This document shows, piece by piece, positions 1-64,000 of a stretch of DNA of 64,000 bases (its first letter is position 1; every line of letters starts with the position of its first letter). Position numbers and translations under genes: made by a program. Source of the DNA: Heterodontus francisci (Eukaryota); the NCBI RefSeq assembly GCF_036365525.1, contig NC_090381.1, positions 115,940,644 through 116,004,643 of the forward strand. The letters are read 5' to 3'. The notes under the pieces are model-generated. The model did no database searches, had not been told where the DNA came from, and was given only the letters and a program-made list of their open reading frames with translations.

Positions 1-163
1 GCCGCCACAGCTCCCGTGATACAAGCTCCAAACAGTGAAATTGTCATGAGCGTGACTCCCATGCTGTCTTGAAAGGAGAGAAACTCAATTTCTTTAAGAA
101 TGCATTGATTTCTTGGATCATTGGGCCAGTAATCTGTAGGGCATTTAATGCATTCTATCGAAT
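1..163 (-). CDS. V2R copy A exon 6 (partial, 7TM start)
   Basis: cag|AT TCG ATA GAA TGC; matches 20761..20923. Confidence 0.9.
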
Positions 164-3100
164 CTGTACAGAAAGAAAGGTACAAATAATAGTTCAAGTG
201 CCCATTTTTACATTTTTTTTAAATTGACGAAAGCTGCTGACATGGTAAGTCCAAAATATCACGTGCTGTTAAATATTCCCTCGTACGTGTTTACTGCTGA
301 ATTATTGGCGAAAGTGCTCATTCTTGCCTACCTGTTTGGTTACTGATCTCCCCATCAGCGCATGGGAAACAATCAAAGCAGCAAACAGGCTGGCCCTTAC
401 GGACGGCTCTTCTTGTACCTGCAAAACAACTATCACTACACGTTGAGACAGGAACCTGTGGAGACAAAGGGCTAGATTGTAACCTCCTCAGAACCCATCC
501 ACTTGTCTAGAGTAAAAGCCCGGCCCTCTCAGGAAGTCTTATTAAAATTTATCGTGTAGTGAAATCGTAACTCGTTGATTCATTGATCAATGTACCTTTG
601 CTATTTGAGAACATTTCGTCACTTCTTTCTACTTGTGTAACTTGATTGCATTTCAATATAAGTCGGTTTGCCAAATGTAACTAAGACGCAAACTATTTGA
701 CCTCTGATATTTTGCACATCAACAGCATATTGCTAACTAGGAACCCAGATTTTAAAACACCTTCATCGCGATCAATGGAAGTTCAGCATAAATGAGTTGC
801 GGAACATACACTTAACAGGAGAACAGGACTTGTGTGTAACCCGTCCAATAAAACATACAACGGAGACACACAGTATTTCGGGGGCTAACGTCATTCATTG
901 TCAGTTATTCCATAACAATCAACGGGAATAAGAAAATGAAATGCATAGTGTCAAAGTTGTTACTAAATTGTCACCATACATATTGCAGAGCAAGTGATTA
1001 ATCGAATTCTTTGGCTAAATTCTCAATGTTCATCAAGTTAATGTTAATTACCAAAAATAGGAAAGCGGAAGATAAGGAAAGGCCATTGAAGCTCAATCAT
1101 CTAGCGCATTAACTCTCCTACTGTGGAATCGATGTGTAATTTTGAATGTGCAGGCTTGGAGGGCCGAATGGCCTGTTGCTGTGCTGTACTGTTCTTTGTT
1201 CTTTGTTCTTGATCCTGATGATTTGGCCTCTCCTATATTGCCTTGTCAATTAAACCAAATATTCCTTATTTTTGGTTAAATAAGTCTTCCTGTTTCAGAT
1301 TTGCATTTCAGTAAATTCCATTAATCCCCTCCGACCCTACTTTCCTGGTGCACTTTGACCTAAACATTGTAGTTTACCTTCCCGTGCTATTCATTTTTGT
1401 TATGTCTTCACCAGCCCCTTACTTTCGATAAACATAACAAATGATAGATGAATATAAATTGGATAGCTATCTGCAATTATTGTAATTGTTAAACCAGATT
1501 CCACTTGGATATTGATCATTCATATATTTCGAGAATTTGTTCTTAAGATGTGAATGAACTGGTAAGACATCCTTGTTTACGTCAGAACATTAAAAGCCAA
1601 CCTGACAGCATGGGAATGGAGTTATGTGTCGGTCTCAAGAGAGTAAGCAAGGAGATTCCCCTCCCTGAAAGTGATGAATGGTCCTGTTTGAATTTTTACA
1701 ACAATCCAGCAACTGTTCTCCTGCTGCCATCCCACCAATTGAATTCAGTTTCATAACTTGTCATGGAGAAGGATTTGAACACATCACCACTGGGTTAGTG
1801 GTCCAAAGCCAAAACGACTGCACTGTCGTGCCCTCTTTTTGATGTGAAATGAAATGGCAGGTTTACACATAGGGGTAATATTGTTTATTTGAATATCCAT
1901 CAAATCAATGAAACCCTGATGATAATCAAAACGTGAAATGGTCAAAACAGTATAGAATAGACATTAAAACAGAGATAAAAACAAGAAATGCTGGAACCAC
2001 TCAGCAGGTCTGGCAGCATCTGTGGAAAGAGAAGTAGAGTTAACGTTTCGGGTCAGTGCCCCTTCATCGGAACTGACAAATATTAGAAAAGTCACAGGTT
2101 ATAAGCAAGTGAGGTGGGGGTGGGGCAAGAGATAACAAAGGAGATCTAGATTGGACCAGGCCACATAGCTGACCAAAAGGTCACGGAGCAAAGGCAAACA
2201 ATATGTTAATGGTGTGTTGAAAGACAAACCATTAGTACAGATTAGCTGTTAATACACTGAATATTCAACAGCAGCAAGTGCAAACCTGAGAAAAAAACAG
2301 TGGGTAAGCAAACTGAACAAACTAAGATGAATGAACTAAATGCAAAAAAAAAGTTGTAAAAAATGTAAAATAAGAATGTAAAAAAAAAAGGAAGAAAAAA
2401 ATAAACTAAAAATGAAACTAAAATGGGGGCTGTCATGCTCTGAAATTATTGAACTCAATGTTCAGTCCGGCAGGCTGTAGTGTGCCTAATCGGTAGATGA
2501 GATGCTGTTCCTCGAGCTTGCGTTGATGTTCACTGGAACATAAAGGAACATCTACCGATTAGGCACACTGGTCAATTAGGTCAATCATCTGAGCTCCAGG
2601 ACATCAGGGCAGGAGTTCCTCAGGGTAGTGTCCTAGGCCCAACCATCTTCAGCTGCTTCATCAATGACCTTCCTTCAATCATAATGTCAGAAGTTGGGAT
2701 GTTCGCTGATGATTTCACAATGTTCAGCACCATTCGCGACTCCTCAAATACTGAAGCAGTCCGTGTAGAAATGCAGCAAGATCTGGACAATATCCAGGCT
2801 TGGACTGATAAGTGACAAGTAACATTTGCGCCACACAAGTGCCAGCCAATGACCATGTCCAACAAGAGAGAATCTAACTATCTCCCCTTGACATTCAACG
2901 GCATTACCATCGCTGAATCACCCAATATCCGACATCCCAGGGGCTACCGTTGACCAGAAACTGAACTGGAGTAGCCATATAAATACCATGGCTACAAGAG
3001 CAGGTCAGAGGCTTGCGCCGAGTAACTCACCTCCTGACTCCCCAAAGCCTGTCCACCATCTACAAGGCACAAGTCAGAAGTGTGATGGTATACTCTCCAC

Positions 3101-6100
3101 TTGCCTGGATGGGTGCAGCTCCAACAACACTCGAGAAGCTCGACACCATCCAGAACAAAGCAGCCCACTTGATTGGCACACCATGCACGACCATTCACTC
3201 CCTCCACCACTGATGCACAGTGGCAGCAGTGTGTACCATCTGCAAGATACACTGCAGCAATGTATCAAGGCTCCTGAGACAGCACCTTCCAAACCCGCGA
3301 CCTCTACCACCTCGAAGGACAAGAGCAGCAGATGCATTGGACAATCACCAACTGCAGGTTCCCGTCCAAGTCACACACCATCCTGACTTGGAACTATATC
3401 GCCATTCCTTCACTTGTCGCTGGGTCAAAATCCTGGAACTCCCTTCCTAAAAGCACTACCTCACATGGACTGCAGAGGTTCAAAAAGTCAACTCACCACC
3501 ACCTTCTCAAGGGCAATTGGGGATGGGCAATAAATGCTGGCCTAGCCAGTGATACCCACATCCCATGAATGAATAAAACAAATTGAACAGACGCTTGCAG
3601 ATGTTTTCCAGATTAGTTTTGAATTTATCAACCGCCCACCCCCCAACGACCATTCTCCCATCCCCCGTCACCCCCCCATCACCACCAACACCCACTGCCC
3701 AACCACCATCCTCCCCCCCACCCCCCCCCCCCCACCCCGCCCCCCACCTCGCTCTCTTCTTGCGAAGGCCATGTCCTCTCGTTCTACTACTGAAATTCCT
3801 CTGCAAGTCCCAAACATCACATATTCAAAAGTATTCCCAAAAGCAGTTACTGAACAGCAGAATTGCTCGGGTCCCTGCCTGTAGGAATCTTATACAATGT
3901 CATCAATAGTAATTGTTCAAATAAACGCGGTTGCGGCATGATTTAAGACAGAGGCTTGAGTCACCCCTCCTGGTCTTTGGTATATTGGGCATGGCCTTAC
4001 TTTCTTTTCCAGCCCTGTTCCATGCCAAATTATTTCACTTTCATCCAACGCGAGTTCTTCTCCTGCCGGCAACGCTGCATCATAATAACCAACTTTAACA
4101 AACTCAACCGACCCATCAGGGCGCTTCTGCCAGTTTATCAGATCATAGGAAGCGATGGGATCTCCGTCCTGATCAAAACTTATTTCCTCTCCAAACTGGT
4201 TGGTGAAACGCACTTTCCTCAGGTACTGTAAAAGCTTCAGAAAAGGGAAAACAATTATATCTTTTGCCACTTTGTGTATATTTCATATTGTCTGCGACGC
4301 GATCATGCCTCACAAGCCTTATTGAATTCTTTGAAGATGTGACAAAACACATTGATGAAGGAAGAGCAGTGGATGTGGTGTATATGGAATTTAGCAAGGC
4401 GTTTGATAAGGTTCCCCATGGTAGGCTCATTCAGAAAGTAAGGAGGCATGGGATTCAGGGAAAGTTGGCTGGCTGGATACAAAATTGGCTGGCCCATCGA
4501 AGTCAGAGGGTGGTAGTAGATGGAAAGTATTCAGCCTGGAGCTCGGTGACCAGTGGTGTTCCACAAGGATCTGTTCTGGGACCTCTGCTCTTTGTGATTT
4601 TTATAAATGACTTAGATGAGGAAGTGGAAGGCTGGGTTAGCAAGTTTGCCGATGACACAAAGGTTGCTGGAGTTGTGGATAGTGTGGAAGGCTGTTGTAG
4701 GTTGCAACGGGACATTGACAGGATGCAGAACTGGGCTGAGAAGTGGCAGATGGAGTTCAACCTGGAAAAGTGTGAAGTGATTCATTTTGCAAGGTCGAAT
4801 GTGAATGGAGAATACAGGCTTAAAGACAGGATTCTTGGCAGTGTGGAGGAACAGAGGGATCTTGGGGTCCATGTCCATAGATCGCTCAAAGTTGCCACAA
4901 AAGTTGATAGGGTTGTTAGGAAGGCGTATGGTGTGTTGGCTTTCATTAACAGGGGGATTGAGTTTAAGAGCCACGAGGTTATGCTGCAGCTCTATAAGGC
5001 CCTGGTTCGACCACACTTGGAATATTGTGTTCAGTTCTGGTCGCCTCATTATAGGAAGGATGTGGAAGCTTTAGAGAGGGTGCAGAGGAGATTTACCAGG
5101 ATGCTGCCTGGACTGGAGGGCATGTCTTACGAAGAAAGATTGAGGGAGCTAGGGCTTTTTCATTGGAGCGAAGAAGGATGAGAGGTGACTTGATAGAGGG
5201 GTACAAGATGATGAGAGGCATAGATAGAGTGGATAGCCAGAGACTTTTTCCCAGGGTGGAAAGGACTATCACCAGGGGGCATAATTTTAAGGTGATTGGA
5301 GGAAGGTTTCGGGGAGATGTCAGAGGTAGGTTCTGTACACAGAAAGTGGTGGGTGCGTGGAATGCGCTGCCAGCGGTGGTAGTAGAAGCAGATACATTAG
5401 GGGCATTTAAGCGACTCTTGGATAGGTACATGGATGATAGTAGAATGAAGGGTTGGTAGTTAGTTTGATCTTAGAGTAGGTTAATAGGTTCGGCACAACA
5501 TCGTGGGCCGAAGGGCCTGTACTGTGCTGTACTGTTCTATGTTCTAGGTTCTATGTACCTATACTAAGACATTGGAACCGGACCTCTGCAATATTATGTG
5601 TACTCTTGCCGGCGAGTCGAGAGAAAAACAAATTATTTTGTTTATGGGATAACTAGTAGCTTGAGACATTTCCTCACCTGCTGGGGTTGAATGTTTGACT
5701 TTTGACCACATGTTTTGTTGCTAAATGGACCTTTCCCATTTTCACACGATTGTAAATTATGAAGGGCGTGTGCTCCAGCGTATACAGCTTTGTACACGTT
5801 GTAGGAAACTCTTAACTGGGACACCTCGGTATATGTAGACTCAATGGTCTCCAGGCTCTCTAAACCTGTGCATGGCCTATAAGGAAACGCTGATATGTTT
5901 TCTCCTGGTATCTGATTTGAGATTTTTACGCTACAGCCGAAGACCTCCCGCCAGAGTTCTTCCACAAACGGATCGTCTGCTGCTGTGGAAGGGTGGAGTT
6001 TGACTAGAAACTCTCTCAGTCCTGGAATTTCCGCTCTCCTGATTCCAAACCCGATTGTGCCTGACAATATTTCCAGAGTTTCCACTGACCACATTTGGAA

Positions 6101-9100
6101 TGATGTGACCCAGGCTTCACTCGCGATCAGCTGGATGTCAGTAATGTTCTGCATTCTGAATTCTGTTATCAAAGACATCGTGTCACTCTCTCCACAGAAT
6201 ATTATGATCACTTTTGCAGAGGATTTTTTAATGGCCTTTGCAATCTGTCGCATTCTTTCTCTTGTACGACCAGGTGAAAGGAATTCAATGCAGGCGATGC
6301 AAATTTCAAACTTCGCAACTTCTTCAATTAAAGACCTCATCCCGAATCGGCCATAATCGTTGTCTTCAGCCACAGCGCCGATCCAAGTCCATTCAAAGTA
6401 GCGGATAAGCCGGACTAAAGCTTTCATCTGAACTGTATCAGTGGGAATTGTCCTGAAAAACGTTGGGAACTCACGCTTATCGCTGAGGCATGCGCATGAA
6501 GAGAAATAGCTGACCTATGGGGAAAGGAGAATAAACTGAGACATTTAGAATCATGGAATGATCGTATCATGCAAAACAAAAAACACAATATGCCCATTGT
6601 ATCTGTGTTGGCTCTTTAGCCAATTGGTCTCACAGCTTTTTCCCCATAGCCCAGTATTTATTTCCCCTTTTCAACTATTTATCCAATACCCTTTTGAAAG
6701 TTACTACTGAATCTGCTTCCACCGCTATTTTAGGCAGCACATTCCAATTTATAACAAATCAAGATCAAGCTTTCTCTTCATCTCCCATCTGCTTCTTTTA
6801 ACAATTACCTTGCATCTTTGCGCTCTGCTTTTCCAGCCCCACTGCTCATGGAAACAGTTCAAAGTAACAGTACACACCTACTTTAACTCGCCCTTGTAAG
6901 CGTTTGCTGCATATGAATTGACATATCTTACCATACCAATGCCGAAAGGGGCCACGACTCTCGACACGACGATAGATTGCGATGATCCACCATCTCCCAC
7001 AATCATGGACACTGATGGAACTCCTGCACACGTGTAATTTGAAACGCTTCCGTCTTTCTCCTTCAGTAATTTGAAAGCTCCTTTCAGCCCTTCAGAAGGC
7101 GCGTCACAGCTGTCGAAAATCTTATAACCCAGAGTTATGTTAGGAAGCAATTCTGGGTTCCTGTTTATTTCTTCTATTGCAAACACCATGGTTTGGGCCC
7201 AACGCAGCCCACGTTGGCTGAACCTGTCACACACATGCCATTAATCTTATTTCCAGACAGTGTCATTCCTTCCATTCTTTGCAACATTCAGAAAAACTTG
7301 AAAAATTTACTTTTTCATTAGAACAATGAAAATTACAGGACAATATAATAGAAGTTTTTAAAATGAAAGGAAATGGAACGGGGTAGACAGCAGCAGTTTC
7401 CAGTCGTTGGGGCGTCTCGAATGATGGCCCACAGATGCAAGATTTAAAATAAGAAATTTAGAACAAAGGGAAGAAATTTCGTCAAACGGAGTGTTGTGAA
7501 GCTATGGCTTTCACTTCCAGAATTAGGTAGATAAAAGAAAAAGAGATATGGGAAGCGGAAGGCTAAATGTCATTAGAATTATTTGCTGCATTGGAGGCTA
7601 AATGTCGGCATGGATTGGTTCACTCCGCGCGTTACTCACTTGTTATAACTGGCGTTTTAACTGCCAAGAGAGGGCTGTGCATATCACCGAAAAAGACTTC
7701 TCAGGGCATCTGCGAGGAAGAAGGTGTCACACCGCTTTCGATTTGCTTATGGTACCGTTGACATACACCATCGTACTTGGCCTCAGCACCAAACCGCAGT
7801 TCATTCTAACGATTTTTGGAAGAAAGTTCATCGACCTGAAACGATAACTCTGTTCCTCTCTCCGTAGATGCTACCTGACCTGCTGGCTGTTTCCAACAGG
7901 TTTTTTTTGTTGTTGTTTTTATTGCAGTCGGTTAGGAGAAGTTCTTTCATAAGGTCACAATTTCGGGAAAGATTCCAATACCATTTCTGCAAATAGGCGT
8001 TTGTATTGTTGGAAACAGGCGCAAAGTAACTGGATTATTGTTCATCATGGTACTGTACCTATATCTTTTGCTGAAATAGGAAATTGTCTGGACAAATGAG
8101 ATGCTTTTCTCGGTGTGTAAAATTTATACTTTGACATTTTTTCTCCACTATTTTCGATAATATTACACTGACCTCTGCTGGGTTTATACATTGAGGCCAT
8201 TTGGTAGCAGTCCATCACAAAACTTCACCTGCTTGTTTGCAACAATACAAACTCCTTTTTGCAGAAATTACGTGAGATTTTCTTCCTGAAATTGTGACTT
8301 TTTAGATCATCTCCTAACCGAACTATAATAGACTGTAATAAAAATAAAACCTGCTGGAAATCCATTCCTGGAGTCTTCTCATTTTACCATCTCGCAGACT
8401 GATGAATGACTGCACTGTCTTGACCCCAACTACCCATTGGGGTAATCAAGCTGGTGAATACCCTTGTATAACGAAATGTTTTCTGGAGTCTACTCCAACC
8501 TTACATTTCGAAACCATCAATCTCTGTCTTCCCGTCCTGCTGCCGTTGCAGCCGGCGTTTCGCGGTATTAAACCTATTCGACTGATCTCCAGACCTGTTT
8601 TCTGTTATTGCACAAACAATCACAGGATCTTGCACAAAATCAAGCTATTCGGCCCATCATGACTGTGTGAGCCCTTTCAAATACCTATCCAAATAATCCC
8701 ACCCCACCATAGCCCTGCAAATGTCCACTGTTCAAATATCTGGATCCAATTCACTCTAGAAAGTTATTGTTGAATCTGTTTCCCGCAGCAGATTGCAGAT
8801 CAAAAAAACACGCTGCGGAAAACAATTCGCCTCATCTCCCCGGTCCTTTTGCCAATTATGTTAAAGTTGTGCACTCTGCTTACCGAACCACCCTCCGATG
8901 GAAACAGTTTAAAATAATTGCATCAGGTACCCTCTACCTCGTCTAAGTATGTGTTTATCGCAATCAATTGACACATTTTACCATACCAATGCAAAAAGGG
9001 GCCACCACTCTGGAGGCTGAGATAGATTGCGAGGATCCACTATCTCCCACATATCATGCATATCTATTTCCATTTAATTTATCAACAGCCCTCATGATGT

Positions 9101-9609
9101 TACGTACCTCTCTCAAATCTCGCCTTCGCCTTCTCTGCCCTCGGGCGACCACCCTAATTACTTTGGTGTCATGGCATTACCCACTCAATAAATAAATGAG
9201 TCAAGAAAGGAAGCCGAAGGAGGGAACAAAGAGGGAGAGAGCAAGAAAGCACAGAAGAAAATAAACGAAAAGACAACAACCAACCAAAGAATAAAGAAGA
9301 ACTTGTGATATTGACAATAAATGATGTTTAGGATAGGCTCCATCCCAGACCCGAGTATTTTCAAATAGAAATATCAATGATGATTGTCACTCACTCCACA
9401 AAGCGCACCGGTTGCGGTTTTGATCGGAATGAGTTATAATCCGGCGCTGCTCTTAAATGCATTGGGAATAAACCACCCAGGATAACGTCCCCATCCTGAA
9501 ATATTCCAGGGTTGAATTTTTCCCGAAGTTTGCATGTCGGATCGACTGCGGATGCCAGCATCTGGATTGGGATCAGTAACAAAACGTTCCAAGTGGAACC
9601 AAGTGGCAT
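1..9609 (-). CDS. V2R/OlfC-family class C GPCR, copy A (6 exons; exon 6 runs off the window start)
   Basis: join(complement) 9395..9609, 6932..7223, 5678..6514, 4001..4234, 332..455, <1..163. All introns are GT-AG with compatible phases (2,0,0,0,1). Signal peptide, [55 protein letters not shown], Cys-rich CCFDC domain. Confidence 0.93.
332..455 (-). CDS. V2R copy A exon 5 (Cys-rich domain)
   Basis: cag|GTT CCT ([10 protein letters not shown]...[17 protein letters not shown]) G|gtaggc; 124 nt; not in the ORF track. Confidence 0.93.
1975..2540 (-). mobile_element. Penelope-like element 3' fragment / pLTR (copy C equivalent about 44742..45307)
   Basis: Encodes the GIY-YIG-type C-terminus [35 protein letters not shown], followed by a T-rich UTR and a hammerhead-like motif. 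Confidence 0.8.
2579..3577 (+). mobile_element. CR1/L2-group LINE RT fragment in intron 4 (copy C 45346..46344)
   Basis: [32 protein letters not shown]; stops and frameshifts; tail ends atgaatgaataaaa. Confidence 0.88.
3632..3748 (-). repeat. C-rich tract (G-rich on the transcript), G-quadruplex prone; length differs between copies
   Basis: Many C runs of 3-14 nt; equivalents near 25526..25637 and 46400..46520. Confidence 0.7.
4001..4234 (-). CDS. V2R copy A exon 4
   Basis: aag|CTT TTA CAG TAC (LLQYL) ... AAG AAA|gtaagg; 234 nt. Confidence 0.88.
4303..5556 (+). mobile_element. Young 5'-truncated CR1 LINE in intron 3, antisense to the gene
   Basis: [44 protein letters not shown]; (GTTCTAT)-type tail; frameshift near 5160. 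Confidence 0.95.
5678..6514 (-). CDS. V2R copy A exon 3
   Basis: tag|GTC AGC TAT (VSYFSSC) ... CAG CAG|gtgagg; 837 nt. Confidence 0.93.
6932..7223 (-). CDS. V2R copy A exon 2
   Basis: cag|G TTC AGC ... GGT ATG|gtaaga; 292 nt. Confidence 0.92.
7810..7925 (+). mobile_element. Degenerate Penelope terminal fragment (similar one at about 10250..10310 plus 10652..10680)
   Basis: gacctgaaacgataactctgtt...agatgctacctgacctgctg resembles the pLTR end; ribozyme core decayed. Confidence 0.6.
7890..8360. repeat. Diverged inverted repeat in intron 1 (arms 7890..8020 and 8231..8360), present in all three copies
   Basis: For example ggtcacaatttcggga / tcctgaaattgtgac and tttgtattgttggaaaca / tgtttgcaacaatacaaa. 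Confidence 0.8.
8982..9051 (-). pseudogene. Orphan duplicate of the 3' part of V2R exon 2 inside intron 1 (also 30869..30938 and 51749..51818)
   Basis: Encodes [23 protein letters not shown]|gtaaaa versus the true [23 protein letters not shown]|gtaaga; followed by diverged intron-2-like sequence. Confidence 0.88.
9395..9609 (-). CDS. V2R copy A exon 1 (signal peptide, start of Venus flytrap)
   Basis: ATG at 9609; donor GTGAGT at 9394; 215 nt. Confidence 0.9.
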
Positions 9610-10310
9610 CAGGAAAACCGAAAGATTTTCTCAGGAGTCACTGGAAAGAATAGCTTGAATCTGCGCTTCAACGCTTTGGTGCAAGCGGCCCGCTGCAGGG
9701 CAGTATTAAACCCTCACAACCCAGTCCCAAGAGGTTCGTTCATTCTTTTTGTTATCAGAAAGGCTCAGATCCTGTTTTCCAACTCTCGGGGCGTTTGTGC
9801 ACCTGACAGTTTCGTTAGATTAAACGTGGATACCGCAGAACCATATTAGGAAGACATTCTATTCTCTGTGGAGTGAGGCGTTCAGTAGAGGAAAAGTCAG
9901 ATCGTTAGTGTCAATGCATCTATTCAGAAGTCTATCCGTGTCTATTCGCGGGGAACCCGTATTTGATGCTTAAGCTCATTTCACAAATACTGAGAGAGAG
10001 AGTGACAAGATGAAGATACTTTTAAAGGTTTCAATGGCATCTCTTGATGCCACTTAAAGCTAAATGATTCGTAGAGAGGTAAAAATATATCTGTAGCGGC
10101 CCTTCCATAAAGAGCACATCCAGATTATTTGCCTTGTATTTGAACTGATTTCTTTCCCATTCTGACTATGGTAACACTGTTGTTATTGCTGAGCAGCACT
10201 GAGGAGCTTGCTCAGGTCGCTCGCTATTTCTTGCAGATTATAAAACGCGGGTGAAAAGTCATTAACCTGAAACGTTAACACTGTTGTTCTCTCCACACCT
10301 GCTGCCAGGC

Positions 10311-10651
10311 CTTTAGTTTTATAGTTTAGAGATACAGCACTGAAACAGGCCCTTCGGCTCACCGAGTCTGTCCCGACCATCAACCTCCCATTTATACTAA
10401 TCCTACACTAATTCCATATTCCTACCACATCCCCACCTGTCCCTATATTTCCCTACCACCTAATTATACTAGGGGCAATTTATAATGGCCAATTTACCTA
10501 TCAACCTGCAAGTCTTTGGCATGTGGGAGAAAACCGGAGCGCCCGGAGGAAACCCACGCAGACACAGGGAGAACTTGCAAACTCCACACAGGCAGTACCT
10601 AGAATTGAACCAGGGTCGCTGGAGCTGTGAGGCTGCGGTGCTAACCACTGC
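10311..10651 (-). mobile_element. HE1-like V-SINE (also 32200..32540; absent in C)
   Basis: tRNA-like head with B box, V-domain ctgcctgtgtggagtttgcaagttctccctgtgtctgcgtgggtttcc, CR1-type tail. Empty site near 53085. Confidence 0.88.
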
Positions 10652-10983
10652 CTGAGTATTTCCAGTATTTTCTCTGTTAAGTATAATTTGAGAAGATCCC
10701 TTTGCCGTTTAAGCATATATAGGGACCAGACCAAATTATTGTGAACACACTTATAGCGACCACAGCAAATCACGCTGCAATCATAGAATCAAAGAATTAT
10801 TAGAGCACAGAAGGAGGCCATTCGGCCCGCCGTGTCTGCTCTGGCTCTCCGAAAGAGCAATTTACCTAATGCGGTGTTGAAATTATAACCAGCTATGCAA
10901 CGCATCAACAATACGAATAAAAGAACATTCTTGGGAGAGAAACATTTGATTAATGATTTCCAGGCGAAACGTTTCCAAATTTC

Positions 10984-11284
10984 CCAGGGTGGAAAGGGCT
11001 ATCACCAGGGGGCATAATTTTAAGGTGATTGGAGGAAGGTTTCGGGGAGATGTCAGAGGTAGGTTCTTTACACAGAGAGTGGTGGGTGCGTGGAATGCGC
11101 TGCCAGCGGTGGTAGTAGAAGCAGATGCATTAGGGGCATTTAAGCGACTCTTGGATAGGTACATGGATGATAGTAGAATGAAGGGTAGGTCGTTAGTTTG
11201 ATCTTAGAGTAGGTTATAGGTTCGGTACAACATCGTGGGCCGAAGGGCCTGTACTGTGCTGTACTGTTCTATGTTCTATGTTCT
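10984..11284 (+). mobile_element. CR1 3'-end fragment with AAATTTC target duplication (also 32873..33173; absent in C)
   Basis: Matches the 3' end of the intron-3 CR1. Empty site ccaaatttctctcgg near 53415. Confidence 0.92.
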
Positions 11285-11869
11285 AAATTTCTCTCGGAAA
11301 GAAAACCAAGGAACAGAATGGAATTGTTCACCCCTGCGTACAGAACGCACGGAACTGTACAAACATCTTCTGATTTACACTAGCACAGGCCTGGTAATAC
11401 CTTATTGCAAACAGTATTCTTTTCGGCTTTGAAATTAGATCCGGAAATTCTAAGTACCCGAAGTGTTCTAAGGCCAATAGTCATCCCTGAGCCAACATCA
11501 CCAAAACTGATAACTTGAGCATTTAATTCATGCGACCAAAACCCGATGTGTGTTTGCATAAACAGCAGCGATGCCTGCACTTCAAAACGGAATCATTTCA
11601 AAGTGAAGGATTTAGGGAGGACCCCTTGACAAGAAAGGAGCTCTATCAATAGAAGTTCTTAAGTATTTTGAGAAGAATCAAATTCGAAAGGAATGAAGGA
11701 AGAACGACATAAATTAACTGACAAATGTAAACAAGTTTCCAACATATAGCAACAGATAATTCAAATGGGAATAAGAATTACACAAGAATTACAGGAATAG
11801 TGAAAAAACTCCAAGACTTTACAAAAACACGAAGTGCAAGAAAATTCCAGCGATCAGCTGATATTGCTG

Positions 11870-12330
11870 AACATAACATCTCTCCTTTTATTGCAACAAC
11901 TTCCAGACTTGGTTACAGCAATGCTTTCCTTGCTGGTGCACTGATGTCTATTTTTCGTAAATTCCACTTTAACAAATATTGTGCCATCCCATCTCATCCT
12001 GTATCCCCGTGTACTCATCAATCTCCGTTTTCTCCCCAGCCCATTCGCACGCATTGTAAATTTTTTCCCTCATGTCCAAGGTCGTCCATGGTCTTGACCT
12101 CCTAATCACAGTAACCTCTTTTTGTTTTTTGATGTGCGTTCTCCAGCCAACCACCTCGAGCCCACTTTGCACTCTTCCCCTCTGCTTCACCTTCAGCAGA
12201 AAGCATCAGCTATCTGGGCCCCACATTCTGGAACACTGCCCAAAATCTTTTCACCTTCCCAGTTCACTCTCCTTCATAACCTTCCTTTCAACCTATCTTT
12301 TTCATCATGCCTTCAATGAGAACCCAATTC
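11870..12330 (+). mobile_element. Old L2-like 3' remnant (also about 33760..34220, 54010..54450)
   Basis: TTSRLGYSNAFLAG resembles the L2 motif TSRLDYCNSLL; heavily decayed. Confidence 0.55.
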
Positions 12331-12649
12331 TCATACCATCGCTTAATATCTGGTGATGTTCATGTGAAGTGCTTTAGAATATTGATTGCATTACAATTCT
12401 TCTTGTAATGCCTAGACGCTTGGCTGAGTAAGATGGCTTGTAACATAAAGCAGCGAAGCAAATCTGGTAGCAAGCTTTCGGGACAGTGGATGTCAACAGT
12501 GAAAAATCCCCGTGAAGCTCCACAGGACCAAAAATAAACAAATTTAGAGCTAGACATTCGACTTCACTGACTGAATCTTAATCATGCCCTTTATAGAATC
12601 AGCAAAAGTTCCATTCCACACTGAAAGATTGAGAGAGGACTGATTGAAA

Positions 12650-13075
12650 TCATAAGAACGTAGGAACAGGGCTATACCAATCGCTCCTTTGAGCCTGTTC
12701 CGCCATTCTTGGATGATCTACACCTTAACTCCATCGACCCGCCTAGGTTCTAGAAGCTGCAATACCCCTGCCTAACAAAATTCTATCAGTATAAGCTGTG
12801 AAATTTTCAGTTGACCTAACCTCACCATCTTTTTAGGGGATAGGGTTCCAGATCTCCACGACCCTTAGAATTTTGACATCACCCCTCAACTGTCTGCCTC
12901 TAATTTTAAAGTTAATCCCCCCCACCCCACCCCGCCCCCCGCTTCATTTTCAAACCATAGGAAACAGTTCTTCTCTACCTACCCTATCAACCCCATTAAT
13001 GATCATAATGACTTCAGTTATATCAGCCCTAAATCTTCAATATTCAGTACGATACAACGCCAATCTATGAAACCT
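12650..13075 (-). mobile_element. Old CR1 3' remnant (also about 34540..34965)
   Basis: cataagaacgtaggaacagg tail and decayed CR1 C-terminal sequence. Confidence 0.6.
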
Positions 13076-14344
13076 CTCCTCAACTTATCATTTTAATCGA
13101 TGCAAAGGGTAACTATTTAAACCCCTATATTTCTAATATGTATAATGAATTTGATAGCAAAACAACATAAAATGATGTGAATGGTAATGATATCAAAAAA
13201 GGTAAGGCATCATAGGTTATGATAATGGACTAGTACTCCAGAACCTTTGTTCAATAATCTGGGTAATTTGTGTTCAAATCAAGCCATAGTAATTTGATCT
13301 GAAATATTTTTTTAAACTGCAAATAAATGCTAGTATCAGTAAAGACTGACCCTCAACCTGACAGATTGTCATAAAAATTCAACTGGTTCAGTAGTGTCCT
13401 TTCAGAAAGAGATTCTGACATCCTTGCATGGTCTAGCCTAGATGTGACTCCTATACGGCACCAATTTGGTTGACTTTTAACTGCCCTCTCAAGAAGCCTA
13501 GCAAGCCACTGAGATGCATCAGACTGCTACCAGGAGTGCAAAACGAAGGTCCAGCATGACAATCGCAGGGTGCCAAAGAATGGGCAATAAATGCTGGTGT
13601 TGTCAGTGATGACTATATCTATATCCTGAGAAGGAATGGGGGGGTGGGGTAGGGGGTGGGGGGGGGGGGGGTCTCAATACCTGATCAGCATAATATCGGA
13701 CCAATATTGTTTTATTGCAAAAGTTCAGCATTACAATACAATTTGATTGTAATTTCAAAGCATTATTTTAATGTTTTGTGCTATGCTGGTATTTACAATT
13801 TATTCAACCATTCATGGGGTACAATATTACATCATTAGAAGTTAGAATGAATCACTGTTCTGAACTCCACTGCCATTGTTCTACAATATATGATGTACAT
13901 TTATTAATAAAACATGATCCTGTCCCCTTTTTGATTAATTTCAACCTCATCAGCCTATATGCTAATCGCATCCCTCAAACCCTTCTAATTCCACAGAAAT
14001 ATCTGCTTGCCAGCTGGACCTATTTATACTTGCTGCTCCACTGTACTTCTGGTAACTTATTCATGAAGTTCATTATCCATTGATTCAAAAGTTGAGCATG
14101 ACTTTCTTTCTTACACTTAACTTCTTAATATTTAAATTATATTGGTACGGGTATGCTAATGTCGTCATTATGCTACTGAATTAATAATCCACATAATATA
14201 TGTTCAAATATGTTCAGTTCTGAGTATTGAGCTCAATATATATAAATGTCATCTAGGAATAAAACCTGGCACCGGGGGAAGTGATTGCGAAGTTGTTGGA
14301 TTGCCGATACTGGTTCACGAATGTTCATTAGGAAAGGAACTCTG

Positions 14345-14632
14345 CATTTGTACACCTTTGATAGCCACCGGATGTCAAAAACGCTTTACAGCCAATGAAG
14401 TACTTTTGAAGTGTAGTCACTGTTGCAAGATCGGGAAACGCAGCAGCTAATTTGCAGACAGCAAGTGACCATAAACAGCAATGGGATAAAGGTCAACTAA
14501 TCTTTTTTTTAGTGGAGTTGGTTGAGGCTATTAGCAAGGAAAGCAGGAGAACGCTCCTGTTCTTCTTCCAATAGTGTGATCTGGTCCTCATTGCTCACCA
14601 GTGTGGGCAGATAGGATCTAGGTTTCCACCTG
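14345..14632 (-). mobile_element. DeuSINE (SacSINE1/AmnSINE1-like) remnant (also about 36362..36650, 55362..55670)
   Basis: ctttacagccaatgaagtacttttgaagtgtagtcactgttg; in C also ctcggtttgatgtgtcatctgaaagacggcacct (Deu-domain-like). Confidence 0.7.
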
Positions 14633-14688
14633 CGTCCCAAAATTCTTCCAGTCGATATGTCATTGCCATCGAACCATGTTTCAGGATT

Positions 14689-14975
14689 GATTTTTTGATT
14701 TTTGATTTAGAGATACAGCACTGAAACAGGCCCTTCGGCCCACCGAGTCCGTGCCGACCATTAACCACCCATTTATACTAATCCTACACTAATCCCATAT
14801 TCCTACCACATCCTCACCTGTCTCTATATTCCCCTACCACCTACCTATGCTAGTGACAATTTATAATGGCCAATTTACCTATCAACCTGCAAGTCTTTTG
14901 GCTGTAGGAGGAAACCGGAGCACCCGGAGGAAACCCACGCAGACACAGGGAGAACTTGCAAACGCCACACAGGCA
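14689..14975 (-). mobile_element. 5'-truncated HE1-like V-SINE (also 36706..36992; absent in C)
   Basis: V-domain and tail; empty site caggattgtaagcg near 55720. Confidence 0.88.
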
Positions 14976-16694
14976 GTAAGCGTATTATTTTTCAGTGAAT
15001 GCGTTTGAGAAGTAAAAGTTGGTCAGCAAAACAGTTATTGAACAATGGGAGATCTTCAAACAGGAGATGGGCTCGGGTACAAGAAGGCACATTGCCATGA
15101 AAGGGAAAGGAAGACCATCTGAAGCTATAACTCCCTGGATAACTAAAGAAATAGAGGTTACATAAACAGTGTTTGAGCAGCAATTTACAAAGTACAGTTG
15201 AGTTACATTATATCGGTGTTCCTTGGGGTTGAAGCCGTGCCGTTCTGTTCCACGTTCCTTCTTCAGTTCGTCTCGTTCACTCGTCAAGTGGTCTTTGTTG
15301 AATTCTACCCTAAGAGTGGTTTAAAGTCCCCAGTTATACATCACAAACAGGAACTTACAGCAGAACTCGTCCAATCGCCCAAGCTACCCAATCATATTGA
15401 TGATATGTGCAGGCACAGACGATGCTTGGGCCCTCATCCTTTTTTTCAGTTGAATCACAAGCTTCTATTGGCTCTGGGTTAATGGACCACCCTGCAGATC
15501 TTGAAACTAAAGGCTTTCCTGGCTGTAATTAAGATGCAAAGCTTTGTCCCCGTCACCATTTTAATTAGAGGAATTAAAGTAACCGCAGCCCACCAAAGTT
15601 AATAGATTAAATGTAGTCTGCCAAGGACCAGCACTATAAACTGATCCAAGTGGTTGTAGGTTGGGCAAAGAAATAAACAGCATACTCGTTAAACTGGGAG
15701 AGCCTATTATCAACGGTAACAGTTTAAAGTTCCTGGATCCACTGTCCCAGGCCAGGCTGCAATTTTTAATTCTTTCGGATGGGTTTCCACAAATGCAATT
15801 TAAATCCATAGTTCCTTACAACAGACAATGTATATTTTGGGAGTGCTCACATAAACTGGGATAAACTGGGGTCTTAATGTCATCCTAAGTGAGCAGAACC
15901 GACAAACTGACCTTTCTGATGGCGGGGAGGAGCTGAGCAGCATTTTCCGCTGTACCTTTAAGCTTGAAATGCTTGGAAACACTTCACCCTTGGTTTTGTA
16001 CTTGTGTGTTGAGCTCTGTTATTGTTAGCAAAATTCTGAGTTATTCTTGTTGCCCCTCTACCAGAGTACATTGTGTACAGCAAATTAACTCATTATTTCC
16101 TGCAAAGGATATTCCACATGGATTTTTGTTCTTTAATTGAATATTGGTTTTGTTTTAGCATTATTCAGTGTTTGTTTTGTTCTGCTTAAATTCATGTTCT
16201 GCATAATGAATGCTGTCCAACCCAAAAGTGCACTACAGGCTTTGCTTATCTATAATTTGGATCCGTTCCTTTCCCGCACTTAGCTTAAACAAATCATAAT
16301 CTTGTCCTCTGTACTAATAGTTATTCTTCGGTTTCTGTCCTATTTATATACAGCTTATGGTTTATTTATCAATAAAATTTACTCCTAAGGAAACCATTAT
16401 TACATATAAATGAATACCAATTAGTTTACTCCAACTCGGCAGTCAATCTTTTGAACTGAGGGTTCTACTCATGAATGTACTACCCCAGAAATTCCACAAA
16501 TCACGTAGCTTTAAAGGTTTTGATCTTCAATTTCCAGAAGATGTATGTTCGTGCCGGCTCAGGCAAGTTGAACCAAATGGGATGTTTCTTTGCTGTCGAC
16601 CAATGTAATTCTCTATCAAATATGTCTACGTTCATTTTCCCAGACCACCATCCTTTCCCTCTTTATTTATTGTATTCCATTGCACACAACCGCG

Positions 16695-17088
16695 CTGTGG
16701 TGGCGTAGTGGCAATGTCACTGGGCTAATGATCCAAAGCTATGGGCTCGAATCCCGTCATAATGGATGGTGAAATTTGAGTTCAATTAATAAAGCTGGAA
16801 TTAAAAGTAAGTCTAATGACGATTGTGAAACCATGGTTGATTGTTGCAAAAAGCCACTTGGTTCACGAATGTCATTTAGGGAAGGAAATCCGTTGTCCTT
16901 ACCTGTGCATGACTCTCTGTGGTTGACTCTTAAACGGCTGAATAAGCCACTCAGTTCAAGGGCAATTAGGGATGGGCACGAAATGCTGGCATTTCACCAT
17001 CTGACATGATGGAATTCGAGCCCATGCCCCCCGGAGCATCAGCCTGGGCTTTGAATTATTAGTCCAGTAACATTACGCCACCACCGCC
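16695..17088 (+). mobile_element. tRNA-derived SINE sharing the intron-4 LINE tail, followed by an inverted head fragment (also about 38713..39106)
   Basis: A/B-box-like tggcgtagtgg / gctcgaatcc; tail aagggcaattagggatgggca. Related decayed copies near 13200..13630, 14140..14340 and 62160..62280. Confidence 0.7.
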
Positions 17089-17499
17089 CCTCATCCCACA
17101 ACTGAATACAGAAACTGTTGCTGAATCCTGCACTAAAGAAACATATCCCGACGGTTTTTATGTTATCCTTGCATAAAATAAACTCTATCTAAACTTCAAT
17201 GTATCATCCTTTATCAATATAATGCATTCTGTGCGCATCATTCCTGCCCTTGTTTTACTATGTTACTTAGACTCCTTAATTCCTACTTTCTTTTACTATG
17301 GGTTTAATCCAGAGGCCGTTAACATTGTTTATTAAAACTGATATGAAATTAACAATATTAAATTTTTATTTGGTTAACATTCTCACACTGAAGGAACATT
17401 GATGGGGAGTTTTCAGCGAACAAGTTAACTTCATGGTGCCGTTCTAGGTCCTGGCTGTGTGTCCGAATTATTGCCTATTTACCTTTTTAGGATGCATCT

Positions 17500-18988
17500 T
17501 GGGATATTTCCCTCCAATAAATGCGCTATATAAATGAAAGTTGTTGTAAATCTAAAAAGCTGTGTTTTATCGGATTTCTCGGGATGATTTTAGGTTTTTA
17601 AATTTGTACGATTTCGAGCATTGTTCCTTTAAATTTAGTTGGAAGGTGGGAAAAGATTAAACCGATTTTAGGAGGAATTAATACATTCCGACTTTAATGA
17701 TTTCCTCACCCAACATGTGTTAGCGGTGAATATTATTCTATTATTATATTATGGAGAAGATTTTATAAAGATCAGTATCAGAAAGGTGTACTGGCAGAGA
17801 TAGTCAGGTCAATATGCATACAGATAAGACATGCAAAGACCAGTACAATAAAATCAAGCTCGAGGAACAGCACCTCATTTACCGATTAGTTACGCTACAG
17901 CCTGCCGGACTGAACATTGAGTTCAATAATTTCAGAGCATGACGGGCCCCCCTTTTTATGTTTAGTTATTTTTTCTTTTTTTCTTTTTCCTTTTTTATTT
18001 GGTTATTTTATTTTAGTTTTTTTAGTCTGCTCTGTTTGTTTCTACTGTGTCTACCCACTGTTCTTGTTTTTTTTTTGTAATGTTTGTGCTTGGAGTGCTT
18101 TGTGTTTTACAGTCAATTCACCCCCTCTCTGAACTAACGTTTTCTCTTTCAATACACCATTAACATACCGTTTGCCTTTGTTTGGCTGGTCTCAAGCAAG
18201 TGTTACAGACCCACGTAAATATAAGACGCGCTTTACGAGCTGTAGAGGTCATTATGCTCTGTTGTGTGGTAACATTGAAACGCTATTAAAATAAGGTTTG
18301 TAGAACTTAATTCAGTTCGGAAGAAAGTGATAGAATGTGAGGTGAAATTTACCTCCCGAAACCATAATTGATAATTCGCTTTAGGAATAGGAGTGGAAAG
18401 AATTCAGGCGAGCGTCCGGTTGGAGTAGTCACATGACCATTCGAAGTGTCAGCTTCGGCCGACAAAGAGGAATATTTAGGAGCAGAAAATTAACATTGCA
18501 GTTTGTTTCTGGCGTGTATTCCAAGCATTAAATTAATTTTGACAAGCTACAGGGCTATGCACAAAATAGGATGAAATTGTTTCCAAAGGAACAACAGCGC
18601 GTGTTCCACATTGGAAATATGGAATGCAAAGGTCAAAGGGGAATGTCATATGGAGAATATGCAGCATAGAGTCAAAGAGTTTTACAGCACAGAAACAGGC
18701 CCTTCGGACCATCGCGTCTGTGCCGGCCATCAAGCACCTATCTATTCTAATCCCATTTTCCGGCACTTTGGATGAGGAAATCATTAAAGTTCGGAATGTA
18801 TTAAAAAGTAATTCTTCCTCAAATCGGTTTATTTTTTCCCACCTTCCAATTAAGTATAAAGGAACAATGTTCGAAATCATACAACTTTAAAAACCTAAAA
18901 TCATCCCAAGAAATGCGATAAAACACAGCTTTTTACATTTATAACAATTTGCATTTACATAGCGTATTTATTGTAGGAAAATATCCCA
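17500..18988. repeat. Inverted repeat, ~215-nt arms (17500..17713, 18768..18988); also about 39519..40995
   Basis: For example aaaaagctgtgttttatcg / cgataaaacacagcttttt and ctttaatgatttcctca / tgaggaaatcattaaag. Confidence 0.9.
17855..18182 (+). mobile_element. Penelope-like fragment (also about 39863..40190)
   Basis: [28 protein letters not shown] then T-rich UTR; truncated before the ribozyme. Confidence 0.75.
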
Positions 18989-19200
18989 TACGCAGCCTTG
19001 TATGTATGGGGTTTCAAGTGCACATCTAAATACTTCTTAAATGTTGTGAGGGTTCCTGCCTCTACCACCCCTTCAGGCAGTGTGTTCCAGATTCCAACCA
19101 CCCTCTGGGTGAAAAATGTTTCCCTCAAATCCCCTCTAAACCTCCTGCCCCTTAGCTTAAATCTATGCCCCCGATTATTGATCCCTCCGTTAAGGGAAAA
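18666..19200 (-). mobile_element. CR1 3' fragment interrupted by a local inverted duplication (also about 40673..41207)
   Basis: RGHRFKLRGRRFRGDLRETFFTQRVVGIWNALP...; the tail is split at 18768..18988. Confidence 0.85.
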
Positions 19201-19719
19201 AACTAATCGTTGTTGTTGACCTATTTCCCAAATACAATAATAGAAATATCCACATCCTGGTTTGTTTTCTGTTCACTGATACAACGCCACAAATCAAGCG
19301 AAAGAGTAAAACCTTAGTTTTATTTCATCTATTTTAATGAATTATACATCAGTATCGCTATATTTTCATACCATTTCTCTCAGTAATAATGCAAATGCTG
19401 AAATGCACCATCGAGCTACTGGCAACTCATGTTTCTCGGAAGGGAAGCGCAACCTCTCATCGGAAACTTCTATAGCAAAGAAACTCATTTAACTGCAACA
19501 ACCAAAGCAGAATGGAGAAACGGAACTGATGATGAACACTCTAACAGCTATTGAAGTAGTGTAGCAAATCGAAGATGGAGACGCTGTATGGAATAGGAGA
19601 GATTGAACCAATTAACTGTTAGGAATGTAGGTTGCTAGCTTTTCGGTCATTTTTCCAGCACCTTTGACTTACATAGAGTACTGCTTTGCCGATAATTGGA
19701 ACCATTTTTTTCAGCTGCA

Positions 19720-19725
19720 TTTATT
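19720..19725 (-). terminator. Candidate polyadenylation signal for copy B (41727..41732 for copy C)
   Basis: First AATAAA seen on the minus strand, about 290 nt after the stop. Confidence 0.4.
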
Positions 19726-20015
19726 AACAGTAATCAAAAATATCTAAACGTTGCCAACTGAAGAACATTCAAAACCTTACTACAAATGTTTGTTGGTCTG
19801 GTTTTTCATTTATACAAACTGAAGAACATTTGAAACTTTTTTCTACCTTTTAAATGTGCCTTTAATCGTAACAATCTTATCTGAAACACTGCTAGGAAAA
19901 TGAAACGTTAACGTTGTTTCTGTAAAGGGTAAAACTGCGAAAATGCTTCAACATGTCCAGCTCTTTCTCCTCATGTCGTTTGAGGCTTCTTAGTTTCCTA
20001 GACTCGCCTGATGTC

Positions 20016-20923
20016 TTACGTTTGCACATTTTTACCGATCAGGTGTTTTTTGGTGTTCTTTTCTGGTTTGAACAAGATGATATAACATTTTGGAGCAAAG
20101 ATGCAGCTCAGCAGTCCAAAGCTCGATGCTAAAATTGCAAATATTTCCACTACGTCAGTGTATTTTCCGCGAGTACTCACATAGGCTGGAATAAAAGTTA
20201 CCCAAACTACAAAAAAGATGAGCATGCTGAAGGTTATAAATTTTGCTTCATTGAACTTGTCTGGTAACGCTCGGGCCAAGAAAGCTAAAATTAAACAAGT
20301 GCAAGCTAAGAGACCGATGTAACCGAACACACAGCAGAAAGCGACAGTGGAACCTACATCACACTCAAGGATAATCTTCGCGCTTTGATATTTGATATTT
20401 TTAGCTGGGAGTGGGGGAGATGTCACCAACCAGATCACACAAATTATAATTTGAATCAATGTACAGAGAAAGACAATTGATCTTTGTTGTTTGGGTCCAA
20501 ACCATTTCATCACATTACTGGCCGGCAGGGTTGCTTTAAATGCCATCAGGACTACCAGAGTTTTACTAAGAATACAGGAAGTGCTGAGAGCAAAGCTAAC
20601 TCCAAACACAGTGTGACGGACCATACATGACCATGGTGTTGGCTGTCCAATGAATGCAATGGAGCACAGAAAGCACAGTATTAATGAGATTAATAGAAGG
20701 AAACTTAGTTCCGAGTTATTTGCCCTTACAATGGGAGTGTTTATGAAATGTAAGAAAACAGCCGCCACAGCTCCCGTGATACAAGCTCCAAACAGTGAAA
20801 TTGTCATGAGCGTGACTCCCATGCTGTCTTGAAAGGAGAGAAACTCAATTTCTTTAAGAATGCATTGATTTCTTGGATCATTGGGCCAGTAATCTGTAGG
20901 GCATTTAATGCATTCTATCGAAT
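20016..20923 (-). CDS. V2R copy B exon 6 (7TM domain to stop)
   Basis: 908 nt; TAA at 20016..20018. Confidence 0.95.
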
Positions 20924-23900
20924 CTGTACAGAAAGAAAGGTACAAATAATAGTTCAAGTGCCCATTTTTACATTTTTTTTAAATTGACGAAAGCTGCTGA
21001 CATGGTAAGTCCAAAATATCACGTGCTGTTAAATATTCCCTCGTACGTGTTTACTGCTGAATTATTGGCGACAGTGCTCATTCTTGCCTACCTGTTTGGT
21101 TACTGATCTCCCCATCAGCGCATGGGAAACAATCAAAGCAGCAAACAGGCTGGCCCTTACGGACGGCTCTTCTTGTACCTGCAAAACAACTATCACTACA
21201 CGTTGAGACAGGAACCTGTGGAGACAAAGGGCTAGATTTTAACCTCCTCAGAACCCATCCACTTGTCTAGAGTAAAAGCCCGGCCCTCTCAGGAAGTCTT
21301 ATTAAAATTTATCGTGTAGTGAAATCGTAACTCGTTGATTCATTGATAAATGTACCTTTGCTATTTGAGAACATTTCGTCACTTCTTTCTACTTGTGTAA
21401 CTTGATTGCATTTCAATATAAGTCGGTTTGCCAAATGTAACTAAGACGCAAACTATTTGACCTCTGATATTTTGCACATCAACAGCATATTGCTAACTAG
21501 GAACCCAGATTTTAAAACACCTTCATCGCGATCAATGGAAGTTCAGCATAAATGAGTTGCGGAACATACACTTAACAGGAGAACAGGACTTGTGTGTAAC
21601 CCGTCCAATAAAACATACAACGGAGACACACAGTATTTCGGGGGCTAACGTCATTCATTGTCAGTTATTTCATAACAATCAACGGGAATAAGAAAATGAT
21701 ATGCATAGTGTCAAAGTTGTTACTAAATTGTCACCATACATATTGCAGAGCAAGTGATTAATCGAATTCTTTGGCTAAATTCTCAATGTTCATCAAGTTA
21801 ATGTTAATTACCAAAAATAGGAAAGCGGAAGATAAGGAAAGGCCATTGAAGCTCAATCATCTAGCGCATTAACTCTCCTACTGTGGAATCGATGTGTAAT
21901 TTTGAATGTGCAGGCTTGGAGGGCCGAATGGCCTGTTGCTGTGCTGTACTGTTCTTTGTTCTTTGTTCTTGATCCTGATGATTTGGCCTCCCGTATATTG
22001 CCTTGTCAATTAAACCAAATATTCCTTATTTTTGGTTAAATAAGTCTTCCTGTTTCAGATTTGCATTTCAGTAAATTCCATTAATCCCCTCCGACCCTAC
22101 TTTCCTGGTGCACTTTGACCTAAACATTGTAGTTTACCTTACCGTGCTATTCATTTTTGTTATGTCTTCACCAGCCCCTTACTTTCGATAAACATAACAA
22201 ATGATAGATGAATATAAATTGGATAGCTATCTGCAATTATTGTAATTGTTAAACCAGATTCCACTTGGATATTGATCATTCATATATTTCGAGAATTTGT
22301 TCTTAAAATGTGAATGAACTGGTAAGACATCCTTGTTTACGTCAGAACATTAAAAGCCAACCTGACAGCATGGGAATGGAGTTATGTGTCGGTCTCAAGA
22401 GAGTAAGCAAGGAGATTCCCCTCCCTGAAAGTGATGAATGATCCTGTTTGAATTTTTACAACAATCCAGCAACTGTTCTCCTGCTGTCATCCCACCAATT
22501 GAATTCAGTTTCATAACTTGTCATGGAGAAGGATTTGAACACATCACCACTGGGTTAGTGGTCCAAAGCCAAAACGACTGCACTGTCGTGCCCTCTTTTT
22601 GATGTGAAATGAAATGGCAGGTTTACACATAGGGGTAATATTGTTTATTTGAATATCCATCAAATCAATGAAACCCTGATGATAATCAAAACGTGAAATG
22701 GTCAAAACAGTATAGAATAGACATTAAAACAGAGATAAAAACAAGAAATGCTGGAACCACTCAGCAGGTCTGGCAACATCTGTGAAAAGAGAGCAGAGTT
22801 AACGTTTCGGGTCAGTGACCCTTCTTCGGAACTGACAAATATTAGAAAAGTCACAGGTTATAAGAAAGTGAGGTGGGGGTGGGGCAAGAGATAACAAAGG
22901 AGGTCTAGATTGGACCAGGCCACATAGCTGCCCAAAAGGTCACGGAGCAAAGTCAAACAATATGTTAATGGTGTGTTGAAAGACAAAGCATTAGTACAGA
23001 TTAGGTGTTAATACACTGAATATTGAACAGCAGCAAGTGCAAACCTGAAAAAAACAGTGGGTTAGCAAACTGAACAAACGAAGATGAATGAACTAAATGC
23101 AAAAAAAAGTTGTAAAAAATGTAAAATAAGAATGTAAAAAAAAAGGAAGAAAAAAATAAACTAAAAATGAAACTAAAATGGGGGGCTGTCATGCTCTGAA
23201 ATTATTGAACTCAATGTTCAGTCCGGCAGGCTGTAGTGTGCCTAATCGGTAGATGAGATGCTATTCCTCGAGCTTGCGTTGATGTTCACTGGAACATAAA
23301 GGAACAGCATCTCATCTACCGATTAGGCACACTACAGCCTGCCGGACTGAACATTGAGCTCAATAATTTCAGAGCATGACAGCCCCCCATTTTACTTTCA
23401 TTTTTAGTTATTTTTTTCTTCCTTTTTCTTTTACATTCTTATTTTACATTTTTTACAACTTTTTTTTGCAATTAGTTAATTCATCTTCGTTTGTTCAGTT
23501 TGCTTACCCACTGTTTTTTTTTTCAGGTTTGCACTTGCTGCTGTTGAATATTCAGTGTATTAACAGCTAATCTGTACTAATGGTTTGTCTTTCAACACAT
23601 CATTAACATATTGTTTGCCTTTGCTCCGTGATCTTTTGGTCAGCTATGTGGCCTGGTCCAATCTCGACCTCCTTTTTTATCTCTTGCCCCACCCCCACCT
23701 CACTTGCTTATAATCTGTGACTTTTCTAATATTTGTCAGTTCCGAAGAAGGGTCACTGACCCGAAACGTTAACTCTGCTTCTCTTTCCACAGATGCTGCC
23801 AGACCTGCTGAGTGATTCCAGCATGTCTTGTTTTTATTTCAGATTTCCATCATCCGCAGTATTTTGCTTTTATTTTAGATGGACCATGGTCTTTGTGCTT

Positions 23901-26900
23901 TTTGCAATTCCAGAGTTCCAATTTTCATTTGAAAGTGAACATTTCTGTTTTAATAAAGTTCGCCTTCCATCAGTGAGTTAGATATAACGATAATGGAGTT
24001 GCTAATTAATAATAACAATCGATCTCTATCAATTGCAGTCTACAGCAGACGCAGACATGACCGATGGGGAAAAATACTTACTGGCGGGAAGATTTTGAGA
24101 ATCACATGTTCGAAGTCTCCAGTCCCCTCAGTCATGCTACACTTATCACATGAGATGTCGCAAATTACTTCATATATTGTACCTCAAAACGTTAACAACT
24201 GAAAGAATTCGCTCTAATGTGTCTTTGAATCAATGCCAACAGCTTCCACCATATCCATAGGGGACCAAATCCATACATGGACAAAAGAGCTGAACTCAAG
24301 AGGTGAGGTGAGAGTGACTGCCCTTGACATCAAGGCAGTATTTGGCCGAGTATGGCATCAAGGAGCCCTAGCAAAACTGGAGTCAATGGGAATGAGAGGG
24401 AAAACTCTCTGCTGGTTGGAGTCATATCTAACGCAAAGGAAGGTGGCTGTGGTTGTTGGAGGTCAATCATCTGAGCTCCAGGACATCAGGGCAGGAGTTC
24501 CACAGGGTAGTGTCCTAGGCCCAACCATCTTCAGCTGCTTCATCAATGACCTTCCTTCAATCATAATGTCAGAAGTTGGGATGTTCGCTGATGATTTCAC
24601 AATGTTCAGCACCATTCGCGACTCCTCAAATACTGAAGCAGTCCGTGTAGAAATGCAGCAAGATCTGGACAATATCCAGGCTTGGACTGATAAGTGACAA
24701 GTAACATTTGCGCCACACAAGTGCCAGCCAATGACCATGTCCAACAAGAGAGAATCTAACTATCTCCCCTTGACATTCAACAGCATTACCATCGCTGAAT
24801 CACCCACTATCCGACATCCTAGGGGCGACCGTTGACCAGAAACTGAACTGGAGTAGCTATATAAATACCAAGGCTACAAGAGCAGGTCAGAGGCTTGCGC
24901 CGAGTAACTCACTTCCTGACTCCCCAAAGCCTGTCCACCATCTACAAGGCACAAGTCAGAAGTGTGATGGAATACTCTCCACTTGCCTGGATGGGTGCAG
25001 CTCCAACAACACTCGAGAAGCTCGACACCATCCAGAACAAAGCAGCCCACTTGATTGGCACACCATGCACGACCATTCACTCCCTCCACCACTGATGCAC
25101 AGTGGCAGCAGTGTGTACCATCTGCAAGATACACTGCAGCAATGTACCAAGGCTCCTGAGACAGCACCTTCCAAACCCGCGACCTCTACCACCTCGAAGG
25201 ACAAGAGCAGCAGATGCATTGGACAATCACCAACTGTAGGTTCCCGTCCAAGTCACACACCATCCTGACTTGGAACTATATCGCCATTCCTTCACTTGTC
25301 GCTGGGTCAAAATCCTGGAACTCCCTTCCTAAAAGCACTGTGGGTGTACCTACCTCACATGGACTGCAGAGGTTCAAAAAGTCAACTCACCACCACCTTC
25401 TCAAGGGCAATTGGGGATGGGCAATAAATGCTGGCCTAGCCAGTGATACCCACATCCCATGAATGAATAAAACAAATTGAACAGAAGCTTGCAGATGTTT
25501 TCCAGATTAGTTTTGAATTTATCAACCGCCCCCCCCCCCACGACCATTCTCCCATCCCCCGTCACCCCCCATCACCACCAACACCCACTGACCAACCACC
25601 ACACACCCCCCCCCCTCCCCCACCCTGCCCCCCACCTCGCTCTCTTCTTGCGAAGGCCATGTCCTCTCGTTCTACTACTGAAATTCCTCTGCAAGTCCTA
25701 AACATCACATATTCAAAAGTATTCCCAAAAGCAGTTACTGAACAGCAGAATTGCTCGGGTCCCTGCCTGTAGGAACCTTATGTAATGTCATCAATAGTAA
25801 TTGTTCAAATCAACGCGGTTGCGGCATGATTTAAGACAGAGGCTTGAGTCACCCCTCCTGGTCTTTGGTATATTGGGCATGGCCTTACTTTCTTTTTCAG
25901 CCCTGTTCCATGCCAAATTATTTCACTTTCATCCAACGCGAGTTCTTCTCCTGCCGGCAACGCTGCATCATAATAACCAACTTTAACAAACTCAACCGAC
26001 CCATCAGGGCGCTTCTGCCAGTTTATCAGATCATAGGAAGCGATGGGATCTCCGTCCTGATCAAAACTTATTTCCTCTCCAAACTGGTTGGTGAAACGCA
26101 CTTTCCTCAGGTACTGTAAAAGCTTCAGAAAAGGGAAAACAATTATATCTTTTGCCACTTTGAGTATATTTCATATTGTCTGCGAGGAGGTCATGCCTCA
26201 CAAGCCTTATTGAATTCTTTGAAGATGTGACAAAACACATTGATGAAGGAAGAGCAGTGGTTGTGGTGTATATGGAATTTAGCAAGGCGTTTGATAAGGT
26301 TCCCCGTGGTAGGCTCATTCAGAAAGTAAGGAGGCATGGGATTCAGGGAAAGTTGGCTGGCTGGATACAAAATTGGCTGGCCCATAGAAGTCAGAGGGTG
26401 ATAGTAGATGGAAAGTATTCAGCATGGAGCTCGGTGACCAGTGGTGTTCCACAAGGATCTGTTCTGGGACCTCTGCTCTTTGTGATTTTTATAAATGACT
26501 TGGATGAGGAAGTGGAAGGCTGAGTTAGCAAGTTGGCCGATGACACAAAGGTTGCTGGAGTTGTGGATAGTGTGGAAGGCTGTTGTAGGTTGCAACGGGA
26601 CATTGACAGGATGCAGAACTGGGCTGAGAAGTGGCAGATGGAGTTCAACCTGGAAAAGTGTGAAGTGATTCATTTTGCAAGGTCGAATGTGAATGGAGAA
26701 TACAGGCTTAAAGACAGGATTCTTGGCAGTGTGGAGGAACAGAGGGATCTTGGGGTCCATGTCCATAGATCGCTCAAAGTTGCCACAAAAGTTGATAGGG
26801 TTGTTAGGAAGGCGTATGGTGTGTTGGCTTTCATTAACAGGGGGATTGAGTTTAAGAGCCGCGAGGTTATGCTGCAGCTCTATAAGGCCCTGGTTCGACC

Positions 26901-29900
26901 ACACTTGGAATATTGTGTTCAGTTCTGGTCGCCTCATTATAGGAAGGATGTGGAAGCTTTAGAAAGGGTGCAGAGGAGATTTACCAGGATGCTGCCTGGA
27001 CTGGAGGGCATGTCCTACGAAGAAAGATTGAGGGAGCTAGGGCTTTTCTCATTGGAGCGAAGAAGGATGAGAGGTGACTTGATAGAGGGGTACAAGATGA
27101 TGAGAGGCATAGATAGAGTGGATAGCCAGAGACTTTTTCCCAGGGTGGAAAGGACTATCACCAGGGGGCATAATTTTAAGGTGATTGGAGGAAGGTTTCG
27201 GGGAGATGTCAGAGGTAGGTTCTGTACACAGTAAGTGGTGGGTGCGTGGAATGCGCTGCCAGCGGTGGTAGTAGAAGCAGATACATTAGGGGCATTTAAG
27301 CGACTCTTGGATAGGTACATGGATGATAGTAGAATGAAGGGTAGGTAGTTAGTTTGATCTTAGAGTAGGTTAATAGGTTCGGCACAACATCGTGGGCCGA
27401 AGGGCCTGTACTGTGCTGTACTGTTCTATGTTCTAGGTTCTATGTACCTATACTAAGACATTGGAACCGGACCCCTGCAATATTATGTGTACTCTTGCCG
27501 GCGTGTCGAGAGAAAAACAAATTATTTTGTTTATGGGATAAATAGTAGCTTGAGACATTTCCTCACCTGCTGGGGTTGAATGTTTGACTTTTGACCACAT
27601 GTTTTGTTGCTAAATGGACCTTTCCCATTTTCACACGATTGTAAATTATGAAGGGCGTGTGCTCCAGCGTATACAGCTTTGTACACGTTGTAGGAAACTC
27701 TTAACTGGGACACCTCGGTATATGTAGACTCAATGGTCTCCAGGCTCTCTAAACCTGTGCATGGTCTATAAGGAAACGCTGATATGTTTTCTCCTGGTAT
27801 CTGATTTGAGATTTTTACGCTACAGCCGAAGACCTCCCGCCAGAGTTCTTCCACAAACGGATCGTCTGCTGCTGTGGAAGGGTGGAGTTTGACTAGAAAC
27901 TCTCTCAGTCCTGGAATTTCCGCTCTCCTGATTCCAAACCCGATTGTGCCTGACAATATTTCCAGAGTTTCCACTGACCACATTTGGAATGATGTGACCC
28001 AGGCTTCACTCGCGATCAGCTGGATGTCAGTAATGTTCTGCATTCTGAATTCTGTTATCAAAGACATCGTGTCACTCTCTCCACAGAATATTATGATCAC
28101 TTTTGCAGAGGATTTTTTCATGGTCTTTGCAATCTGTCGCATTCTTTCTCTTGTACGACCAGGTGAAAGGAATTCAATGTAGGCGATGCAAATTTCAAAC
28201 TTCGCAATTTCTTCAATTAAAGACCTCATCCCGAATCGGCCATAATCGTTGTCTTCAGCCACAGCGCCGATCCAAGTCCATTCAAAGTAGCGGATAAGCC
28301 GGACTAAAGCTTTCATCTGAACTGTATCAGTGGGAATTGTCCTGAAAAACGTTGGGAACTCACGCTTATCGCTGAGGCATGCGCATGAAGAGAAATAGCT
28401 GACCTATGGGGAAAGGAGAATAAACTGAGACATTTAGAATCATGGAATGATCGTATCATGCAAAACAAAAAACACAATATGCCCATTGTATCTGTGTTGG
28501 CTCTTTAGCCAATTGGTCTCACAGCCTTTTCCCCATAGCCCAGTACTTTTTTCCCCTTTTCAGCTATTTATCCAATACCCTTTTGAAAGTTACTACTGAA
28601 TCTGCTTCCACCGCTATTTTAGGCAGCACATTCCAATTTATAACAAATCAAGATCAAGCTTTCTCTTCATCTCCCATCTGCTTCTTTTGACAATTACCTT
28701 GCATCTTTGCGCTCTGCTTTTCCAGCCCCACTGCTCATGGAAACAGTTCAAAGTAACAGTACACACCTACTTTAACTCGCCCTTGTAAGCGTTTGCTGCA
28801 TATGAATTGACATATCTTACCATACCAATGCCGAAAGGGGCCACGACTCTCGACACGACGATAGATTGCGATGACCCACCATCTCCCACAATCATGGACA
28901 CTGATGGAACTCCTGCACACGTGTAATTTGAAACGCTTCCGTCTTTCTCCTTCAGTAATTTGAAAGCTCCTTTCAGCCCTTCAGAAGGCGCGTCACAGCT
29001 GTCGAAAATCTTATAACCCAGAGTTATGTTAGGAAGCAATTCTGGGTTCCTGTTTATTTCTTCTATTGCAAACACCATGGTTTGGGCCCAACGCAGCCCG
29101 CGTTGGCTGAACCTGTCACACACATGCAATTACTCTTATTTCCAGACAGTGTCATTCCTTCCATTCTTTGCAACATTCAGAAAAACTTGAAAAATTTACT
29201 TTTTCATTAGAACAATGAAAATTACAGGACAATATAATAGAAGTTTTTAAAATGAAAGGAAATGGAACGGGGTAGACAGCAGCAGTTTCCAGTCGTTGGG
29301 GCGTCTCGAATGATGGCCCACAGATGCAAGATTTAAAATAAGAAATTTAGAACAAAGGGAAGAAATTTCGTCAACCGGAGTGTTGTGAAGCTATGGCTTT
29401 CACTTCCAGAATTAGGTAGATAAAAGAAAAAGAGATATGGGAAGCGGAAGGCTAAATGTCATTAGAATTATTTGCTGCATTGGAGGCTAAATGTCGGCAT
29501 GGATTGGTTCACTCCGCGTTACTCACTTGTTATAACTGGCATTTTAACTGCCAAGAGAGGGCTGTGCATATCACCGAAAAAGACTTCTCAGGGCATCTGC
29601 GAGGAAGAAGGTGTCACACCGCTTTCGATTTGCTTATGGTCCCGTTGACATACACCATCGTACTTGGCCTCAGCACCAAACCGCAGTTCATTCTAACGAT
29701 TTTTGGAAGAAAGTTCATCGACCTGAAACGATAACTCTGTTCCTCTCTCCGTAGATGCTACCTGACCTGCTGGCTGTTTCCAACAGGTTTTTTTTGTTGT
29801 TGTTTTTATTACAGTCGGTTAGGAGAAGGTCTTTCATAAGGTCACAATTTCGGGAAAAATTCCAATACCATTTCTGCAAATAGGCGTTTGTATTGTTGGA

Positions 29901-31498
29901 AACAGGCGCAAAGTAACTGGATTATTGTTCATCATGGTGCTGTACCTATATCTTTTGCTGAAATAGGAAATTGTCTGGACAAATGAGATGCTTTTCTCGG
30001 TGTGTAAAATTTATACTTTGACATTTTTTCTCCACTATTTTCGATAATATTACACTGACCTCTGCTGGGTTTATACATTGAGGCCATTTGGTAGCAGTCC
30101 ATCACAAAACATCACCTGCTTGTTTGCAACAATACAAACTCCTTTTTGCAGAAATTATGTGAGATTTTCTTCCTGAAATTGTGACTTTTTAGATCATCTC
30201 CTAACCGAACTATAATAGACTGTAATAAAAATAAAACCTGCTGGAAATCCATTCCTGGAGTCTTCTCATTTTACCATCTCGCAGACTAATGAATGACTTC
30301 ACTCTCTTGACCCCAACTACCCATTGGGGTAATCAAGCTGATGAATACCCTTGTATAACGAAATGTTTTCTGGCGTCTACTCCAACCTTACATTTCGAAA
30401 CCATCAATCTCTGTCTTCCCGTCCTGCTGCCGTTACAGCTGGCGTTTCGCGGTATTAAACCTATTCGACTGATCTCCAGACCTGTTTTCTGTTATTGCAC
30501 AAACAATCACAGGATCTTGCACAAAATCAAGCTATCCGGCCCATCATGCCTGTGCGAGCCCTTTCAAATACCTATCCAAATAATCCCACCCCACCATAGC
30601 CCTGCAAATGTCCGCTGTTCAAATATCTGGATCCAATTCACTCTAGAAAGTTATTGTTGAATCTGTTTTCCGCAGCGGATTGCAGATCAAAAAAACACGC
30701 TGCGGAAAACAATTCGCCTCACATCCCCGGTCCTTTTGCCAATTATGTTAAAGTTGTGCACTCTGCTTACCGAACCACCCTCCGATGGAAACAGTTTAAA
30801 ATAATTGCATCAGGTACCCTCTACCTCGTCTAAGTATGTGTTTATCGCAATCAATTGACACATTTTACCATACCAATGCAAAAAGGGGCCACCACTCTGG
30901 AGGCTGAGATAGATTGCGAGGATCCACTATCTCCCACATATCATGCATATCTATTTCCATTTAATTTATCAACAGCCCTCATGATGTTACGTACCACTCT
31001 CAAATCTCGCCTTCGCCTTCTCTGCCCTCGGGCGACCACCCTAATTACTTTGGTGTCATGGCATTACCCACTCAATAAATAAATGAGTCAAGAAAGGAAG
31101 CCGCGGGGAAGGGAACAAAGAGGGAGAGAGCATGAAAGCACAGAAGAAAATAAACGAAAAGACAACAACCAACCAAAGAATAAAGAAGAACTTGTGATAT
31201 TGACAATAAATGATGTTTAGGATAGGCTCCATCCCAGACCCGAGTATTTTCAAATAGAAATATCAATGATGATTGTCACTCACTCCACACAGCGCACCGG
31301 TTGCGGTTTTGATCGGAATGAGTTATAATCCGGCGCTGCTCTTAAATGCATTGGGAATAAACCACCCAGGATAACGTCCCCATCCTGAAATATTCCAGGG
31401 TTGAATTTTTCCCGAAGTTTGCATGTCGGATCGACTGCGGATGCCAGCATCTGGATTGGGATCAGTAACAAAACGTTCCAAGTGGAACCAAGTGGCAT
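20016..31498 (-). CDS. V2R/OlfC-family class C GPCR, copy B (complete, 869 aa)
   Basis: join(complement) 31284..31498, 28821..29112, 27567..28403, 25889..26122, 21092..21215, 20016..20923 = 2610 nt. Venus flytrap, Cys-rich domain and 7TM ([37 protein letters not shown]). No stops or frameshifts seen. Confidence 0.95.
21092..21215 (-). CDS. V2R copy B exon 5
   Basis: 124 nt, Cys-rich. Confidence 0.93.
22735..23876. mobile_element. Inverted pair of Penelope-like 3' fragments (arms 22735..23296 minus, 23301..23876 plus)
   Basis: The two ~560-nt arms are reverse complements with their 5'-truncated ends adjacent. Inverted pLTR arrangements are known for Penelope. Confidence 0.88.
23738..23774 (+). 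ncRNA. Minimal hammerhead motif, U4C core variant (also minus strand 2038..2074, 22797..22833, 44805..44841)
   Basis: AGTT-CCGAAGA-A-GGGTC-act-GACCC-GAAAC-GTT-AACT; stem II covaries (A-T to G-C) with the 60.3-kb copy. Confidence 0.65.
24265..25472 (+). mobile_element. Same intron-4 LINE in copy B, with longer 5' part
   Basis: [15 protein letters not shown]...[10 protein letters not shown]...FADD. Confidence 0.9.
25889..26122 (-). CDS. V2R copy B exon 4
   Basis: 234 nt, AG/GT flanks. Confidence 0.88.
26191..27445 (+). mobile_element. CR1 LINE, copy B
   Basis: Same element; stops at 26521 and 27232, FADD changed to LADD. Confidence 0.95.
27567..28403 (-). CDS. V2R copy B exon 3
   Basis: 837 nt, AG/GT flanks. 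Confidence 0.93.
28821..29112 (-). CDS. V2R copy B exon 2
   Basis: 292 nt, AG/GT flanks. Confidence 0.92.
31284..31498 (-). CDS. V2R copy B exon 1
   Basis: As copy A, offset 21889; retains PVRCVE. Confidence 0.9.
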
Positions 31499-34400
31499 CA
31501 GGAAAACCGAAAGATTTTCTCAGAAGTCACTAGAAAGAATTGCTTGAATCTGCGCTTCAGCGCTTTGGTGCAAGCGGCCCGCTGCAGGGCAGTATTAAAC
31601 CCTCACAACCCAGTCCCAAGAGGTTCGCTCATTCTTTTTGTTATCAGAAAGGCTCAGATCCTGTTTTCCAACTCTCGGGGCGTTTGTGCACCTGACAGTT
31701 TCGTTAGATTAAACGTGGATACCGCAGAACCATATTAGGAAGACATTCTATTCTCTGTGGAGTGAGGCGTTCAGTCGAGGAAAAGTCAGATCGTTAGTGT
31801 CAATGCATCTATTCAGAAGTCTATCCGTGTCTATTCGCGGGGAACCCGTATTTGATGCTTAAGCTCATTTCACAAATACTGAGAGAGAGAGTGACAAGAT
31901 GAAGATACTTTTAAAGGTTTCAATGGCATCTCTTGATGCCACTTAAAGCTAAATGATTCGTAGAGAGGTAAAAATATATCTGTAGCGGCCCTTCCATAAA
32001 GAGCACATCCAGATTATTTGCCTTGTATTTGAACTGATTTCTTTCCCATTCTGACTATGGTAACACTGTTGTTATTGCTGAGCAGCACTGAGGAGCTTGC
32101 TCAGGTCGCTCGCTATTTCTTGCAGATTATAAAACGCGGGTGAAAAGTCATTAACCTGAAACGTTAACACTGTTGTTCTCTCCACACCTGCTGCCAGGCC
32201 TTTAGTTTTATAGTTTAGAGATACAGCACTGAAACAGGCCCTTCGGCTCACCGAGTCTGTCCCGACCATCAACCTCCCATTTATACTAATCCTACACTAA
32301 TTCCATATTCCTACCACATCCCCACCTGTCCCTATATTTCCCTACCACCTAATTATACTAGGGGCAATTTATAATGGCCAATTTACCTATCAACCTGCAA
32401 GTCTTTGGCATGTGGGAGAAAACCGGAGCGCCCGGAGGAAACCCACGCAGACACAGGGAGAACTTGCAAACTCCACACAGGCAGTACCTAGAATTGAACC
32501 AGGGTCGCTGGAGCTGTGAGGCTGCGGTGCTAACCACTGCCTGAGTGTTTCCAGTATTTTCTCTGTTAAGTACAATTTGAGAAGATCCCTTTGCCGTTTA
32601 AGCATATATAGGGACCAGACCAAATTATTGTGAACACACTTATAGCGACCACAGCAAATCACGCTGCAATCATAGAATCAAAGAATTATTACAGTACAGA
32701 AGGAGGCCATTCGGCCCACCGTGTCTGCTCTGGCTCTCCGAAAGAGCAATTTACCTAATGCGGTGTTGAAATTATAACCAGCTATGCAACGCATCAACAA
32801 TACGAATAAAAGAACATTCTTGGGAGAGAAACATTTGATTAATGATTTCCAGGCGAAACGTTTCCAAATTTCCCAGGGTGGAAAGGGCTATCACCAGGGG
32901 GCATAATTTTAAGGTGATTGGAGGAAGGTTTCGGGGAGATGTCAGAGGTAGGTTCTTTACACAGAGAGTGGTGGGTGCGTGGAATGCGCTGCCAGCGGTG
33001 GTAGTAGAAGCAGATACATTAGGGACATTTAAGCGACTCTTGGATAGGTACATGGATGATAGTAGAATGAAGGGTAGGTCGTTAGTTTGATCTTAGAGTA
33101 GGTTATAGGTTCTGTACAACATCGTGGGCCGAAGGGCCTGTACTGTGCTGTACTGTTCTATGTTCTATGTTCTAAATTTCTCTCGGAAAGAAAACCAAGG
33201 AACAGAATGGAATTGTTCACCCCTGCGTACAGAACGCACGGAACTGTACAAACATCTTCTGATTTACACTAGCACAGGCCTGGTAATACCTTATTGCAAA
33301 CAGTATTCTTTTCGGCTTTGAAATTAGATCCGGAAATTCTAAGTACCCGAAGTGTTCTAAGGCCAATAGTCATCCCTGAGCCAACATCACCAAAACTGAT
33401 AACTTGAGCATTTAATTCATGCGACCAAAACCCGATGTGTGTTTGCATAAACAGCAGCGATGCCTGCACTTCAAAACGGAATCATTTCAAAGTGAAGGAT
33501 TTAGGGAGCACCCCTTGACAAGAAAGGAGCTCTATCAATAGAAGTTCTTAAGTATTTTGAGAAGAATCAAATTCGAAAGGAATGAAGGAAGAACGACATA
33601 AATTAACTGACAAATGTAAACAAGTTTCCAACATATAGCAACAGATAATTCAAATGGGAATAAGAATTACACAAGAATTACAGGAATAGTGAAAAAACTC
33701 CAAGACTTTACAAAAACACGAAGTGCAAGAAAATTCCAGCGATCAGCTGATATTGCTGAACATAACATCTCTCCTTTTATTGCAACAACCTCCAGACTTG
33801 GTTACAGCAATGCTTTCCTTGCTGGTGCACTGATGTCTATTTTTCGTAAATTCCACTTTAACAAATATTGTGCCATCCCATCTCATCCTGTATCCCCTTG
33901 TACTCATCAATCTCCGTTTTCTCCCCAGCCCATTCGCATGCATTGTAAATTTTTTCCCTCATGTCCAAGGTCGTCCATGGCCTTGACCTCCTAATCACAG
34001 TAACCTCTTTTTGTTTTTTGATGTGCGTTCTCCAGCCAACCACCTCGAGCCCACTTTGCACTCTTCCCCTCTGCTTCACCTTCAGCAGAAAGCATCAGCT
34101 GTCTGGGCCCCACATTCTGGAACACTGCCCAAAATCTTTTCACCTTCCCAGTTCACTCTCCTTCATAACCTTCCTTTCAACCTATCTTTTTCATCATGCC
34201 TTCAATGAGAACCCAATTCTCATACCATCGCTTAATGTCTGGTTATGTTCATGTGAAGTGCTTTAGAATATTTATTGCATTACAATTCTTCTTGTAATGC
34301 CTAGACGCTTGGCTGAGTAAGATGGCTTGTAACATAAAGCAGCGAAGCAAATCTGGTAGCAAGCTTTCGGGACAGTGGATGTCAACAGTGAAAAATCCCC

Positions 34401-34977
34401 GTGAAGCTCCACAGGACCAAAAATAAACAAATTTAGAGCTAGATATTCGACTTCACTGACTGAATCTTAATCATGCCCTTTATAGAATCAGCAAAAGTTC
34501 CATTCCACACTGAAAGATTGAGAGAGGACTGATTGAAATCATAAGAACGTAGGAACAGGGCTATACCAATCGCTCCTTTGAGCCTGTTCCGCCATTCTTG
34601 GATGATCTACACCTTAACTCCATCGACCCGCCTAGGTTCTAGAAGCTGCAATACCCCTGCCTAACAAAATTCTATCAGTATAAGCTGTGAAATTTTCAGT
34701 TGACCTAACCTCACCATCTTTTTAGGGGATAGGGTTCCAGATCTCCACGACCCTTAGCATTTTGACATCACCCCTCAACTGTCTGCCTCTAATTTTAAAG
34801 TTAATCCCCCCCACCCCACCCCGCCCCCCGCTTCATTTTCAAACCATAGGAAACAGTTCTTCTCTACCTACCCTATCAACCCCATTAATGATCATAATGA
34901 CTTCAGTTATATCAGCCCTAAATCTTCAATATTCAGTACGATACAACGCCAATCTATGAAACCTCTCACACAACTTA

Positions 34978-35081
34978 AATAAAAGCAAAATACTGCGGAT
35001 GCTGGAAATCTGAAACAAAAACAAGAAATGCTGGATTCACTCAGCAGGTCTGGCAGCATCTGTGGAAAGAGAAGCAGAGTT
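34978..35081 (-). mobile_element. 104-nt Penelope terminal fragment private to copy B, with ~20-nt imperfect target duplication
   Basis: Empty site in A at 13068..13087. Flanks are tgaaacctctcacacaactta (34957..34977) and tgaaacctctcctcaactta (35082..35101). Confidence 0.88.
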
Positions 35082-38000
35082 TGAAACCTCTCCTCAACTT
35101 ATCATTTTAATCGATGCAAAGGGTAACTATTTAAACCCCTATATTTCTAATATGTATAATGACTTTGATAGCAAAACAACATAAAATGATGTGAATGGTA
35201 ATGTTATCAAAAAAGGTAAGGCATCATAGGTTATGATAATGGACTAGTACTCCAGAACCTTTGTTCAATAATCTGGGTAATTTGTGTTCAAATCAAGCCA
35301 TAGTAATTTGATCTGAAATATTTTTTTAAACTGCAAATAAATGCTAGTATCAGTAAAGACTGACCCTCAACCTGACAGATTATCATAAAAATCCAACTGG
35401 TTCAGTAGTGTCCTTTCAGAAAGAGATTCTGACATCCTTGCATGGTCTAGCCTAGATGTGACTCCTATACGGCACCAATTTGGTTGACTTTTAACTGCCC
35501 TCTCAAGAAGCCTAGCAAGCCACTGAGATGCATCAGACTGCTACCAAGAGTGCAAAAAGAAGGTCCAGCATGACAATCGCAGGGTGCCAAAGAATGGGCA
35601 ATAAATGCTGGTGTTGTCAGTGATAACTATATCTACATCCTGAGAAGGAATGGGGGGTGGGGTAGGGGGTGGGGGGGGGAGGGGGGGGTCTCAATACCTG
35701 ATCAGCATAATATCGGACCAATATTGTTTTATTGCAAAAGTTCAGCATTACAATACAATTTGATTGTAATTTCAAAGCATTATTTTAATGTTTTGCGCCG
35801 TGCTGGTATTCACAATTTATTCAACCATTCATGGGGTACAATATTACATCATTAGAAGTTAGAATGAATCACTGTTCTGAACTCCACTGCCATTGTTCTA
35901 CAATATATGATGTACATTTATTAATAAAACATGATCCTGTCCCCTTTTTGATTAATTTCAACCTCATCAGCCTATATGCTAATCGCATCCCTCAAACCCT
36001 TCTAATTCCACAGAAATATCTGCTTGCCAGCTGGACCTATTTATACTTGCTGCTCCACTGTACTTCTGGTAACTTGTTCATTAAGTTCATTATCCATTGA
36101 TTCAAAAGTTGGGCATGACTTTCTTTCTTACACTTAACTTCTTAATATTTAAATTATATTGGTACGGGTATGCTAATGTCGTCATTATGCTACTGAATTA
36201 ATAATCCACATAATATATGTTCAAATATGTTCAGTTTTGAGTATTGAGCTCAATATATATAAATGTCATCTAGGAATAAAACCTGGCACCGGGGGAAGTG
36301 ATTGCGAAGTTGTTGGATTGCCGATACTGGTTCACGAATGTTCATTAGGAAAGGAACTCTGCATTTGTACACCTTTGATAGCCACCGGATGTCAAAAACG
36401 CTTTACAGCCAATGAAGTACTTTTGAAGTGTAGTCACTGTTGCAAGATAGGGAAACGCAGCAGCTAATTTGCAGACAGCAAGTGACCATAAACAGCAATG
36501 GGATAAAGGTCAACTAATCTTTTTTTTAGTGGAGTTGGTTGAGGCTATTAGCAAGGAAAGCAGGAGAACGCTCCTGTTCTTCTTCCAATAGTGTGATCTG
36601 GTCCTCATTGCTCACCAGTGTGGGCAGATAGGATCTAGGTTTCCACCTGCGTCCCAAAATTCTTCCAGTCGATATGTCATTGCCATCGAACCATGTTTCA
36701 GGATTGATTTTTTGATTTTTGATTTAGAGATACAGCACTGAAACAGGCCCTTCGGCCCACCGAGTCTGTGCCGACCATTAACCACCCATTTATACTAATC
36801 CTACACTAATCCCATATTCCTACCACATCCTCACCTGTCTCTATATTCCCCTACCACCTACCTATACTAGTGACAATTTATAATGGCCAATTTACCTATC
36901 AACCTGCAAGTCTTTTGGCTGTAGGAGGAAACCGGAGCACCCGGAGGAAACCCACGCAGACACAGGGAGAACTTGCAAACGCCACACAGGCAGTAAGCGT
37001 ATTATTTTTCAGTGAATGCGTTTGAGAAGTAAAAGTTGGTCAGCAAAACAGTTATTGAACAATGGGAGATCTTCAAACAGGAGATGGGCTCGGGTACAAG
37101 AAGGCACATTGCCATGAAAGGGAAAGGAAGACCATCTGAAGCTATAACTCCCTGGATAACTAAAGAAATAGAGGTTACATAAACAGTGTTTGAGCAGCAA
37201 TTTACAAAGTACAGTTGAGTTACATTATATCGGTGTTCCTTGGGGTTGAAGCCGTGCCGTTCTGTTCCACGTTCCTTCTTCAGTTCGTCTCGTTCACTCG
37301 TCAAGTGGTCTTTGTTGAATTCTACCCTAAGAGTGGTTTAAAGTCCCCAGTTATACATCACAAACAGGAACTTACAGCAGAACTCGTCCAATCGCCCAAG
37401 CTACCCAATCATATTGATGATATGTGCAGGCACAGACGATGCTTGGGCCCTCATCCTTTTTTTCAGTTGAATCACAAGCTTCTATTGGCTCTGGGTTAAT
37501 GGACCACCCTGCAGATCTTGAAACTAAAGGCTTTCCTGGCTGTAATTAAGATGCAAAGCTTTGTCCCCGTCACCATTTTAATTAGAGGAATTAAAGTAAC
37601 CGCAGCCCACCAAAGTTAATAGATTAAATGTAGTCTGCCAAGGACCAGCACTATAAACTGATCCAAGTGGTTGTAGATTGGGCAAAGAAATAAACAGCAT
37701 ACTCGTTAGACTGGGAGAGCCTATTATCAACGGTAACAGTTTAAAATTCCTGGATCCACTGTTCCAGGCCAGGCTGCAATTTTTAATTCTTTCGGATGGG
37801 TTTCCACAAATGCAATTTAAATCCATAGTTCCTTACAACAGACAATGTATATTCTGGGAGTGCTCACATAAACTGGGATAAACTGGGGTCTTAATGTCAT
37901 CCTAAGTGAGCAGAAACGACAAACTGACCTTTCTGATGGCGGGGAGGAGCTGAGCAGCATTTTCCGCTGTACCTTTAAGCTTGAAATGCTTGGAAACACT

Positions 38001-41000
38001 TCACCCTTGGTTTTGTCCTTGTGTGTTGAGCTCTGTTATTGTTAGCAAAATTCTGAGTTATTCTTGTTGCCCCTCTACCAGAGTACATTGTGTACAGCAA
38101 ATTAACTCATTATTTCCTACAAAGGATATTCCACATGGATTTTTTGTTCTTTAATTGAATATTGGTTTTGTTTTAGCATTATTCAGTGTTTGTTTTGTTC
38201 TGCTTAAATTCATGTTCTGCATAATGAATGCTGTCCAACCCAAAAGTGCACTACAGGCTTTGCTTATCTATAATTTGGATCCGTTCCTTTCCCGCACTTA
38301 GCTTAAACAAATCATAATCTTGTCCTCTGTACTAATAGTTATTCTTCGGTTTCTGTCCTATTTATATACAGCTTATGGTTTATTTATCAATAAAATTTAC
38401 TCCTAAGGAAACCATTATTACATATAAATGAATACCAATTAGTTTACTCCAACTCGGCAGTCAATCTTTTGAACTGAGGGTTCTACTCATGAATGTACTA
38501 CCCCAGAAATTCCACAAATCACGTAGCTTTAAAGGTTTTGATCTTCAATTTCCAGAAGATGTATGTTCGTGCCGGCTCAGGCAAGTTGAACCAAATGGGA
38601 TGTTTCTTTGCTGTCGACCAATGTAATTCTCTATCAAATATGTCTACGTTCATTTTCCCAGACCACCATCCTTTCCCTCTTTATTTATTGTATTCCATTG
38701 CACACAACCGCGCTGTGGTGGCGTAGTGGCAATGTCACTGGGCTAATGATCCAAAGCTATGGGCTCGAATCCCGTCATAATGGATGGTGAAATTTGAGTT
38801 CAATTAATAAAGCTGGAATTAAAAGTAAGTCTAATGACGATTGTGAAACCATGGTTGATTGTTGCAAAAAGCCACTTGGTTCACGAATGTCATTTAGGGA
38901 AGGAAATCCGTTGTCCTTACCTGTGCATGACTCTCTGTGGTTGACTCTTAAACGGCTGAATAAGCCACTCAGTTCAAGGGCAATTAGGGATGGGCACGAA
39001 ATGCTGGCATTTCACCATGTGACATGATGGAATTCGAGCCCATGCCCCCCGGAGCATCAGCCTGGGCTTTGAATTATTAGTCCAGTAACATTACGCCACC
39101 ACCGCCCCTCATCCCACAACTGAATACAGAAACTGTTGCTGAATCCTGCACTAAAGAAACATATCCCGACGGTTTTTATGTTATCCTTGCATAAAATAAA
39201 CTCTATCTAAACTTCAATGTATCATCCTTTATCAATATAATGCATTCTGTGCGCATCATTCCTGCCCTTGTTTTACTATGTTACTTAGACTCCTTAATTC
39301 CTACTTTCTTTTACTATGGGTTTAATCCAGAGGCCGTTAACATTGTTTATTAAAACTGATATGAAATTAACAATATTAAATTTTTATTTGGTTAACATTC
39401 TCACACTGAAGGAACATTGATGGGGAGTTTTCAGCGAACAAGTTAACTTCATGGTGCCGTTCTAGGTCCTGGCTGTGTGTCCGAATTATTGCCTATTTAC
39501 CTTTTTAGGATGCATCTTGGGATATTTCCCTCCAATAAATGCGCAAGTTGTTATAAATGTAAAAAGCTGTGTTTTATCGGATTTCTCGGGATGATTTTAG
39601 GTTTTTAAACTTGTACGATTTCGAGCATTGTTCCTTTAAATTTAGTTGGAAGGTGGGAAAAGATTAAACCGATTTTAGGAGGAATTAATACATTCCGACT
39701 TTAATGATTTCCTCACCCAACATGTGTTAGCGGTGAATATTATTCTATTATTATATTATGGAGAAGATTTTATAAAGATCAGTATCAGAAAGGTGTACTA
39801 GCAGAGATAGTCAGGTCAATATGCATACAGATAAGACATGCAAAGACCAGTACAATAAAATCAAGCTCGAGGAACAGCACCTCATTTACCAATTAGTTAC
39901 GCTACAGCCTGCCGGACTGAACATTGAGTTCAATAATTTCAGAGCATGACGGGCCCCCCTTTTTATGTTTAGTTATTTTTTCTTTTTTTCTTTTTTCTTT
40001 TTATTTGGTTATTTTATTTTAGTTTTTTTAGTCTGCTCTGTTTGTTTCTACTGTGTCTACCCACTGTTCTTGTTTTTTTTTTTGTAATGTTTGTGCTTGG
40101 AGTGCTTTGTGTTTTACAGTCAATTCACCCCCTCTCTGAACTAACGTTTTCTCTTTCAATACACCATTAACATACCGTTTGCCTTTGTTTGGCTGGTCTC
40201 AAGCAAGTGTTACAGACCCACGTAAATATAAGACGCGCTTTACGAGCTGTAGAGGTCATTATGCTCTGTTGTGTGGTAACATTGAAACGCTATTAAAATA
40301 AGGTTTGTAGAACTTAATTCAGTTAGGAAGAAAGTGATAGAATGTGAGGTGAAATTTACCTCCCGAAACCATAATTGATAATTCGCTTTAGGAATAAGAG
40401 TGGAAAGAATTCAGGCGAGCGTCCGGTTGGAGTAGTCACATGACCATTCGAAGTGTCAGCTTCGGCCGACAAAGAGGAATATTTAGGAGCAGAAAATTAA
40501 CATTGCAGTTTGTTTCTGGCGTGTATTCCAAGCATTAAATTAATTTTGACAAGCTACAGGGCTATGCACAAAATAGGATGAAATTGTTTCCAAAGGAACA
40601 ACAGCGCGTGTTCCACATTGGAAATATGGAATGCAAAGGTCAAAGGGGAATGTCAGATGGAGAATATGCAGCATCGAGTCATAGAGTTTTACAGCACAGA
40701 AACAGGCCCTTCGGACCATCGCGTCTGTGCCGGCCATCAAGCACCTATCTATTCTAATCCCATTTTCCGGCACTTTGGGTGAGGAAATCATTAAAGTTCG
40801 GAGTGTATTAAAAAGTAATTCTTCCTAAAATCGGTTTATTTTTTCCCACCTTCCAATTAAGTATAAAGGAACAATGTTCGAAATCATACAACTTTAAAAA
40901 CCTAAAATCATCCCAAGAAATGCGATAAAACACAGCTTTTTACATTTATAACAATTTGCATTTACATAGCGTATTTATTGTAGGAAAATATCCCATACGC

Positions 41001-42022
41001 AGCCTTGTATGTATGGGGTTTCAAGTGCACATCTAAATACTTCTTAAATGTTGTGAGGGTTCCTGCCTCTACCACCCCTTCAGGCAGTGCGTTCCAGATT
41101 CCAACCACCCTCTGGGTGAAAAATGTTTCCCTCAAATCCCCTCTAAACCTCCTGCCCCTTAGCTTAAATCTATGTCCCCGATTATTCATCCCTCCGTTAA
41201 GGGAAAAAACTAATCGTTGTTGTTGACCTATTTCCCAAATACAATAATAGAAATATCCACATCCTGGTTTGTTTTCTGTTCACTGATACAACGCCACAAA
41301 TCAAGCGAAAGAGTAAAACCTTAGTTTTATTTCATCTATTTTAATGAATTATACATCAGTATCGCTATATTTTCATACCATTTCTCTCAGTAATAATGCA
41401 AATGCTGAAATGCACCATCGAGCTACTGGCAACTCATGTTTCTCGGAAGGGAAGCGCAACCTCTCATCGGAAACTTCTATAGCAAAGAAACTCATTTAAC
41501 TGCAACAACCAAAGCAGAATGGAGAAACGGAACTGATGATGAACACTCTAACAGCTATTGAAGTAGTGTAGCAAATCGAAGATGGAGACGCTGTATGGAA
41601 TAGGAGAGATTGAAGCAATTAACTGTTAGGAATGTGGGTTGCTAGCTTTTCGGTAATTTTTCCAGCACCTTTGACTTACATAGAGTACTGCTTTGCCGAT
41701 AATTGGAACCATTTTTTTCAGCTGCATTTATTAACAGTAATCAAAAATATCTAAACGTTGCCAACTGAAGAACATTCAAAACCTTACTGCAAATGTTTGT
41801 TGGTCTGGTTTTTCATTTATACAAACTGAAGAACATTTGAAACTTTTTTCTACCTTTTAAATGTGCCTTTAATCGTAACAATCTTATCTGAAACACTGCT
41901 AGGAAAATGAAACGTTAACGTTGTTTCTGTAAAGGGTAAAACTGCGAAAATGCTTCAACATGTCCAGCTCTTTCTCCTCATGTCGTTTGAGGCTTCTTAG
42001 TTTCCCAGACTCGCCTGATGTC

Positions 42023-42930
42023 TTACGTTTGCACATTTTTACCGATCAGGTGTTTTTTGGTGTTCTTTTCTGGTTTGAACAAGATGATATAACATTTTGG
42101 AGCAAAGATGCAGCTCAGCAGTCCAAAGCTCGATGCTAAAATTGCAAATATTTCCACTACGTCAGTGTATTTTCCGGGAGTACTCACATAGGCTGGAATA
42201 AAAGTTACCCAAACTACAAAAAAGATGAGCATGCTGAAGGTTATAAATTTTGCTTCATTGAACTTGTCTGGTAACGCTCGGGCCAAGAAAGCTAAAATTA
42301 AACAAGTGCAAGCTAAGAGACCGATGTAACCGAACACACAGCAGAAAGCGACAGTGGAACCTACATCACACTCAAGGATAATCTTCGCGCTTTGATATTT
42401 GATATTTTTAGCTGGGAGTGGGTGAGATGTCACCAACCAGATCCCACAAATTATAATTTGAATCAATGTACAGAGAAAGACAATGGATCTTTGTTGTTTG
42501 GGTCCAAACCATTTCATCACATTACTGGCCGGCAGGGTTGTTTTAAATGCCATCAGGACTACCAGAGTTTTACTAAGAATACAGGAAGTGCTGAGAGCAA
42601 AGCTAACTCCAAACACGGTGTGACGGACCATACATGACCATGGTGTTGGCTGTCCAATGAATGCAATGGAGCACAGAAAGCACAGTATTAATGAGATTAA
42701 TAGAAGGAAACTTAGTTCCGAGTTATTTGCCCTTACAATGGGAGTGTTTATGAAATGTAAGAAAACAGCCGCCACAGCTCCCGTGATACAAGCTCCAAAC
42801 AGTGAAATTGTCATGAGCGTGACTCCCATGCTGTCTTGAAAGGAGGGAAACTCAATTTCTTTAAGAATGCATTGATTTCTTGGATCATTGGGCCAGTAAT
42901 CTGTAGGGCATTTAATGCATTCTATCGAAT
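42023..42930 (-). CDS. V2R copy C exon 6 (7TM domain to stop)
   Basis: 908 nt; TAA at 42023..42025. Confidence 0.95.
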
Positions 42931-45900
42931 CTGTACAGAAAGAAAGGTACAAATAATAGTTCAAGTGCCCATTTTTACATTTTTTTTAAATTGACGAAAG
43001 CTGCTGACATGGTAAGTCCAAAATATAGCGTGCTGTTAAATATTCCCTCGTACGTGTTTACTGCTGAATTATTGGCGAAAGTGCTCATTCTTGCCTACCT
43101 GTTTGGTTACTGACCTCCCCATCAGCGCATGGGAAACAATCAAAGCAGCAAACAGGCTGGCCCTTACGGACGGCTCTTCTTGTACCTGCAAAACAACTAT
43201 CACTACACGTTGAGACAGGAACCTGTGGAGACAAAGGGATAGATTTTAACCTCCTCAGAACCCATCCACTTGTCTAGAGTAAAAGCCCGGCCCTCTCAGG
43301 AAGTCTTATTAAAATTTATCGTGTAGTGAAATCGTAACTCGTTGATTCATTGATAAATGTACCTTTGCTATTTGAGAACATTTCGTCACTTCTTTCTACT
43401 TGTGTAACTTGATTGCATTTCAATATAAGTCGGTTTGCCAAATGTAACTAAGACGCAAACTATTTGACCTCTGATATTTTGCACATCAACAACATATTGC
43501 TAACTAGGAACCCAGATTTTAAAACACCTTCATCGCGATCAATGGAAGTTCAGCATAAATGAGTTGCGGAACATACACTTAACAGGAGAACAGGACTTGT
43601 GTGTAACCCGTCCAATAAAACATACAACGGAGACACACAGTATTTCGGGGGCTAACGTCATTCATTGTCAGTTATTCCATAACAATCAACGGGAATAAGA
43701 AAATGAAATGCATAGTGTCAAAGTTGTTACTAAATTGTCACCATACATATTGCAGAGCAAGTGATTAATCGAATTCTTTGGCTAAATTCTCAATGTTCAT
43801 CAAGTTAATGTTAATTACCAAAAATAGGAAAGCGGAAGATAAGGAAAGGCCATTGAAGCTCAATCATCTAGCGCATTAACTCTCCTACTGTGGAATCGAT
43901 GTGTAATTTTGAATGTGCAGGCTTGGAGGGCCGAATGGCCTGTTGCTGTGCTGTACTGTTCTTTGTTCTTTGTTCTTGATCCTGATGATTTGGCCTCTCC
44001 TATATTGCCTTGTCAATTAAACCAAATACTCCTTATTTTTGGTTAAATAAGTCTTCCTGTTTCAGATTTGCATTTCAGTAAATTCCATTAATCCCCTCCG
44101 ACCCTACTTTCCTGGTGTACTTTGACCTAAACATTGTAGTTTACCTTCCCGTGCTATTCATTTTTGTTATGTCTTCACCAGCCCCTTACTTTCGATAAAC
44201 ATAACAAATGATAGATGAATATAAATTGGATAGCTATCTGCAATTATTGTAATTGTTAAACCAGATTCCACTTGGATATTGATCATTCATATATTTCGAG
44301 AATTTGTTCTTAAGATGTGAATGAACTGGTAAGACATCCTTGTTTACGTCAGAACATTAAAAGCCAACCTGACAGCATGGGAATGGAGTTATGTGTCGGT
44401 CTCGAGAGAGTAAGCAAGGAGATTCCCCTCCCTGAAAGTGATGAATGATCCTGTTTGAATTTTTACAACAATCCAGCAACTGTTCTCCTGCTGCCATCCC
44501 ACCAATTGAATTCAGTTTCATAACTTGTCATGGAGAAGGATTTGAACACATCACCACTGGGTTAGTGGTCCAAAGCCAAAACGACTGCACTGTCGTGCCC
44601 TCTTTTTGATGTGAAATGAAATGGCAGGTTTACACATAGGGGTAATATTGTTTATTTGAATATCCATCAAATCAATGAAACCCTGATGATAATCAAAACG
44701 TGAAATGGTCAAAACAGTATAGAATAGACATTAAAACAGAGATAAAAACAAGAAATGCTGGAACCACTCAGCAGGTCTGGCAGCATCTGTGGAAAGAGAA
44801 GTAGAGTTAACGTTTCGGGTCAGTGCCCCTTCATCGGAACTGACAAATATTAGAAAAGTCACAGGTTATAAGCAAGTGAGGTGGGGGTGGGGCAAGAGAT
44901 AACAAAGGAGATCTAGATTGGACCAGGCCACATAGCTGACCAAAAGGTCACGGAGCAAAGGCAAACAATATGTTAATGGTGTGTTGAAAGACAAACCATT
45001 AGTACAGATTAGCTGTTAATACACTGAATATTGAACAGCAGCAAGTGCAAACCTGAGAAAAAAACAGTGGGTAAGCAAACTGAACAAACTAAGATGAATG
45101 AACTAAATGCAAAAAAAAAGTTGTAAAAAATGTAAAATAAGAATGTAAAAAAAAAGGAAGAAAAAAATAAACTAAAAATGAAACTAAAATGGGGGGCTGT
45201 CATGCTCTGAAATTATTGAACTCAATGTTCAGTCCGGCAGGCTGTAGTGTGCCTAATCGGTAGATGAGATGCTGTTCCTCGAGCTTGCGTTGATGTTCAC
45301 TGGAACATAAAGGAACATCTACCGATTAGGCACACTGGTCAATTAGGTCAATCATCTGAGCTCCAGGACATCAGGGCAGGAGTTCCACAGGGTAGTGTCC
45401 TAGGCCCAACCATCTTCAGCTGCTTCATCAATGACCTTCCTTCAATCATAATGTCAGAAGTTGGGATGTTCGCTGATGATTTCACAATGTTCAGCACCAT
45501 TCGCGACTCCTCAAATACTGAAGCAGTCCGTGTAGAAATGCAGCAAGATCTGGACAATATCCAGGCTTGGACTGATAAGTGACAAGTAACATTTGCACCA
45601 CACAAGTGCCAGCCAATGACCATGTCCAACAAGAGAGAATCTAACTATCTCCCCTTGACATTCAACGGCATTACCATCGCTGAATCACCCACTATCCGAC
45701 ATCCTAGGGGCTACCGTTGACCAGAAACTGAACTGGAGTAGCCATATAAATACCATGGCTACAAGAGCAGGTCAGAGGCTTGCGCCGAGTAACTCACCTC
45801 CTGACTCCCCAAAGCCTGTCCACCATCTACAAGGCACAAGTCAGAAGTGTGATGGAATACTCTCCACTTGTCTGGATGGGTGCAGCTTCAACAACACTCG

Positions 45901-48900
45901 AGAAGCTCGACACCATCCAGAACATAGCAGCCCACTTGATTGGCACACCATGCACGACCATTCACTCCCTCCACCACTGATGCACAGTGGCAGCAGTATG
46001 TACCATCTGCAAGATACACTGCAGCAATGTACCAAGGCTCCTGAGACAGCACCTTCCAAACCCGCGACCTCTACCACCTCGAAGGACAAGAGCAGCAGAT
46101 GCATTGGACAATCACCAACTGCAGGTTCCCGTCCAAGTCACACACCATCCTGACTTGGAACTATATCGCCATTCCTTCACTTGTCGCTGGGTCAAAATCC
46201 TGGAACTCCCTTCCTAAAAGCACTACCTCACATGGACTGCAGAGGTTCAAAAAGTCAACTCACCACCAACTTCTCAAGGGCAATTGGGGATGGGCAATAA
46301 ATGCTGGCCTAGCCAGTGATACCCACATCCCATGAATGAATAAAACAAATTGAACAGACGCTTGCAGATGTTTTCCAGATTAGTTTTGAATTTATCAACC
46401 GCCCACCGCCCCCCCCCCCACGACCATTCTCCCATCCCCCGTCACCCCCCATCACCACCAACACCCACTGCCCAACCACCATCCTACTCCCCCCCCCCCC
46501 CCCCCACCCCGCCCCCCACCTCGCTCTCTTCTTGCGAAGGCCATGTCCTCTCGTTCTACTACTGAAATTCCTCTGCAAGTCCTAAACATCACACATTCAA
46601 AAGTATTCCCAAAAGCAGTTACTGAACAGCAGAATTGCTCGGGTCCCTGCCTGTAGGAACCTTATGTAATGTCATCAATAGTAATTGTTCAAATCAACGC
46701 GGTTGCGGCATGATTTAAGACAGAGGCTTGAGTCACCCCTCCTGGTCTTTGGTATATTGGGCATAGCCTTACTTTCTTTTCCAGCCCTGTTCCATGCCAA
46801 ATTATTTCACTTTCATCCAACGCGAGTTCTTCTCCTGCCGGCAACGCTGCATCATAATAACCAACTTTAACAAACTCAACCGACCCATCAGGGCGCCTCT
46901 GCCAGTTTATCAGATCATAGGAAGCGATGGGATCTCCGTCCTGATCAAAACTTATTTCCTCTCCAAACTGGTTGGTGAAACGCACTTTCCTCAGGTACTG
47001 TAAAAGCTTCAGAAAAGGGAAAACAATTATATCTTTTGCCACTTTGAGTATATTTCATATTGTCTGCGACGCGATCATGCCTCACAAGCCTTATTGAATT
47101 CTTTGAAGATGTGACAAAACACATTGATGAAGGAAGAGCAGTGGATGTGGTGTATATGGAATTTAGCAAGGCGTTTGATAAGGTTCCCCATGGTAGGCTC
47201 ATTCAGAAAGTAAGGAGGCATGGGATTCAGGGAAAGTTGGCTGGCTGGATACAAAATTGGCTGGCCCATAGAAGTCAGAGGGTGGTAGTAGATGGAAAGT
47301 ATTCAGCATGGAGCTCGGTGACCAGTGGTGTTCCACACGGATCTGTTCTGGGACCTCTGCTCTTTGTGATTTTTATAAATGACTTGGATGAGGAAGTGGA
47401 AGGCTGGGTTAGCAAGTTTGCCGATGACACAAAGGTTGCTGGAGTTGTGGATAGTGTGGAAGGCTGTTGTAGGTTGCAACGGGACATTGACAGGATGCAG
47501 AACTGGGCTGAGAAGTGACAGATGGAGTTCAACCTGGAAAAGTGTGAAGTGATTCATTTTGCAAGGTCGAATGTGAATGGAGAATACAGGCTTAAAGACA
47601 GGATTCTTGGCAGTGTGGAGGAACAGAGGGATCTTGGGGTCCATGTCCATAGATCGCTCAAAGTTGCCACAAAAGTTGATAGGGTTGTTAGGAAGGCGTA
47701 TGGTGTGTTGGTTTTCATTAACAGGGGGATTGAGTTTAAGAGCCGCGAGGTTATGCTGCAGCTCTATAAGGCCCTGGTTCGACCACACTTGGAATATTGT
47801 GTTCAGTTCTGGTCGCCTCATTATAGGAAGGATGTGGAAGCTTTAGAGAGGGTGCAGAGGAGATTTACCAGGATGCTGCCTGGACTGGAGGGCATGTCCT
47901 ACGAAGAAAGATTGAGGGAGCTAGGGCTTTTCTCATTGGAGCGAAGAAGGATGAGAGGTGACTTGATAGAGGGGTACAAGATGATGAGAGGCATAGATAG
48001 AGTGGATAGCCAGAGACTTTTTCCCAGGGTGGAAAGGACTATCACCAGGGGGCATAATTTTAAGGTGATTGGAGGAAGGTTTCGGGGAGATGTCAGAGGT
48101 AGGTTATTTACACAGAGAGTGATGGGTGCGTGGAATGCGCTGCCAGCGGTGGTAGTAGAAGCAGATACATTAGGGGCATTTAAGCGACTCTTGGATAGGT
48201 ACATGGATGATAGTAGAATGAAGGGTAGGTAGTTAGTTTGATCTTAGAGTAGGTTAATAGGTTCGGCACAACATCGTGGGCCGAAGGGCCTGTACTGTGC
48301 TGTACTGTTCTATGTTCTAGGTTCTATGTACCTATACTAAGACATTGGAACCGGACCCCTGCAATATTATGTGTACTCTTGCCGGCGTGTCGAGAGAAAA
48401 ACAAATTATTTTGTTTATGGGATAAATAGTAGCTTGAGACATTTCCTCACCTGCTGGGGTTGAATGTTTGACTTTTGACCACATGTTTTGTTGCTAAATG
48501 GACCTTTCCCATTTTCACACGATTGTAAATTATGAAGGGCGTGTGCTCCAGCGTATACAGCTTTGTACACGTTGTAGGAAACTCTTAACTGGGACACCTC
48601 GGTATATGTAGACTCAATGGTCTCCAGGCTCTCTAAACCTGTGCATGGTCTATAAGGAGACGCTGATATGTTTTCTCCTGGTATCTGATTTGAGATTTTT
48701 ACGCTACAGCCGAAGACCTCCCGCCAGAGTTCTTCCACAAACGGATCGTCTGCTGCTGTGGAAGGGTGGAGTTTGACTAGAAACTCTCTCAGTCCTGGAA
48801 TTTCCGCTCTCCTGATTCCAAACCCGATTGTGCCTGACAATATTTCCAGAGTTTCCACTGACCACATTTGGAATGATGTGACCCAGGCTTCACTCGCGAT

Positions 48901-51900
48901 CAGCTGGATGTCAGTAATGTTCTGCATTCTGAATTCTGTTATCAAAGACATCGTGTCACTCTCTCCACAGAATATTATGATCACTTTTGCAGAGGATTTT
49001 TTAATGGTCTTTGCAATCTGTCGCATTCTTTCTCTTGTACGACCAGGTGAAAGGAATTCAATGTAGGCGATGCAAATTTCAAACTTCGCAATTTCTTCAA
49101 TTAAAGACCTCATCCCGAATCGGCCATAATCGTTGTCTTCAGCCACAGCGCCGATCCAAGTCCATTCAAAGTAGCGGATAAGCCGGACTAAAGCTTTCAT
49201 CTGAACTGTATCAGTGGGAATTGTCCTGAAAAACGTTGGGAACTCACGCTTATCGCTGAGGCATGCGCATGAAGAGAAATAGCTGACCTATGGGGAAAGG
49301 AGAATAAACTGAGACATTTAGAATCATGCAATGATCGTATCATGCAAAACAAAAAACACAATATGCCCATTGTATCTGTGTTGGCTCTTTAGCCAATTGG
49401 TCTCACAGCCTTTTCCCCATAGCCCAGTATTTATTTCCCCTTTTCAACTATTTATCCAATACCCTTTTGAAAGTTACTACTGAATCTGCTTCCACCGCTA
49501 TTTTAGGCAGCACATTCCAATTTATAACAAATCAAGATCAAGCTTTCTCTTCATCTCCCATCTGCTTCTTTTAACAATTACCTTGCATCTTTGCGCTCTG
49601 CTTTTCCAGCCCCACTGCTCATGGAAACAGTTCAAAGTAACAGTACACACCTACTTTAACTCGCCCTTGTAAGCGTTTGCTGCATATGAATTGACATATC
49701 TTACCATACCAATGCCGAAAGGGGCCACGACTCTCGACACGACGATAGATTGCGATGATCCACCATCTCCCACAATCATGGACACTGATGGAACTCCTGC
49801 ACACGTGTAATTTGAAACGCTTCCGTCTTTCTCCTTCAGTAATTTGAAAGCTCCTTTCAGCCCTTCAGAAGGCGCGTCACAGCTGTCGAAAATCTTATAA
49901 CCCAGAGTTATGTCAGGAAGCAATTCTGGGTTCCTGTTTATTTCTTCTATTGCAAACACCATGGTTTGGGCCCAACGCAGCCCACGTTGGCTGAACCTGT
50001 CACACACATGCCATTAATCTTATTTCCAGACAGTGTCATTCCTTCCATTCTTTGCAACATTCAGAAAAACTTGAAAAATTTACTTTTTCATTAGAACAAT
50101 GAAAATTACAGGACAATATAATGGAAGTTTTTAAAATGAAAGGAAATGGAACTGGGTAGACAGCAGCAGTTTCCAGTCGTTGGGGCGTCTCGAATGATGG
50201 CCCACAGATGCAAGATTTAAAATAAGAAATTTAGAACAAAGGGAAGAAATTTCGTCAAACGGAGTGTTGTGAAGCTATGGCTTTCACTTCCAGAATTAGG
50301 TAGATAAAAGAAAAAGAGATATGGGAAGCTGAAGGCTAAATGTCATTAGAATTATTTGCTGCATTGGAGGCTAAATGTCGGCATGGACTGGTTCACTCCG
50401 AGTTACTCACTTGTCATAACTGGCATTTTAACTGCCAAGAGAGGGCTGTGCATATCACCGAAAAAGACTTCTCAGGGCATCTGCGAGGAAGAAGGTGTCA
50501 CACCGCTTTCGATTTGCTTATGGTACCGTTGACATACACCATTGTACTTGGCCTCAGCACCAAACCGCAGTTCATTCTAACGATTTTTGGAAGAAAGTTC
50601 ATCGACCTGAAACGATAACTCTGTTCCTCTCTCCGTAGATGCTGCCTGATCTGCTGGCTGTTTCCAACAGGTTTTTTTTTGTTGTTGTTTTTATTACAGT
50701 CGGTTAGGAGAAGGTCTTTCATAAGGTCACAATTTCGGGAAAAATTCCAATACCATTTCTGCAAATAGGCGTTTGTATTGTTGGAAACAGGCGCAAAGTA
50801 ACTGGATTATTGTTCATCATGGTGCTGTACCTATATCTTTTGCTGAAATAGGAAATTGTCTGGACAAATGAGATGCTTTTCTCGGTGTGTAAAATTTATA
50901 CTTTGACATTTTTTCTCCACTATTTTCGATAATATTACACTGACCTCTGCTGGGTTTGTGCATTGAGGCCATTTGGTAGCAGTCCATCACAAAACTTCAC
51001 CTGCTTGTTTGCAACAATACAAACTCCTTTTTGCAGAAATTATGTGAGATTTTCTTCCTGAAATTGTGACTTTTTAGATCATCTCCTAACCGAACTATAA
51101 TAGACTGTAATAAAAATAAAACCTGCTGGAAATCCATTCCTGGAGTCTTCTCATTTTACCGCAGACTGATGAATGTCTCCACTTTCTTGACCCCAACTAC
51201 CCATTGGGGTAATCAAGCTGATGAATACCCTTGTATAACGAAATGTTTTCTGGAGTCTACTCCAACCTTACATTTCGAAACCATCAATCTCTGTCTTCCC
51301 GTCCTGCTGCCGTGACAGCTGGAGATTCGCGGTATTAAACCTATTCGACTGATCTCCAGACCTGTTTTCTGTTATTGCACAAACAATCACAGGATCTTGC
51401 ACAAAATCAAGCTATTCGGCCCATCATGACTGTGTGAGCCCTTTCAAATACCTATCCAAATAATCCCACCCCACCATAGCCCTGCAAATGTCCACTGTTC
51501 AAATATCTGGATCCAATTCACTCTAGAAAGTTATTGTTGAATCTGTTTCCCGCAGCAGATTGCAGATCAAAAAAACACGCTGCGGAAAACAATTCGCCTC
51601 ATCTCCCCGGTCCTTTTGCCAATTATGTTAAAGTTGTGCACTCTGCTTACCGAACCACCCTCCGATGGAAACAGTTTAAAATGATTGCATCAGGTACCCT
51701 CTACCTCGTCTAAGTATGTGTTTATCGCAATCAATTGACACATTTTACCATACCAATGCAAAAAGGGGCCACCACTCTGGAGGCTGAGATAGATTGCGAG
51801 GATCCACTATCTCCCACATATCATGCATATCTATTTCCATTTAATTTATCAACAGCCCTCATGATGTTACGTACCTCTCTCAAATCTCGCCTTCGCCTTC

Positions 51901-52378
51901 TCTGCCCTCGGGCGACCACCCTAATTACTTTGGTGTCATGGCATTACCCACTCAATAAATAAATGAGTCAAGAAAGGAAGCCGCGGGAAGGGGAACAAAG
52001 AGGGAGAGAGCATGAAAGCACAGAAGAAAATAAACGAAAAGACAACAACCAACCAAAGAATAAAGAAGAACTTGTGATATTGACAATAAATGATGTTTAG
52101 GATAGGCTCCATCCCAGACCCGAGTATTTTCAAATAGAAATATCAATGATGATTGTCACTCACTCCACAAAGCGCACCGGTTGCGGTTTTGATCGGAATG
52201 AGTTATAATCCGGCGCTGCTCTTAAATGCATTGGGAATAAACCACCCAGGATAACGTCCCCATCCTGAAATATTCCAGGGTTGAATTTTTCCCGGAGTTT
52301 GCATGTCGGATCGACTGCGGATGCCAGCATCTGGATTGGGATCAGTAACAAAACGTTCCAAGTGGAACCAAGTGGCAT
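42023..52378 (-). CDS. V2R/OlfC-family class C GPCR, copy C (complete, 869 aa)
   Basis: join(complement) 52164..52378, 49705..49996, 48451..49287, 46773..47006, 43099..43222, 42023..42930. Same splice sites as B and an open frame. Confidence 0.94.
43099..43222 (-). CDS. V2R copy C exon 5
   Basis: 124 nt, Cys-rich. Confidence 0.93.
46773..47006 (-). CDS. V2R copy C exon 4
   Basis: 234 nt, AG/GT flanks. Confidence 0.88.
47075..48329 (+). mobile_element. CR1 LINE, copy C
   Basis: Same element; stop at 47516. Confidence 0.95.
48451..49287 (-). CDS. V2R copy C exon 3
   Basis: 837 nt, AG/GT flanks. Confidence 0.93.
49705..49996 (-). CDS. V2R copy C exon 2
   Basis: 292 nt; LPDITLG variant. Confidence 0.92.
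52164..52378 (-). CDS. V2R copy C exon 1
   Basis: 215 nt; PVRFVE as in A. Confidence 0.9.
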
Positions 52379-55300
52379 CAGGAAAACCGAAAGATTTTCT
52401 CAGGAGTCACTGGAAAGAATTGCTTGAATCTGTGCTTCAGCGCTTTGGTGCAAGCGGCCCGCTGCAGGGCAGTATTAAACCCTCACAACCCAGTCCCAAG
52501 AGGTTCGCTCATTCTTTTTGTTATCAGAAAGGCTCAGATCCTGTTTTCCAACTCTCGGGGCGTTTGTGCACCTGACAGTTTCGTTCGATTAAACTTGGAT
52601 ACCGCAGAACCATATTAGGAAGACATTATATTCTCGGTGAAGTGAAACGTTCAGTACAGAGGAAATGTCAGATCGTTAGTGTCAATGCATCTATTCAGAA
52701 GTCTATCCGTGTCTATTCGCGGGGAACCAGTCCCGTATTTGCTGCTTCCATTCATTTCACAGGCACTGAGAGAGAGAGAGAGTGACAAGATGAAGATACT
52801 TTTAAAGGTTTCAATGGCAACTTGATGCCACTTAAATCTGAATGATTCGTAGAGAGGAAAAAATAGATCTGTAGCGGCCCTTCCATAAAAAGCACATCCA
52901 GATTATTTGCCTTGTATTTGAACTGATTTCTTTCCCATTCTGACTATAGTAACACTGTTGTTATTACTGAGCAGCACTGAGGAGCTTGCTCTGGTTGTTC
53001 GCTATTTCTTGCAGATTATAAAACGCGGGTGAAAAGAAATTAACCTGAAACGTTAACACTGTGTTCTCTCCACAGATACTGCCAGACCTGATGAGTATTT
53101 CCAGTATTTTTTGTTTTAGCTACAATTTGATAAGATTCCTTTGCCGTTTAAGCATATATAGGGGCCAGATCAAATTATTGTAAACACACTTGCAGCGACC
53201 ACAGCAAATCACGCTGCAATCACAGAATCAAAGAATTGTTCCTGCACAGAAGGAGGCCTTTCGGCCCGCCGTGTCTGCTCTGGCTCTCCGAAAGAGCAAT
53301 TTACCTAATGCGGTGTTAAAATTATAACCAGCTATGCAACACATCAACAATACGAATAAAAGAACATTCTTGGGAGAGAAACATTTGATTAATGATTTCC
53401 AGGCCAAACATTTCCAAATTTCTCTCGGAAAGAAAACCAGGAAACAGGATGGATTTGTTGAGCGCTGCCTACAGAACGCACCGAACTGTACAAACATCTT
53501 CTGATTTACATTAGCACAGGCCCGGTAATACTTTATTGCAAACATGCAAACAGTATTCTTTTCTACTTTGAAATTAGATCCGGAAATTTTAAGTACCCGA
53601 AGTGTTCTAAGGCCAATAGTCATCCCTGAGCCATTATCACCAAAACTGATAACTTGAGCATTTAATTCATGCGACCAAAACCCGATGTGTGTTTGCATAA
53701 ACAGCAGCGATGCCTGCACTTCAAAACGGAGTCATTTCGAAGTGAAGTGTTTCGGGAGCTCCCCTTGACACGAAAGGAGCTCTATCAATAGAAATTCTTA
53801 AGTATTTTGAGAAGAAACAAATTCGAAAGGAATGAAGGAAGAATGACATAAATTAACTGAGAAATATAAACAAGTTTCCAACATATATCAACAGATAATT
53901 CAAATGGGAATAAGACAGGGCTATACAAGAACTACAGGAATCGTGAAAAAACTTCAGGAGTTTTCTAAAACACGAAGTGCAAGAAAATTCCAGCGATCAG
54001 CTGATATTGCTGAACATAACATCTCTCCTTTTATTGCAACAACCTCCAGACTTGGTTACAGCAATGCTTTCCTTGCTGGTGCACTGATGTCTATTTTTCG
54101 TAAATTCCACTTTAACAAATATTGTGCCATCCCATCTCATCCTGTATCCCCGTGTACTCATCAATCTCCGTTTTCTCCCCAGCCCATTCGCATGCATTGC
54201 AATTTTTTTCCCTCATGTCCAAGGTCGTCCATGGCCTTGACCTTCTAATCACAGTAACCTCTTTTTGTTTTTTGATGTGCGTTCTCCAGCCATCCACCTC
54301 GAGCACACTTTGCACTCTTCCCCTCTGCTTCACCTTCAGCAGAAAGCATCAGCTGTCTGGGCCCCACATTCTGGAACACTGCCCAAAATCTTTTCACCTT
54401 CCCAGTTCACTGTCCTTCATAACCTTCCTTTTGAACCGATCTTTTTCATCATGTCTAGATGTGACTCCTATCCGGCACCAACTTGTTTGACTTTTAACTG
54501 CCCTCTAAAGAAGCCTAGCAAGCCACTGAGATGCATCAGACTGCTACCAGGAGTGCAAAAAGAAGGCCCAGCATGACAATCGCAGGGTACCAAAGAATGG
54601 GCAATAAATGCTGGTGTTGTCAGTGATGCCTATATCCTGAGAAAGAATGGGGGGTGAGGTGGGGTAGGTGGGGGGGGGGGGGGGGGGCGTCTCAATACCT
54701 GATCAGCATAATATCGGACCAATATTGTTTTATTGCAAAAGTTCAGCATTACAATACAATTTGATTGTAATTTCAAAGCATTATTTTAATGTTTTGCGCC
54801 GTGCTGGTATTCACAATTTATTCAACCATTCATGGGGTACAATATTACATCATTAGAAGTTAGAATGAATCACTGTTCTGAACTCCACTGCCATTGTTCT
54901 ACAATATATGATGTACATTTATTAATAAAACATGATCCTGTCCCCTTTTTGATTAATTTCACCCTCATCAGCCTATATGCTAATCGCATCCCTCAAACCC
55001 TTCTAATTCCACAGAAACATCTGCTTGCCAGCTGGACCTATTTATACTTGCTGCTCCACTGTACTTCTGGTAACTTGTTCATTAAGTTCATTATCCATTG
55101 ATTCAAAAGTTGGGCATGACTTTCTTCCTTACACTTAACTTCTTAATATTTAAATTATATTGGTACGGGTATGCTAATGTCGTCATTATGCTACTGAATT
55201 AATAATCCACATAATATATTTTCAAATATGTTCAGTTTTGAGTATTGCGCTCAATATATATAAATGTCATCTAGGAATAAAACCTGGCACCGGGGGAAGT

Positions 55301-55744
55301 GATTGCGAAGTTGTTGGATTGCCAATACTGGTTCACGAATGTTCATTAGGAAAGGAACTCTGCATTTGTACACCTTTGATAGCCACCGGATGTCAAAAAC
55401 GCTTTACAGCCAATGAAGTACTTTTGAAGTGTAGTCACTGTTGCAAGATCGGGAAACGCAGCAGCTAATTTGCAGACAGCAAGTGACCATAAACAGCAAT
55501 GAGATAAAGGCTCAACTATTTTTTTTTAGTGGAGTTGGTTGAGGCTGTTAGCAAGGAAAGCAGGAGAACGCTCCTGCTCTTCTTCCATTAGTGTGATCTG
55601 GTCCTCATTGCGCACCAGTGAGGGCAGACAGGGTCTCGGTTTGATGTGTCATCTGAAAGACGGCACCTGCGTCCCAAATTTGTTCCAGTCGATATGTCAC
55701 TGCCATTGAACCACGTTTCAGGATTGTAAGCGTATTTGTTTTTA

Positions 55745-58700
55745 AGTTAATGGATTTGAGAAGTAAAAGTTGGTAGGCAAAACAGTCATTCGACAATGGG
55801 AGATCTTCAAGCAGGAGATGGGTTCGGGTACAAGAAGGCACATTGCCATGAAAGGGAAAGGAAGACCATCCGAAGCTATAGCTCCCTGGATAACGAAAGA
55901 AATAGAGGTTGCATGAAACAGAAATGCAAGACCTATGATAATGGTAAGGTTTATAATATAGTTTGGAACAAAGCTGACTATAGAAATTACAGAGGAAATC
56001 TAAAAATGAGGGTAGGTCGGACAAGGAGAGAGTATGAAAAGAGATTAACAACAAACAAAAAAAGAGAAAGAAGAAGTATTTTATAAGCACATAAAATGTA
56101 GTGAAAAGAACAGTGTGGTCTATTAGGGACAAAAAGGGAATTTTCTTGTGGAGGCAGAGGGCATAGCTGAGACACTAAATGAGTACTTTACATCTGTCTT
56201 CACTCGAGAAGAGGATGTCAGCAATGTAGCAGTAAAGGAGGAGGCAGTAACGATATTGGATAGGATAACACTAAATAAAGAGAAAGTACTTAATAAGTTG
56301 GCAGTCTTCAAAGTAGAAAAGTAAGACAGTCTGTATAAGATGCATTCCAGATTACTGAGAAAAGTAAGGGTAGAAATTGCAGAGCCTCTGGTCACAATCT
56401 TCTAATCCTCCTTGGATATCAGATAGCGCCACAGGATTGAAGGATTAAAATAGTTGCACGCCTTTTCAAAATAGTGGAGAGGGATTAGCCTAACAACTAC
56501 GAGCCAATCAGCCCAACGTCAGTGGTGGGAAAACTTTAAGCTAAATGGAAGTCAGCATCGATTTGTTAAAGGAAAATGTTGTTTGACGAAGTTGATCGAG
56601 CTCTTTCATGGAGTAACAAAGAGGGTTGATGAAAGTGATGTGTTAATGTTTCATATATGAACTTTCAAAAGTTATTTGGCAAAGTACCACATCATAGGCT
56701 TGTTAGCAAAAATAAATCAAGGGACAGTGACAGCGTGTATTCACAATTGGATTAGGAACATAGGAAGATAGGAACAGGAGTAGGCCATTCAGCCCTTCGA
56801 GCCTATCCCGCCATTCAATGAGATCATGGCTGATTCGCAGCCTACTCCATATACCTGCCCTTGGCCCATATTCCTTAATATCTTTGCTTAAACAAAAATC
56901 TATCTCAGATTTAAAATTAACAACTGTTCTAGCTTCAACTGCTGTTTGTGGGAGAGAGTTCCAAACCTTTACCACCCTTTGCGTGAAGAAGTGCTTCCTA
57001 ACATCTCTCCTGAATGGTCTGGTCCTAATTTTTAGACTATGCCCCCTAGTTTTAGAATCTCCCACCAGTGGAAATAGTTTATCTTTATCTAGCCTGTCTT
57101 TTCCTGTTAATATCTTGAAGATACAAGGAATAGAAAGCAGACCACAGTGCCAAACAGTTATTTTTCACATTAGGATCTTTGTTTTCAAATCCCTCCATAG
57201 CCTCTGCCATCGATATCAATTCCTCCTCCAACTCTACAAACCTCTGCATGATCTGTACTTCTCCAATCCAGGCATTCCCGATTTTTATTACTGCATCTTT
57301 GGTGACCATGCCTTCAGCTGGCAAGGCCCTAAGCCGTGACATTCCCTACCTAAATCTCTCCGCCTCGCTACCTCATTTAAGATATTCTATTAAGCCTCCT
57401 ACTTTGACCAAGCTATCGGTCATCCACCTTAATATCTCGGTATTTGGATTGGAGTCAAAGTTTGTTTGATAATGCTAATGTGAAGGGGCTTGGGGCGTTT
57501 TGCTCCATATACCTAGCTTTGTCCAATATCCCAAATACCTTTCCTTAACAAACATCTACAAGTCTCAGGTTTAAAATTCATTACATTCATAAAATTCAGG
57601 TTTAACATCAATTGCCATTTGTGGAAGAGAGCTCCAAATTTCTAGTACTCACTGCATGTAGCAGAGTTTCCTAATTGCATTCCTGAACATTCTGGCTTTA
57701 TATTTTAGTCTATAACCCTTTTTCCCAGATTTACCAACTAGCGGGAATAGTTTTCCCTATCTACCCTATTAATTACCACTGAATATCTGGAAAACTTCGA
57801 TTAAATCACACCTCAACTTTATAAATTTTGGGAATACAATTGCAATCTCTCCTGGTAATTTAACTCGTTAGTCCAGTTGGGATTCTGGTAAATCTATGAT
57901 GCACTCCCTCTAAAATCAATATACCCTTCCTAAGGTGTGGTGCCCAGAACTCCTCAAAGTGCTCCAGTTACGGTTTAGTCAAGGTTTTGTATACCTCCAG
58001 CACAACTTCAAACCCCTGGTATTCTAGACCTCTAAATATAAAGGCCAGCATTCCATTAGCCTTTGAGTATTTGCTGTACCTGCCCATGATCTATGTACAT
58101 GAATCCTTAAGTCTCTTTGGACCTCTATTGTTCCTAGATTTTCGCCAATTAGAATGTATGCTGTTCTAACCTTTTTCGATCCAAAGTGGATGACCTCACG
58201 TTTGTCTACATTGAAATCCATTTACCACACATGGTACATATTTTGAACTTACACTTAATCTATTAATAGCTTTCAATAGCTTTCATTTACATTGCTTATC
58301 GTTGTGTCATCGGCAAAATTGGTATGTAGCTTTCTATCCTATCATCTGAATCATTAATACATATAATGATTAATTTAAGCACCAACGCAGATCCTTGTGG
58401 GCTGCCACTAGTGACATCTTGCCAATTAGAATTCCTGCCCATTATCCATACACTTTCTCTCCTGTCACTCAAACAATTTAAAAACCACATTAATAATTTA
58501 CAACTAATTCCATGAGTTTCAACTTTAGTGAATAGTTTCTTATGAGGGAATTTATCAAATACCTTCTGGAAATCTGTATAAATAGCAACAATAGGCATTC
58601 TCCTGTCCACTTTTTTTTTATCTCTTCAAAAAATGCAATTAAATTCGTCAGGCAAGCCCTACGCTTCACAAATCCATGCTGCCTCTCTCCAAAACTGAAC

Positions 58701-59565
58701 ATTTTCAAATTGTTCAATCACTTTGTCCTTAATTATAAGTTTTGAGACCAATAGTTTTGATATATATTAATGACAGGGACTTGGATCGGCATGGCATAAC
58801 TTCAAAGTTGGCAGAAGATCTGAAACTCAGAAATATAATAAGCATTTACAAGGACAGCAACAAGACTGCAGCAGGACATAGACAAACTGGTGGAATGGAC
58901 AGACACGTTGCAACTCAATGCAGAGAAGTGTGAAGTGATACATTTTGGTAGGAAGAATAAAGAGAGAAAACAGGAACTAAATGAAACAATTTCACGTTGG
59001 TTGCAGGAAAAGACGTACCTGGTTTGTGTACACAAATCGTTGAAGGTATCAGGACGAATTGAGAATGCTGTTAAAAATCACATGGGATCCTTGGTTTTGT
59101 TCACAAAGGATTGGTCTACAAAATCAACGAAGTTATGTTCAATTTTTATACAACACTGGTCAGGCTTCGGCTGGAGTCTTGTGTTTAATTCTGAGCACTA
59201 CACTTTAGGAAGCAGTCAAGGGTTGAAGAGTGTATAAAGAGATTTACGAGATATCACAAGGGATGAGAGACTTTTGTAATGTGAGGCGAATCTAGAAACT
59301 GGGGTTTTTGCCTTTAGAGCAAAGAAGGAGAAGAGGAGATTTCACAGAAGTGTTGAAAATCATGAGAGTTTTAATAAAGTAATTAATGAAAAAATGTTTC
59401 CATTGGCAAAGCGGTCAGTAAACAGAGGACACAGATTTCAGCTGATTGATAAAAGAACTAGAGGCGACATGAGGGACCAAGAATTAACTACACGTCTGAT
59501 TTTGGTGTCATCTACAAATTTTGAAAACATTGCCTCCAAGCCCACACCCAAATCATATTCAGACA
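55745..59565. mobile_element. Cluster of decayed CR1 fragments in both orientations plus an L2 tail
   Basis: Plus about 55745..56757; minus 56758..57120 (RGHSLKIR...FTQRVVKVWNSLP); minus about 57510..58740 (YTDFQKVFDKFPH, GSPQGS); plus about 58745..59475 ([11 protein letters not shown]). Confidence 0.8.
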
Positions 59566-59571
59566 CAAGTG

Positions 59572-59890
59572 CAATGGCGCGTTTATAAAATACAAGACTA
59601 CTGCTGCAACAGCTCCTGTGATACAAGCTCCAAACAGTGAAATCGCCGTGAGTGTTACTTCCATATTGTCCCGAAAAGCGAGGAACTCAATTTCTATCAG
59701 AATGCATTGATCTCTTAGGTCATTGGACCAGTAATCTGTAGGGCATTTGATGCATTCTCTAGAACCTGTAGAGAAACACACGGACAAATAGCTAAAATAC
59801 TGATTTTAACATTTTTGGGGGAAATTGACGAAAGCTGTTATCATGGTAAGTCCAAAATATGACGTGATGTTATATATTCCCTTGTACGTC
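59572..59890 (-). pseudogene. Relic of a fourth, more diverged V2R (intron 5 plus 5' part of exon 6)
   Basis: Acceptor at 59766, then [30 protein letters not shown]...[19 protein letters not shown]. Intron-5 homology runs to about 59890. Cut on both sides by LINE debris. Confidence 0.9.
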
Positions 59891-60214
59891 TGCAGCCTTT
59901 GATACGGTTGACAATACCATCCTCCTCCAACGACTCTGCACTGTCGTCCAGCTGGGTGGGAATGCTCGCACCAGGTTCCATTCTTATCTATCTAATCGTA
60001 TCCAGATTATTACTTGCTGCTACCGCACCTTTACTCCTGCTGTCCTCCAAGGATCTATCCTGGGCCCCGTCCTATTTCTCATGGACATGCTGTTCCTCGG
60101 TGACAACATACAAAAGCACAGCAATAGTTTTCACATGTACTCTGATGATACCCAGCTCTACCTCACCACCACCTCTCCCGACTCTTGACTCTCCATCACT
60201 GTTGCTAAGTTAAT

Positions 60215-60708
60215 ATAATAAAAACAAGAAATGCTGGATATACTCAGCAGATCTGGCAGCATCTTTGGAGAGAGAAGCAGAGTTAACGTTTCAGGTCAGT
60301 GACCTTTCATCAGAACAGGCAGAGGCCGGAAATGTAATAGTTTTTCGGCAAATAAAGCAGGGGTGAGGCAAGAGATAACCAAAGAGGTGTTGATAGGACA
60401 AGGTCACAGAGAATAACTGACCAGAAGGTCATGGAGCAAAGGCAAACGGTATGTTAATGGTGTGCTGAAAGACTAAGCGGTAGTGCAGAGTGGGTGTTAA
60501 TTGACAAAAAAGTAAAACAACCTGGCCCAAAGCACAAACATGACAAAACAAAAGTGGGTAGGCTCATGGTAAAAACGCGAATGATGAAACAAAATGAAAT
60601 AAAATAAACAAATAAAAAATATTAAAAAAGAAAATAGCTGAAAATAAAAGGGGAGGGCACCATGCTCTGAAATTATTGAACTCAATGTTCAGTCCGGCAG
60701 GCTGTAGC
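60215..60708 (-). mobile_element. Penelope-like 3' fragment inserted in an L2 remnant
   Basis: [15 protein letters not shown] plus UTR and hammerhead; L2 sequence resumes on both sides. Confidence 0.8.
60281..60316 (-). ncRNA. Minimal hammerhead ribozyme motif (canonical core)
   Basis: GTT-CTGATGA-A-AGGTC-act-GACCT-GAAAC-GTT-AACT: conserved core, 5-bp stem II, palindromic AACGTT at stem III. Confidence 0.72.
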
Positions 60709-61237
60709 ATAATTATCAGACTGCATATCCATCAACCCCAGTACTGGATGAGCAGACATTTCCATCAATTAAATATTGGGGACACAGAAGGCATTGCTTT
60801 CGGTAACCAGCTCCAAACTCTGTTCCCTAGCTATGGATTCCATCCCATGCTCTGGCAACAGTCTGAGACTAAACTTGTCAGTTTTCAATCTTGATGTCAT
60901 CCCTGACCCCAAAAGAACTTCCAAACTGCACATTCACACCACCACTAAGGCCACCTATTTCCATCTCCGTAACATTACCTGACTTTTTTTTTATTCACTC
61001 ATGGGATGTCGGCATCACTGGCCAGGCCAGCATTTATTGCCCATCCCTAATTGCCCTAACTGAGTGGCTTGCGAGGCCATTTCAGAGGACATGTAAGAGT
61101 CAACCACATTGCTGTGGGTCTGGAGTCACATGCAGGCCAGACCAGGTAAGGACAGCAGATTTCACCATTATCTCAACTCATCTGCAGCTGAAACCCTCAT
61201 TCAGGCCTTTGTTACCTCTAGATTTGACTATTCCAAT

Positions 61238-62655
61238 TGTTACGACCAGGTGAGAAAGAGGCCTAGGGTTCCCTTTCATCCTTCACCTGGTCTCCCGTAA
61301 CAGGGTTTAATTTTAAACACACCGTGTTTTCAAAACCTCCTTGGTGAATCCTTTTCAATTATAAGGCAAAGAAACCAGCACAACAGGTTTTCTCAGGTTA
61401 AAGAAGAAAAGTGAAATTTTATTAAAGTTAAATTTAAACTCTAATTCAGTTAACACCTACAGATACACACTGCACCCAATGCTCGCATGCATAAGTGATA
61501 CACGCATGAAAATAGAGAAAGAAAAGAGCATAAGAAAAATAAAGTGCAATGGTTTGAGGCAATATCTGAAGAGTTGCTGTTATGGTTCTTCAAGCTGACT
61601 GTAGAATCCTTCAATGTAGGTAGATCTTGATTTTCATTGGAGCCTAGTATTCTTCTTAAACTCGTTTTCTGTAGGAGACGTTTCTCTCTTGGGGTTCATG
61701 TGTCTTCAGTGGATTCAGACGCTTGTGAGAAAGAGATGGGAACAGACAGGAGAGAGATCTTCTTAGTCCAGGAGCAAACATACTTTCTTAGTTTAGTTTA
61801 GTTTAGAGATACAGCACTGAAACAGGCCCTTCGGCCCACCGAGTCTCTGCCGACCATCAACCACCCATTTATACTAATCCTACACTAATCCCAATATTCC
61901 TGCCACATCCCCACCTGTCCCTATATTTCCCTACCACCTACCTATACTAGGGGCAATTTATAATGGCCAATTTACCTACCAACCTGCAAGTCTTTTGGCT
62001 TGTGGGAGGAAACCGGAGCACCCGGAGAAAACCCACGCAGACACAGGGAGAACTTGCAAACTCCACACAGGCAGTGCCCAGAATTGAACCCAGGTCGCTG
62101 GAGCTGTGAGGCTGCAGTACTAACCACTGCGCCACTGTGCCGCCCAAAACTACAGATTAATTAATTGAATTCCAATTTCACCATCTGCTGTTGTGGGATT
62201 TGAACACATGTCCCCTGAGTACTAGCCTGGGCCTCTGCATTACTAGTCCAGAGACATTACCACAACACCACCACCTCCCCCTTTCTGCCCAAACTGTTTG
62301 CACAAATTTAAAAAACTTAGGTTGCCCAGCATGTGACTAGCTGGTTTGCCCATATTAGTCCTGTGACTAGCTGGTTTGCCCATGTCCCTTTGTGTATTCG
62401 GTCATCTTAGCAGTCAACATGGATTGCGATCTCCCCCACCTTCATAGTCTGGTGATCAAAAGTCCATTGTGGGTTGAATGTCAGCGAATGGCTACTTTGT
62501 ATTTCCAAACGTTCTCTGTTAATATGCAAATGTCCTTTCCAGCAATGGTTGATCTGTTCAACGAGTCCTCTCTTAACTCCAGTAACAGTTCAAAATCAAT
62601 GTTCATGACAAAATCAATGTGCCCTGTTCTTGGAAGGTGGGGGCTTAGCATGACA
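61238..62655 (-). mobile_element. 3' LTR of a Gypsy-type retrotransposon, with nested SINEs
   Basis: Minus-strand termini TGTCATG...CGTAACA, preceded by purine-rich GGGTGTGGAGG (PPT-like). It interrupts the L2 abruptly at 61238. Confidence 0.7.
61788..62145 (-). mobile_element. Full-length HE1-like V-SINE
   Basis: Starts GGGCGGCACAGTGGCGCAGTGG (A box), GGTTCAATTC (B box), V-domain, (CTAAA)n tail. Confidence 0.92.
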
Positions 62656-62855
62656 CCTCCACACCCAGCAGAATAAAATGTGATTTCAGAAAAGAGCATT
62701 TTATTAAAAGGGTCGAGAAAAAAAAACATAAGATGCAGAAAAACCCATGCATTTCTCTCATTCATTCCCATTCATTCATAAATCCTAAAGCTTATTACAG
62801 CCTCTCTTCTCTTAATGCCAGTGCTGCTTTAATTGCCCCATTTTTGGCACCCCCA

Positions 62856-63125
62856 AGAACAAAGAACAAAGAAAATTACAGCACAGGAACAGGCCCTTTG
62901 GCCCTCCAAGCCTGCGCCAATCCAGATCCTCTATCTAAACCTGTCGCCTATTTTCTAAGGGTCTGTATCTCTTTGCTTCCTGCCCATTCATGTATCTGTC
63001 TAGATACATCTTAAAAGACGCTATCGTGCCCGCGTCTACCACCTCGGCTGGCAACGCGTTCCAGGCACCCACCACCCTCTGCGTAAAGAACTTCCCACGC
63101 ATATCCCCCCTAAACTTTTCCCCTG
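62856..63125 (-). mobile_element. CR1 3' fragment nested in the Gypsy internal region
   Basis: [13 protein letters not shown]-type sequence with a (TTCTTTG)n tail. Confidence 0.85.
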
Positions 63126-63552
63126 TGTTTTTTTTGGGAGGGAGGGGGAGTTTCTCTTCTGTTTGCCCATTTCCATGGTTGCCTAGGGTCTTTGTTCATT
63201 CTGAGGTAATTTTGTTTTAAAGAGTCAATAGTGACCAAGTCTATCCTGAACTCTCTGTCAGTGCTTTGCTGAGTCATACAAAGGCTTTTGACCTCAGGGG
63301 ATGGGTGGTTCTGACTGTGGGGGAGGAGTCTTTCCTCTGCTCCCCTTTGTCCCAGAGGACGCTCCTGCTTGGAGGTATGTGTGCAGATGCTACTGCACTC
63401 CCCTATGGCACTTCAATTAGGTGAGGCATCACCCTCACGGTTTGCCTTCCCCCTAGAGGTATTTCTTTGTCTCTGCAGGTTCCTGTAAATGCTGTTCGCA
63501 ACTCTGGTGGGGTGCTGCTGGTGTCTGCATTTACGTAGGAGGATATGGGGTC

Positions 63553-64000
63553 TTACTTTTCACATTTTTCAAGGTTCACTGACCAGACAGTAAAGATTTT
63601 AATCTGGTATTTCTTCCAGACTTCCTTTAACCTGTCCTCTTGGTCACTTTTTCCCCTTCCCTGTTTAACCTTTTGCCAGCCTAGTGCCTGCCTGTCCCCT
63701 TTTGTTCTCAGCGGGGGTCCCTTCCAGTTCACCAGCCCTCTGCTGGAGGGTCTTTCTAACACCAGTACAGGACTTAGGGGTGCAGGCTTCATTGTAGGCT
63801 GGTGTTTACCCTCAACCTGGCACATGTGGCAACTCCTGCAGTACTCCACCACACCTTTGTGGAGTTTTGACCAGTCAAACTGCTGTCTTATGCGGGCTTT
63901 GGTTTTTTGTATACCAGCATGTACAGCCACTGTAGTTTCGTGGGCCCTTCTTAATATTTCTCTCCGGTACTCTGTGGCACCACTAACTGGTGAACTACTG
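63553..64000 (-). mobile_element. Gypsy pol remnant: integrase HHCC zinc finger, catalytic core lost
   Basis: QLVVP...ILRRAHE...HAGIQKT...FDW...YCRSCHMCQ...PAPLSP; similarity fades after GPPLRTKG. Confidence 0.85.

Follow-up and report, generated by a model that had tools for sequence, protein, structure and literature searches.

A short Penelope-like insertion beginning at a predicted hammerhead cut site in Heterodontus francisci, and a family of junctions that may record template RNA ends

A 104-nt Penelope-like insertion in Heterodontus francisci begins exactly at the base that follows a predicted hammerhead cut, and it belongs to a minor class of short insertions with this same boundary. 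The boundaries, target site duplications (TSDs), counts, extra G residues, tandem structures and satellite described below were observed directly. We consider it highly probable that the short copies of this family arise by internal initiation of reverse transcription and run-off at RNA 5′ ends. Rare in vivo cleavage by the ribozyme is, in our judgment, somewhat better supported than its absence for the family as a whole, while the odds that cleavage produced the 5′ end of this particular insertion seem to us about even. The window is the whole 64,000-nt stretch analyzed (contig NC_090381.1, positions 115,940,644 to 116,004,643), in a genome of 6.0 Gb. Throughout, +1 is the base after the predicted cut (23771 in the longer copy of Table 1, 35081 in the insertion) and -1 is the base before it.

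The insertion lies in one of several ~21-kb tandem units, ~98.5% identical, that occupy positions 1 to 53089 of the window and its upstream neighbor (L011 to L013); three are nearly complete and the others partial, and the duplication of this unit appears from the sequence to be recent. (A separate ~10-kb tandem array with a period of ~27 bases, L021 to L022, lies about 80 to 90 kb downstream of the window.) As the sequence-only reading had noted, the insertion is confined to unit B, between imperfect direct repeats of ~20 nt, and unit A has the empty site; the site is also empty in a third unit (L001) that lies immediately upstream of the window, while a fourth, partial unit lacks the region. 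Private changes in 12 kb of flanking sequence (34 in the upstream unit, 69 in A, and 30 in B) identify A as the outgroup and the empty state as ancestral. Over 102 nt, the insertion showed no mismatches to nine rows from eight fetched loci (one taken twice). The insertion is therefore real, very young, and flanked by a TSD.

Its first base is the one that follows GAAAC-GTT in longer copies (GTT^AACT), and its far end is the longer, or tail, 3′ end of the family; both points agree with the sequence-only reading. That reading had also called the boundary ambiguous by 1 nt. This does not hold for the 5′ end, which is unambiguous: the filled site contains exactly three A residues, one of them from the target and two from the element. 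The 1-nt ambiguity sits instead at the 3′ end. Since the insertion is young, the change of two bases to three in the 3′-side repeat more likely arose during integration than later. Weakly, a start at the cut site suggests more than coincidence.

Table 1. Positions of the insertion, related features of the window, and satellite arrays
Feature	Position	Strand	Basis or remark
104-nt insertion, pLTR segment from +1 (predicted hammerhead cut) to +104 (longer 3′ end)	34978..35081	-	Comparison with empty sites and young copies
Optional ~35-nt tail between the two 3′ ends of the family, which are likely two RT initiation sites	34978..35013	-	Bimodal 3′ ends; PMC11167929, sections cited
TSD, 5′-side copy, 20 nt	35082..35101	-	Same as empty site; blunt at +1, no microhomology
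TSD, 3′-side copy, 21 nt	34957..34977	-	Three bases in place of two
Empty site, duplicated unit A (outgroup unit)	13068..13087	-	
Longer Penelope-like copy with ORF end, pLTR, hammerhead and tail; coordinate reference	23332..23881	+	
Reference minimal type I hammerhead, in the longer copy	23738..23774	+	Motif geometry
Older subfamily copy, canonical CUGAUGA core, shorter 3′ end	60217..60707	-	
Satellite arrays	L126, C3:214.28-214.30 Mb; L127-L141, C4:0.4-5.2 Mb; L286, C29:0.34 Mb; L285, C39:6.27 Mb		

The assignment to a Penelope-like pLTR end, made earlier from the letters alone, was borne out by several features of the family. Locus L259 carries an open stretch of 477 aa upstream of the same pLTR, with matches to RVT_1 (E 8e-5) and then GIY-YIG (E 8e-4) that are weak and fall below the Pfam curated cut-offs; their order is that of the RT and C-terminal endonuclease domains of EN+ Penelope-like elements, and the longer copy in the window shares its ORF end with L259. 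The repeat also appears to resemble the Penelope ends of sharks and rays. Across 486 copies the 3′ ends are bimodal, at about +60 to +70 and +100 to +109, which corresponds to the optional 3′ tail of 30 to 40 nt in EN+ elements, and inverted insertions bear this tail on one arm. In an anole element, the tail is the stretch between two internal RT initiation sites (PMC11167929, sections cited here). Frequent 5′ truncation and inverted 5′-adjacent copies, likewise typical of EN+ elements, were evident in an unselected set of 126 copies from 1.63 Mb of fetched DNA, with search targets and local duplicates left out: of 118 scorable copies, 39 were inverted and the other 79, used for 5′ ends, were mostly short. 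Palindromic twin-arm insertions within one TSD, with the tail on a single arm and the arms joined at stem II or stem I, were seen at L143 to L152, at L025 to L053, and in the window at 22726-23846; they are compatible with priming from both target strands at two initiation sites.

The pLTR contains a motif whose geometry fits the minimal type I hammerhead outlined in the cited sections of PMC4209133, as the sequence-only reading had proposed, with a 4-bp helix I, a helix II of 5 to 6 bp, a GAAA box, an ACGT palindrome and a GUU triplet (NUH). In the reference copy, stem I pairs 23738-41 with 23771-74 (-33 to -30 with +1 to +4) and is accompanied by the core, a 6-bp stem II and a palindromic helix III, and the predicted cut falls between 23770 and 23771 (GUU^AACU). 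The Rfam hammerhead had no match in the window at E ≤ 1. Free folding of monomer and dimer returned alternative hairpins and not the hammerhead fold, a result that is uninformative for a motif that forms no helix III as a monomer. A canonical CUGANGA core is present in 13 of 16 copies of an ATTTC-marked subfamily, while all 30 of 30 copies of the insertion's own subfamily have the noncanonical core CCGAAGA in its place. Both the CCGAAGA core and the GUU triplet are expected to cut poorly. Splice-acceptor-like sequences occur on the plus strand just before stem I (window 23720-23737) and inside the 3′ segment (23840 region).

Genome-wide, 5′ ends do not peak at GTT/AACT, where the sequence-only reading would have placed them. 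Among the 79 unselected noninverted copies, 18 begin at -35 to -30, ten of these at -33/-32, compared with 2 at +1, both of them old copies of 84% identity, and 3 that begin beyond +1 in the downstream direction; where a TSD was clear (12 copies), 5 begin at -33 to -31 and none at +1. A genome pattern that barred the element's own upstream sequence returned 14,704 matches, and in a by-eye tally of the first 100, 45 began at -33/-32 (43 independent). The plot of 5′ boundaries proposed at the outset thus yielded ends that are not evenly spread, with the main peak 33/32 nt upstream and an excess at +1 that is small and one-sided. Since the ends peak at -33/-32 and not at the cut site, uncleaved RNA is the main template. 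Extrapolation places the start-site class at ~45 to 50 thousand copies, after correction for the pattern pass rate (0.36, assuming random flanks), the exact-match rate (18/68) and inversions (7/10 clean).

The base before the start-site boundary is G in 25 of 43 rows at -33/-32, compared with 4 of 25 at -34, -30 and -29 (p = 0.0009). We considered two other sources for this extra G and rejected both: a spliced short first exon, because the G precedes both -33 and -32 with no longer shared leader, and terminal C addition by the RT, because neighboring boundaries show no G enrichment (4/25). The sequence context at -33/-32 presumably matches the vertebrate Initiator consensus. For L1, an extra G distinguishes capped, full-length insertions (PMC11702581, sections cited), and the -33/-32 peak together with the extra G suggests by the same reasoning that a capped transcript likely starts at the base that opens hammerhead stem I, 23738 (-33) in the reference copy.

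A cut-site class exists, is 30 to 200 times rarer than the start-site class, and shows an excess of at most ~2-fold. We estimate its size at about 250 to 1,400 copies; the two search intervals gave discordant values (about 1,400 versus 280). The unit B insertion is not an isolated event, as the class includes nine TSD-flanked insertions that begin at +1 (the unit B insertion, L040, L178, L196, L217, L250, L275, L341, and L347) and two multi-pass loci taken up below; L178 carries the same 102 nt as the unit B insertion, identical, within a perfect 14-nt TSD. For the interval from +1 to +7, we examined the first 100 of 323 matches, excluding 40 rows as inverted, 26 as deletions or variants, 2 as tandem, 4 as interrupted and 1 as SINE-tailed. 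Within this sample, 10 of 27 clean ends fell at +1 against 19% expected (p = 0.022), or 9 of 26 without the unit B insertion (p = 0.045), placing +1 ~2.5-fold above +2 to +7. For the interval from -8 to +1, 96 of the first 100 of 161 matches were examined, after which rows that were satellite, inverted, variant or interrupted were removed, together with 4 that had SINE tails. Here there was no excess of +1 over -8 to -1, and the 3 of 23 clean ends at +1 are in line with a uniform spread. Counts restricted to TSD-bearing ends were flat (3/10 and 2/7 at +1 in the two intervals), and inverted insertions in the +1 to +7 interval did not favor +1 (7/40). An earlier pattern for the upstream interval drew ~4/5 of its rows from a dispersed repeat family and was replaced by a redesigned one; that family has captured an inverted pair of Penelope 3′ ends mid-element (L084 to L113, about 1,100 of 1,417 pattern matches).

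These counts bear on the possibility that the ribozyme was uninvolved and that cDNA from uncleaved RNA, prematurely truncated at its 5′ end in the ordinary way, stopped at +1 by chance. We regard this as a serious contender, though with less than an even chance of being correct. Every position from -8 to +7 has clean ends, with broadly comparable frequencies, +1 does not rise above -8 to -1, most cDNAs read past the cut site, and the unit B case was chosen because of its coincidence. Chance truncation sits less easily with the 2.5-fold excess over +2 to +7, with +1 stops that recur within single events (L318 and L320), and with the blunt junction of the unit B insertion, given that truncated junctions in the Penelope-like family often carry 1 to 3 nt of microhomology. 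That most cDNAs read through the cut site follows from the inversion junctions, which fall at stem II far more often than at stem I (54 loci at stem II, 8 at stem I and 1 elsewhere, among the first 100 of 1,405 matches), and agrees with the anole result. Inversion junctions track microhomology, and those at stem I were set aside as evidence of cleavage because stem II outnumbers them 54 to 8.

It is improbable that local sequence made the +1 boundary, with stem I complementarity or the GTTAAC/AAC repeats steering strand transfer, deletion or later insertion. Raw matches to +1 do consist mostly of inversions at stem I, of small deletions and of SINE insertions into the TT/AA site. A pattern placed directly at +1 gave 468 matches; of the first 30 loci, 1 was clean and TSD-flanked and most were inversions or small deletions, and among 20 further rows chosen as likely clean, 4 were clean and 2 had a TSD. 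SINE tails adjoining +1 and interrupted copies create false boundaries, which were taken out of the counts. In the unit B insertion, in contrast, target DNA adjoins +1 directly, a TSD and an empty ancestral site are present, and the element contributes neither inverted nor upstream sequence. A SINE with a (CTAAA)n-like tail was found repeatedly at or adjoining the GTT/AAC site of Penelope copies (L224, L232, L236, L237, L279, and L075).

The sequence-only reading had further raised a ribozyme-defined family of mini-retroposons mobilized in trans, and such a self-propagating family now seems very improbable. There are several cut-site copies, one of them (L178) identical over 102 nt, and nonautonomous Penelope derivatives are known (PMC8557442, sections cited). 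Against this, the cut-site copies carry the markers of several autonomous subfamilies and both 3′ ends, have unrelated flanks with no shared junction, and lack position -33 and with it the likely start site; they show neither the master nor the start site of their own that would define a nonautonomous SINE-like family, and they are 30 to 200 times rarer than the start-site class. We give almost no credence to an old insertion deleted from the other units between its repeats or to an assembly error at the filled site, for although the two flanking repeats differ and no contig among the matches listed spans the filled junction, the insertion is identical to young copies, B's sister unit and the outgroup unit are both empty, and, as a weak further point, the end of a contig from run X1 falls at 34967, the final base common to filled and empty alleles.

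Tandem insertions, recovered by searching for the +50 to +61 region joined directly to a new unit, provide a second view of where templates end. Near the start site, 24 rows from 17 independent loci included 14 restarts at -33 and 1 at -32, and at all 15 of these the junction contains a G supplied by neither side; for 14 of these 15 loci, the end of the other pass likewise lies at -34 to -30. The remaining two loci were one restart at -36 and one array at -27. These structures suggest that the RT likely runs off the RNA end and re-initiates near +62. Dimers of this start-site type, with an extra G where the restart meets the opening base of stem I, are found at L323 to L337 and L340; L324 has its first 8 bases stuttered, and L334 is an 87-nt array of 8 units. 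Near the cut, 6 rows represented five loci (L317, L318, L320, L321, and L322). At L318, the passes end at +1, at +1 (or -1, with one T shared) and at +3, inside a TSD, and at L320 they end at +1 and +1, with no extra G at either locus. Restarts at -7 in both L317 and L322 were not repeated by the other pass, and L321 was discarded as a TSD coincidence. L318 and L320 behave as if the template physically ended at +1, and these two loci are the best evidence of cleavage.

A segment of the pLTR has also been amplified as a satellite. Its 68-bp monomer runs from +1 to the first 3′ end of the pLTR, without the hammerhead, and since TT is common to both sides of the junction, the satellite boundary lies at -2 to +1. 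The junction had 17,087 exact matches, amounting to at least 1.1 Mb, on C3, C4, C29, C39 and C505, mostly near contig ends; units are 93 to 97% identical, and arrays span all 7 loci tested. One hammerhead-bearing unit heads the C3 array (L339:~8490). The satellite likely had a single origin, and it may have arisen by a 2-nt jump without cleavage.

We propose a model in which the cap, start site, RT jumping and cleavage are all read from the structures of insertions. Transcription would begin at the first base of stem I (-33/-32), giving a capped RNA, and the element's RT would start internally, 60 to 105 nt downstream of the cut site, and run off whatever RNA 5′ end exists. Capped, uncleaved RNA would yield the abundant inserts of ~100/135 nt with an extra G, and cleaved RNA the minor class of 68/104-nt inserts without the ribozyme. 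The unit B insertion, a member of the minor class, would result from target-primed reverse transcription from the tail site (+104), with run-off at +1 of hammerhead-cleaved RNA. Sometimes the RT may jump from the run-off end to about +62 and repeat, producing tandem units.

The idea that a 3′ cleavage product was itself reverse transcribed and integrated, advanced in the sequence-only reading, survives in part. Cleavage in the origin of the unit B insertion is favored by the excess of +1 over +2 to +7, the nine TSD-flanked cases, the repeated +1 stops, the satellite monomer and the RT initiation known from the anole element. It is disfavored by the lack of an excess over -8 to -1, the flat TSD-only counts, the discordance between the two estimates of class size, the inverted insertions (no preference for +1, and junctions at stem II far more often than at stem I), a core and triplet expected to cut poorly, the small number of multi-pass loci (two), the TT shared at the satellite junction and the probable origin of the satellite in one event, and the anole findings on ribozyme mutants and RNA-seq reads given below. 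The fullest version of the model is more tentative, and we hold it a little below even: that the junctions record both RNA 5′ ends in the germ line, the capped start and the cleaved end, that the telomerase-related RT re-initiates in a telomerase-like cycle, and that such a cycle on cleaved RNA seeded the megabase-scale 68-bp satellite.

The closest comparison is with the Poseidon element PAc of Anolis carolinensis (Frangieh et al. 2024, PMC11167929), which, in the sections cited here, likewise has a pLTR hammerhead, two internal RT sites that bracket a tail and a predominance of uncleaved RNA, the resemblance being one of pLTR layout only. There, RT initiation takes place some 85 nt or further downstream of the hammerhead cut, the ribozyme cleaves only in the presence of protein, and ribozyme mutants insert normally. 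No RNA ends were found at the PAc cut in vivo, with no RNA-seq reads beginning or ending there, and those sections report none of the run-off classes, cap-like G, re-initiation tandems or cut-site insertions described here. With the minimal type I hammerheads of metazoan Penelope elements (Cervera and De la Pena 2014, PMC4209133), the motif shares, as far as the sections cited describe them, a 4-bp helix I, a palindromic helix III, a longer helix II with an unpaired 5′ base, an expectation of activity in dimers only and an occurrence mostly as single motifs in truncated copies. Those authors propose cleavage to unit length and circularization, whereas in the present family the extreme 5′ end of the transcript is the likely place of the ribozyme, and CCGAAGA is the core of the young subfamily. 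In D. virilis, the available description places the start 46 nt before an intron whose end is the 5′ end of helix I, a layout that differs from the one here.

Non-LTR retrozymes (bioRxiv 10.64898/2026.07.22.740005) are, in the parts of the preprint cited, similar in being short noncoding Penelope derivatives with arrays near chromosome ends and a proposed single-terminal-repeat origin. Retrozymes are tandem units that each contain a hammerhead, whereas the unit B insertion is a monomer without the motif and the satellite units also lack it; start-site dimers do contain the hammerhead and may offer a route to retrozyme seeds. A 5′ junction that records the template RNA's 5′ end also characterizes the extra-G junctions of L1 (PMC11702581) and the ribozyme-defined 5′ ends of R2 (PMC6765202 and PMC11371274), in the portions cited. 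The RTs of L1 and R2 start at the RNA 3′ end, while the start here is internal and near the 5′ end, hence the run-off mini-insertions. Among the papers listed by literature searches, no title or abstract reports the end classes, the restarts or this satellite; the preprint supplements, with one cartilaginous fish sampled, could hold related families.

Whether Penelope hammerheads cut in vivo, and for what purpose, is the question that these junctions address. Activity of these ribozymes is low in vitro, and the one reconstituted element does not need it (PMC4209133 and PMC11167929, sections cited). With hundreds of thousands of copies in this genome, their junctions can serve as an archive of template RNA ends, and this archive limits cleavage to no more than a few percent of short insertions. 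With a likely start on the first base of the ribozyme, cleavage would decap the transcript. Repeat synthesis by a sister enzyme of telomerase is suggested as a source of tandem seeds and satellites, and the cut-site insertions, if cleavage did produce them, would represent the first footprint left in vivo by a Penelope hammerhead.
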